A DNA stretch of 64,000 nt from Octopus vulgaris. Its lineage: Eukaryota. A model generated the notes under the pieces. The model saw only the letters and a program-made list of their open reading frames with translations, searched no databases and was not told where the DNA came from. The DNA lies in contig OX597823.1 of assembly GCA_951406725.2 (NCBI GenBank), positions 15,748,001-15,812,000 on the forward strand, in the 5' to 3' direction. Shown piece by piece: positions 1 to 64,000 of this stretch; position 1 is the stretch's first letter, and each line of letters begins with the position of its first letter. The translations under genes were made by a program, and so were the position numbers.

Positions 1-54
<54 letters not shown>
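1..54. repeat. (TAGA)n microsatellite
   Basis: Perfect tagatagata... run from the window start. Confidence 0.97.
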
Positions 55-689
55 CGCACACATACACAGAAGCATAGACAAACTTTTACATGTTGCACGC
101 ACACACACACACACACATACTCTACCACACGTATGCACACAAATCCGTTGGATAAGATCCCTGTTTGGCATAGCTCGACATAAACAAAGCTTGTTCATTT
201 CGTACTGGTGTCATCAGCAGGTGTGAGTATGTCGTTGTCATGTTGTGACAGGCATGTTGTGACTTACTCCAGTTGGTAGTGGTCTGTTTGTCAGTTTACA
301 TATCTTCTCTGTCCGTGCTGCCTGCCGGAAATATTCCCTTTTCTTTTTCGTTCACATGTTTGCAGAAGCTCCTTTCAACAAAGAAGAAACAAGAATCCTT
401 GAGATCTGTGACGGAATTTTGCAATACACACACAAGCACTGGGCTTCTGTATACATATGTATGTTTGAGTTTACAAACAGGAGAAGGGAGTACTCACTAC
501 ATGTTGTGTAGTATATGCTTATTTTACGAAATAGTGTGTACTTATAGGCATATATATAGTTTAACAAAGCTTGTAAATCGTCGGGGAAAAAAATCACTGG
601 ATAATTATTAGACGAGAGATTTTATTATTAATATTTATATATTTGAGATTCGTTGAACAGCTAAATGAATGTGTCTCATAAATAAAGAC

Positions 690-985
690 AGTCAGAAGAA
701 AAGAAGGTTTAGAGGAAGAAAGAAAATTTATCTCCGAACGAGTTATGAAGATAGCCTGAGGAGAAGAGGGAGGCAAGAAAGAAAGAGAGAGAGAGAGAGG
801 GGAACAAAAAGGAGGGAATAATGAGGGAGGGTGAAAAAGAAAGAGAAAACAAAGGAGAGATTAAGAGGGAGGGAGAAAAAGAAAGAGTGAACAAGGAGAT
901 ATAAAGAGAGAAAGGAAGAAAGAAAGAAAGAGCAAACGAGGGAAAGATAAAGAGAATGAACGAAGGAAGGAGAAAGAGACACGAT
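690..985 (+). repeat. Polypurine (GA-rich) tract upstream of the GRTP1-like start codon; possible 5' UTR/promoter-proximal sequence
   Basis: About 300 bp almost entirely A/G on the + strand; it explains the F/L/S-rich minus-strand ORFs 709-1038 and 743-982. Confidence 0.75.
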
Positions 986-1359
986 GTAATCGATAATACA
1001 ATAAAAGCGAAGAAATCAAACCAGATTCCAAGGTACACGTTCAGTTAATTGACTGCAGTTCTCGCCTCTTTTCGACATCTAATATGATTTTATTTTGACA
1101 CGCAAAAGCCTTTAAGATATCTGTATTTATTTTTTTTTTCTGTTCGTGTTCTTCGGTCGTCTTAATCTTATTTTAATAATCTGATGTTTTCAAGCAGTCT
1201 TCTTGCTCCACCGCGAGGAGAACATAAATTTATGCTACCACCAACGATTTAATCGTGACTTGCATGGGATACAATATATATTTATTTATATATTTTCACA
1301 TTCCTCTAAATATATAAAAGTTCATCTATAAGATCCTACATTGTTTCCCCTTAGTTGCA

Positions 1360-1385
1360 ATGGATTGGGGAACCGATGCGAACAG
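1360..1385 (+). CDS. GRTP1: Putative first coding exon of a GRTP1/TBC1D6-like Rab-GAP gene (MDWGTDAN+AG, phase 2)
   Basis: ATG at 1360 followed by a consensus donor CAG|GTAAGT at 1385/1386. The 26 coding nt join in frame to the exon at 49376 (AG+T=Ser). A pyrimidine-rich AG at 1354 suggests an upstream non-coding exon. The link across 48 kb is inferred from phase. Confidence 0.68.
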
Positions 1386-2139
1386 GTAAGTACCATTTAA
1401 TGCTTGTCACTGTTTTACTTTCTCTTTTTCTTTAAGTCTTGTTTCGAAGCACATGTCGGACTAAAAGTGGGGGTCCAGTATGTATCTAATTTTGGTGGGA
1501 GGTTTTCATTAGCAACGTCCAGCTGGCGTCCTTAGCGCAGCTTATCACAAGCTTAAATTAAAATTCAGTGTGTAAGAGCGATAAACAAACACATATGCTG
1601 GAGAGCCGTAGAATAAAAAAGAAATATCACTTTATTTTACTATTATATCTTGCCCTGTCCTTGCTGGTAAATTATTATAAAAGCCAATTTGAACATGCAT
1701 TAGATATCTTTCGATAGAGCACTGCGTTCTGAGACATGTCATATCATGTTATATATTTCTCCAAGACTTTATGTTTAAATAAAGTACTGACAGTATTATA
1801 AATAAATGGAATTCTAGAGCACCTAACTAGAACATTTTACTGTATATAGTTCAAAGTATCACTTAGTTTTGTCTTTAAAAAATCCCAGTCTTCTACAACA
1901 TAACAAAAGAAAATCTATAGTTATTACTTTTCATAGAGCGAAAGTATCACAGCATTCATCTTCTAACTGGAGACAATCTTGTTATTATTTGAGTGGCAAA
2001 ATTAGTAGATCAGTTGGTAAATTACCTTGCCGTAATTTAGTTATGTTCCGAGTTCAAATCCCTTCGTTTTTGTTATTCCATCTTCTAAGTACTATAAAAT
2101 GCCAATCGAGTATTGACTTCGATTGTGGCCTTGTGATTG

Positions 2140-2800
2140 ACAGGATATTTAGAGCGCCGGAAAAAGAAAAAAAAATCTTGCAGTATTACTTCTAGATCTA
2201 CGTTGTGAGTTCAAACCCCGGCATTCTTTCGATATAACTCGACAAAATCAAAACATTTCACTTCGGATATTTCCTTGGAAGCAAATGACAGTTCGATTCT
2301 GTTTTCTGCTTGGAAATTTGCGGATTTTACATACACACATGAAACAAGGTAAGAACAAATGTGCAAGGCTTTTTTTCTTCAAGTCTAAAATGAGACATTG
2401 CTTGCATAAGTTCGTTATATCTATACTCCACAACCCACGGAAATATCCAAAGTGAAATGTTTTGATTTTGTCGAGTTATATCGAAGGAATGCCCAAATCC
2501 CATCCGAAGTTAACTTTACCTTTTATCCTTTTGGGATTGATAAAATAAAATACAAGTAGTCATGCACTGAGGGGAGGGGTCGATGCTATCGACTAACCCC
2601 ACCACTCTTAAAATTGTACTAAAATTTGAAGCAATTATTACCAAAGGCCGCAAGCTGGCAGAATAATTAGTATCTGATAAAAATGATTCATGATTTTTCT
2701 TCTGGCTCTTTTGTTTCTGAACTCAAATTTCACCTTCAGTCCTTTTGGGGGTCTATAAAATATATTACCAGTTTATTAATCTCTCTCCCCTCAATCAAAA
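2140..2800 (+). mobile_element. Degenerate SINE family B copies; the first is interrupted by a MITE
   Basis: Decayed match to the core seen at 37213 (gagttcaaa...actttaccttttatccttttggg...gataaaat...ggggtcgat). Confidence 0.65.
2220..2493. mobile_element. MITE with ~58-bp terminal inverted repeats (TIRs) and 8-bp TSD (Merlin-like GG...CC ends)
   Basis: Left TIR ggcattctttcgatataactcgacaaaatcaaaacatttcacttcggatatttcc; its complement ends gaatgcc. Flanks are caaacccc / caaatccc. Confidence 0.85.
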
Positions 2801-3839
2801 ACCATTACTGTTATTATTGAGGCTTACAGAAACGACCAATCACCAATCAAAATGCTTTGTAGAATTTGTTTACCCCTTTTCATCTTGCATTCAAACCTTG
2901 CTGAAGTTAACTTTGTCATTCATTTTACCAAATTAAGTAGGAGTTGGTTAAATGAAAGGCACTTTTCAAAACTCGTTTTCAGGAATGTACTAAATACTTA
3001 AAGGTATTCTACCATCACTGCTAATCTGCCATCCTATTAATAAAAATAAGTTATGGTTTCTTTTATTGCCATAATACTGAGAGATGTGGGGGATATTATC
3101 ACAATAAATAAAATAGTCTCAATAGGTGGAGAGCTCCTTTGGACCTGTTGGTCTACATCAAATAAATTCTGATTTACTCTGACTAACAAATACAAATACC
3201 TTATCTCAATATTTGACCCACGACACACAAGCGCATATTAAGGACAGGATCATTCATTTAAGCCATTTTCATCATTCTTGTCCACCTTCTTTGCAAATTT
3301 ACCAGAAGGCAACACTTCTTTGCTTTACCTTCATCTTTCTTTTCAGGTGGTATTTTAAAAAAGATCATGAGGACTTGGCCAAGGAAGAAATACCCTGGCT
3401 TAAGTCCTTTCAGTTTTTACCCATCACACTACCTTTACCCCTATAGCCACCAAGCAGAGTGACAGGACTTGTCCTTCTTAGCAAAGTTAGTGGAGGAGGC
3501 ACTCTTAATAATGGATTCTTCTGAGAGCTGGATCTGACATAACTCCAGAATTCAGCAATGTTTAGGCACTGGATGAATATGCAGAGAATGGTTTTGTTAC
3601 TCTGGCTGCATCTCAGACATGCCTAGATTACAGGACTGCCATGCATCTAAACCTTATCTTAGATTGGCATTGCCTCTGAATAGAACTACCAGACTAGAAA
3701 TTTTTGGATGTAATCCATAATCCTTGAGCTGGAAGTCCACCAATAGAAACTGCTTTGTTGATCATGATGAACGTAAAGAGAATCTGCTGGAAAATTATCT
3801 CTGACGCCCACTACTAACATTCTACAGAATGCATATTAA

Positions 3840-4059
3840 CCCTTTAGCATTTGAATCAACCATATCTGGTGAAAATATTCTACCTGTGTTATGATCCAGC
3901 CAGCCAGATCTAGCCTGTCACACCTACCCTACAATGTTGTTCTTAAAGTAGACTATCACATTGTCAATATCTCAAAGGTATGAGATATAGCATGTTTAAT
4001 TCAAAATAATGTGAATAAATAAGCATTACATTCGACAAAGTTATCTGAATGTTAAAGGG
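3840..4059. mobile_element. piggyBac-like MITE, family 1
   Basis: ttaa|ccctttagcatt ... aatgttaaaggg|ttac. Related copies at ~37868-38907 and ~44305-44510. Confidence 0.75.
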
Positions 4060-4557
4060 TTACTAATCCTTTGGCTGCCCTACTTGACTGGTAGAGGATT
4101 GTGTGCACTTAACAAATTCCAGATGTTAGGCACCTAATTATGGTTAATACCTGATCTGAAACTGCAGCTCTGTCAAAGAGACAAACTGCAAAATGATGTC
4201 CCTGACAAAAGTAACACATCTGCTCACTGTCTGAGAATCTTTGCAGATGTCACTACCTAAATAGTTAATACTTTATTTAAAGGTCTTAAAAAGTCTTTTT
4301 ATAATCTAAGACATGTGACTTTAGTATCATTTTTTTTTTCTAAGAACACAGGTTTTACAAATAAAATGTTGGATCCTGAAAACTGAACCTGCCTTTACTC
4401 ACACATACACACACACCTCATTATCATTTAACATCTGTTTTCGATGCCGGCTTAGGTTCGATGGTTCGACAGGATCCATCAAGCCACAAACTGCATTGAA
4501 CTCTAATGTCAGCTTTGGTATAGATTCTATGACTGAATGTCCTTCTCAACACTTTAA

Positions 4558-4767
4558 CCCTTTCTTTACTGTATTTATTTTGAGATGCTCTGTATTTCTT
4601 TCAATTACTTTCAATATTTAGTAAAATAACTTAGTTTTCATTCAGCTAGTGTTAGGAACATAAATTGTGACTAAGGTTTGGTGGAAGATTTTAATTCAAA
4701 ACTTATGAAAACAAGACGTTTGTACTCAGAGCCAGAGCCAGTTTCAGCCGGGTTGGTAACGAAAGGG
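4558..4767. mobile_element. piggyBac-like MITE, family 2
   Basis: TTAA on both sides; TIRs ccctttctttac / gtaacgaaaggg. A decayed relative lies near 57770-58000. Confidence 0.8.
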
Positions 4768-4991
4768 TTAAATAATATTTCGCCAAATCAATTTAAATAA
4801 TATTTGCAATAAAAGTTCAATCCTAGGTTAAGCTATTTCACTTCATTTATCTTGCAAGCTTGCAGTTGTTGTCTATAAGCCAAGATGGAGAGAGAGAGAG
4901 AGAGGTTTTATCAGGTTAATTTTTTTCTTGAGACTTTGTGAAGACAAAAGCTTCTATTTTTCATAAATGGTTATAAGACATATTTTAGATG

Positions 4992-5210
4992 CTGCAGGCA
5001 TGGCTGTTTGGTTAAGAAGTTTGTCTCCAAACCACATGGTTTTGGGTTCAGTCCCACTACGAGGTACTTTGGGCAGGTGTCATCTGCTTTCACCTCAGGT
5101 TGACCAAAGTCTTATGAGGGTATTTGGTAGAAAGAAACAGTAAAATATATGTATGTATGTGTGTGTGTGCGTGCGTGCATGCATGCATGCGTGCGTGTGT
5201 ATGTATGTAT
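4992..5210 (+). mobile_element. SINE family A, 5' half (degenerate)
   Basis: tRNA-like head gcaggcatggctgtttggttaag...gggttcagtcccac followed by the internal TG microsatellite. Confidence 0.75.
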
Positions 5211-5221
5211 ATATTGACCTT

Positions 5222-5600
5222 TTTGTGTGCACAGTTTGTGATAGACCATGCCTTTCTTTTGCTGGGCTCAAATCTCATTTGCAAGCCCATAGAAAATGAA
5301 CCTCCACCAACTATTCTGCCTATATGTCTGCACACACCTTTGAATGCAGTGTATGCCAGAAGGTTTGCAAATTTAATGGAGGCTTCAGAAGACATTTTAA
5401 GATCCACAAAGATCAGAACTTATCTGCAGCTCTTGGTGGTCCGAATCGGATGTGCAATTTATGTGGGTGTCTTTTCAGAACATTGTCTAGTTTAAAAAGC
5501 CACATCATATGCCATGATGGTTCTAAGGGGTAGTACAGGAGGTGGTCAAACTCTGCATTAAGAGTAGACAACCACTATGTATGTATGCATGCATGCATGT
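5222..5600 (+). pseudogene. Three tandem C2H2 zinc fingers with an internal stop; probable 3' end of an RTE-type LINE
   Basis: One frame reads FVCTVCDRPCLSFAGLKSHLQAHRK*...FECSVCQKVCKFNGGFRRHFKIH...MCNLCGCLFRTLSSLKSHIICH. No TGEKP linkers; short 3' UTR and (TATG)n tail. Confidence 0.65.
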
Positions 5601-5804
5601 GCACATATGTGTGTGTTTGTCTACATTTGTGCAACTCTGAATATTGAAAGCAAAAGAAAGAAAAGTGATGATCTTGGCATTTTTCCAGTCAACAACTTTT
5701 TTGATTTGTGCTTTTGAGAAAATAAGAAATCACTTATTTGGAAAAAAAATTAAGGGTTAATGACAAGAAAAGCATCAATATCTCTATAATACATTCATCT
5801 AACC

Positions 5805-6083
5805 CAGAAGTTCTCAAACATTTTGGGCCACCCTCCCCCTCATGGCCACATAATACCCTCAGTGGCCCCACCCCTATTTTATGTATAAATAAATATTTTA
5901 TATTTTACTAATTTATATTATGAATCATTTGATATTTAATATATGTAATTTGTATACAATACTATGATATTATAATAAATTCATAGTGTCCCCCAATCCA
6001 TTGCCTTCCTCTCAACATCTCCTTTTCCTCTATCGCCACCCCACTGCCCTCTTAGGCACCAATGCCCACTTTGAGAACTTATG
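5805..6083. mobile_element. hAT (Charlie-like) MITE
   Basis: TIRs cagaagttctcaaa / tttgagaacttatg; perfect 8-bp TSD atctaacc (5797-5804, 6084-6091). Confidence 0.85.
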
Positions 6084-6417
6084 ATCTAACCCATGCTAGT
6101 ATGCAATACCAGATGTTAAACAAAAAATGAACAAATGGTGGTGCCCCAGCATGGCCACAGCTCGTGAGCTGAAACTAGATAAAATGATAAAATGATAAAT
6201 AATACAGATGGCTAAGTGGCTCAGGTACCAAATAACTGTTAGTTATTGAAAGGTTAGTGCTTCAGTACAAGAAATTGGTCCTGTGCAGTATTCACAGCCA
6301 AAATATTTTTGAAAGACTCAGGATTCAAATAAAGAGAGTGATAGAAAAGATACCAGACTTAAAAAAAAAAAAAGTACTCATAGCAATTTGTTTGACTAAA
6401 CCCTTCAAGGTTATGCT

Positions 6418-6773
6418 CCAGTATGGCTGTGTGTTAAGTAGCTTGCTTACCAACCATATGGTTCTGGGCTCAGTTCCACTGTGTGGCACCTTGGGTAAAC
6501 GTCTTCTATTATAGCCTTGGGCTGACCAAAGCCTAGTGAGTGGATTTGGTAGACGAAAACTGAAAGAAGCCCGTTGTATATATATCTATCTATATATATG
6601 TATGTGTGTGTGTGTGCTGGTGTGTTTACATCCCTATACCTTAGTGGTTTGGCAAAAGTGGCTGATAGAATAAGTACTAAGCTTACAAAGAATAAGTCTT
6701 AGGGTCGACTTGTATGACTAAAGGCAGTGCTCCAGCATGGCCTCAGTCAAATGACTGAAACAAATAAAAGAAT
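6418..6773 (+). mobile_element. SINE family A (tRNA-derived, octopus-type)
   Basis: Head tggctgtg..taagtagcttgcttaccaacc, internal microsatellite, tail ccagcatggcc..agtcaaatgactgaaacaa. Confidence 0.88.
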
Positions 6774-6804
6774 ATATATATAACTACCTTGAACACCTTT
6801 TACA

Positions 6805-7110
6805 GCTCCATGTGTCTAACACATGTGGACCTACAAAGTCAGAAAACAGCACTGCTACCATGACTTTTGGAAACATTTTTTTGCACCCAGAGTTGCTGAA
6901 GTATGGAACAAACTACCTGCTTAAGTTGTTAGTTGCTAAGACATTGCATCCTTTAAAACCTCCATGCTTCCTACAATTTGCCAACACTACGCCTGATATC
7001 CCTCCCTCCCATGTATATTATGACTCATGCACTGTTCACTTTCCTGACTTTTGTATATAATTCTATGTACTGTACATGCACTTTTGATGAGTTGTGGTGT
7101 ACCTGAGCAC
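6805..7110 (+). mobile_element. CR1-like LINE 3' end
   Basis: Encodes a decayed KHFF..RVAEVWNKLPA..V..FK terminus plus 3' UTR; a second copy lies at 61885-62165 (-). Confidence 0.72.
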
Positions 7111-7124
7111 AAAATGTGACCGCG

Positions 7125-7325
7125 TGTGTATCATTGGCGAATTTGTTTTTCCTCCGTCTTCTCTTCCTTGGATCTTTCCTTTTCCTATGTTTCTGGTGAA
7201 GAGCTCCGCTCGAAACATTAAATCCTTCTTTCTTTCCTTTCCTGAGTGTCCAATAACACTATACTTGTTCCACGTCCTCGCGTTGTTGTGTTTTCTCTTT
7301 GTGTTTTCATGTTTGGATTAACTAT
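7125..7325 (+). mobile_element. Penelope-like terminal repeat with a decayed minimal hammerhead ribozyme (7189-7223)
   Basis: gttt-CTGGTGA-A-GAGC-tcc-GCTC-GAAA-ca-T-T-aaat has hammerhead order and stems, with an A6>G core change. Confidence 0.62.
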
Positions 7326-7844
7326 ATGTGTATATATATATGTGTATGTGTGTATATATATATATATGTGTATGTATATATATATATCTTACTAGTTTCA
7401 GTCATGCTGGAGCACCGCCCAGAAGAATTTTTTGTCCAATGAATTGACTCTAGTACTTCAATTTTTTTAAAGTCTGGAGATTATTCTATTGAACACTTTT
7501 GCCTAACTGCTAAGTTATGGGTATGTAAAAATATGGGTATATTGAAACATATCATTATAGTTATAAATATACCATAAACAAGTATAAAAATTGGAGGAGA
7601 AAAAGATGTTGAATCAAAATTAGATTTAACACAAGATTGGATTCAATATATATGCACATTTCAAAAGACAATACATATATGTAAGAAAAAAATTATAATC
7701 ACAGTAATTATAATTTATTTTCATATTCTTACTTGCTCTGGCTGTCTTTTATGAATATGCTGAATCTTTATTAGAAATAATTTTTTTTTCTCTTTTTGGG
7801 TCTCTCAAAAAGTTTGCATTGTTCTTTTTGAATATATACATATT

Positions 7845-7907
<63 letters not shown>

Positions 7908-8503
7908 GTCGATAAATATGTATATATCTATATATGCGTAAATATATATGTATATATATATATATATATGCATATATATATATGCATATATATGTGTAAA
8001 TATATATGCATATATATATATATATATATGTACATATATATATATATATGTATATATATGTGTACATATATATGTATACATATATATGTATACATATATA
8101 TGTGTACATATATATGTGTACATATATATGTATACATATATATGTATACATATATATGTGTACATATATATGTGTACATATATATGTGTACATATATATG
8201 TGTACATATATATGTGTACATATATGTGTACATATATATGTATACATATATGTGTACATATATATGTATACATATATATGTGTATATATATATATATATG
8301 TATATGTGTATATGTATATGTGTATATATATATGTATATGTGTGTATATGTATATGTGTATATATATATGTATATGTGTATATATGAATATGTATATATA
8401 TGTATGTATATGTATATATGTATATGTGTATATGTATATATATATATGTATGTATACATATATATATGTATGTGTGTATATGTATATATATATATATGTA
8501 TGT

Positions 8504-8540
<37 letters not shown>
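7845..8540. repeat. ~700-bp compound (TA)/(TG)/(TACA) microsatellite
   Basis: Directly visible; source of the Y/I/H/C/V-rich ORFs between 7749 and 8644. Confidence 0.97.
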
Positions 8541-8543
<3 letters not shown>

Positions 8544-9443
8544 TTTATATTCTTTATCCCGTCTGTCTTGATAGACAATGGGTTGCGCCAAGGGTGGGGC
8601 CTACTTTGATGATGTGCAGCGTCTGCTGTGACTGAACAGTCCAATTCTAGAGTGGCAGTCCTTGGTACAGTTGCTGCACACGAACATCGATGGGTACGTG
8701 TGGGGTGTTGCTGCAGTTGTCCTCCTCCTGTCCCGCCTGTCCAACCACAGCTGTGCTCTCCTCTCCTCAGCCATGGAAACGCCTTTCCTCACCGTCCGAC
8801 GCCAGGCAGAGCGGTCAGCAGCTGTTTCCTCCCACGTGTCCACACAGATGTTGGCAGTCCTCAGGTCGTGCTTGCACACGTCCCTGTATCGTAGCTGTGG
8901 ACGTCCCTTGGGTCGGGATCCTGTGGTGAGTTCGCTGTACAGGATGTCTTTAGGCATGCGACCGTCCTGCATGCGGCAGACGTGTCCGAGCCAGCGCAGT
9001 CGTCTCTGCACAAGGAGGGCATACATGCTTGGCATATTAGTCCGTTCCAGGATGACTCCGTTTGGTACTCGGTCCTTCCAGGAGATGCCAAGGATCCGTC
9101 GAAGACACCGCATGTGGAAGCCGCTGAGGCAGCATTCCTGCCGGGTGTATGTTGTCCAGCTCTCGCTGCCATAGAGTAGGGTGCTCAGCACGCAGGCTCG
9201 GTACACTGCGATCTTGGTGGTTATTGTGAGCATGTTGTTTTCCTACACTCTCCTGGAGAGCTTAGCCATGGCAGCAGCAGCCTTCCCAATCCATCTGTTC
9301 AGCTCCGGCTCGAGGGACAGGCTGCTGGAGACCGTCGATCCCAGGTAAGTGAACTCGTTCACCACCTGCAAGCTGTGGTCGCTGACACTGATGCTGGGGA
9401 CCCCTCCGAAGTCCTGGCCCATGATCTCTGTCTTTTTCAGTCT
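8541..9443 (-). mobile_element. 5'-truncated RTE-clade LINE (RT C-terminus plus terminal zinc finger), relatively young
   Basis: LKKTEIMGQD...FTYLGS...VLSTLLYGSESWTTY...RLRWLGHVCRM...GRPQLRYRD...[17 protein letters not shown]. In-frame TAG at 9243-9245; (ATAAAGAAT) tail. Confidence 0.93.
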
Positions 9444-9769
9444 TCATATATATATATATGTGTGTGTGTGTGTGTATTATTATCTAACTCCTACATTGTT
9501 TTATTGATTTTGATGAAACTTGACATGCGAGTGGAACTCATGTCTGGAAAACTAATGATATATTTAGATTCTTGAAAAAAAAAATCGATAATGGGGCCCC
9601 TGGAAGGGATTCTTATATCTACTACATATTAGTAATATCTTATTTTTAAGCATCCAAGGGAAATAACCTATTCACTCCTGAAAGGGATCCTTGTATATAG
9701 CCAAGGGAGATAACCCATTCATGTTTGTAAATTATTTCATATATATCAAATTGAGTATGCTTATTCCTT

Positions 9770-10878
9770 AGTATTTGAACTATTTGAGTTATTTTCGCAA
9801 TTTATAGGTGAATATATAACAATTAGTGGACATTAAGCTTATTCTGTGGATTTTGATAACGTTTTAGTTTTACATAAATGTGAATTTAGAAATACTTCCA
9901 AAGTAACTGCTATATTACATGACGCTTATCTGTTACTTTTATCTTTAAAATACATATTTCTGTTTATTTTCCCTGTATTAATAATTTACGTCATATCTAT
10001 AATTGATGGAATTTTTTTTGCAATGCAAAATTTTTAGTTTAACGGTTAAAATTTCAATTTACAATATATATATTTCTACTTATTAGTCCTAAAATTATTA
10101 TTTACGTATTTATTTAAAATGATAGAATTTTTGTAACACTAAATTTATAGTTAATTTTTAACTTGGGTTTAGTTTAATTTTAGTTTAGCTTAATTTTAAT
10201 TCCAAATTTTTAAATTATAAATGTTAAATTATAAATTTAATTTTTACTTTTTACTTTTCATAAAAATTGGTAAATTTTATCTGATTATTTATTTATTTAT
10301 TTAAATAATTTAACCACGTAAATAAATTTTCCCTTCATATATATTTTTTCCTATTTGTAGTCTTTTTAAAATTATCTCCCCTATACTGGAAATCTCTTAA
10401 ATAGACGATATAATATTCTTTAGTACTGGTATTCATTAAGAAGAATTATCTTCCCTACATTGGAAATTATATAAATAGGGGACATAATTACTTCAGTTGC
10501 CATGTTTAATTTGCGATGTTAACTGGTACTCATCAATAAGATAAGTCATGCTTCTACTATTCTTTAATACTGTTAAATCTTATCGATTAGTTCTAAATGT
10601 ATATTTAAATTATAATGTCTTCATTTATGTTGTAAATCTATTTTATATTATTTAGACCTGAAGAGTGGCTATGTATCGTTGGATTGAAGAAATATTAATT
10701 TTTGAGATTATCGATATTGATATTGTTGACTTAGATATATATTGTCATGAAATGTGCGTTGTTGTTGTAATGTGTATTATTTAGTATAGTAATTTTTAGT
10801 ACAATATTAATATATTTAAATTTATATTTTATCATAGATAATTGAATTACTTTAAGGAGGTTCTGTCTCTTAATTCTA
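9770..10878 (+). mobile_element. Very AT-rich repeat ending in a Penelope-like terminal repeat with a decayed hammerhead (10655-10763)
   Basis: gac-CTGAAGA-GTGGCtatgtat...atatattGTCAT-GAAA-tgtgcg-T-T-gtt. The extent of the element is uncertain. Confidence 0.45.
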
Positions 10879-10980
10879 TATACATATATATATATATGTG
10901 TGTATATATATATATACACACACACAAATACATATATATATGTGTATATATATATATATACACACACACAAATACATATA

Positions 10981-11034
<54 letters not shown>
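10879..11034. repeat. Compound (TA)/(CA) microsatellite
   Basis: Directly visible. Confidence 0.95.
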
Positions 11035-11240
11035 TGAATACCACATCTTGATTCCCTCCATTTTCTTATTGCTGTATAAATTAAGAGTAAAACAACTTTC
11101 TACCCTCACCCATTTATTACATTAAGTAGTGTAATTACCATGCAATGAAAAACACTTGTGTATTAATAATTGGGTATTCTACAAGTAGTATATTGGTTAG
11201 ATATTATCCCTTAGTTGGTTGGATTTACAACCTCTAACTC

Positions 11241-11278
<38 letters not shown>

Positions 11279-11513
11279 CACTTTATTGTAAAGCAGCAAA
11301 AAGATCACAAAAACTCTTACTCAGTTTCATGTTCTCGTTTGTCCAACAGTTTTGTTTAGATTCTCAACATAACTGTCCAATGAACAGGAATGTGAAACTC
11401 TGAGTAACTGTTTTTCTGATATTTTTGCTGCTTTTTAATAAAGCATATTACTCTACCTCTGGTATTCGAGTACTATTTTTACCACCTTGTTTTGCATTTA
11501 TGTGCTTACTCCA

Positions 11514-11546
<33 letters not shown>

Positions 11547-11549
<3 letters not shown>

Positions 11550-11685
11550 TCATCATCATCATCACCCTCGTTTAACGTCTGCTTTCCATACTAGCATGGG
11601 TTGGACGATTTGACTGAGGTCTGGTGAACCAGATGGTTGCACCAGACTCCAATCAGATCTGGCAGAGTTTCTACAGCTGGATGAT
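11547..11685 (-). mobile_element. RTE 3'-UTR-derived short repeat (family D)
   Basis: (cat)n...tttaacgtctgctttccatactagcatgggttggacg. Confidence 0.8.
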
Positions 11686-12922
11686 ATATATATATATAAA
11701 GACAATGACTGACCTGTGGAGCTTCAATGATTTCTATTATTGGCTGACTGCCAAATATTTATGAGGAAAGAAATGTATGTTGTAGATTTAATCAGACCAT
11801 GTACTTTTGGCCTCATATTTCTTACTTTCACCTCCATAAAATGAGGACGTGAATGAAAAATAATTTGACTAGTCCACCTCTCATTGGGGATTTGATACCA
11901 AATGTCAAGAAACAAAATACTATACATCGTAAGGTGATAGTTTAGTTCGGTGACCAACTGTCACTCAGTTATTGTATGTTTGTTGTTGTTTAATCCTAGA
12001 GAAGAAGCCATGATTAGGTATTACGTATAATTAAAGGCATTCTAGCCTTGAGTGTCTCGCCATTTCCTTTTTGTGTTAGACAGAGTGGATCTAAGAGCAT
12101 ATTATTAATTAAATAAAATGTCATTCTGTTTTTAAGATTATCAAGTGATTTGAGATGTGATGTATGTGGCTGCTATTTCTTGCTATTCACGCCGCCACAT
12201 ACAGGTTTTTACAAAATGTGACAAAGCCTTTTTACCATAATCATTCTCATCACTATTACTACTATGATCACCACTACCACTACTATCACCATTAAAACTT
12301 ACTATCCCCATTGCCACAAGTAATGTTACCCCTATAACCATCACAACCAATAGTATCATCACCACCACCACCATCATCATCAACAGTACTATAACCACCA
12401 CAATCACTACACCACCAGTGCTGTTATCCCTGCTGCTTTCTCTACTGTAATACTGCAACCACTACCATCATCGCCACAGATACTGTTACCACCACTGCAA
12501 CGACTGTTACATAATTCACGGTTACATAATATGCAAGTGTGAGAAGTTGTCTTTGTACATGCACTCATACACACATACAGGCTCACACACACACATGAAT
12601 GGTTTTCTCTTCTTACAGGAAGTTACAGTAATTTGTAGATGAAGTCCTTTTTGGTCACTGATAAATGTTAAATGATGTTGGAAATGTGATTGTTCAGTGA
12701 GAAGTAAATGTAATTTGAAAAGAAAATTAGACATCATACATGCACATATACACACACACACATTCTTATGCACATCCACATGCAAATATCAGCATTTAGA
12801 CCCCTAAATATTTATACACCAGTTATTCCTCCATACATCCATATGCATACACATATACACACATCTCTATATATACAGACAGGCAAAGACACATGCACAA
12901 AAGCACGCACATGTTTATATAT

Positions 12923-13315
12923 ACTCTTACTCTTTTACTCGTTTCAGTCATTTGACTGTGGCCATGCTGGAGCACCGCCTTTAGTCGAGCAACTCGACCC
13001 CGGGACTTATTCTTTGTAAGCCCAGTACTTATTCTATCGGTCTCTTTTGCCGAACCGCTAAGTGACGGGGACGTAAACACACCAACATCGGTTGTCAAGC
13101 AGTGCTAGGGGAACAAACACACATACACACATACATATATATATTCATATATACGACAGGCTTCTTTCAGTTTCCGTCTACCAAATCCACTCACAAGGCA
13201 TTGGTCGGCCCGGGGCTATAGCAGAAGACACTTGCCCAAGATGTCACGCAGTGGGACTGAACCCGGAACCATGTGGCTGGTTAGCAATCTACTTACCACA
13301 CAGCCACTCCTGCGC
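12923..13315 (-). mobile_element. SINE family A, full length
   Basis: Reverse complement of head (cagccactcctgcgc) and tail (ctcttttactcgtttcagtcatttgactg). Confidence 0.92.
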
Positions 13316-14719
13316 AGAAATATATTCACAAACATACACTTAAGAAAATCTCTATAAGAGACGAAAACAGTATCTATACTGAAAAGCAATGTTTATTGCC
13401 ATCTATATATGGGTGTTCTCTAAAAACCAACAATACTGCTATTTTAACCCCAGGAGGATGCCTTCTTCAGCTGGTTACCCAGTATGTTTTGCACTCAATA
13501 TATATTGCAAGTGGGGAGACAACTCCCTTCTATCCCCGCATTCAAGACCATCAGACCATGCTGTTTCGACCTTATTATGGTCATCCTCAGTGATGGATAC
13601 TTGTCTGCTAGACATAGCAGTAGTTAACCCCAGCTTGCATTATATAGAAAATAAGTGACACACAGTCTTTGATTTTGCAACAAGCAAATTACCTCATTAA
13701 GAAAATCTCTATAAGAGATGAAAGCAGTGTCTTTTTTGAGAATTACATACACTTAAGGTTTTCTATTCATTCTGATTATTACCATCTTCTCAGTCAGTTG
13801 TAGATTCTTTGATCACTGTGCATCTCAATCCTTGATGTACAGCTTCAGTTACAAGTAAGATGTGTAAATGTTTTTATTGGAGAGGCCAGATCTCACTCTG
13901 CCTGCATGTATGCCTCTTTTTACATTTCTGGGTATACTGAGCACATTTTACATCCATATCTCCAATTTCCCTTCAATAGAGAAATCAGCAAAGTGAATGT
14001 CAGATAGCAATATTTTCCATTCTTGAAAGATTTATCTTTCATTTCTCCAAAGTGTCTTTGAGCTGATCTTTAAACAGCTTCTTTGGTCCTCCAGCTAGAT
14101 GTTGACTATAGTGTAGCCAACCATAGAAGATCCTATGTAGAAGACTTGTATCAGAGATGTGTTCTATGTCTGAGCCATCTCAGAAGATTCATATAAAATG
14201 TGGATTCAATGTTGCTGGTGTTTATTTACCAGATTTCATCCTCCTCCTCCTCATCATCATCCTTGTCATCATTTAAGATCTACTTTACCATACTTGTATG
14301 GGTTAGACAGAATTTATTGAATTTATTTTTTCTGTGGCTGGATGCCCTTCCAGTTACCAACACTCATTTGTTTCTAAGCAGAGTAATATTTCTCCATGAC
14401 CAGGCATGTTTGTCACAGAAGACTAAAAATGAATAACATTGCTTGTATGACAGTGATGCTTATATATAAGCGTTACATGATATCAAAACAAAGGTATACA
14501 CACACACACACACACACACTTAATGGTCTTCTTCCACTTAATGGTCTTCTTAATAGCCCAAGACTATAGTAGAAGACACTTGCCCAAGATGCCATACAAT
14601 CGAACCAAATCTAAAGCCCTGTGGTTGGGAAGTACACAGCAATGATTGCACCTACATTTGTGTGTGTAATCCTTCTTTGCTAGGTATCTGAAAGTGTATT
14701 TAGCTAATACTGAATGTTA

Positions 14720-15214
14720 AAGGTCTTAATGATCTAAATGTGTTAACTGTAGGTGATCCATATCTTGTATCCATATTGGTGAATGGAAATTCTGATGGTT
14801 TGGTAGATAAGGACCCAAGTATTAAGGGTGATATACTTGTCTAGAAAAGCTTTCTCTCTGATCCTTCGAAAGAATATAGAGACCTGTCTGAGACAGTTTA
14901 GAATCTCATTACTCAACGTGTAGTTGTAGGAAATATTGCTTCTTAGGTGTCTGAATTGGGAGAGTGTAGTGGTTGCTGCTATAGTACTGAGAAATCGGAG
15001 ATGAAAGAGGGAACTACAGGGCACCATTGATCAGTAACATCAGTTGTCTGAATGACCTGTTTTTATATAAGGTGTAACAGCTGTCAAAGACGATGGCTGA
15101 TTGAGTTTCTGGAGTTGTGAGCTACCACAACACAGCCATCAGTAAACTGTAGTTCAATGTTTTGTTAAACCTACAGCTTTCTAATGTTGAAAAAAAGTTT
15201 CTGTTGAGTTGGAA
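14720..15214 (-). mobile_element. Decayed RTE LINE RT fragment
   Basis: ORF 14743-15027 retains a drifted FxYLGS..L..EI..R...AS..F.R....F...I.L.TK..VY......YG.E.W pattern. Confidence 0.65.
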
Positions 15215-15222
15215 GTTAATAG

Positions 15223-15502
15223 GGTAAAATTACAGATTAACACCCGCACGATTTTCACTAAGAAAAAAAAAAAAACTCAGATTTTTTGCGTGGAATCAAG
15301 TACCCTGATCTCCTAATATGCTGGAAATCCCATATTTTGGTTCGGAATTGGTCCGGGCTTTTCACGCAAAAAATCAAGCCCCCCACCCTTCCGAACCGAA
15401 ATATGGGATTTACAGCATATTACGAGGTCACAGTACTTGATTCCACGCAAAAAATCATTTTTTTTTTTGAAAATCGTGCGGGTGTTAATCTGTAATTTTA
15501 CC
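15223..15502. mobile_element. MITE with ~80-bp TIRs and a perfect 8-bp TSD (Merlin-like)
   Basis: ggtaaaattacagattaacacccgcacgattttca... and its complement; TSD gttaatag at 15215-15222 and 15503-15510. Confidence 0.9.
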
Positions 15503-15934
15503 GTTAATAGTAAGTCCCGCCCCTCTTCCTTTACTTTCTCTTTCTCTTCCTTTACTTCTGTTATGCAATTCCATCATTCCTCTCTCCCACTCACTTTCAT
15601 CCTTCTTCAGTACATAATTCAACATTTCATCCCATTTCTTTTCAAATCGTCCGTCAATGGCTCTGTTCCCATCATTCTTTGCAACTCTTTGTTTATTTTC
15701 CTCATTGTCAATGATATTCCATTTATCCGTGAACCATCCTCATTACTATTCTTTCCATCCTTCTTTGCAACACTGCATTCTTAACTCTCCATTCATAACT
15801 CCATGTTCACCACTCCAATAAATCATAGCACTACTCACATATGCATTACAAACCATTCCCTTCAGTTACAGTAACACTTCCCTTCCTCATTAACATGCTA
15901 TTCAAGTACTAGAACTTCTTATAAATACATTTCA

Positions 15935-16185
15935 AATATGCTGTATCCAAGAGGTAAGGTGGAGAGGAGCTTCAGCCATGTTCCTCACAGGCAAGACACA
16001 TAGGTATAAAATCTTCTGGGAAGGTAACAGTGACAGGGTAGGTGGTCTGGGCATACTTTTTGCAGAGAAATAGCTGGATAAGATCATAGAAATAGTCAGA
16101 GTGAGCAATAGTGCTTAAGCTCAGACTAGTCTTGCAGAATAGCATAACATCAATTATCTCTGCCTATGCCCTGCAAGTGGGCCTA
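15935..16185 (+). mobile_element. RTE LINE AP-endonuclease fragment
   Basis: QEVRWRGASAMFLTGKTHRYKIFWEGNSDRVGGLGILFAEK*LDKIIEI...IISAYA. Confidence 0.8.
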
Positions 16186-16302
16186 CACACATACATGCTT
16201 ATGATTACAAAGTGAACTTCTTAACTACTTGACTATGCTTGTGTTGTCATCCACTCTCATGCATACATACCGCTTCTTGGTGGTGTACATGTATGTGTTT
16301 AT

Positions 16303-16348
<46 letters not shown>

Positions 16349-16544
16349 CAAGAGAGAGAGAGTGTACAGTTTTTTAGCTTGTCATGCTATATGGGCATTG
16401 CCTGAAGATTGTGCCAAGGTACCAGATGCACTAAAAAATTACTGTCTAAGATGCTTTCATCACATGAAACTAATAGTATTACTTAAAAACATATAATGTG
16501 TTTATTAAATAATATATCTGAGTAGTAGATCTGTTGCTAGTGAT

Positions 16545-17010
16545 TGAGCCTTCTCATCTTGATGGGTATGAAGGGTGCCAGTTCCTGAGGTGGCTGTTCA
16601 GGCCAAGGGTGGTATAAAAGAGCTGGGGTCATTTGTCACAAGGTAGGGTTGATGAGGGACGACGAAGTGCAAGTCACTCTTTGCATTGTCCATGTATGAT
16701 CTCTTTCTCTTGATGTTTGTCATTTTCCATCATGTCTCTGTCCCCTGATGATGACATGCTACCACTTTCGGCAGTCCTTGGTGATTGTCTCCCAAATACT
16801 TGTGTCAATGGAGCAGTGAAGGAGAGCGGCCTTGAGCTGGTCTCAAAAATGGAATTTGGGGGCTCCATGTAGTCTGGTGACTGAGGCCAGCTCTGCAAAG
16901 GTGAGTTGATAGGGGAGGCATGTTTGAGGCACACACATGATGTGTCCTAACCAACAGAGATGGTGTCGTCCCACAGTGACTTCAATACTGGGTAGTCCAG
17001 CCCAGAGCAG
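16545..17010 (-). mobile_element. Decayed RTE LINE 3' fragment
   Basis: LCWLGHIMCVPQTCLPYQLTFAEL...GAPKFHF*DQLKAALLHCSIDTSIWET resembles the RTE C-terminus. Confidence 0.72.
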
Positions 17011-17452
17011 AACCTCTTCATTGGTAGTGCAGTACTTCCATCAAATTTTCATAATTATGCAAATTTTGTGCTGTTGGAAATGTTCAATTTTCTTCAAGTC
17101 TCATCAATGCAACACTTACATCTCACAGCTGTGGAGGAGTGTTAAAATATATATATACACACAGGTACTTATATTCACACTTACACACACATATGCACAC
17201 ATAGTAGTTCATATATTTGGAGTTACTGTCCCCGTAGACAGGTAGCCTGCAATGCGGCTTGCAGAGACCAAGTCATGGTCTCCATCCAATCTATGTTGCA
17301 TTGTATGCCTCTCCATCTATGTGCATCTCACTCTCTCTATCAACCTTCTGACTGACTGCTGTGTCGTTTCTCTTCTCTCTGTTATTTCTTTCTTACTCTT
17401 ATTACTACAACAGCTAATGCTCTTCTGAATACACTGGTTCTTTACTATCATA

Positions 17453-17858
17453 GGCATAGGAGTGGCTGTGTGGTAAATAGCTTGCTTACGAACCACATGG
17501 TTCCGGGTTCAGTCCCACTGCGTGGCACTTTGGGCAAGTGTCTTCTTCTATAGCCTCGGGCCGACCAAAGTCTTGTGTGTGGATTTGTTAGACGGAAACT
17601 GAAAGAAGCCCATCGTATATATGTATATGTATATATATGTGTGTGCGTCTGTGTTTGTCCCCCCCCCCCCCAACATCGCTTGACAACCGATGCTGGTGTG
17701 TTTACGTCCCCGTAACTTAGTGGTTTGGCAAAAGAGACCGATAGAATAAGTACTAGGCTTACTAAGAATAAGTCCTGGGGTCAATTTGCTCGACAAAAGG
17801 TGGTGCTCCAGCATGGCCACGGTCAAATGACTGAAACAAGTAAAGAGAGTAAAGAGTA
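17453..17858 (+). mobile_element. SINE family A, full length
   Basis: ggcataggagtggctgtgtggtaa...gactgaaacaagtaaagagag. Confidence 0.92.
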
Positions 17859-18446
17859 TAGGCAAATACAGCCCTCTATTTGGCTGTACCCTTTTTTCTC
17901 TATCTTGTTTACCATACTAAGACAACCGTTGTGTCTCTCTCCCTACTGTTCATATGCCTTTTGATTGTGATAAATACACATACACACACACATGCACACT
18001 CACACATGCTTACACACACACACACGTACACTTGCATACATACACATTGAAAAATTTACTTGGTGTCCCTTTACATTACAAGTTCTAATTTTGCTGTGGT
18101 CCAGTATGACGGGGCTGATATATGAACCCGAAGATTGGAGAGTGGAGATATGTTGATATCTCTGTCAAATCTGTAGCTTTGTGCCAACATTAGATTCAAT
18201 CGAAAGATGAAATAGCAAATAATATTCAATAAAATAGTGTTATTAATAAGCACAGAATTAGGAAATATATTAACTATTTGCCAGCAATATGTTACTTGAA
18301 CTGTGACAAGGTTGACTGATTGACAAAATAATATTATTGACATGAATATGCTTCAATTTTGATGTCATGAAATGTTACACAAAAACAGAACAAATACAAC
18401 ATTCTACAAAAGAGTGTTGATAGTCTATATATACATTGTATGTGCA

Positions 18447-18495
<49 letters not shown>

Positions 18496-18497
<2 letters not shown>

Positions 18498-18720
18498 TTG
18501 TTGCGAAAGAGTACAGCAGGGGCCGCCACCATCCCCTGCCGGAGGATCGAGGTTTTGATTCCAAGGCTCCGGCAGGGGATGGTGGCGGCCCCTGCTGTAC
18601 TCTTTCGCAACAACTTTCTCTCACTCTTTCTTCTGTTGGCCTGCTCGCTTAGCCATTGTGACCAGCGATGTGTAGCAAGCAACATCTGATAGCCTGGTCG
18701 GTCATGGTGATCACGGTGAT
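18496..18720 (+). mobile_element. SINE family C copy with a 5' fold-back (perfect 49-bp stem)
   Basis: 18496-18544 is the exact reverse complement of 18567-18615; the body matches the SINE at 19284. Confidence 0.85.
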
Positions 18721-19059
18721 ATATATATATATATATATGAGTGTGTGTGTGAACAACAGAAGTAGCAATTACGTAGTTGAAGTTCTGTAGATATGGAAAA
18801 AAAAAAACATGATCAGCTCCTTGGACCATTGTCTCCAAATGTCTGAGGAACTAGTCATGTTTTTTCATCCACGAAACTTTAAGTAACCTTAGGAAACATC
18901 GCCCTCTCCTTCTCAATGTAGTCAAACCAAATAGTGTTATTTTGAAAACATTTAATATGTGTGTTTCAGGTTTGCATAATATATAACAAGAAATGCATCC
19001 ATTATGTAAACCTTCCTCAGTTAAAGCATTTCAAAAATATGACGAAATTAATTTGAAAA

Positions 19060-19246
19060 TATTTCAATATATATGTTGTTAGAGCAGTAAGTTAGCTACT
19101 AAGTTAAGAGACTAGATATGTATAGAGAGGAGGAGAGAGGGCAAGTAGGAGAGAGAGAGAGAGAGTCTCTTTTCCTCTCTTTATGCATACCTATTCTCCT
19201 AACTTAGTAGCCGGCTTACTGATCTAGCTACATATAGATTGAAATA
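19060..19246. repeat. Imperfect ~70-bp inverted repeat around a GA-rich spacer (old MITE or hairpin)
   Basis: tatttcaatatatatgttgttagagcagtaagttagctactaagtta... pairs with ...taacttagtagccggcttactgatctagctacatatagattgaaata. Confidence 0.7.
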
Positions 19247-19283
19247 AATATTCCCATCAATATCTCCATATTATCACACATGT

Positions 19284-19670
19284 GGAGGCACAATGGCCCA
19301 GTGGTTAGGGCAGCGGGCTCGCGGTCGTAGGATTGCGGTTTCGATTCCCAGACTGGGCATTGTGAGTGTTTATTGAGCGAAAACACCTAAAGCTTCACCT
19401 GGCTCCTGCAGGGGGCGGTGGCGACCACTACAGTACTGTTTCGCCACAACTTTCTCTCACTCTTTCTTGCTGTTTCTGTTGTACCTGTATTTCAAAGGGC
19501 CAGCCTTGTCACACTCTGTGTCACGCTGAATCTCCTCGAGAACTACGTTAAGGGTACACGTGTCTGTAGAGTGTTCAGCCACTTGCACGTTAATTAAACG
19601 AGCAAGCTGTTCCGTTGATTCGGATCAGCTGGGACCCTCATCGTCGTAACCAATGGAGTGCTTCTATTCC
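19284..19670 (+). mobile_element. SINE family C (tRNA-derived), full length with TSD
   Basis: A-box tggcccagtgg and B-box-like ggtttcgattcc; flanking tattatcacaca duplicated (19269-19280, 19671-19682). Confidence 0.9.
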
Positions 19671-20075
19671 TATTATCACACACACATGCACACACACACA
19701 CACACACACACACGTGCACATGCACATACTAGAGATATCACAAGCATGCATAAGTTTGTAGTATGTATCATGCTCTTCTTAATTGTTTTAGGTACCTAAA
19801 TAGTCATGAGCAGACACATATGCCCACTTGACCTCCCACCCTTGATTCAATGTAGCTTCCAGGATATGACAACTGGAGCGAGAGAGGGTTTTTACCAGAA
19901 CTCTGCTTGTACTCATTTCTGTTGCGTAAACTGGAACACAAGGACACAATGCATTATTGATTCCAGTATTAAAACTCCATGATCTTATGGTTGTGAACCC
20001 AGCATTCTAAACACTAAACCTTGGGTCTGCACACACACACACACACACACACACATGTGAGTCTGTAGTAGAAGT

Positions 20076-20274
20076 ATTCTTTTATTTGTTTCAGTCATTT
20101 GACTGCGGCCATGCTGGAGTACCGCTTTTAGTGTGAGCAAATCGACCACAGGACTTATTCTTTATAAGCCTAGTACTTAATCTATCAGTCTCTCATGCCG
20201 AACCGCGAAGTGACGGGGACACCAGCATCGATTGCCAAGTGATGTTGGGCGGACAGACACACAAACATATATAT

Positions 20275-20321
<47 letters not shown>

Positions 20322-20482
20322 ACGGGATTCTTTCAGTTTCTGTCTTCCAAATCCACTCACAAGGCTTTGGTCGGCCCAAGGCTATAGTAGAAGACACTTG
20401 CCCAAGATGCCACGCAGTGGGACTGAACCCGGAACCATGTGATTGGTAAGCAAGCTACTTACCACACAGCCACTTCTGCGCC
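20076..20482 (-). mobile_element. SINE family A, full length
   Basis: Head and tail as at 12923. Confidence 0.9.
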
Positions 20483-20483
20483 T

Positions 20484-20701
20484 GGGGTGGTGAAAAGTTT
20501 CTGGCTTTGGATTAAAAGAAAATACAGGAGGATCAATTCAGTATGAATATATTCAACATATTCTCCTCTCTGATTCATACACTTTTTTCCGCTGTCCTTC
20601 AGTTTTTCTAAGCCCTGTAGAAAAAAATTCAGAAAGTTGGGCCTCCAACCAAGCCTTTTGCAAGATCCTTAAAGCCAGGAACTTTTCAGCACCCCCTCGT
20701 A
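20484..20701. mobile_element. Mariner-type MITE
   Basis: TIRs ggggtggtgaaaagtttctggcttt / aaagccaggaacttttcagcaccccctcgta; the left tip is lost at the SINE junction. Confidence 0.75.
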
Positions 20702-21277
20702 TGTATAATGTGTGCACACATGTATGATGTTTCCACCCCAGCTAACATGTAGATTCAATGAAAGCAAGCTGGAGAGTAATGAAATTAGACCTGTTCTATT
20801 TAGTTGGTGTAACAGATGTCAAAAAGGGTGTGACACTGTGACAGTTGCAGCCTGTAAGAGCTTTTGGTTTGTTAATTGTTGCACCACCAAATGTGTTGCA
20901 TCACTGCGTAATGTAATGGTTGTTTTGTCACTACCAAGTTGCATTGACTGTTGAAACAGCTGTTATTTAGAATGTTGGTTGTAGGAATGGCCATACTCTG
21001 CTATCAGCAATTATGTATACATGTAGATACAGCATAATAGTAATTGCTGATTCGTTGGGAAGAGTTAAGTCAATTAATTTTAGTAAATTTATTCACACCA
21101 CTGGTACATCACATGTTACATTTATTAAAAAAATAAATGTGTATTTGCTAACCTTTGTTCTCTTTTATATATATATATTTATATTTTCTGTATTCATGCA
21201 TTAATTGTGGACTTTGTTATTTATCTCCACAATTTGTGCTTGTACATTCCATAAGACATTGTCTGTGCTATTGTAAT

Positions 21278-21520
21278 CATCATCATCATCGTTTAGCGTC
21301 CGCTTTCCATGCTAGCATGGGTTGGACGGTTCAACTGGGGTCTGGGAAGCCAGAAGGCTGCACAAGGCCCAGTTTGATCTGGCAATGTTTCTATGGCTGG
21401 ATGCCCTTCCTAACGCCAACCACTCCATGAGTGTAGTGGGTGCTTTTTATGTGCCAGACGAGTCTGGCAAACGGCCACGATCGGATGGTGCTTTTTATGT
21501 GTCACCTGCATGGGGGCCAG
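21278..21520 (-). mobile_element. RTE 3'-UTR repeat (family D)
   Basis: catcatcgtttagcgtccgctttccatgctagcatggg...ggatgcccttcctaacgccaacc. Confidence 0.85.
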
Positions 21521-22974
21521 GCAATATATATTGTGTGTGTGTGTGTGTGGTTGTGTCCCTGTCTCTATCTACCCATCCATCTGTCTGTTTATCTTTCTAT
21601 CCCTCTATCCATCAATCTACCTATCATCCAGGTTCCACCAACAGAATGAGTGAATCAACGATATAGGCTAACGATAATGTGGGATTAATGAGTTAAATAA
21701 TGAACAGAAAGTCAAAGTTTGATAGAGGAACAACTCTTATTGCCAGCTAAAACCAAAACATCAACAAATAAGATAAATTAAATTACGAATTAAGATAGAA
21801 CACTTGTTGTAGAAGGAATCTGTTCTGTCTACTATCTTGTTAATACTATTCTCAGTGATTAAATCTTTTCTACAAGGCCAAACAAATAACACTAGCATCT
21901 GTAATAATAATAATGTTCACTCTAAGACCTTTTATGTTTTATCAATGAGGATTGGCCCTGTTGACTTTTATAGATGAAGGATACAATTGAGAAAAATTGA
22001 TAATCTTCCCTGTGACATTGAACTAGTCTCATGGTGTCTGTTTGCTGGGTGATTACCACATATACCATGATATTTGTTAGTGAGCTAACGAATGAATACT
22101 ATCTCTTAGTGTTCATTTATCGGTTTTAACTCCACTACTACTGTGACCATATTGCACACCTTTGCTCAAGACTTGGTTATCAATTTGCTATCAAATTTTT
22201 TTTATCGATGTTGCTTTGATTAAGTGGTACAAACTGTAAGATTAGTTAACATGTAAAAACTTGTTTTGAAAACTCAAACTGATAATGCTTTCAAGGTTCA
22301 ACTGTTACTTGCATTAATATCCGACATCCAGGAGTTTAGTGCACCGTGATAGTTGATGTCCAAGGGAGATAATTATTTCATGTAAATTGTCTTGTCAATT
22401 AAAGAAATTCTTTTTAAGATTTTTTTATAACAACACAATACCATAAATTTACCAAAGAAAGAAGAATGCTATTGTTGATTCAAGTATATCATTGGTATTT
22501 ATTTTTACTGGAAGATTATTGTAATCAAATTTAAAGAATAAACAGAGACATCATTTTTTTGACATAACATTCAAATGGCAGATACATCTCTTGCAATAAA
22601 TTCTTTATCTTAATATATAGGTTGGGGAGCTATATGCAACACGTTATTTCTTGACTGGATTTTAGAGAAAAGGATCAAGACATTTTGTGGAATATATGCT
22701 TTACTCAAGAACATTTGCTTCCATGAGGAATAGTAACTAGTTTGTGAACATGGTTTATTTTATATCACAAATTGTGACTGAAGGTGTTTGAGCTGTCTGT
22801 TACAAATTTTCAACTTGTCAAACACTGTTTATTATTTCAAGAGTAACTAGGAAGTGTCTGTATCTTGGCCAGGACAAATATCATAAGGAACCTCATTCAA
22901 ATTTGGATTTTTTCCACTGATCTTTCCACTCTTAGCCAATATGCATCAATAAAAGATATAATCTACTCTATTTA

Positions 22975-23166
22975 CGTGCTGGTGGCACGTAAAAAGCACC
23001 CACTACACTCTCCGAGTGGTTGGCGTTAGGAAGGGCATCCAGCTGTAGAAACTCTGCCAAAACAAGATTGGAGCCTGGTGCAACCATCTAGTTCGCCAGC
23101 CCTCAGTCAAAATCGTCCAACCCATGCTAGCATGGAAAGTGGACGTTAAACGATGATAATGATGAT
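22975..23166 (+). mobile_element. RTE 3'-UTR repeat (family D)
   Basis: ggtggcacgtaaaaagcaccc...ggacgttaaacgatgat. Confidence 0.85.
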
Positions 23167-24126
23167 GTACATATACACACACACACACTTGCATGCAAAT
23201 ACATATGTGCACCCCCTTGGGGTGCAACGGTCACCTAAAGTCATTTGCTAAGTTACTGCACATGTGTGATCAAACTAAAGCCAGCTTGATTGTGAAGTAA
23301 CGTCTGAACCACACAACTATTCCTGTACCAAAAAGCTTACTCCTTGTTTCACACCTGTCTCTCTTAATCAGTTTCAGACCACAGGAGACAAAATTCCAGT
23401 TTCTATTGTGTTACATAGATGTGAAGTAGATATGCCCCATCAATAAGGAGATGACAGATAGCCTCACTCATGGAGGAAACTGAATTTATCACTATTAACC
23501 AATGAATTTAGTATTGATGCTACATATAACAGTGGATTATTGCTCATACAATACCTGCATATAGTTAAGTGGATTTAGACTTTAAGAATTAAGTGTCTTG
23601 AACTGTTAAGATAATTTTATTTTCAACACAGGTGACAAAAGTCAATTATATTGACCTTAGTAGTAGACTAGTATATATTTTTATGAACCTCAGAAGGATG
23701 AAAGATGAAGTTCACTCCTCAGGCTTCATTATATTAACCTCTGTTTAACTTTAGTTTAGTTGAGTAATTTTGTTTAGTAAAGCTGTTATAGAAAGTTGCC
23801 ACTGGATGCCTGACTTTGTTCTGTGTGTATGTACGTAAAGGTAAGACTCTTGCTCTCATTGCTTTAGTCCAAGTCATTGTAAATAATTATGGTGGAAGCA
23901 CAAGCTCAGTTCTGTAAGTAGTGCCTAACAATGTGAATCAAGTGATTTATTATTAGCTAGAAGTTTTCTTTCTTTTTTCTAGACATGTCTCTGAAACCGG
24001 GACATAATTTTCATATTAATTCCATTTAGCTGTCTTTAATCATGTCTCAGCCAGGTTGGATTTAAAGAACATAAAATCCCAATAAGGCAACTCACTTATT
24101 TTCTCTTGTGGAATATTCATTTAGTT

Positions 24127-24446
24127 CAAGGGTTCTCAACCATTTTTATCTGCGGACCTCTTTGATTACTATTTTATTCTCGTGGGCCCCCAAAGGCATA
24201 CGATGTTTAAAAGCTAGTTTTGTAGAAACCTCTTTCAAAATTCCTATTTTGTTTTTCACACATTCACTTGTATAGGTTGAACTATGTTAAAATGTTAGCG
24301 AAAGAAACCTATCTGTTTCATGCAATACAAACATCTAAAACAAAATTTTTTCAGGAGCCCTTAGAATATTATTGTGGATCCCCAATTTACTATTTTGTTA
24401 CATGGAACCCCCAAAATCTCATATGGATCCCAGTTGAGAACCACTG
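24127..24446. mobile_element. hAT (Charlie-like) MITE
   Basis: TIRs caagggttctcaac / gttgagaaccactg; perfect 8-bp TSD atttagtt. Same family as 32151-33049, opposite orientation. Confidence 0.88.
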
Positions 24447-25924
24447 ATTTAGTTGATGGAAAATGGGGAAGAGAGTATCCAAAGCCTTTGTAGGCCCATC
24501 CAGACAGGTGCAGTTGGTGTGGTTGTTGTTTAGCTTGAACTGTGGCCTATATCTGTAAGGAAGATGAAAGCAGAGCAGGACTTCTACAGGTTTTCAGTTT
24601 TAGTGAGGAAAGGACTGGGTAAAATATTCAGTTGAGAGGTTTACTGAACAAATCACTGTGAATTTAAGAGGAAGGAAAGCTGTGTTGGGTGGTACGTGGC
24701 TTGCTGGTTCAGAAGAGCAGAAGTCTTATAGAAAAGTTATGTAGAAGAAATGGCATATCAGTGAATAGGTGATCTAGTATGTTGATAAGTGAACATTTAC
24801 AAAGCAAACTACTACTGAATTGTTTGGGATGAGATGTAGGGAACAGTCTAGGGTGTATGTGTAGCTGCTATGAAGAAGATATTTCAAGTAGGAAGAGTGA
24901 ACCACATTGACTAAACTTAGCCTCCAAATCTTCCCATTAACAAAAGACATTTACAGACAGGCTGACATTCCTTATCAAAAGTGTGAAATATTCATTTATC
25001 AGATAATTTTGGGAAAGCTGAGATAAATTCTCTAGAGCACTTTAGTTCTAATGGAAGGCACTTTTCTAAAGCATCTTAAGAATCTGTAGTTGTGAAAAAA
25101 TCCTGCTCAAATCAGACTCTATTAAACATGAGCCACCGTCTCTTTATGAATACCACTATCTCTCAATTTTTCAATAGATACCCCTAAATATTCACCATCC
25201 TGATTATCTATGAATTGATTGATTCATTTCATTTTCAAGTCAACTTTGAAGTAATAGTGATACAATTGCTAACAAAGTCACCTTTATTAGTACTTTTATT
25301 GTAGCCCCAGCCTACAGGAATTACTGGACTTGAACTCAGTATTTTGAGTTCATGAAACCTTTATAATACAGAGCCTTTTCTAACGTGTTGATACCTGTTT
25401 GCAATTAGCTGAACTGGGCTTTTGAAATTAAATCTCGTGACCACAGCCTGTAAGCACTGCTGGGGACAGAATATAAACATCTGACTCATTCAATTGATTA
25501 TCTGATATCCCTGTTGACTCAGTCATTTGAAGCTTTGAGTGACTAATTTATAAACAAGGAAATAAGGTAGCCTTTATGTGGTCAGTTGACCTGCTAGAAG
25601 TAGCAGTCAAATCTCTTTCAAATCACATCTACCAGCCACATAAAAAAAGAAAAAAAGAATACATTGAATAAAGTAATCCAGGGCACACTATTACCAAAAA
25701 CTAGATGAGGTGGTAATATCTGGAACGTCTTTGATCATAGAGATGTACAATTTGGGTTGACCACTACTTGAGTGAAAAACACACAGAATTAATAGTGGAG
25801 TGTATAGATTGAAATTGCATTGTTGGGTCACTATTTGGATCTCTTTTGATCATTTTGCTTCTTGTGGTATTGGCATATTTTAACTCACATATCAAGCTGT
25901 TGTAGTGTAAAACTTACTTGGAAG

Positions 25925-26280
25925 TGGATGCGTGGTATCCGGTCATATAATAACAAAATAATAAATAAAACATATGCATATATACATACATATATGTACA
26001 TAGCTACATCTATATGTATATATACATGCATATATGGGTACAGGACACCAAAAAAGCGTAGAACACAATGAGAAACGAAAACATAAAAACAAAAACATGG
26101 AAACGGACTTTTTTTCAAACAACGAAAAACCAGAGTACAAGACATATAGCACAAGGAATATTCCCCTTCTTCAGTTGCCCCTGTTTCGACTACTCCGTGT
26201 TTTGAAGATAAGGGCAAGACACGACTTCGTTGAAACAGTCCTTCCCGCAAAGCAGATTAAATAAAATTTGGGATTTTTTG
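25925..26280 (-). mobile_element. Interspersed repeat, possibly a Penelope-like terminal repeat; second copy at 33385-33640 (+)
   Basis: Both copies share ggcaactgaagaagggg...ttcctt, tgttttcgtttctcattgtg and cctgtac.catatatgcatg. Confidence 0.65.
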
Positions 26281-26784
26281 CTGCAGGTCAGTAGACTTAC
26301 TGGTCACTTGACTAAATAACTTGGTGCTACTGACAGATTTTATTTTTTAAGATGTTAGAAGTAAATTTGTAGGAAATTTGGCTGTTCTTTCTAGCATTTC
26401 ATGTGACTACGTAGGGGCTGTTTCATTGGGCATATCTGATATTGTTGCAGGTATTAAAAGAATTAATAAAAGGTACTGGATAAATACTACATTTTTTTGG
26501 TGCAGAATTCAAATCATGTCAATATTGATGTTGGCGTTCACCACATTGGTGCGGATGGGTGAGAAGCATGTACCAGTCATATACTGGGACTGATCTAATC
26601 ACTATTCTCCCCACCTACCTACCCAAATTAATGATCTTATACCTTTAGGGATCATTCTTCTTATTGTTGTTACCACTGTTGCTACTACTGCAACCATTAT
26701 TATTACTATTAAATAAAGACACAAACTGTGTGTGTCTGTGTGTTTATTGTGTTCCAAAGCTACAAACACTAAAAATATATCTAA

Positions 26785-27173
26785 CTAGTAGTATCGCCCG
26801 GCGTTGCTCGGGTTTGTAAGGGAAAATAACTATATAAGCATTTTTAGAGAGTTATAGCCAAAAAATGCATTAAAAATGGAAAAAAAATTATGGTAAATTT
26901 TTTTTTAAATCGTTGACTCATCGTAGACATTTTTAGAGAGTTACTTCCCTTATATAATAGCGAAAAAAATGCATTAAAATGGAAAAAAATGATGGTAAAT
27001 TTTTTTTAAAATCGTAGACTCATCGTAGACGCGTGCTAATACCCAGAAGGGCTCGATATGAATCACGATTATAAGATACCCAGTTTTGGTTAAACTGCAC
27101 CGCAAAATGTGGGAGTAGTTAGGAATCTAAATCGTAGGAGACAGACACACAACTTCACTTTTATATATAAAGG
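26785..27173 (-). mobile_element. Non-autonomous Helitron
   Basis: On the minus strand it ends with the cccgagcaacgccggg hairpin plus CTAG; same family as 44676 and 63874. Confidence 0.85.
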
Positions 27174-27443
27174 TTATTTGCCACTTTTCAGGGTAAGTTT
27201 TTTTAACAGTTATTTTGAGAAATAGCTGTCAGATCTCCCTCAAACTACACCGTACTCTCTGTCTGTCTAGAAAAGAGATAGAGAAAGACAGATATGGAAT
27301 GGTGCGGGCAAGAATTAGAAACACAAATAACAAGTAAAGAGTAGCAGGGTGTGTGTTGTGTGTCAAAGAAAGTTTCCAGAATACATTTGTGTGATGTCAA
27401 AACTCTATTTTCTTCTTGTTCCAGCCTCTTTTTAATTTGTCTG

Positions 27444-27474
<31 letters not shown>

Positions 27475-27616
27475 GGTATAGTGGAATAGAGAGAGATAGA
27501 AAAAGAAAAATACATACAAAGAGAGGGAGGGAGAAAAATGAATAGACAGGGGAAAGATAGTGATAGTGATGATGGCAATAGTTTGAAAAAACTGTACAAC
27601 ACAGTTGCAGGGATTA

Positions 27617-27893
27617 GGCGCAGGAGTGGCTGTGTGGTAAGTAGCTTGCTTACGAACCACTTGGTTCCGGGTTCAGTTCCACTGCATGGCACCTCAGGCA
27701 AGTCTCTTCTACTGTAACCTCGGGCCGACCAAAGCCTTGTGAGTGGATTTGGTAGACGGAAACTGAAAAGAAGCCCGTTGTATATATGTATATGTATATA
27801 TGTGTGTGTGTGTGTGTGTGTGTTTGTTTGTCTGTGTTTGTCCCCACCAACATCGCATGACAACCGCTGTTGGTGTGTTTACGTCCCCGTAAC
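27617..27893 (+). mobile_element. SINE family A, 3'-truncated
   Basis: ggcgcaggagtggctgtgtggtaagtagcttgc... stops after gtccccgtaac. Confidence 0.88.
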
Positions 27894-27904
27894 GTAAATA
27901 TATA

Positions 27905-28115
27905 ATATTAGTTTCCAATTCTGGCACAAGGCCAGCAATTTTGGAAGAGGGGTTAGGCTGATTACATCAACCCCAGTGTTCAACTGGTACTTACTTTATC
28001 AACCCCGGAAAGGATGCAAGGCAAAGTAGACCTCAGCAAAATTTGAACTCAGAACATGAAGCTACAAGAAACACCAGTGTTTTGTCCAGCATGCTAATGT
28101 TTCTGCTTAGTTCAT
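27905..28115 (-). mobile_element. SINE family B
   Basis: actggtactt..tttatcaacccc.gaaaggatg.aaggcaaagt core. Confidence 0.78.
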
Positions 28116-28359
28116 TACCTCATCCCTCTCTCAGCCGAGAAATCCTAGTCTTGTGGGCTTGTGGGTACCAGTGTTAAGCACCTGTGCTGGTGACATGCAA
28201 AAGCCCCTGTGCCCATGCCATATTAAAGTGAAGATGCCGACGACCACTCGGTTCAAAGTCTCTCTTGACCAGAAACACCCTCCCTGTACATAACTCCATG
28301 TCCCCCTACATGGCCTTGCTTTTTGCTTTTTGAGCCAAAAAATTAACTTAACTTAAAGC

Positions 28360-28625
28360 ACCCATGCCGGTGCAACATGCAGACACCATGTCAGTGCCAT
28401 GTAAAAGGGCCCATGCTGGTGGCATATTAAAAGCACCCAATACACCCTGTAAAGTGGTTGGTGTGAGGAAGGGCATCCAGCCATAGAAACCAGGCCAAAA
28501 CAGATAACTGAAGCCTGGGCTGCTCTCCAGTGGGTCAACTCCTGCCAAACCGTCCAACCCATGCCAGAATGGAGAATGGACATTAGAAGATGAATAACAA
28601 TAATAATGTTGATGATGATGATGGT
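28360..28625 (+). mobile_element. RTE 3'-UTR repeat (family D variant)
   Basis: aggaagggcatccagccatagaaac...ccgtccaacccatgcc plus a (GAT)n-like tail. Confidence 0.75.
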
Positions 28626-28839
28626 CATTGCCATTGGTTTCAGTGTATGAGTGTTTGAAGGAGAGGACTTAAAGTTAGAGAGTGTACCCTAGGACTTTCA
28701 ACTCAGCTTCAAATTTCCTCCACAATGAATTTGGCTTAAGTGGTACAGGGTTGTGTCAACAATCACTCTCTTTTGTCCAGATAGCCTAGACTCCGGTGCA
28801 TATTGATGCCATTTGGGGAAAAGGCTATCTAGATAATAA

Positions 28840-29290
28840 TAATAATGGTTTCAAATTTTGCCACAAGGCAGGCATTTTGGGGTAGGGATGAATTGATTAC
28901 ATCACCCCCAGTGTTTCTCTGGTACTTAATTTATTGACCCCCGAAAGGATGAAAGGCAACGTCAACCTTGGTGGAGTTTGAACTCAAAATGTGAAGACAG
29001 ACAAAATACTGCTAAACATTTTGCCTGGTGTGCAAACAAATCTGCCAGTTCACCACCTTAATAATAATGATAATAAATAATCCTTTCTCGTGGAAGCACA
29101 AGGCCTCAAATTTGTGGGGAGGGGACTAATTGATTACATCAACCCCAGTACGCAACTGGTACTTAGTTTATTGACCCCGAAAGGATGAAAGGCAAAGTCA
29201 ACCTTGGCAGAATTTGAACTCAGAATGTAGCAACAGATGATATACCGCTAAGCATTTCGCCTGGTGTGCTAATGTTTCTGCCAGCTGCTG
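28840..29290 (-). mobile_element. Two adjacent SINE family B copies
   Basis: Two cores gaaaggatgaaaggcaa.gtcaaccttgg, each with its own head and (AAT)n tail. Confidence 0.82.
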
Positions 29291-30214
29291 CTGATGACGA
29301 CGACGACGGCGACGACAACGACGACTTCTTCCAACATAGTCACAAGGCTACCAAATTGTTTAGAGAGGAATGTTGTCAATTTAACTGACTCCAATACATA
29401 AATAATACTTATTTAGATTGACTTCTGGATAGGTTAGAAGCCAAGATGATCTTGGCAGGATTTAAACTCAAAACGCAAATAAGATTGTCAATTATTCTAT
29501 TGGTTCTGTGATGCATCACTCATTGTAGCATCTATATCTCTGTCAGTTGCTGTTCTAGGACGAATAATCAACTATGAAATTATTATCATTTAATGTCAGT
29601 CAGGCTGCTTGGTCTGAAATTAAATGTGACCTACATTGCCAAGAATATTTTGGGTGGTGCCAGATGTGGTGACAACAGACAGACCCACCTACACACAGCC
29701 TGCATTTAATCTCGGTTAACAAGGGACATTGGATTTGTTTAATATTTTTCCTGGTTGTTTCTGTTCTATTGACAGACTAATTGAAAATTTATTGGAAAAG
29801 CAAGTGAATTAATCTCTTGCTGTTATTGTGCTTGTTTAGCCCCAGGTCAGTGCTGACTGAACAGACCTATGATCAAAGATATTTTTGCTATGACCACCAT
29901 CATATCTTTTCTACAGAAATGGCATGCTAAGGATGTGAGTTGAAGATTTGACTGGTATTTCTAGCAGGCCGAGCAAATGTGTTGAGGTTCTCCTTATTAC
30001 TCTGTACAGGATCATTTTATGAAGTACTTGCAAACAAAATACATACAAACAGAAATAAATGTTCCTCCAATAAATTATATCAATTTTTATTCACTCATTC
30101 CTGCAATGGCTTGTTGAATTTCTAGAATATTTACTACATGGTAAATATTCACAGCCTCTTAGTAGTATAGCTTTTGGAGCAATGTTCTGCACTAAATTTA
30201 CCACATGGTATATA

Positions 30215-30585
30215 CTAGGCACAAGGACTGAAATTTTGGGGGAGGGGACCAGTCGATTAGATAGACTCTGGTATGCAACTGGTACTTAATTTATCGACCC
30301 AAAAAGGATGAAAGGCAAAGTCGACCTCAGTGGAATTTGAACTCAGAATGTAAAGACAGATGAAATACCTATTTCTTTACTACCCACAAGGGGCTAAACA
30401 CAGAGAGGACAAACGGATTAAGTCGATTACATCGACCCCAGTGCGTAACGGGTACTTAATTTATCGACCCCAAAAGGATGAAAGGCAAAGCCGACCTCAG
30501 TGGAATTTGAACTCAGAAAGTAAAGACAGACAAAATACCGCTAAGCATTTCACCTGGTGTGCTAACATTTCTGCCAGCTTGCCAC
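30215..30585 (-). mobile_element. Dimeric SINE family B (~170-bp period)
   Basis: ggtacttaatttatcgaccc at 30281 and 30451; a single head. Confidence 0.85.
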
Positions 30586-30867
30586 TTTTACAACATGATA
30601 TATACTCACAACCACTTGTTAAGAGTATTTAACTCATGGCAAATACTTGTAGCCACATGCTAGAATTGTTGCCACATGGTAAAACTCTAGCAAATGGTTA
30701 TTAATATTTGTAATATTTTACATATTCATAATCGCAAGTTAAAGTATTTACTACATGGTCATATATTCAAATAATTTTGTCATAATTGTCCTACATGCTC
30801 TATTCTTCTTGCTCAATGGATTTTTATTTTGAATAGACATAAGGCTATGAATATTAGTTATTTAAAT

Positions 30868-31046
30868 ACGTGGCACGTAAAAAGCACCCACTACACTCAC
30901 GGAGTGGTTGGCATTAGGAAGGGCATCCAGCTGTAGAAACACTGCCAGATCAGACTGGAGCCTGGTGCAGCCTTCTGGCTTCCCAGATCCCGGTCGAACC
31001 GTCCAACCCATGCTAGCATGGAGAACAGACGTTAAACGATGATGAT
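30868..31046 (+). mobile_element. RTE 3'-UTR repeat (family D)
   Basis: gtggcacgtaaaaagcaccc...gacgttaaacgatgatgat. Confidence 0.85.
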
Positions 31047-31671
31047 ATATGTGTGCGTGTTTTATTCAAAATATGAACAGGAATATAGTTAACGAAAGGA
31101 AAACAAGAAAACAAAAAACAGGAAAAAGAAAGGGCGAAAGACAAAATAACATCAATGCAACATCAAGTGCTTCAATTGGCTGCTCACCCCAAGGTTGAAT
31201 GGAACCTACTGAAGCAAGCCAGCACGCTTGTGGCATTACCACGAATGATGGTGAGGCTAAGGCATTAGAAAAGCCAAGCACCCTCATGGGCATCACCAGT
31301 TACTCCAGTGAGGCGAGTTGCCAATGGTAACAAGAACTTTGCTGTTAGCAGCCAAGTTCTTCCGAACGTCTCAGATGCCACAGGCTGGAAGAGATAGTTC
31401 ACTGCCAGGCTCCGATACTTCAGGGTTTTCTACTGACTTTATCAACTCAGAAAGAATGGAAGATATTCTTATATTTGATGGCAATCCAATTACAACCATC
31501 ATATCTTTTTAGGGTTATCTGGAACAACATTATCTAATGTAATGTAACATATCCATTTTTTTAAAGATCTAATGTGATTTGAGGAGGATTTGGCTGCTAT
31601 TTCTTTCAGATCAAGCCACCATGTAAAGACATTCTCATTTATTAATGTTTATATTCATGTATGGTATATTA

Positions 31672-31983
31672 ATTTCACCAATGGAGAAGTTCTTAAGCAG
31701 ATCAGGCCGAAAATGTCGCTAGAAGCTAGGATCACCAAGCATAGATTGGCATATTTTGGTCATATTATGCAGAGAAAATCCCTGGAGAAGGACATCATGC
31801 TCGGAATGGTCAGTGGCAAGAGAGGAAGAGGCCGACCAAGAACCCACTGGCTTGACACCATCAAGAGTGATACCGGAATGGACATAGCCAATCTGAAAGA
31901 AGCGGCCCAGGATAGAACTGACTGGAGGACACTGATCCATCGAGTAACTGAGAGTCGACTTCGACTGAGCGGATAGAGAGAGA
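31672..31983 (+). mobile_element. BovB-like RTE LINE 3' end
   Basis: SLEARITKHRLAYFGHIMQRKSLEKDIMLGMVSGKRGRGRPRTHWLD...WRTLIHRVTESRLRLSG* followed by a (GA)n tail. Confidence 0.88.
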
Positions 31984-32150
31984 TATTAATTTCAGTACTT
32001 CTTAAACAGAATATCATAGGAGAGAGGGTTTTTGCTGACGTTTCCATCATTATTTATGAGTACACGTGTGTATTTCTATGTATATATGTGTCATGTATTT
32101 GTTTATTTGTTTGTTTGATGTCAGTTTTTCTATTCTGGTATGGGCTAGAT

Positions 32151-33049
32151 CAGTGCTTCTCAACCAGGGTCCATGTAAGATTTTTGGGAGTCCATGCAAT
32201 GAAATAGTAAATTGGGGATACACGATAGTATTTTAAGGGCCCTTGAAAAAATTTTGCTTTACATGTGTGTATTTGTATATATTCTTTTCTACTCTAGACA
32301 CAAGACCTGGAATTTTGGGGGAGGGGAGGCAGTCGAGTAGATCGACCCCACTACGCAACTGGTACTTAATTTATCGACCCTGAAAGGATGAAAGGCAAAG
32401 TCGACTTTGGCAGAATTTAAACTCAAAACATAAAGACAGACAAAATACCCACAAGGGGCTAAACACAGAGAGGGCAAACAAGGACAGACACACAGATTAA
32501 GTCGATTAGATCAATCCTACTATGCAACTGGTACTTAATTTATTGACCCCGAAAGGATGAAAGGCAAAGTCGACCTCGGCAGAATTTGAACTCAGAACAT
32601 AAAGACAGACGAAATACCCACAAGGGGCTAAACACAGAGAAGGCAAACAAGGACAGACACACAGATTAAGTCGATTAGATCAACCCTACTATGCAACTGG
32701 TACTTAATTTATTGACCCCGAAAGGATGAAAGGCAAAGTCGACCTTGGCGGAATTTGAACTCAGAACGTAGGGGCAGACGAAATACGGCTACGCATTTCA
32801 CCCGGCGTGCTAACGTTTCTGCCAGCTTGCTGCCTTATGTATTGGTATATATTGCAAGAAACAACTAGGTTTCTTTCTCTAATATTTTACATGGTTCAGC
32901 TTACACGAGTTAATGTATGAATAACAAAACAGGAATTTCGAAAGAAGTTTCTATAAAACCAGTTTTTAAACATCAAATGGTGATGGGGGTCCACCAGAAT
33001 GAAATAGTAATCAGAGGGGTCCATAGATAGAAAGTGGTTAGAACCCCTG
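32151..33049. mobile_element. hAT MITE containing a nested trimeric SINE B
   Basis: TIRs cagtgcttctcaacc / ggttagaacccctg; perfect TSD ggctagat (32143-32150, 33050-33057). Confidence 0.88.
32284..32837 (-). mobile_element. Trimeric SINE family B (169-bp period) with 16-bp TSD
   Basis: gcaactggtacttaat at 32355, 32524 and 32693; flanks tgtatttgtatatatt / tgtattggtatatatt. Confidence 0.88.
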
Positions 33050-33179
33050 GGCTAGATGGATACTTACTGAGGCAGTGTTTTATGGCTGCATGCTTAAATA
33101 GAAGACATAGGCCCAAGGTACCATGCAGATGAACTTGAGACTATGTGGTTGGAAAACAAACTTTTTAACCACACAGCAG

Positions 33180-33385
33180 TATGTATGTATGTACGTATGT
33201 ATGCATGCAGATTTGTATGTATGTATGTATGTATGTATGTATGTATGTATGTATGTATGTATGTATGTATGTATGTATGTATGGATGGATGGATGGATGG
33301 ATGGATGGATGGATGGATGGATGTGGGTGGGTGGGTGGGTGGGTGGGTGGGTGGGTGGGTGGGTGTGTGTGTGTGTGGGTGTGTA
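33180..33385. repeat. Graded microsatellite (TATG)n>(TGGA)n>(TGGG)n>(TG)n
   Basis: Directly visible. Confidence 0.96.
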
Positions 33386-33639
33386 GATGAAACCATGGCA
33401 ACTGAAGAAGGGGTTTTTTTCCTTGTGTTATTTGTCCTGTACTCTATTTTTTTGTTGTTTAAGAAAAATGTCCATTTCCTTGGGTTTGTGTCTATGTTTT
33501 CGTTTCTCATTGTGTTTGACGTTTTTTTGGTATCCTGTACTCATATATGCATGTATATATACATGTAAAGGTTGTACGTACATATATGTATGTATGCATA
33601 TGTTTTATTTATTATTTTGTTATGCATATGTTTTATTTA

Positions 33640-33679
<40 letters not shown>

Positions 33680-34179
33680 TAGATAGATACATATGTATGT
33701 GTGTACGTATGTATGTGTGTATATGTATGTATGTACGTACATGTGTACATTTGTATGTGCATACGTATGTATATATGTATGTGCGTACATATCTACATAT
33801 GTTTATTCGTTCACTCTCCCATTAAAATATGTTTTGTAGCAGTTTTTGGAAGCCATTGTATATAAATAAAAAACAAAATCTTTATATTTAAACTTGTTTA
33901 TTTTCAATTTGATGCCTATAATGTTTCCCTAGATATATTGTCAATCTGATTTGAAAGTTATTGATTTCTTATATTGATACAATAGAAGCCAAGTGGACTA
34001 GGCATTGGACTACTAGCATATGGTACATATGTTCAAATACACTGTTCATCTGGTTAATCTTGCTTGTATTTACTCAGATTACACTACCCATCATGATCTC
34101 ACATACCGTTTGGGAAGTCAGTAGGGCAATCCACTACCATAATAATAACAATAATAATAATAATGATAATAGAGCATCA

Positions 34180-34525
34180 TAGCCATGTGTTGAGAGGGAT
34201 TCTTTGGGGTTTGAATAGTTCACCTCTGGAAACATGGGTGGTTCTTTCAACATCCTTAAACAACCCTTATTCAGGGACCTTTTGAGCGGGATGGGCTACT
34301 CAACCTGAAGAAAATTCTAACTGGGCCCCACTTGCAAGGTCATGTGCTGTTTATCTTGATATGAGATCACCATGTCGTGCACATATGGTTGTGATGCATG
34401 TGCCTGGTGTACTCTTATCAGACGGGTAGTCATGATGGGTATATTGGGCTTCGTATATTTTACCCCAGTGTCACTTTGATGGCATGCACTGCTCTCTCAC
34501 TCAATAATAATAATGATAATAATAG
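34180..34525 (+). mobile_element. Probable non-LTR retroelement 3' UTR with (AAT)n tail
   Basis: More GC-rich block between two (AAT)n runs, ending ctctctcactcaataataataat; family not identified. Confidence 0.5.
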
Positions 34526-35782
34526 TATCAAAGTCAAAAGTGCTGTGGGAGAAAAATGAAATGGGGAAAAAAAGGCAAACAAGATTGTGATTGAATGTTG
34601 GCTGAGAAGTGAGTCAAATAAAAGAAGTTTCATGAAGTGAATGAAGAGAATTTGGGATGAAAGTTTTTGAATATTCCACCCAGTGACTGAGAGGCCAGGC
34701 AAAGATTAGATATTGAAGAAATTCAGAGAAGAATAAGAAATGAACAGGAAAAGTGTGAAACAACAGTAGAAGAAAGTGGTAGATGAAGGGGGAAGAGATA
34801 AAGAAATGAAGAAGAAGGAAATTGCTATGTGCCTGAGAAATAACGATGGAGTAGAACAGTGAAGGTGATCTAAATGGACAAGTGACAATAGATGTTGAAC
34901 AAGACTTGGATGATGAAGAGAAGGAGATTCTAGAAATGCTGCAAGGTAAAATGTTTGGTGTGAACAATGAAATGCCACCGAATGTAAGGCATATGGACAA
35001 AGGAAAAGCAAGGAGAGCCACAGGCAAAAGTAAATAGCATTTTGAGCTTGGTTTAAAACAGAGAACATTAGAGAAACAGATCAGCTAATAATCATAGCTG
35101 CTGATAATGTAGCTGATATAATAGGATACAAGTAGAAGATAGTTGAAGAAAAGAAGGAAAAGGAAAAGAAGGAAGCAAAGTGGAGGAAGAGAGTATGAAT
35201 GAAGATGGAAAAGACACAGAAAGAACTGGGTCAATTAAATAGGATACCGAGAGGAGAAGTGAAGAATGAGGTTGTAATCTGAAAATTGAATGGGCGGTAC
35301 AGGCTAGAATAAAGGGGAAAGCAAACAGTACATGAAGAATTGTCGCAAAGAGTAATGACATTAAAGGTTAAATTGAAAATATATGATGCTAGATGACAAA
35401 GTTTTGAACAGAATAGATTGTTTCAATTAAATGAAAGGTGGGTTTTTTTGGCGGGGAAGAAATAAAGGGAGACTTAACATTAGTAAGTCATTCCTGATAG
35501 GGGAGAAAGTAAAGTATTTTGGGGAGAACTTTGTAACAGGACAATGAGACGTAAAGAAGGTGCAGAGTAAATACATGTGGAAAGACAACTTTCAACTGTA
35601 CAAGGACAAAAGGATGTCAAATTGATCTGTATTCAGTGAGACTGAAGTTTAAAAAAAATATACCAAATTGGAAAGCACCAAACTGAGATGGAGTAGATGG
35701 GTTATTTGTTGAAGAATTTTACACAGTTGCATGAAAGGAGTATTGCACTCCTTGATGAGTGCCTGCAGCAGGGACACATCCC

Positions 35783-36165
35783 TATAATGGATGACAAGAA
35801 GATTGTGGGATGACATCAGCAGCTGGGGAGCTGACCGGAAGAGGCAGGAGTGATGCGCATGCAGGCAGGCGAGGATTGGGTCTTTTTGATCGGGGTAGTG
35901 GACAGAGCTGGACGTGCGAGTGCTTTGTCAAGGTAGGCGAAAAGCAGCTGCTATTTCTAGCGTTCGGGTCGGGCAACGTGGAAGGGCGCGTTACTGCTGG
36001 GGAGGTCGACGAAGAGAAGGTCGGTGTCTCTATTTCAAATCTCCTGTATACACCTCAAGCTATTTCAGCACTCCATATAGGACATCACCATGATGGCAGT
36101 GGAAATCAGAATCGCCAGCTATATTATCAGACCCTTTAATGGTGAGGGCGATGTAGTGGCCGAAC
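35783..36165 (+). mobile_element. GC-rich insert, probable Gypsy LTR plus gag start fragment
   Basis: Sharp GC rise; ends in MMAVEIRIASYIIRPFNGEGDVVA, similar to the PF.GEGDV.AW start of some Gypsy gag proteins. Confidence 0.5.
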
Positions 36166-36344
36166 CCTTTGGAAGGTAAATTGGTGCCAAATTTTCAACC
36201 TATAAACCGTTTGCCACTTATGCGAAAGCTTATGACTAGTGTCTGGGCAGAAAAGTTATATAATCATCTGGGAAGTAATAATTTGCTTCCAGTAGCACGG
36301 AAAAGATACAGGAAGCAAAATAGGACAACTAAAGATCAATTATT

Positions 36345-36632
36345 CATCATCATCATCATGATCGTTTAACGTCCACTTTCCATGCTAGCATGGGTTGGAT
36401 GGTTCAACTGGGGTCTGGGAAGCCAGAAGGCTGCACCAAGCCCAGTCTGATCTGGCAGTGTTTCTACGGCTGGATGCCCTTCCTAATGCCAACCACTCCG
36501 TGAGTGTAGTGGGTGCTTTTTACGTGCCACTAGCACAGGTGCCAGACGAGGCTGGCAACGGCCACGATCAGATGGTGTTTATTACGTGCCACCGGCACGG
36601 AGGCCAGTCGGGGCGGTGCTGGCATTGGCCAC
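36345..36632 (-). mobile_element. RTE 3'-UTR repeat (family D) nested in the R4-like RT
   Basis: Splits the RT between 'DQLF' and 'DKMF'. Confidence 0.85.
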
Positions 36633-37212
36633 TTGATAAAATGTTTATTAGAAACTGTAGATGCAGATTCACAGTATTATTGAATGTAGCATGGTTGGAT
36701 TACATGAAGGCATATGACATGGTACTGCACAATTGGATAAATGAAACAATGAGCCTGTTTGGAGTGGAAGAAAATAAGGAGGAATGGTCAATGAAAGGAT
36801 GAAACATTGGAATACTGAACTGATTAAAGGAAAACAAAAGACTTGAGAAAGTGAACACCAGACACAGTATATTTCAAGTTGATAGCATATCTCCATGACT
36901 ATTTGTATTGGACATGATACCACTCAGTTTGAGAATCATTATTACTGTTAAATAGAAGTAAAACCATATCTGTCTGTCCGTCCGTCCGTCCGTCCGTCCG
37001 TCCGTCCGTCCGCCTGTCTGTCTGTCTATAATGTGTGTATCTGCTTGGCGTACATGTGTGTATGTGCATGTCTGCCTTGTACTCAAAAGCTATAGAACAA
37101 ACACCAGAAACATCATATATATTGTTATTTGCCATCTGGCAGATATGAGGAAGTGTACAAAATACTCCTCACCCTAGATCATGATTGTGGTTCAATAGGA
37201 AGCAGAGTTAAA

Positions 37213-37634
37213 GGCGGCGAGCTGGCAGAAACGTTAGCACGCAGAGCGAAATGCGTGGCCGTATTTCATCTGCCGCTACGTTCTGAGTTCAAATTCCGCC
37301 GAGGTCGACTTTGCCTTTCATCCTTTCGGGGTCGATAAATTAAGTACCAGTTGCGCACTGGGGTCGATATAATCGACTGAATCCGTTTGTCTGTCTGTCC
37401 TTGTTTGTCCCCTCTGTGTTTAGCCCCTTGTGGGTAGTAAAGAAATAGGTATTTCGCCCGTCGATACGTTTTGAGTTCAAATTCCGCTGAGGTCAACTTT
37501 ACCTTTCATCCTTTCGGGGTCGATAAATTAAGTACCAGTTGCGCACTGGGGTCGATATAGTCGACTGAATCCGTTTGTCTGTCTGTCCTTGTTTGTCCCC
37601 TCTGTGTTTAGCCCCTTGTGGGTAGTAAAGAAAC
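37213..37634 (+). mobile_element. Dimeric SINE family B (188-bp period) with 16-bp TSD
   Basis: Head ggcggcgagctggcagaaacgttagc and two cores; flanks aggaagcagagttaaa / aggaagcatagttaaa. Confidence 0.9.
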
Positions 37635-37944
37635 AGGAAGCATAGTTAAACTAGGCCCAGCACCAATTCCATGAGACAACAGAACACAAGTACTGCTACT
37701 ATAAGTGCCAGTTTTGAAGGTGGGGGGGAGGTTGTTTTTTTATCCCCAAGTTGTTCTCTCATTGATGAAAAGGCAGTCAAGCCATGATCATTTCATCTTT
37801 TTTCTGAAGTAGCATATCTTGGACTATGTTATACAGCATGTCTTTTTAAAGATGGTATTGTGTGATTTAAGACTTTTGCATTCAAATTACTGTCAAACGT
37901 AATGCTTATTTATTCACATTGTTTTGAATTAATCATGCATTATT

Positions 37945-38355
37945 ACACACATGTGAGTGAGAACACTTTGAGATATTTTTGGTGTCTAACATATGTCAGA
38001 TACTGCGAGCGCTGCTTCTGATTGGTCAATCCATGGTGACGACCCGAGGTCACGGTGACAGTGCTGCTTCTGATTGGTCAATCCATGGTGATGACCTGAC
38101 GTCACGGTGACGGCACTACTTTTGTCATTCATAAGTTACAACTAAACGTGAAGAATTTAGTTATTGGGTTAATAAAATATGGTCGTTTATTCGTGTGTAA
38201 TAAATAAAATACCAAACTCATTCCCTATGGATACCGTATTTATTACGAGTGGCTTGTAAACGTATCTAACGAGCGAAAGCGAGTTAGATACGTTTACAAG
38301 CCACTCATTGTAATAAATACGGTATCCATAGGGAATGAGTTTGGTATTCTCTCTT
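37945..38355. mobile_element. Non-autonomous element with a long sub-terminal hairpin and a 41-bp CCAAT-containing tandem repeat (possibly Crypton-like)
   Basis: Hairpin at 38208-38348; gctgcttctgattggtcaatccatggtga..acc.ga.gtcacggtgac occurs twice; only TTAT is shared at both junctions. Confidence 0.6.
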
Positions 38356-38475
38356 TATCTCATAGCTTTGATTTTTTGATGTGATTGCTTATTTCTAGAA
38401 TAACATTTTAGGTAAGTGTGAGAGGCCAGATCTGGCCAGTTTGAAAATAAAACATATGGAATATTTGGGCTGGAT

Positions 38476-38885
38476 CTCTCTTTTACTTGTTTCAGTCATT
38501 TGACTGTGGCCATGCTGGAGCACTGCTTTTAGTCGAGCAAATTGACCCCCAGGACTTATTCTTTGTAAGCCCAGTACTTATTCTATCTGTCTCTTTTGCC
38601 AAACTGCTAAGTTACAGGGATATAAACACACCAGCATTGGTTGTCAAGTGATTTGGCTGGGATAAACACAGACACACAGATACACAAACATATACACACA
38701 CATACATATATACATATATACGAGAGGATTCTTTCAGTTTCTGTCTACCAAATCCACTCACAAGGCTTTGGTCAGCCCGAGGCTATAGTAGGAAGACACT
38801 AGCCCAAGGTACCACACAGTGGGACTGAACCCAAAACCATGTGGTTGGTAAGTAAGCTACTTACCACATAGCCACTCCTGTGCCT
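38476..38885 (-). mobile_element. SINE family A, full length
   Basis: Head and tail present. Confidence 0.9.
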
Positions 38886-39136
38886 GGCTATTTCAAATGC
38901 TAAAGGGTTAAAGAAAATACAGCTTTTGGCTTGTTGAGGGTAGAATGTTGACAGAGACGGTAAAGCAGCATAATAAAAGATAAGGTTTTGTTTTTGTGTT
39001 TTTGCATTTTGAGTTCAAATTCTATTGGGGTCAGCTTTAGTTTTGCTCTGGAGTCTAGAGTAGAAGTCAATATCTTTTTGTAAATTGCCTGCTTTTTGTT
39101 TGTTACATTTACTCATGGCCCACATGTATACTATTG

Positions 39137-39690
39137 CATCATCATCATCATCATCATCGTTTAATGTCCGTTCTCCATGCTAGCATGGGTTGGATGGTTC
39201 AACTGGGATCTGTGAAACCAGAAGGCTGCACCAGGCTCCAGTCTCATCTGGCAATGTTTCTACAGCTGGATGCCCTTCCTAAGGCCAACCACTCCGTGAG
39301 TGTAGTGGGTGCTTGTTACGTGCCACCTGCACAGGTGCCAGGCGAGGCTGGCAACGGCCACAGTCGGATTGGTGCATTTTACATGCCACCGGCACGGAAG
39401 CCAGTCGAGGCGGCACTGGCATCGGCCACAGTTCGGATAGTGCTTTTTACGGAAGCCAGTCGAGGCGGCGCTGGCATCGGCCATGATTTGGATAGTGCTT
39501 TTTACGTACCACCAGTCCAGGGGTCCTGGCATCTGCCGGGTGCCAGTCATAGGATTGGTTCAATTTCACTTGCCCCAACATGTCTTCGCAAGCAAAGGGG
39601 GGGGGGGGTTGGTATGGGTGCCTGCCTTTGCTTGCGAAGACCTGTTGCATATCTTACCTATATAGGCATCCTCGTGTACCCCTCCGTTTC
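39137..39690 (-). mobile_element. Long RTE 3'-UTR repeat (family D) with internal tandem units and a hairpin
   Basis: Repeated gtgctttttac..../gccagtcgaggcggc.ctggcatcggcca units; stem at 39576-39647. Confidence 0.82.
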
Positions 39691-40012
39691 TACCACAAGC
39701 AATACTTATTAATTATGTAAGTAAAAATTAAACAAATCATGATGCAAAATACCATCTAAAAGCTCAATGGCTCACCTACATTATATCTGAAAAATTTTTT
39801 CGGAAAAGGTTCAAGGTTCACACTCTGTATGTAGTCCACTTGTTACTTCCAGAGGTTGATAAAGTACCAGGAATTCAGTAGGATGGGTTTCAATTGATTA
39901 TACTCTCTTCGTTATTGAAGATGGTCGTTGCACTTAAGTGTGAAATGAGTCTCCATGGCAATGCTCCCTTTGTAGATACCATTCTTGCTATAACGGCTTT
40001 GACTATCACCCC

Positions 40013-40070
40013 CCCACCACCACCACCACTACTACTACTAATACTACCCCCCCCCACTACTACCACCACC

Positions 40071-40141
<71 letters not shown>

Positions 40142-40172
40142 CACCTCTACTACTACTACTACCACTACTACT
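40013..40172. repeat. (CAC)/(TAC)n trinucleotide repeat
   Basis: Directly visible; gives the poly-T and poly-V ORFs. Confidence 0.96.
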
Positions 40173-41354
40173 GTTACCAACCTTTACCTGTTTTCAAGCA
40201 AGCAAGCTTTCCCCAATGGCCAAAAGACATGTTATCATGAAAGATCAGAAATGAACAACGCTGTTTGTATAACAATGATGTTTGTTTATAACTGTTGCAT
40301 GATACACATACATATATATACAGTGGGCTTCTTTCAGTTTCCATCTACAAAATCCACTCACAAGGTTTTGACCAATCCAGAGCTATAGTAGAAAGCACTG
40401 GCCTGAGGGGCTGCACAGTGGGACTGAACCTGGAACCTTATAGTTGAAAGGTGAACTTAACCACACAGCCAAATCAACAACTTATCACAATCATGTTTAT
40501 GCCTCAGTAAAATAAATAACTTTTCCCATTTTTTTTTTCCACTATAAACAAATTAAATTTATAATTTTCCTAAATTATATGAAACTAACAGAATTATTTT
40601 TATCTTCCTTTCCAAGAATAATTAAATAACCATTTTCTAAATGTATTGCTACGTTAGGTAATATATGAACTTAACCAGAATTTCTGTTATTTCTAGCACT
40701 AGTTTCATTAATAGAAAATAATCAGTATATAATATATCTTAGTGTATACAATTGCTTATGTATCTAATGCAACATTTTGCAGAGATTATTTCAGCTGATA
40801 GGCAAAACATGTAAAAATGCCAGCACATTTACAATATCCCACCCTTTTCTACTTATTAAAAAGGCGTTTTAAGTATAATATTCTCGCCAGAACTTCTCAG
40901 GTCTAGGGTGGTGGAATGGCAGACATGTAAGAACAGAAGAGTTGCTCTAAATGATCTGCAGTAATTTACAATTTAATTCCCGTAAATCTACAGTTCTTAA
41001 CCTGGGGAAATTTGCTCTGAGGGTTGGGAGCGGTGGATTTGGGGATTCCAGTGGGGGAAATATTGTGGATGCAAATGAGGAAATTGTTTTTAGATTGAAA
41101 AGTAATCTAAAAAACATTATCATTATTCACACTGTTTTTGCTAGATTTATCTTAATGATTATTTTAAGGCCGTTAATGTTAAATTGATATAAACTATTCA
41201 TGATATGCAATAAATTGTATTGTATACAAAAATACGTTTTTCTTATAAATGGAGAGTGGGAAATTGGGAAGCTTAACTGGTAAAGAGGGGAAATACAGGG
41301 GCGGGAGGAAAGGTTAAGAAGCACTGCCCTAAGTTATGAGTGAAAAAAACTCCT

Positions 41355-41756
41355 TACTCTTTACTCTTTTACTTGTTTCAGTCATTTGACTGCGGCCATG
41401 CTGGAGCACCGCCTTTAGTCGAGCAACTCGACCCCGGGACTTATTCTTTGTAAGCCCAGTACTTATTGTATCGGTCTCTTTTGCCGAACCGCTAAGTGAC
41501 GGGGACATAAACACACCAGCATCAGTTGTCAAGCAATGCTAGGGGGACAAACACAGACACACACACACGCACACATATATATATATATATACATATATAC
41601 GACGGGCTTCTTTCAGTTTCCGCCTACCAAATCCACTCACAAGGCTTTGTTCGGCCCGAGGCTATAGTAGAAGACACTTGCCCAAGGTGCCACGCAGTGG
41701 GACTGAACCCGGAACCATGTGGTTGGTAAGCAAGCTACTTACCACACAGCCACTCC
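41355..41756 (-). mobile_element. SINE family A, full length
   Basis: Head and tail present, near consensus. Confidence 0.92.
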
Positions 41757-43032
41757 GAGGTCACTTTTTGTTATATTGACTCCCTTCGAGTTTGACTTAA
41801 AAAGGTTGATTCAGAACATAAACTTTTCTCACAATATGCCACTGTGAGAAATTGATATGTCACAGATGCATTCTACAATTTGTTATATTTGACTCTAGTC
41901 CCTTGCTTGAAAAGGTTTGCCATTTTCAGTGTTCGTTATGTTATTTACGAAATTATAAGATGACTGATGAAATTCTGTGCCGTCATACTTTACTGCTGTT
42001 GCCCTTATCTGTTATTATCAAAAAGGCATTATATCACACTCCCTCTCTTCTCTTTATGGGTAACAGTTTACTTCACAAAGGTCTTTCAGTTGCAGTTTGT
42101 TAGTAACTTAGTAACCCTCATCTGGCTTAGTCATTAGGGGACTCTCCTACCATCCCCTCAAATCATCTATTGAATAATTAGCTTGAATAATTTAGAGTGA
42201 GTTCCTGGAAAAGTCACTTTCCCACTCACTGACTCATTTTAAGTAGTTATAAATAAGCACCATGAGTCTGTGGAAGCTCAGAAATTCTCTTCTTGTTCAT
42301 ATTTTCTTTTCAGCCACTGATAATGCAAACTGAACAACATTCTTTACTTTGCTGTACCTTTAACTCTTTCCCAGGAAAGTTTGACAAGGCTATGTGCTTT
42401 CAGTACTAATTGATAAAATAACAATCATCATCATCATCATCAGCATCATCACATTTTCAAGTCATAGTCATCAGGATTAACTTGATTGCATTTTCTTATT
42501 ATTTCAATATAACTTCATATAACGATGACATAATGAAAAAGAAAAAAAAGAAAGAAAAGAAAAGAAAAATAAAGACAAGCAGAATGATAAAATCCAAACA
42601 TAAGATACACACATGCAGTCACCATGTGTCATAACTAAACAATCTCTTTATTAGATAAAAACAACAGCAACAACAACAAAAGACAAATGGTTTGTTTATT
42701 CATTCAGTCTATTTTTAAAGTCATCTCCATTCTCTTATTGATGCCAAGGGTTGAGCTGTTGTCAGATTTATTTATTGCTTCACTTCCTCGTCTTGTTCTT
42801 AGTCATTCGTTCTGTTAACTCACTTATATCTGTCCTGATAATCTCATTTCAAGTTTTCGTCAATCTGACGCAAGCACGTCTGCCATGTGGCTTAGGAAGT
42901 TCACTTCTGAACCGTGTGGTTTTGGGTTCAATCCTGCTGTATAGCACCTCGGGCGAGTATTTTTGTGAGTGAATTTGATAGATGAGAACTGAAAGAAGCT
43001 TGAGTGTGTGTGTGTGTGTGTATGTATTGTGT

Positions 43033-43470
43033 CATCATCATCATCATCATCATCGTTTAACGTCTGCTTTCCATGCTAGCATGGGTTAGACAATTTGACT
43101 GAGGTCTGGCGAACCAGATGGCTGCACCAGACTCCAATCTGATCTGGCAGAGTTTCTACAGCTGGATGCTCTTCCTAATGCCAACCTCTCCGAGAGTGTA
43201 GTGAGCTATTATGTGCCACCAGCACGAGGGCCAGTCAGGTGGTACTGGCAACAGCCACACTCAAATGGTGTTTTTTATGTGCCATCTGCACAGGAGCCAG
43301 TCCAGCAGCACTGGCAATGACCTTGCTCGAATGTTTTTTCATGTGCCACCAGCACAAGTGCCAGTAAGGCGACGCAGGTAACGATCATGCTCGAATAGTG
43401 CTTTTTATGTGCCGCCGGCATGGAGGCCAGTTTGTTGCTCTGGCAACGATCACACTCGTATGGTACTCTT
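43033..43470 (-). mobile_element. RTE 3'-UTR repeat (family D)
   Basis: (cat)n cgtttaacgtctgctttccatgctagc plus several tgtgccacc units. Confidence 0.83.
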
Positions 43471-44675
43471 AGTGTGTGCATGCATATTTATGTGTGTATG
43501 TATGAGTATGCACATGCATATATATGTGTGTCTGTTTGTGTGTGTGTGTCTCCTTGTCCTGACATTGATAACATAAACAAGCATTACTGTTATACAACTT
43601 GTGTGTTGCTCATTTTCAGCCTTTCATAAAAAAAAATATATCTAGCCATGGAGATATATTACCTTGCTTGGAAAGACGTAAAGTCAGTGACAAGAAGGAC
43701 ATCTAGCCATAAAAAATCTGCTTCAATGAATTCTGGCAGACCCATGCAAACATGAAAAAATGGCTGATAAAATGATGATAACGATGGCAATGGTAGCTAT
43801 TTACAGCCTGTCCATAACTCAGTCTTCTGTCCTCCTGTCAATATTAGAATCTAATTATCCAATTAGAAACTTTTTCATAATGGCCCATAATCTAGATTAA
43901 AAATTTGTAATTTAGTGTTGCAACCAGAAGCTTGAGCTTTAACTCTATGCTAATTTTTAATTCAATCAATTCTTGTAATTAATTGCAGTTCAGTCTCCCC
44001 TTTATACTTGGAAATGGGTCTAAAACTAAATCTAGAATCTTCATACACAGAACATGTTGAAATCATTTGATGAAATTCTTCTGTAACACTTCTAATGATG
44101 TAAATATCATTATGCAATTTTTCCCTGAGTGCAGAAAGGTGTAAAATTGTCTATATTCCTGGTGGAATTTGAACAGAATAAGCTTTAAAACCAACAGACT
44201 TGTAATAGCCTCCCTTAAAAAAAAAAAAATAAATAAAACAAAAAACAAATTCAGCTCAGCTTCCTGTGACTGTAAATTTATTTAATTTTAAATGTTAGGA
44301 CACTTTTAACTCTTTACATCAAATCTGGCCATATCCAGCCAAAATACTCTACATATTTTATGTTCAAACTGGCCAGATTTGGCCCCTCACATCTACTCTA
44401 CAATGTAATTCTGAAAAATAAGTGGGCACATCATCAAAATCTCAACACTATGAGATAATGCATGATAAATTGAAAACAATGTGGATAAATAAGTATTACT
44501 CTTGACACTTTGTATTACATTTTGTATTCAAAGAATTCCATAATGGTCTCCAAAGCACTATAAAAGCAACTCAAGTGACATCAGTCAATAATCAAATTTT
44601 AGTGAGGAAACTGATTAAATCATTTATTACTTTGTTCAGATGTCTGTCCAAATAATGTAATTCCCAGACTAGATA

Positions 44676-45255
44676 TCTTTATATATAAAAGAGAGGTTGT
44701 GTGCTGTCTGTCTCCTACGATTTAGATTCCTAACTACTCCCACATTTTGCGGTGCAGTTTAACCAAAACCGGGTATCTTATAATCGTGATTCATATTGAG
44801 CCCTTCTGGGTATTAGCGCGCGTCTACGATGAGTCTACGATTTAAAAAAATATTTACCATCAATTTTTCCCATTTTTAATGCATTTTTGGCATATATAAG
44901 GGAAGTAACTCTCTAAAAATTTATTAAATCTCAGAACGTAAAAAGCTACAGTAACACCCCCTCCCCTTTGTGGTTAGCCATATTGAGATGGCTATTATAC
45001 TTTACATCTCTAAAAATGCTTATATACTCTTTTACTCTTTTACTTGTTTCAGTCATTTGACTGCGGCCATGCTGGAGCACCGCCTTTAGTCGAGCAAATC
45101 GACCCCGGGACTTATTCTTTGTAAGCCCACTACTTATTCTATCGGTCTCTTTTGCCGAACCGCTAAGTGACGGGGACGTAAACACACCAGTATCGGTTGT
45201 CAAGCAATGCTAGGGGACAAACACAGACACACAATCACACACACACACACACACT

Positions 45256-45307
<52 letters not shown>

Positions 45308-45537
45308 TACATATATACGACAGGCTTCTTTCAGTTTCTGTCTACCAAATCCACTCACAAGGCATTGGTCGGCCCCGGGCTATAGCAGAAGACACTTGCC
45401 CAAGATGCCACGCAGTGGGACCGAACCCGCAACCATGTGGTTGGTTAGCAAGCTACTTACCACACAGCCACTCCTGCGCCTATAGTTATATAGTTATTTC
45501 CCTTACAAACCCGAGCAACGCCGGGCGATACTGCTAG
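44676..45537 (+). mobile_element. Non-autonomous Helitron, complete, carrying a nested SINE A
   Basis: A|TC start, 3' hairpin cccgagcaacgccggg, CTAG|T end, no TSD. Confidence 0.9.
45025..45480 (-). mobile_element. SINE family A nested in the Helitron
   Basis: Full head and tail. Confidence 0.92.
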
Positions 45538-46639
45538 TGTTTGATAAAAAAATAATTTATTTACTTAAGTTTTAACATTCTTCCACTTTTGGAATCCAGC
45601 CTGGAAGTTGTTTTCTGAGAGTGAGTAGAGGACTTTCTGCAATTCACTGTTGATTTTGACAACAGTGTTAAAACACCAACTTTTGAGCTGCTTTTGTCAT
45701 CTTGAGGAAGAGGTGGAAGTTCGCAGGGGCAAAATGTGGTGAATAGGGCAGTTGCAGAAGTGATACCATGTTGTTTTTGATGAGAAATTCACAAGTGAGG
45801 AGAGCTAGGTGATAGGTGCATTCTCATCGTGAAGAAAGCAATTCTTCGGTTTCCACAGATCTGTTCACTTTCACTCTCAAATGCTTCAAAATGTTGTTGA
45901 TTCTTCTCCGATGATCCTCGCATACAAGCTGATGAATTTTCTCTTGTGGCAGATCTTCCAGATCAGTCATCGTCTTCCAGTTTTTGAAGCACCCATGCCA
46001 CTCAAAGCATTGTGTATGACCCATTGCTTCATCACTGTAAGCTTGCCAAAGCATGCTCAATGCCTCTGTAGCAGACTTCCCAAGTTTAACTCAAAATTTC
46101 ACGTTGGCTATTTGTTCCAACTTCCTGTCCATGACAAAAATCACAGACTACAGCATACATATGATCACAAAAACACAAATTTCACAGCTTCTGAAGTAAA
46201 CACTGCAATGTCACTCTGCACACTGCTTAATGAAGGTCACTGCTAGCTCTCACTGCACAGGCTACCGTGTGTTGCCATCTGATGGCATGCCACAAAACTA
46301 GTACAGGAATTTTTTGATGCCAACACGTAACTATTTCTAATTTTCTTAAGTTGATGAATCACACAATACACTCAGCATTGGTATTTTTAAGCACACAATG
46401 AGTTGATGATGGTAGCTTCCATCGATGGAACTCTTTCAGTTGCAGCTGTTATTATTTTTGCAACAGGAATCGACTTTTCTTTAACAAAACCTCTTTCACA
46501 GTAAGAAATATTGACTCTTTTTATTAGTATCTGTTGCCAAACATCTAACAAAGAATTCTTGTGCTATTTTTTCTTCTTTTATAAACTGACCATAAGCTAG
46601 CTGTGTGGCTTCATTCCCAGGTATTGTTAGGTGATTCAT

Positions 46640-47088
46640 CCATCATCATCATTGCCATCATCATCATCATCATCATCGTCATCATCATTTAACGTCTGTT
46701 TTCCATGGTCGCATAGTTTGGATGGCTTGACAGGAACTGGTTAGTTAAAGACCTGCTCAGGTTCCATGTTTGTTTTGGCATGGTTTCTGTGGCTGAATGA
46801 CCTTCCTAATGCCAACAGCTTTGTACTGGGTGTTCTTACGTAACACCAGCACGAGTGCTCTCATCCGGCACTGGCACGAGTTCTTTTTATATGGCACTGG
46901 CACCTATGAGCCCACAAGATTAAGAATGTTCAGCTGAAGAGGGATGCAGGGGACATGCCTGTATGCAAGGACAACCACATATTTACTTAACTTGATGTGT
47001 CTTCTCAAGCACAGCAAACCACCAGAAGTCTCGGTCTCCTGTCATCCCCTCTGTGAGGCCCAATGTCTGAAGATCCTTTCTCACCACT
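46640..47088 (-). mobile_element. RTE LINE 3' end: ORF terminus joined to a family-D tail
   Basis: VVRKDLQTLGLTEGMTGDRDFWWFAVLEKT followed by a D-type UTR and (GAT)n. Confidence 0.8.
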
Positions 47089-47433
47089 GTTTCTAATGAA
47101 AACTGGACAATCATCCAAACATTTTTAATGGTGTCTTCCTCATATTTGTCCATTTCTTCAAATCATTGTTGTGTTATTGTATTCTAAGGAATTTTATTAT
47201 GTCTCTTCCTGGCTTGTGTAACACAGAACCTTACTAATGACTAGTAGACCCAATTCCTTGCCTATAGTATGTGGCTATGTTGTTTTCAGGATTTGACAAT
47301 CAGTAATTTTTGTAAGAGGCATGTAACACAATATTTTCTTGCTTTGATACAGACAGAAACATACATGACAATGTTGGCTGTTTATAAAAGAGGTCCCAAA
47401 GTGATTTAATTTAAAATAATCTGTATTTGTTTT

Positions 47434-47855
47434 ACTCTCTCTCTTTTACTCTTTTACTTGTTTCAGTCAGTTGACTGCGGCCATGCTGGAGCACCACCTT
47501 TAGTTGAGCAAATCGACCCCGGGACTTATTCTTTGTAAGCCTAGTACTTATTCTATCGGTCTCTTTTGCCGAACCGCTAAGTGACGGGGACGTAAACACA
47601 CCAGCATCAGTTGTCAAGCAATGCTAGAGGGACAAACACAGACACACAAACATATACACACACACTTATATATATATATATATACATATATACATATATA
47701 CGACAGGCTTCTTTCAGTTTCCGTCTACCAAATCCACTCACAAGGCTTTGGTTGGCCTGAGGCTATAGCAGAAGACACTTGCCCAAGATGCCACATAGTG
47801 GGACTGAACTCGGAACCATGTGGTTAGTTAGCAAGTTACTTACCACACAGCCACT
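47434..47855 (-). mobile_element. SINE family A, full length
   Basis: Head and tail present. Confidence 0.92.
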
Positions 47856-48756
47856 GATGAGCATGAATTTTTTTTTCCAGTGCTCTTCTTATCCTTTCTT
47901 TTTTTGAGTCCTCAAGAGAAATTTGGCTGTTATTTCTAATGGATTGACCAACCATATCGAGAATCTGTGATTAGCATGTATTCTCTCTCATTGGCTTGCT
48001 TCGATGTAATTAAGAATGATAATGAATGACTTAGCAACACATGGCAACCTTTGACTCTTTAGGATATATATATTTTTAATCACCAAAAGATGTGATAAAG
48101 TTATTTCAGTGTTATCACATATCATTTATCTTCTTTGACTTTAATTAGTGAGGAAAAGAAAGTTGATAACTGAGACACTAGACTTCTGACTAAACCTATG
48201 ACAGCATTCATATTTTTTCCTCCAAGTTCTTTGTAGATCAAATCTATTCAAAACGGACTTTGCTTTTCCTTTGTTCAACATACTTGTGTGTGTTGTGTGC
48301 GTTAGTGCCTAAGTTGTGTGTACTGGAGAATGTGTCAGTGCATACATCAGGTGTGTGCATTAGTGTGTGTGTGTGTATTTGTGGGAATAAAATAGTATGT
48401 GTGGTGCAAGCATGGCTGAGTGGTTAAACAGTTTGTATTACAATCATGAGGTCTTTGGCTCAATCTCACTGCACAGCACCTTGAACAAGTGTTGTTAACC
48501 TAGATCCTGTCAATGAAATTTTGTAGATGGAAACACCATGCAATTCTTCAAATGGACTTCAAATGGAACTTAAAGTCAACTCAGCCACTTATTCTTCTGG
48601 GTTTCATAATATAAATAAAGCATCGGTCAAGTAGTAGGGTTGCTGGAATTGACTAAACCCCACCTTTTTCTAAATTTCTATCTTTTTGGCCGTTTTTGTT
48701 GTTGTTGTTGTTACTGTGGGCAGTGAATGCTAGAACCATTAAATTTATTATTTATG

Positions 48757-49078
48757 CACTCTTTTCAAGCCTAGCCAGGCTCATGGGCTCGGTTTCCCAG
48801 TTTCTATGGAGTATGTGTTCCCCACCAGCTGGACTGGACACCAGTCCATTGCAGCGTTACTCAAGAAACAGGAAGAAAGACTGAGAGAAAGTTGGGGTGA
48901 AAGAGTACAACAGGGGTCACCACCACCCCCTACTGGAGCCTCGTGGAGCTTTAAGCGTTTTCACTCAATAAACACACACAACGCCCGGCCTGGGAATTGA
49001 AACCGCGATCCTCCGACCACGAGTCCGCTGTCCTAACCACGAGTCCGCTGTCCTAACCACTGCGCCATTGCAAATCCA
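48757..49078 (-). mobile_element. SINE family C with an alternative tail and a 20-bp duplication in the tRNA head
   Basis: Body matches 19284; accacgagtccgctgtccta occurs twice in tandem. Confidence 0.83.
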
Positions 49079-49375
49079 CTAGAAACATTAAAACAAGAAA
49101 CAAAATGTCTTGTGTTATTTGTTCTGACATTTGATGTTCTGATTTCAAATCCTGCCAAAGTCTCACTTTATCTTTCATCCTTCTGGTCTTGCTAAAGTAC
49201 CAGTTAAGTACTGGCTCAATATAATCAACTGTCCGCACTCCCGCAAAAAAAAAAATTTCTGTCTTTGTTAGAAACAATTGTTATTAATGTAATGGCTAAA
49301 CGGTTAACTACCGATAATTATATCAATGAGTTTGTAACAGAAAAAAACTTACAAATGTTTCTTTCTCTTTTCCAG

Positions 49376-49527
49376 TAAGGTCGATGGCTATGGGTTTGAA
49401 CGTTCAGATAGTTTCGACTATGGACTCAATAGTGAATTTGTATCAACTTATAAACCCATCTTAGAGCGACGAAACAAGCGATGGAACGACTCAGTTCCCA
49501 ACTCAAAAGTTCCCCACAACAGAAAAA
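49376..49527 (+). CDS. GRTP1: GRTP1/TBC1D6-like coding exon 2 (152 nt)
   Basis: Acceptor tttctttctcttttccag|, donor A|gtaagg. Translates to (S)KVDGYGFERSDSFDYGLNSEFVSTYKPILERRNKRWNDSVPNSKVPHNRK, which matches the vertebrate GRTP1 N-terminus as I recall it (RIDPYGFERPEDFD...YLVTLTRRAIKW). Confidence 0.92.
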
Positions 49528-49557
49528 GTAAGGGTCACCTTTTTGTTTTGTTGAACA

Positions 49558-49596
<39 letters not shown>

Positions 49597-49598
<2 letters not shown>

Positions 49599-49810
49599 AG
49601 TAGTGAGCTGGTAGAATCGTTAACATGCCTGGCAAAATGCTAAATGACATTTCATACGTCCTTATGTTCTGAGTTCAAATTCCACCAAAGTCAACTTTAC
49701 CTTTCATCCTTTTGGGGTCAGTGAAATAAGTACCAGTTATGCACTGGGGTCGGTGTAATTGATTAGCCCTCTCTCCCAAAATTTCAGGCCTTGTGCCTAT
49801 AGTAGAAAAG

Positions 49811-49851
<41 letters not shown>

Positions 49852-49983
49852 GGTGGCGAACTGGCAGAGTCATTAGCACACAAGGCATAATGTTTAGCGG
49901 TATTTCTCCCATCGCTACGTTCTGAGTTCAAATTCCGCCGAGGTCAACTTTGCCTTCCATTCTTTCAGGGTCAATAAATTAAG
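49597..49983 (+). mobile_element. Two SINE family B copies immediately 3' of exon 2
   Basis: gagctggtagaatcgttaac / ggtggcgaactggcagagtc heads separated by (TTA)n. Confidence 0.82.
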
Positions 49984-50015
49984 TTCTTTTTTTGGAATCT
50001 CTCTAGCAGGGGAGT

Positions 50016-50465
50016 AGTGTAAGGACTTCGCTTTGCCCTGTCTGAGATTTGAAACCAAATCTACCCACTTGTTGCTTGTCAAAACAAGCAGGAAATCTTC
50101 TCCAGATCGAGAATACACGTCATTGATTGGTTGAAATTACCTAAATATGACAACTTTAACACGAGATAACTTTGAAAATACAAACTTTTCTCAACAACAC
50201 TGAGAGTAAAAGATGTTTTATATGACACATTCTACCAGTGTCCGAAGTTTGAAAGTATTTGGTTACAAAAAATTAATTTCTCGATCTGCCATTCAAAGGG
50301 TAAAGATCCAATTGACCTTTCCTTGACCAGCACAGGTCTTTGGCAGTCAAGTGTTTCCCCATCAACCATCTTGTGTGGAGAGAATTTCCCTGCTTGTTTT
50401 GACAAACAACAAGTGGGTTGATTTGGTTTCAAATCTCAAGCAGGGTGAAGCGAGGTTCCTACGCT
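50016..50465. mobile_element. Element bounded by diverged ~90-bp inverted repeats
   Basis: tgagatttgaaaccaaatctacccacttgttgcttgtcaaaacaagcagg versus cctgcttgttttgacaaacaacaagtgggttgatttggtttcaaatctca. Confidence 0.72.
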
Positions 50466-51044
50466 GTTTTTTTACAAATGTATTGACACAAGAAGCTGGA
50501 AAATATAGCAAGTGATACAGCAGCAAATAGCAAAGTGCCTCAGACCCACCTGGGACACCAAAACACGTGATGCTAGGGGGAAAAAATATAGCATAGTAGA
50601 GGTGAGATTTCCACCAGAGAGTAAGACCATAAAGCACTCCACAATAATCCTAAAGTGTAATGAACTTCTCTTCATAACAATCTACCTTGGCAATAAGGTA
50701 GTAAGAATTAAAATATTAAAAAAAAGAACATGACCACCCAGAAGTAAACATCTGATGGTTGTAAATAGTCATAAAAGCTAAGAGACAGGCTTGAAAAGAA
50801 TGGAAGAAAGGAGGGTCAAAAGAACAGTACAAGGTTGCTAGAGATGCTAGACATTTGTCCAGTATACATAGCAAAAGGAGAGATGATTGGTTTGTGAAAG
50901 CTGTACAAGTTATGTACAGGGATACTATTAGTAAGCTGGGAGTTTACAATGAGTTCAGTAAAGAATTTGAACTTGCTGGTTGGTGTGCAGCAGGGTTTCC
51001 TTCTTGGCTTCCTCTTGTTTATTAGTTTCCAGGCTATATCAGAA

Positions 51045-51270
51045 AAATTCAAAACTGGTTATCCATAGGAACTCCTGTATGCCAGTGACCATAAATGAAA
51101 AACAGGGTTTGGTACAAATTTCCAAGAACATTATTGAGTAAAACAGGTACCTGAAGAAGGCTAGAGAACACATTAGCTGAAATGTGGCTATAACAACCAA
51201 GATGAGGGTACCAGTCTAAATATATTAAAGTATGATAATGATAATTCCTCATCTCCAAAATTCATTTAAA
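51045..51270 (+). mobile_element. Penelope-like terminal repeat with a hammerhead relic (51151-51182)
   Basis: CTGAAGA-A-GGCTA-gagaacacat-TAGCT-GAAA; downstream stems are decayed. Confidence 0.5.
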
Positions 51271-51274
51271 AATA

Positions 51275-51400
51275 CCTGGTCCATTCCATTGATGTTGGTG
51301 TCTGAAATAAACATATTTGGTCCATTCCACTAATGCTGGAATTTATGATGAAGCCTACCTGGTCCATTCCACTAATGCTGGTGTTGTGATGAATACACCA
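51275..51400. repeat. Three-unit ~41-bp minisatellite
   Basis: tggtccattcca.t.atg.tgg at 51277, 51318 and 51360. Confidence 0.8.
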
Positions 51401-51551
51401 GGTTCTGGATTGGTGATATTATGGTATTCATGGTATTGTTGTTGATGATGTTGATGATGATGGGGCTGTTGATTTACAACTAGGAAAACTTCTGATATTG
51501 TTGATGCTATTAGTGCAGTTATTTAACCCTAGGCTAACCCTGTGTCAATAT

Positions 51552-51786
51552 ACCTATTTCTTTACTACCCACAAAGGGCTAAACACAGAGGAGACAAACA
51601 AGGACAGACACACGGATTAAGTCGATTATATCGATCCCAGTGCGTAACTGGTACTTATTTAATCGACCCCGAAAGGATGAAAGGTAAAGTCGACCTCGGC
51701 GGAATTTGAACTCAGAAAGTAACGGCAGACGAAATACAGCTACGCGTTTCACCCGGCGTGCTAACGTTTCTGCCAGCTCACTGCCT
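51552..51786 (-). mobile_element. SINE family B monomer
   Basis: Complete head and tail. Confidence 0.88.
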
Positions 51787-52778
51787 GTGTCATTATACCT
51801 GTGATTGAAGGCATCCCAACTGTAACCACCTTGATTTTTACTCCAGCATAGCATGTCTAGGATTATATTATCCAGAATGCCCTGCTTTTTTTTTTTAAAA
51901 GATGGTAGTGTGTGATTTGAGAGGCATTTGTTCGCTATTTCTACCAAGTTAAGTGGCTGCATCATGGGTCTCTCATTGGTTTGAGGCATTGCCGATTTTG
52001 ATGTTGATGGTGCTGGTTATGTCTTGGAGCTGTTGACTTCCTTCTACAGTAACGGACTGGTATTTACAATATGATGACGATGATGATGATGCTGTTACAG
52101 TTGATAAAGCCCCTAAGACTGTGTGTGTAATATTTAAAAGCATGTATCTGTGTGTGTGATGGGGTAGGTTTCTAAACACAGCCAGTGACATGTTTGTTCT
52201 TTTCCCTTTGAAATCTTCAATCATGCATTCTTTATGGTTTCTTATCTGTCATGTAACACAAGTGCCAAACTTCCAAGTGGTTATTCTATTGTGATTGGCC
52301 CATAATCTTTTTCAAAGTAGGTCACAAACCCTCACCACCATTTTTGTTTGTTTGTTTTAATTTTTATTTCTTTTTTTCTTCTTTGTAATGGACAACAAAC
52401 AATATTGCCTGGGGCTGCGCCGCCTCCGCCGCCGCCGCCACCAACACCACCACCACCACTATTACTGCTGCCACTGTTGTCATAGTTACTACTGTTACCA
52501 TTGTTGTTGTTGTTGTTGTTAATATTAACTGCCACCACCACCACCACCACCATCACCACCACCAATTCCACTCCACTCTCTTCACCACTATCCCCTTGAG
52601 CATTTCCATTAGCTGTAAATTAGCTGTAAATAGCTATCACTACTATCATCATCATCACCACAATCACCATTCATTCATAACACTGTCACCACCAACTCTC
52701 TTTCTTAGTCAAGACAGCCCATCTGATGACTATATATAAATCTCCTTCTTTCTCTCTCTCTCTGTATGTGTGTATGAA

Positions 52779-52821
<43 letters not shown>

Positions 52822-52829
52822 ATGTATAT

Positions 52830-53088
52830 ATTCTTTTATTCTTTTACTTTGACTGTGGCCATGCTGGAGCACCACCTTTAGTCGAACAAATCAACCCCAG
52901 GACTTATTCTTTGTAAGCCTAGTGCTTATTCTATCGGTCTCTTTTTGCCAAACCACTAAGTTACGGGGATGTAAACACACCAACATTGGTTGTTAAGTGA
53001 TGCTGGGGTGGGGTACAAACACAGACACATCAAGCATAAACATACATACATGTATATATATATATGTATATATATATATACATACATA
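52830..53088 (-). mobile_element. SINE family A, 3' half only
   Basis: Tail through the internal TA repeat, then a direct junction to Gypsy integrase sequence. Confidence 0.82.
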
Positions 53089-56000
53089 CTTGGCTTGTTG
53101 ACAGGGGATGCAGGTCTTGGTCCACTCCCCAATTTGTTTGGCCATACTGTGCCAGATAAATTTGCTTGACAGCAAGTGCTGTGTGGCTCTAGTACCTGGG
53201 TGGTACGGTCTGTGAATGATGTTAAAAACCTTCCTGCGCCAGGATAATGGGATGATCGGTCATGGATTCCCAATGAATACATCATATAGTAGAGTTGTGC
53301 CATTGGAGCCGAAGTACACATCCTGCAAGGAAAGTGACATGATGGTAGTGTGGTATGCCCTGATCTCGTCATCTGTCTGTTGGGCTACAGTCATAGCCTT
53401 GTTATCCAGGCCTTCTGCTATTGGGGCTAGGTAGGTGTGAGAGCAGGTAAGGACACAAGAGAGTGTGTCAGCGACTGGATTGCCTTTTCTGGCTATGTGT
53501 TGGATGGCCGTGGTGTATTCAGATGTCCGTTGTGTACTCAGATGTCATTGCTGGCATGCAGACCAAGGCTTTGAGAGCTCATAGGAAAGGTGAGTGATTT
53601 GTGGTCTGTGAACACTGTAAATTTGTGGCCTTCAAGAAAATGGCAAAAGTGGCAGACATCTAGATGGACAGCTAGCAGTTCCCTGTCAAAAGCACTGTAC
53701 TTCTGTTCAGGAGGTCAATGTTGTTGACTGAAGAAAGCAAGTGATCACCACTGGCCATTGATGCATTGTTCCAAAACACCTTCAATGGCTGTGTTGGAGG
53801 CATCATCTGTGAGTACAGTCCAAGATGCCATATGAGGATGGAACAGCATGACTACTTTAGCATGGCTGCTTGTTTTGTGGATTTGAAGGCTGAGGTCATT
53901 GCACCATCCCACTTCATCTGTCCTTTTGAACCATCTTTTGACAGTGCCTTGTATAGGGGTCTCATCACTCTTGCTGCAGAAGAGATGAAGCAATGGTAAA
54001 AGTTTATCATGCCCAGAAATTGGTGTAGAGCCTTGCTTGTGGTGGGGGTGTGGAAAGGATAAGATAGCTTTCGCTTTTTCTGACAGGGGTGTAGCACCAA
54101 CACCTGTGATTCAATGTCACAGGAAGTTGATATCAGTGACACCAAAAGCACACTTGGTGGGGTTGATTACTAGGCCATACTGTTCCAGTCTATCAAAAAG
54201 AGTCACTAGGTGGTTCTTGTGTTGCTCCAATTTTGGCTTGCAATGAGGATATTATTTAAAAAGGCAAATACAAAATCAAGACCCCTGCACATGGTGTCCA
54301 TCAAACGTTGGAAGGATTGTGCTGCATTTTTCACGCTATAGGGTGTACATAGGAATTCATACAACCTGAAAGAGGTGATCACAGCAGTTTTCAGTACATC
54401 GTCGTCTTGTACTGGTATTTGGTGGTAACCTCAGATGAGGTTGACCTTTGAGAAAACCAAGCACATGGCTAGCTGGGCAGCGAAGTCCTGTATGTGTGGA
54501 ATGAGGTAGCAGTCGAGTATCATGTCTGCATTGAGACGGTGGTAATATCTGCATGATTACCAACCACCATTGAGTTTCGAGGCCACATGCAGGTGTTGAC
54601 AACCAGGGACTGCTTGATCAGCAAACTATGCCCAAGGGCTCCATATTGTCAAACTTGGCCTTTGCAATAGCAAGTTTGTCTGGCAACAGACGATGTGTGT
54701 GACTGTGAACTAGCGGGGGGGGCAGTGATGGGCATGTGGTGTGTCGCTCTGTGGTGTGCTGTAGGTTTAGAGAATGTCGGAGTAATGAGATTGGGTGACT
54801 CACAAGGAGATTTGAGAATTCGTTTTCGGTCTGAGAGACGGTCGCTATGTGGTATGTGCAGATGTTTCCAGAGACATGGAAGCGTGTGTGCTGCTGTTGA
54901 TGAGTTATCTCCCCTGCAAATCAATCAGTAGCAAGTGTGCTCGAAAACTGTTTGCCCCAAGAATCGGCTGATGGACATCGGCGATAGTGAATGCCCATGT
55001 GTATTTTTGTGAGTCGATGTTGAGAGAAAGAATGTGGTGACCGTACACATCAATTGTAGAACCATTGGCATCTGTTAAAGGTTGGCCCTGCTTTCCTTAA
55101 CGGAGGTCTCTTACCAATGCTAGGATCACACTGACTTCTGTTCCTGTGTCAATGAAAAACCTACATCTGTAGCTCTGGACATAGAGAAGCAGTTGATCGT
55201 GTCTGCCAACCACCAAGGTATTCAATGGTGGCCGGCCTTGGAGTTTCCTGGGGCTAATGGCCGAGGGATCCTGAAATTATATGGTTGTTTGCACTTCGTA
55301 GCCTTTCCCCCAAACTTGTGTAGAAGCACAGGTCATCTTGCTTAACTCTACCATGATTCGGGGCTCACCCTATGATGTTGACCATAACACCATGGGATAA
55401 AAAATATTTGTTGGCTGCTTTTGCTAACTGCCGCAGGTCCTTGATCTCGGTCTGAGTTATGAGGGCTTGGACCTGGGGTGGTAACTGGAGGAATATTTCC
55501 CTAAACAAAAAGGAAGGTAACTCACTAGGAGGAACTAATGCCAACATCTTGCCCATCAACTCTGAAGGCTTAGAATCAGCTAATTCTTCCTCCAATATCT
55601 TGGCTGCCACTTCCCAGTTGCTCCACCAGAATGTATCCACCAGCTTGTCTTTTAACACGGTGTATGTATTTGTGTGTTGCTGGGGGGTTGGGTTAACATG
55701 TCTAGCACCCTCGTTGCTGTGTCCTCATCTAGTGCCACTACTACGTATGAATATTTCGTTAGGTCAGAAGTTATTTTGCATATGTTAAATTGTGCTTCTG
55801 TTGGGTGAATCATAACTCAGCCCACTTTGGCCAGAATTGTTGTAGCTTCAGTGTTGTTGCGTGATTGCTTGCTACATTTCTTTGATTTTCTGTTTACTTC
55901 GATGTGCAAAGCAAAAGCTGTTGTTCTTCTGTGAGGTCACTAATTATAGCTTTAATTAAGCTATACACAAATAAATTATGGAGACCTAGAATGCGTTAGT

Positions 56001-56172
56001 GAAAGATTTATGGAGTTAGATATATAAGGGCAACAGACATCAGTCCATGCCTGCTTTGTAGAAGGCTGCTTAACCAGAAGTCAACTTCACTGCAGACCAT
56101 CTCCCTAGCTAGCTCGCAGTGAAGTTCCTGCCTACAGTTTGTCTGTTATAAATCCTTGGGCAGTGCCCTACA
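53089..56172 (-). mobile_element. Decayed Ty3/Gypsy LTR retrotransposon (LTR-gag-PR-RT-RH-start of IN), 3'-truncated
   Basis: gag LADSKPSELMGKMLAL; protease FFIDTGTEVSVI; RT KTAVITSFRLYEF...NAAQSFQRLMD...FLGMINFYH; RNase H DASNTAI..VLEQ...YSAFDRELLAV...FTDHK; integrase zinc finger ...KFIWHSMAKQI.EWTKTCIPCQQAK. Many stops and frameshifts. Confidence 0.93.
55945..56172 (-). repeat. 5' LTR of the Gypsy element with adjacent primer-binding-site relic
   Basis: Minus strand TGTAG...CTATA (probably from CTACA), followed by attagtgacctc (compare TGGTGACCCC). Confidence 0.62.
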
Positions 56173-56202
56173 CATGCACACAAACACCCCCACCCACATA
56201 TA

Positions 56203-56434
56203 TATTTCTTTACTACCCACAAGGGGCTAAACATAGAGAGGACAAACAAGGACGGACAAAGGGATTAAGTCAATTACATTGACCCCAGTGCGTAACTGGT
56301 ACTTAATTTATCGACCCCGAAAGGATGAAAGGTAAAGTCGACCTCGACGGAATTTGAACTCAGAACGTAACGGCAGACGAAATATGGCTATGCATTTCGA
56401 CCGGCGTGCTAACGTTTCTGCCAGCTCGCCGTCT
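56203..56434 (-). mobile_element. SINE family B monomer
   Basis: Complete head (gccagctcgccgtct) and tail. Confidence 0.88.
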
Positions 56435-56441
56435 TCAAATA

Positions 56442-56472
<31 letters not shown>

Positions 56473-56769
56473 ATTGATTGGTATTAGGAGGGTCATCCAG
56501 TTGAAACAATAACAAAAATAGCATGCATGTGAAAGAAATGGTCTCCTGATCCCCTGACCAATCTTGGAGGGCAGCAGATCCAAATAAGAATTCAGTAAAA
56601 ATAGTACAACTCATCCAAGTCATGGAGAGTGAATGTAAAATGATGTTTAATAATTGGGACAAAACTTCCTCTTGATTATATAATGAAATGAGAGGTGGAA
56701 GTGAAACATAAAAAGTAGGCTAATTTAATTTTCTATTTTAGAATTTCACTTTTTTAGCAGCAACCTTTA

Positions 56770-56817
56770 TGACTAATTTAATGTTTTGACTAATTTAATG
56801 TGTTTCACCTATTTCAG
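56770..56817 (+). promoter_or_regulatory. 3' splice region of intron 2 with a tandemly duplicated branch-point-like motif
   Basis: 17-bp unit tgactaatttaatgt(t/g)t occurs twice (56770-56786, 56787-56803), each with CTAAT, just upstream of the acceptor AG at 56816-56817. Confidence 0.6.
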
Positions 56818-56864
56818 TGAAACGCTTCTGTCGGAAAGGAATACCAAATGAATATCGGGCAACA
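56818..56864 (+). CDS. GRTP1: GRTP1/TBC1D6-like coding exon 3 (47 nt), start of the TBC domain
   Basis: Acceptor tttcacctatttcag|, donor ACA|gtaagt. Phase matches exon 2 (A+TG). Encodes MKRFCRKGIPNEYRAT, the TBC 'KR..RKG(I/V)P...R' motif. Confidence 0.92.
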
Positions 56865-56952
56865 GTAAGTATGAAGTTCTTAAACCAACAGTTCAAATTC
56901 ACTGCATAAATTTTCTTAGCTTTTTTTACATTTCAAAATGAAATACCCAAAA

Positions 56953-57151
56953 CTCTTACTCTTTTACTTGTTTCAGTCATTTGACTGCGGCCATGCTGGG
57001 GCACCGCCTTTAGTCGAGCAACTCGATCCCGGGACTTATTCTTTGTAAGCCTAGTACTTATTGTATCGGTCTCTTTTGCCGAACCGCTAAGTGACGGGGA
57101 CGTAAACACACCAGCATCGGTTGTCAAGCAATGCTAGGGGGACAAACACAG

Positions 57152-57216
<65 letters not shown>

Positions 57217-57362
57217 CGACAGGCTTCTTTCAGTTTCCGTCTACCAGATCCACTCACAAGGCATTGGTCGGCCCGGGGCTATAGCAGAAGACACTTGCCC
57301 AAGATGCCACGCAGTGGGACTGAACCTGAAATCATGTGGTTGGTTAGCAAGCTACTTACCAC
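56953..57362 (-). mobile_element. SINE family A, ~90 bp 3' of exon 3
   Basis: Near-consensus copy; extreme 5' end clipped. Confidence 0.9.
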
Positions 57363-58019
57363 TTAATATGAAAAATTTTAATAGAACAACAGTAATTCTA
57401 TTATTAGGTACTGTGATAAACACACATGTGACACCTCGAGAGTTTCTATTACCAAGCTTTGGTTTAACCAAATTCTTGTGAGTGAAATTTTGCAGATAGG
57501 AATTGTGTGAAAGCTCCTTGCTGGGTATGTTCCTGCACATGGGTAGCAGACTTAATCCTTTATCTGGTTTAATAGCACCACCTAATTCTGGGGGTCTTTA
57601 AGTTGGCTTTGTTGCAAGCACTCAAGCCAAGCTTCTGGTTTGTGGATAATGTCCTTTCTTCTTCTACCAGTGACAGGGGCACTGAAAAAGGAGTTATAGA
57701 TGCTGCCCTTTTTTTTAAATTTCATAGAAATTAAAAAAAAATCGTACATGAAATGTCTTTTATAGTTCTTAACCTTTCCATAGCCATATTTCTAATGAAA
57801 TGCACTGATTTTGTGTTCCAATTAATTTTGAAAATCAGGAATTTTAGAGGATTTAATAAAATAAATAACTTTTCTTATTAAGCTGGTGTTTCAAACATAA
57901 ATGGTTTTTTGATAAAATTATGATGTGAGATTTTAATTTTAATATTATCATGTTATAAAGAAGAGGTTTTGTATCACAAAACCAGGGGCAGTCTTGTGTG
58001 GATTTATAAGAAATTTAAT

Positions 58020-60790
58020 GATTTGGTATTGAGGAAAGGGCTGTATTCATGACTTTCATATGTCCTCTGAGATCAGTGAAATCAGTGTGGTTGATGTTCT
58101 TTTTGAATAGCTATGAGCTGATGAGCATAGATGGCAGGAAAGAAATTCTAGAAGATAAGGTTGTTGGTGGAAGGCCCGCAAGTGGGCATTGGACAGGCTG
58201 ATAAAAAGAGGAAATACAAATAGGTAAAGAAAGTCTGAGTGGAAGGGAAATAAGACCACCAGCTTTAAAGGAGCAGAGGCCACTGTAGTAGTGATAGAAG
58301 AGGCAGTATTCCATCTGTAGAATAGAGGCTGGAATGTTTTGAAGAATAACTTCATGCTAATCAGTTGGGTGTCCCACCCCCAACTTTTTTTTCCTATGTG
58401 GTGTCTGATGTCTGTATGTTTGTATGGGAGCAGCACTGTCTTAAATGTAAGAGCAGTACTCCATTGTTGGTTTGACTTTGTGTAGCATGAGTAAATAATT
58501 ATGATCTGAAGTATTTTCTGGCTTTGAAAAGTTCGGTTAGACTTTGCTATGTTGAGGATGTGAGATCATCTGGAGAGAACATCATGGATGATGAGGCTGA
58601 GGATTTGCAGTGACTTTGAGGCTTCTAGATGAATGTTGTTCATGTTTAAAATGTGTGTGGGATGGGGTATAGTATTGTTTTCTTTATGTGTGTAGTGATT
58701 GTGCTTTTGTACTTTTGAAGGAAACATGACCCCCATGAGAGAAGATTTGTGATCTTTGTTCATGGTATCAATACAGGCTTAGTGTCAGGTATCTTGGTTG
58801 TATGTGGATAATGCTTGGATATGGAAGGTTAGGGAAGAGAGAATAGTGGTGTCGTCAGCATAGGAGAGGGTGTTGATAAAGTGTCTCTCAGAGAGAGTTT
58901 CCTCAGCACATGATGCAATGATGTGACTGACAAGAAGCCACTGATCCAGGATATGAGATACTAATAGACCCTTTAGGCAGGTAATTTAGATAAGAGATTC
59001 ATATTCCAGAAAATGGTTTTATACTTAGCTTTTCTCAAGTGCACAACATTACTTCCCCTAAATTTCTGAAGGGCAAGGGTCACTGGGGAATAATGTAACA
59101 AAGTAAGCCTCCTGTTGATCTTGGCTTTACATAACTTATGTACTGATGATCTTTAAAGCTTGTGAGGTATTCAGCTTGTCAAACAATGTGGTTGTCAATG
59201 AATGTCTTTTATTGGAGCTTTTGTGGCTATGGTCTTGTACCAGCTGCATAGTTTGTCAGCCTATGCGCAGGATACTTTTATGAGACACCACTTGTGTAGA
59301 TGGCTATTGGCTCATAATGAGCTCAACTGTCCATTGCTAGGTCCTGTTTTTAGTCCTGCAGAGTCTTCCACAACACCTGGCAAACCAGATAGGGAAGCTG
59401 GTTTAGTCACCATGGGAATGTTAAAGTCTGATAGTTAGACCTGCATAACATATGTCCTTGAGAACCTCTGTTGGACACAGGAATGTGCATTGTCTCAGAG
59501 TTCACACAGCCTGGAGGGAAATTTGCTCTTGAGTTGGAGTCAACATCCATGAGTGATAAGTGTAGACTAAAGAAGAAAAATAAATGTCCATCTCTCCTCA
59601 TATGTTGGAAGTAGGAGCAATAGAGTGTTAGTTGGTGAAGTCGAAGGAGTTTCCCTTCTTAGGAATGGGATACAATGTAGCATGCATTGAAAGATTGAGA
59701 TAGATCTCTACAGAAGGAGAAAGATTGAAAAGTTTGGTGAGAAAGATCTCTGGTGTACAGTATTTGAGGGTAATAACGAAAGGGGCATTGTCAGGGCTAG
59801 TGGTTTCATTGGTTTAAAGCAACTGGAATTACTACAGTGTTTGGTATCCCATCTTGGATGACTGGGTAGGATAGTTTTGGTGAAGATTTTCCCAGTCTGT
59901 GCAGTGTGGTGCAAATGTTGATGATTGCCTTGTGGGAGTACGTCTTACAGAACCTTCATGGTTGAGAAGGAAAGGAAAGAGGGGCTGAATAAAGTTAATA
60001 TGCTTTTGTCATTGGTCTAAAAAGAACATGGCTGCAGTTTGGGAGACAGGAAAGCAAGCTTCCAGGCTATGCAATGTATGGAATTATTTGCATTTCAGTT
60101 GATAGCCTTGTAGAAGTTGCAGTGGTAGGTAAAAACCATCAAATTTGCAGAACAGGTGATTCATAGATTTTGTTGTTTGCCTGAAATGCTGCAGTGAAAT
60201 TAGGAGAGTGAACTACTTGGTGTATATAGTGTTTTGAGTGTCTTGTGTGTATTGGATGCAAAAAGTCATGCCTAAGAAGATGGTTTCAATCACTTTCAGT
60301 GCTTTCTCTGACAGGTCAAAGGTGAAGTACATCTACTGCTAGGGAGTTACCATAGAACTAGCAGAGCTCCAACCAATCAGCTAATTCAGTGTTATAGGGT
60401 CCAGGAATAAGTGTTATGTAATTGTGTGGTTGGTTGAGTCAAGGCATTGATTGGATGACCTAATAATTGCAGAGAATCTGATGGACTGGCAGAGGCTAGA
60501 TTTGGACATAAAAAGAGAGTGGTTTTATATTCGATAGGGATTCATCTAGGAGAAGGAACTAATTGCTGCAAAGAGTGAATGTTTTCAAAAGATTCAGTTT
60601 TTTCACTAGCAACATCAGTGTGGTGTGGGAAGAGATTGAGAGTCAGAAAGTGTTGTGAGAATTGAAGTTACTGGGTATGATGGCTTCAGAGATGGCACAG
60701 CATAGATGGGTTGTAGGTAAAGTGTGAGAGATTTGTGCCTCTGAGTGGAACAAGACATATGGTTTATTTGTTAGTGGAGGTAATGTGTAG
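58020..60790 (-). mobile_element. Heavily decayed CR1/Jockey-group LINE (EN+RT)
   Basis: Minus strand SYADDTTIL (58851-58865 region) and PIPKKGNSFDFTN*HSIAPTS (compare PxPKKG...NYRPIAL); C-terminal LFKKNIN. Confidence 0.75.
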
Positions 60791-61207
60791 AATCTAGTAT
60801 TGTATCATAAGAGTTGATATTTGCGTACTAGTTGCATGAAAAACTGCTGCTCCAGTTCAACTAATTTAAACTCTATTTGAATTTTTAATATTTTATATAA
60901 ACTTATAATTTTATTGTTATAAAATTTTGACTTTTCCCTGATTTTTCATTGAACTTTCTCTCTTTTAATTCGAGTTTTCCCCCTTGCTAATATAAGAAAA
61001 ACATTAAAAAAACAATTGTGAACAAAAGAATAAATACAATGATTTTTATTCATTTATTTTTGATTATTTTGGAGATGTACTTGCATAGCAAGTGCTTTGA
61101 TCTGAGATCGTGTGCTGAAACGAAAACAATTGCAGCGTGGAAGGTGTTTGTAAGCCGTTTAAGAAACACACAAAAGCCGTTCGATTCACTTCAACATTTA
61201 AGTTTAA

Positions 61208-61258
61208 TTTGTCAAAATATTTTCGTCGCTTTAAGACCGCGACCTGTTCACTGACAAA
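61208..61258 (-). ncRNA. Mirror copy of the candidate G3-C8 hammerhead (perfect stem II GTCGC/GCGAC)
   Basis: Reverse complement of the left hairpin arm. Confidence 0.62.
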
Positions 61259-61277
61259 AATCCGTGCAGCACAGATT

Positions 61278-61328
61278 TTTGTCAGTGAACAGGTCGCGGT
61301 CTTAAAGCGGCGAAAATATTTTGACAAA
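61278..61328 (+). ncRNA. Candidate minimal hammerhead ribozyme, G3-C8 core variant
   Basis: TTTGTCA-GTGAACA-G-GTCGC-ggtcttaaa-GCGGC-GAAA-ATAT-T-T-TGACAAA: stem I, core, stem II, GAAA, palindromic stem III, UH, stem I'. Confidence 0.62.
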
Positions 61329-61884
61329 TTAAACTTAAATGTTGATTATGTTGATAAAATTGAAAACTGACTTGAAAGAATTATTTCCCTTTAATACTAC
61401 ATCATTAAATATCTTTTTACCAGAAGTTTACCCATGAATCATGATTAAAACATAAAGAAAACAATAGTCTCAGTCTGTTCAACAAGAAGAAGAACAACAA
61501 CAACAGTTACCACTGAAAAGACATGATATATTAGACAATGTAGCCCTAAGTATACTATGTTTTAAAAAACAAAACAAGAGAAAAATACCCCCAAATGTTC
61601 ATGGTTGGAATGCTTTTGGTCATAAGCCATTGGTGATAGGTCTGCTCGATTAGTTCTGAACTTGGACTAAACATTAACAACCACGTAATCTCATTATCAT
61701 TTTCCATTCGTCTTTACGTCCCCGCATGTCAGTTGAATGTCCCCTCTGTATTCAGGCCTTGTGCCTATAATAAAGAGAAAAACCATGTAATTTCAAGTTA
61801 TACTGTTTTCTATCGAGTCACTGCTGTTTAACTTGGAATTAGTTAATGTATAATAGCTGCCAGATACAGTAGGTTAATATATTA

Positions 61885-62165
61885 TAATAATAATAATAAT
61901 GAAATTATTGCATACAGTGCTCAGGTGCACCACAACTTGTCAGAAAGTGCATATAAAGTATATGCAGTAATGTACAAATGTCTGGGAAGTGAACAGTGTA
62001 TGAGTCAGATACATGCTTGCGTGTGTATGGAGGGGAGAAAATCAGGTGTAGTGTTGGCGAATCTCAGAAAGCATGGAAGTTTTGAAGGATGCAGTGTTCC
62101 GACAACTAACAACTGATGCCGGCAGTTTGTTCCATGCTTCAGCAACTCCCAGCGGGAAAAAATGT
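61885..62165 (-). mobile_element. CR1-like LINE 3' end with (TTA)n tail
   Basis: Homologous to 6805-7110; ...VAEAWNKLPASVVSC. Confidence 0.78.
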
Positions 62166-62689
62166 TACTTAGTTCAACCGTGTCTGAGTTAAGCACATTA
62201 TTCATCTTACTTAGGAGTAAATTGGTCAGTACTAAGAAGGGCATTCTGTTGTAAAATTCTTTCACCAAAACCAAGAAGAGAAATCTGAGAGTGCTTTGTT
62301 CCTGCATAGAAAAATATATTTGTAAACAATAGAAATGTGAAAATCACAAAATATTATTTTCCTTGTTTATAATATTTACCTGTATTAGAAATCAGTTCTA
62401 GTTTAGAAGTTGCAATATTTGGGAGGCTAAGGAAATACACTTCTGATCACATGATCTTAGAATCCTAGAACCATTGTGTTATGTGTGTTGTGTCGTTCAG
62501 CAAGGTAGATTCCTTGAATAACAAAATGCCTACACTGTTTTAAAGTTGGGAGGTCATCTAGCTATGAAAACACTTTGCTCAAGCAAATAAATCTTAATAA
62601 AAAATGCTTTAAAAACAGTATATGTGTGTGTGTGAGTGCACACACACACACATACACACACAATTATATAAGTAGAATTTGTTTGTGGC

Positions 62690-63862
62690 AGATATGAAGG
62701 AGCAATAAATAATGAGAGCACACAAGAAAGAGATGTTCCAAAATGTCCAGAAGGCTCCCAAGAAGTAGTAGATAGTTTCAGTTATTTAGGTGACTTAATT
62801 AGCAGTGGAGGAGGATGATCTGAAAGGATAGTTGCTAGAATACAAATTGGTTGGAGAAAGTTCAGAAAACTTTTACCTCTGTTGGTAACAAAATATGTCT
62901 CTCTCAGAATGAAAAGCAGATTGTATTGGTGCCTGTGTATGAACAGCAATGCTACTTGGCTGTGAAACTTGGGCTGTGAATGCAGAGGAAATGTGAAGAC
63001 TTGAAAGAAATGAAACAAGTATGCTCTGATGGATGTGTAATATCAGTATGCATATACAATGAAGTACAAATGTGCTGAGAAAAAAAAATTGGGCGTTAGA
63101 GGCATCAGATGTGGTATGCAGGAGAAATGACTGTGCTGGAATGGTCCCATGATGCAGATGGATGAGGATAGCTCTATATAGGAACCTGTGGAAGAAGTTG
63201 ACCTAGGAAGAACTGAAATGAAATTGTGAAGACTGACCTCAAAATGCTGAGCTTCTCAGAGGAGATGATGAGGGACCAAGATGAGAAGATGCTTGAGAAG
63301 ACCCATCTGTCGCAGCAGAGTTGAAGCTCTGTGAAGCTTTCCCCTACACCTCATCTTCTGACTCCCACTCTTCCACGTTGCTCTATTTTCTTTCACTCGC
63401 CCCTACAATGAACTGATATCATCTACGTATAACTCATTCCCTATCTCTAATTATCTGCCACACTACGTTTTACTCCATGCACTTGCCTACACATTCATCT
63501 TTCCAGATTTACAGTCCTATTCTGTCTCATATTCATGTTATACCTTGACTTCACATCTCTTTCTTTTCTCTGTCCTTCTCTTTCTCAATTTCCAGGTGGA
63601 TAAGCCATGTATTCACTTCCTCAGCAAGACATCTGCTCCTCTCTATAATGGTTTCTTATTCCTCCAGTCTAGTCAGTTGAAGGGCCTTATCTTGCAGGTA
63701 CTTGATAATCTCACTGGTACGAGTGCCACTAAAAAGCACCCAGTACACTTTAAGTGGAAAGGGCATCCTGCTGTAGAAACCATACCAAAACAGAGGGCTT
63801 GTGTGTTCTTATCAAATCATCCAATGCATGCCAGCATGAAAAACAAAGAACATCAAACGATT
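62690..63862 (+). mobile_element. Decayed RTE LINE 3' part ending in a family-D tail
   Basis: DSFSYLGDLISSGGG*SERIVARIQIGWRKFRKLLPLL...GCETWAV...ML*WMCN; pyrimidine-rich UTR; aagggcatcctgctgtagaaac...catccaatgcatgccagcatg. Confidence 0.82.
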
Positions 63863-63873
63863 ATATATGCATA

Positions 63874-64000
63874 CTAGCAGTATCGCCCGGCGTTGCTCGG
63901 GTTTGTAAGGGAAATAACTATATAACCATTTTTAGAGAGTTATAGCCAAAAAATGCATTAAAAATGGAAAAAAAAATGATGGTAAATTTTTTTTTAAATC
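63874..64000 (-). mobile_element. Non-autonomous Helitron 3' end (runs off the window)
   Basis: ctagcagtatcgcccggcgttgctcgggtttgtaaggg, nearly identical to 26785. Confidence 0.87.

Follow-up and report, generated by a model that had tools for sequence, protein, structure and literature searches.

Two head-to-head pseudo-LTR pieces from a young Penelope-like retrotransposon in Octopus vulgaris, and their hammerhead-shaped motif with a G3-C8 core pair

A palindromic insertion in a probable host intron

The window, a 64,000-nt stretch of Octopus vulgaris DNA (contig OX597823.1, positions 15,748,001 to 15,812,000, forward strand), contains a palindrome of two 77-nt arms (61191-61267 and 61269-61345), 97% complementary and spaced by 1 nt, as described in a first-pass annotation made from the letters of the window (features in Table 1). 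The length of 77 bp given there holds for the palindrome; the left arm is a 197-nt antisense copy that reaches 61071 and stops at the usual 3' end of family copies (about 197-200). The two palindrome mismatches fall at element positions 5 and 42, and the start codon of the element ORF (element position 110) reads ACG in the left arm (61158-61156). The word TTGATTAT flanks the whole insertion, at 61060 and 61342. The right arm has TTGA as its 3' end, also the first letters of the target duplication, and from these letters its cDNA was likely primed through TTGA microhomology with the target. Since the window copy is 97-99% identical to dispersed family copies, the insertion is young. The palindrome represents one insertion, in which two pseudo-LTR (pLTR) fragments from a young Penelope-like element (PLE) with RT and GIY-YIG lie head to head, with a duplicated target word on either side.

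Table 1. Features of the insertion and the nearest identified upstream host exon, in window positions
Feature	Positions	Strand	Detail
Closest identified upstream host exon, AG..GT bounded, KRFCRKGIPNEYRAT	56818..56864	+	TBC-domain gene
Left target-site duplication word, TTGATTATTTT	61060..61070	+	
Left arm, pLTR copy, element positions 1-197	61071..61267	-	97.5% identity to copy L009
Mirror copy of the hammerhead motif	61208..61258	-	G3 = 61251, U17 = 61215 (predicted cut after 61215)
TGC, head-to-head junction, in both arms (3-nt microhomology)	61265..61267	.	sequence
Right arm, pLTR positions -3 to 77	61265..61345	+	ends at TTGA
Minimal type I hammerhead motif	61278..61328	+	stem I 7 bp, extra G, stem II 5 bp, GAA, AAUAUU; predicted cut after U17 = 61321
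Right target-site duplication word, TTGATTATGTT	61342..61352	+	exact over 8 nt, 10/11 overall

Exon-like sequence suggests that the insertion is likely intronic in a TBC-domain gene. A second + strand exon-like stretch lies at about 49380-49520, upstream of the insertion, and TBC exons are found beyond the window end by 9-19 kb (G000:C10:15,821,259-15,831,327); one exon expected between the window stretches and these downstream exons was not located, and the first host exon gave no match against ESM Atlas and PDB. The insertion had been assigned to a GRTP1 intron: a place in an intron of a TBC-domain gene is supported by exon-like stretches upstream and TBC exons downstream, and the name GRTP1, given by motifs, is presumptive.

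A hammerhead-shaped motif with a swapped core pair

Each arm carries one copy of the motif. For the + copy, stem I is formed by TTTGTCA (61278-61284) and TGACAAA (61322-61328), and encloses the core GTGAACA (61285-61291, read as G3-U4-G5-A6-A7-C8-A9), an extra G (61292), stem II made of GTCGC (61293-61297) and GCGGC (61307-61311), GAA (61312-61314), the palindromic AATATT (61315-61320) and U17 (61321); stem II of the - copy is GTCGC/GCGAC. Both copies were matched by a descriptor with a free 3-8 pair, which bears out the hammerhead-like layout reported for both strands. Chance matches in dinucleotide-resampled windows numbered 5/100 with a loose descriptor and 0/100 with a strict one (stem I of at least 7, stem II of at least 5, 6-nt palindrome, 3-8 pair free). 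The three-way junction (stems I and II, G10.1-C11.1) is present, as are U4, G5, A6 and A9, G12, A13 and A14, A15.1-U16.1, H17 and a Watson-Crick pair at 3-8 (G-C in family A, the family of the window copy, and C-G in its sister family C); in place of the literal CUGANGA core stands GUGAACA. Stem III, AAUAUU, is a perfect palindrome of the kind that permits dimers, but the twin motifs sit on opposite strands and are therefore unable to dimerise with each other. A search of 58000-64000 against Rfam (E <= 10) returned no hammerhead family, just miRNA-hairpin look-alikes under the gathering score; this negative is uninformative, because canonical motifs in loci L333 and L199 also matched no hammerhead family (E <= 1).

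Family A has at least 6,272 copies, counted as exact matches to a 21-letter pattern (0 control matches), and a separate downstream pattern gave 6,208 matches. The G3-C8 core, proposed at first for the window copy and its family, is the family state: among the first 100 family A matches it was found in 94, beside G3.G8 in 2, G3.U8 in 2, U3.C8 in 1, C3.C8 in 1 and C3-G8 in 0. Family C, an older sister family with a canonical core (L332-L351, e.g. L333:1497-1546, +), gave 273 matches and has the motif CUGAAGA-G-GUCAC..GUGAC-GAAA-GAUUU-C, with C3-G8 in 93 of the first 100. The pLTRs of families A and C can be aligned across all 200 nt, the motif of one falling in register with that of the other; the local score is 104.5, and shuffled sequences reached at most 66.5. 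In family C, A9 is altered in 9 of the first 100 matches. Family B, a very young sister PLE family (L190, L191 and L192, e.g. L192:2151-2198, +), has the motif CUGAUGC, with C3-G8, a change of A9 to C, U17 and a non-palindromic stem III; its copies are 98-99% identical and have full frames of 1,312 codons, and its protein shares 98% identity with a protein named after Octopus vulgaris. For metagenome loci retrieved via protein alignment, a canonical C3-G8 motif, mostly with a 6-nt palindrome, was found in 11 of 78, a twelfth locus gave an A3-U8 match that is probably due to chance, and none of the 78 had G3-C8.

The covariation in stems and core that had been suggested as a check was found, sister family C being C3-G8 with compensated stems. 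Using a 10-row alignment (3 family A, 2 family C, 1 family B and 4 metagenome motifs; author-chosen, few and related rows), both sides change in 9/12 pairs including 3-8, and 93.5% of cells pair, compared with 32-49% in slid controls, on a basis of about three related families and four metagenome motifs, the structure having been read from the same sequences. Within family A (114 arms, 72 sites), all 5 high-frequency, subfamily-diagnostic sites in positions 9-60 lie within the 9-nt loop II (hypergeometric 5e-5, the sites being not independent) and 11 more lie outside the motif; an A56G variant, at 10%, keeps a wobble pair. Subfamilies with different loop II sequences all retain U4, G5, A6, G12-A14, A15.1-U16.1, the palindrome and a non-G at 17. 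Variants with G8 gave 284 pattern matches, and G3.G8 was found in 8/100 copies of the oldest loop class; for a G3.G8 master lineage as an intermediate, comparison of 14 G8 with 52 C8 old arms yielded no convincing common diagnostic site. In old family A copies (L272-L331), the change of C8 to G occurs in 8/100, about four times the background of C to G (10/540 cells, about 2%). Judged by these sequences, the motif is very probably homologous to true hammerheads, with the two letters of one core pair exchanged.

Position 17 is C in family C and U in family A. A C3-G17 trap is described for the hammerhead in PMC3884650, and by analogy U17 may serve family A by avoiding a G3-C17 pair; family B has C3 together with U17. 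The first-pass annotation had called the UUU triplet weak, a concern that was overstated, U17 occurring in about 24 of the 56 Penelope minimal hammerheads of Fig. S3 in PMC4209133 (own count) and UUU in the oyster example. The same 56 motifs have C3, or U3 in 3 rows, and G3 in none, and the natural 3-8 pairs named in the covered parts of PMC4209133 and PMC3088659 are C3-G8 or U3-A8. The U3-A8 covariants given there (Schistosoma Cercyon, PMC4209133; Perreault et al. 2011, PMC3088659) are likewise a natural compensatory change at 3-8, by two transitions, whereas G3-C8 of family A takes two transversions. The covered portions of the reviews PMC6765202, PMC6155905 and PMC8495972 mention no natural G3-C8, and the literature searched, with incomplete coverage of key papers, contained no natural G3-C8 hammerhead and no octopus or cephalopod Penelope hammerhead. 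The study bioRxiv 10.64898/2026.07.22.740005 relies on canonical and minimal descriptors.

Compared with the PLE minimal type I hammerhead, as set out by Cervera & de la Pena 2014 (PMC4209133), the motif shares the location in a pLTR, the extra nucleotide between 9 and 10.1, G10.1-C11.1, a palindromic stem III, a U-rich 5' flank, the common U17, and thousands of solo and opposite-strand copies; it differs in its core GUGAACA, in its extra nucleotide (G, where the consensus has H) and in a palindrome of 6 nt instead of the usual 4.

The element, its insertion geometry and the start of its RNA

Longer family A copies contain an ORF that ends in GIY-YIG, about 1 kb upstream of the motif and on the same strand. 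GIY-YIG (PF01541) was detected in the C-terminal 189 aa at 25.7 bits, above the Pfam cut-off, and the RT motifs DVVSLYPS and YVDD were read directly in frames of 733-1,025 codons; Pfam returned no RT or other family for an 839-aa frame, whose best homologue is a protein named RT-domain. Locus L062 is a partial tandem that runs from 3' UTR through a pLTR with the motif into the ORF, the ATG being element position 110. At this locus, consensus lines from runs X16 and X17 (other-organism labels C and D) contain the GTGAACAG core. The linked RT/GIY-YIG ORF that had been proposed as a check was thus found on the same strand, and the Penelope-type assignment was upheld by the GIY-YIG score, the RT motifs and the pLTR tandem. 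The features of EN+ PLEs are present, namely one ORF coding for both RT and a GIY-YIG endonuclease at its C terminus, partial tandems or pLTRs (L062), inverted 5'-truncated copies (40/71 sites) and a tail (two 3' end classes). The CX2-5CxxC linker of Neptune and Nematis is represented by CQSNCAVC, a motif-level assignment to Neptune or Nematis. The Neptune/Nematis EN+ PLEs of Craig et al. 2021 (PMC8557442) likewise combine RT, this linker and a GIY-YIG at the C terminus with partial tandems and (TA)n targets; they too have copies that are inverted and 5'-truncated, which together with tails are usual in PLEs. The repeat is almost certainly the pLTR of a Penelope-like element, and the X16 and X17 lines give a weak hint that family A may be common to related species. 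A non-LTR retrozyme, consisting of non-coding tandem hammerhead arrays, was rejected, since copies in the sample stand alone, are inverted or are linked to an ORF.

For analysis of insertion geometry, 82 sites were taken from the first 100 matches of the downstream pattern, after merging second members of pairs, and 50/82 were head to head. An identical inverted junction with similar microsatellite flanks was seen at 11/82 sites (L086, L090, L116, L117, L119, L135, L148, L151, L153, L154 and L157), one palindromic copy having been amplified secondarily inside another repeat. After removing 10 repeats of this amplified copy and one duplicated locus, 71 sites remained, of which 40 were head to head and 14 had the whole motif in both arms. 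The twin locked layout, presented earlier as particular to this locus, is therefore the norm: nothing sets the window locus apart from other insertions of the element, and the intronic hairpin is ordinary. Because the geometry is routine, the self-masked hairpin is a by-product and not a host device. That the hairpin is a host-domesticated regulator of the TBC gene intron, as a self-silenced ribozyme switch or an editing substrate under selection, is hardly credible given a young copy (97-99% identity) and the same geometry at 40/71 sites, even though the location is likely intronic, a 77-bp duplex is predicted, and octopuses are a group with heavy A-to-I editing.

Of the 114 arm 3' ends, 62 lay within 192-200 and another 40 within 138-146, forming two main classes; a long and a short end occurred together in 27/40 inverted sites. 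Flank words of at least 10 nt were shared at 34/50 sites, compared with 251/1,000 mismatched controls, which are inflated by TA microsatellites, and the mode of word length was 12 nt. The long ORF-bearing copies show the same inversion. An origin of the palindrome by local inverted duplication or fold-back after insertion, or as a MITE-like unit moved as DNA, would fit the 11/82 sites with one identical inverted junction and similar flanks; it is improbable, as the window junction differs from the amplified one and other junctions are heterogeneous, two staggered 3' ends are preferred, with the same inversion in ORF-bearing copies, and the target duplication flanks the whole unit. Instead, the two staggered 3' ends and inverted copies, which match the descriptions in PMC8557442 and PMC11167929, lead us to infer two-strand priming. 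GIY-YIG would nick both target strands, about 12 nt apart, and each nick would serve as the primer for reverse transcription from a point within the RNA. These points would usually be about 200 and about 142, and are 197 and 77 in the window copy; both cDNAs would then extend to the RNA 5' end and join via short microhomology (here TGC, 61265-61267).

Arm 5' ends (n=114) lay at -11 to -3 in 44 cases, including 32 at -6 to -3, at -2 to 50 in 49, further in for 13 and further upstream for 6, and just 2/114 lay near the predicted cut (51-57). The integrated copies hence came from uncut RNA, given 2/114 arms at the predicted cut against 44 at -11 to -3. Sixty arms with an intact ATGCAGCA start were used for analysis of the start, and 22/60 match the element just as far as the preceding AG. 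An untemplated G (position -7) before this AG was present in 19/22 arms, against a background of 18%, and in 17/20 after dropping arms with a possible partner template; two of the 19 G-bearing arms are one duplicated locus. A G at the break was also seen in 4/4 arms matching to -9 or -10. A reverse-transcribed cap signature is familiar from LINE-1 work, and the untemplated G is likely such a reverse-transcribed cap, marking the start site of the element. On this reading, element RNA would have its capped start 6 nt ahead of ATGCAGC, which lies 59 nt upstream from the predicted cut, and the motif would occupy the 5' UTR, between the capped start and the ORF ATG (position 110). The capped start was preferred over a 3' splice-site reading (CTAAC..TTTCTCAG|ATG), since no common upstream exon was seen in copies starting there; splicing may occur in tandem read-through RNA.

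Compared with the Poseidon element PAc of Anolis (Frangieh et al. 2024, PMC11167929), family A likewise has a hammerhead adjoining the ORF start, a tail that arises from two internal RT starts, cleavage and extension on both target strands, targets rich in AT and an uncut RNA template. The protein of the anole element cleaves both strands, extends them, and primes from two positions within the RNA (PMC11167929). The two elements differ in that the PAc core is C3-G8, C3G/G8C being engineered there, that the PAc ORF starts within stem II and that of family A 57 nt after the predicted cut, and that the tail is about 57 nt in family A and 30-40 in PAc (PMC11167929).

Predicted folding and activity

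In the predicted monomer fold of the motif, G3.U17 lengthens stem I and stem III is absent. The modelled dimer has -25 to -26 kcal/mol, compared with a cofold minimum of -31 to -34, and is thus 5-10 above the minimum. The full insertion folds as a long hairpin at -151.0 kcal/mol, compared with -75.8 with the motif enforced, a penalty on the motif of about 75 kcal/mol in silico. This supports the first-pass annotation in its view that the antisense arm masks the + copy. In RNA spanning the locus, the antisense arm would be transcribed first on either strand and would pair with the motif; as both twins would be masked in this way, neither strand is predicted to fold an active ribozyme, and in these models the motif is likely inert in the window copy.

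For the element RNA, sequence comparison suggests that ribozyme activity is probably weak, dimer- or protein-dependent, or dispensable; weak or dispensable activity is argued by copies that start 59 nt upstream of the cut and by family B, which lacks A9. Catalysis may be dispensable, because the very young family B thrives with C in place of A9 and a non-palindromic stem III. Published Penelope hammerheads cleave poorly even as dimers (PMC4209133). The anole hammerhead requires its protein for cleavage, engineered C3G/G8C partly restores cleavage in it, hammerhead mutations had no effect on in vitro insertion, and no RNA ends were observed at its cut site (PMC11167929). Measurable cleavage of the family A motif, as a dimer or with protein assistance, would on its sequence be slightly more probable than its absence.

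In the same element, the motif could instead descend from a hammerhead, have lost catalysis and be kept as a signal folded in the 5' UTR, for protein binding, promoter or translation control, the 3-8 swap being drift or structural only. This possibility, which we consider credible but less likely than not, agrees with the derivation of copies from uncut, probably capped RNA, with the success of family B despite the loss of A9, with the normal in vitro insertion of the anole mutants and the lack of cut-site RNA ends in the anole element (PMC11167929), and with an active fold that is not the predicted minimum. It accounts less readily for two transversions whose joint effect is to re-form precisely the 3-8 tertiary pair, which plays no part in secondary structure, and for the retention of U4, G5, A6, G12-A14, A15.1-U16.1, the palindrome and non-G17 while loop II diverges. 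The account we prefer, and hold to be likely, is a single head-to-head insertion of two pLTR fragments from a young Penelope-like retrotransposon, each arm with a G3-C8 hammerhead-shaped motif that is likely weakly active and dimer- or protein-dependent in the element RNA and likely inert here. The further proposition that an active animal retrotransposon family has fixed a catalytically competent natural G3-C8 hammerhead, derived from a C3-G8 ancestor via two inactive intermediates with co-adoption of U17, and has seeded > 6,000 CUGANGA-invisible copies, many of them masked by head-to-head integration in host introns, is evenly balanced in our judgement.

The 3-8 pair has been defined by engineered swaps, the sole natural covariant in the partly covered literature being U3-A8. 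A genome in which one whole family has G3-C8 and its sister families have C3-G8 broadens the consensus for natural hammerheads. Hammerhead censuses, and claims of 'no hammerhead' for some Penelope clades, may accordingly undercount; if the motif cuts, it would be a natural ribozyme variant overlooked by standard pattern searches. The G3-C8, canonical and A9-to-C families form a natural test of what Penelope hammerheads do, and the capped-start signal with the staggered 3' ends speaks, at the genomic level, for priming that is internal, involves both strands and uses uncut RNA.

Elsewhere in the window, 13548-13596 on the - strand is a hammerhead motif with the canonical C3-G8 pair that belongs to an unrelated family (stem I CCATCA/TGATGG, CUGAGGA plus U, GACC/GGTC, GUC triplet), and its pattern has one further exact match (G000:C8:42110179). 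Translations inspected by eye revealed a degenerate LTR-retrotransposon pol-like stretch at about 53200-55800 (-) and two LINE RT C-terminal fragments, at 8601-9242 (-) and 31578-31976 (+).
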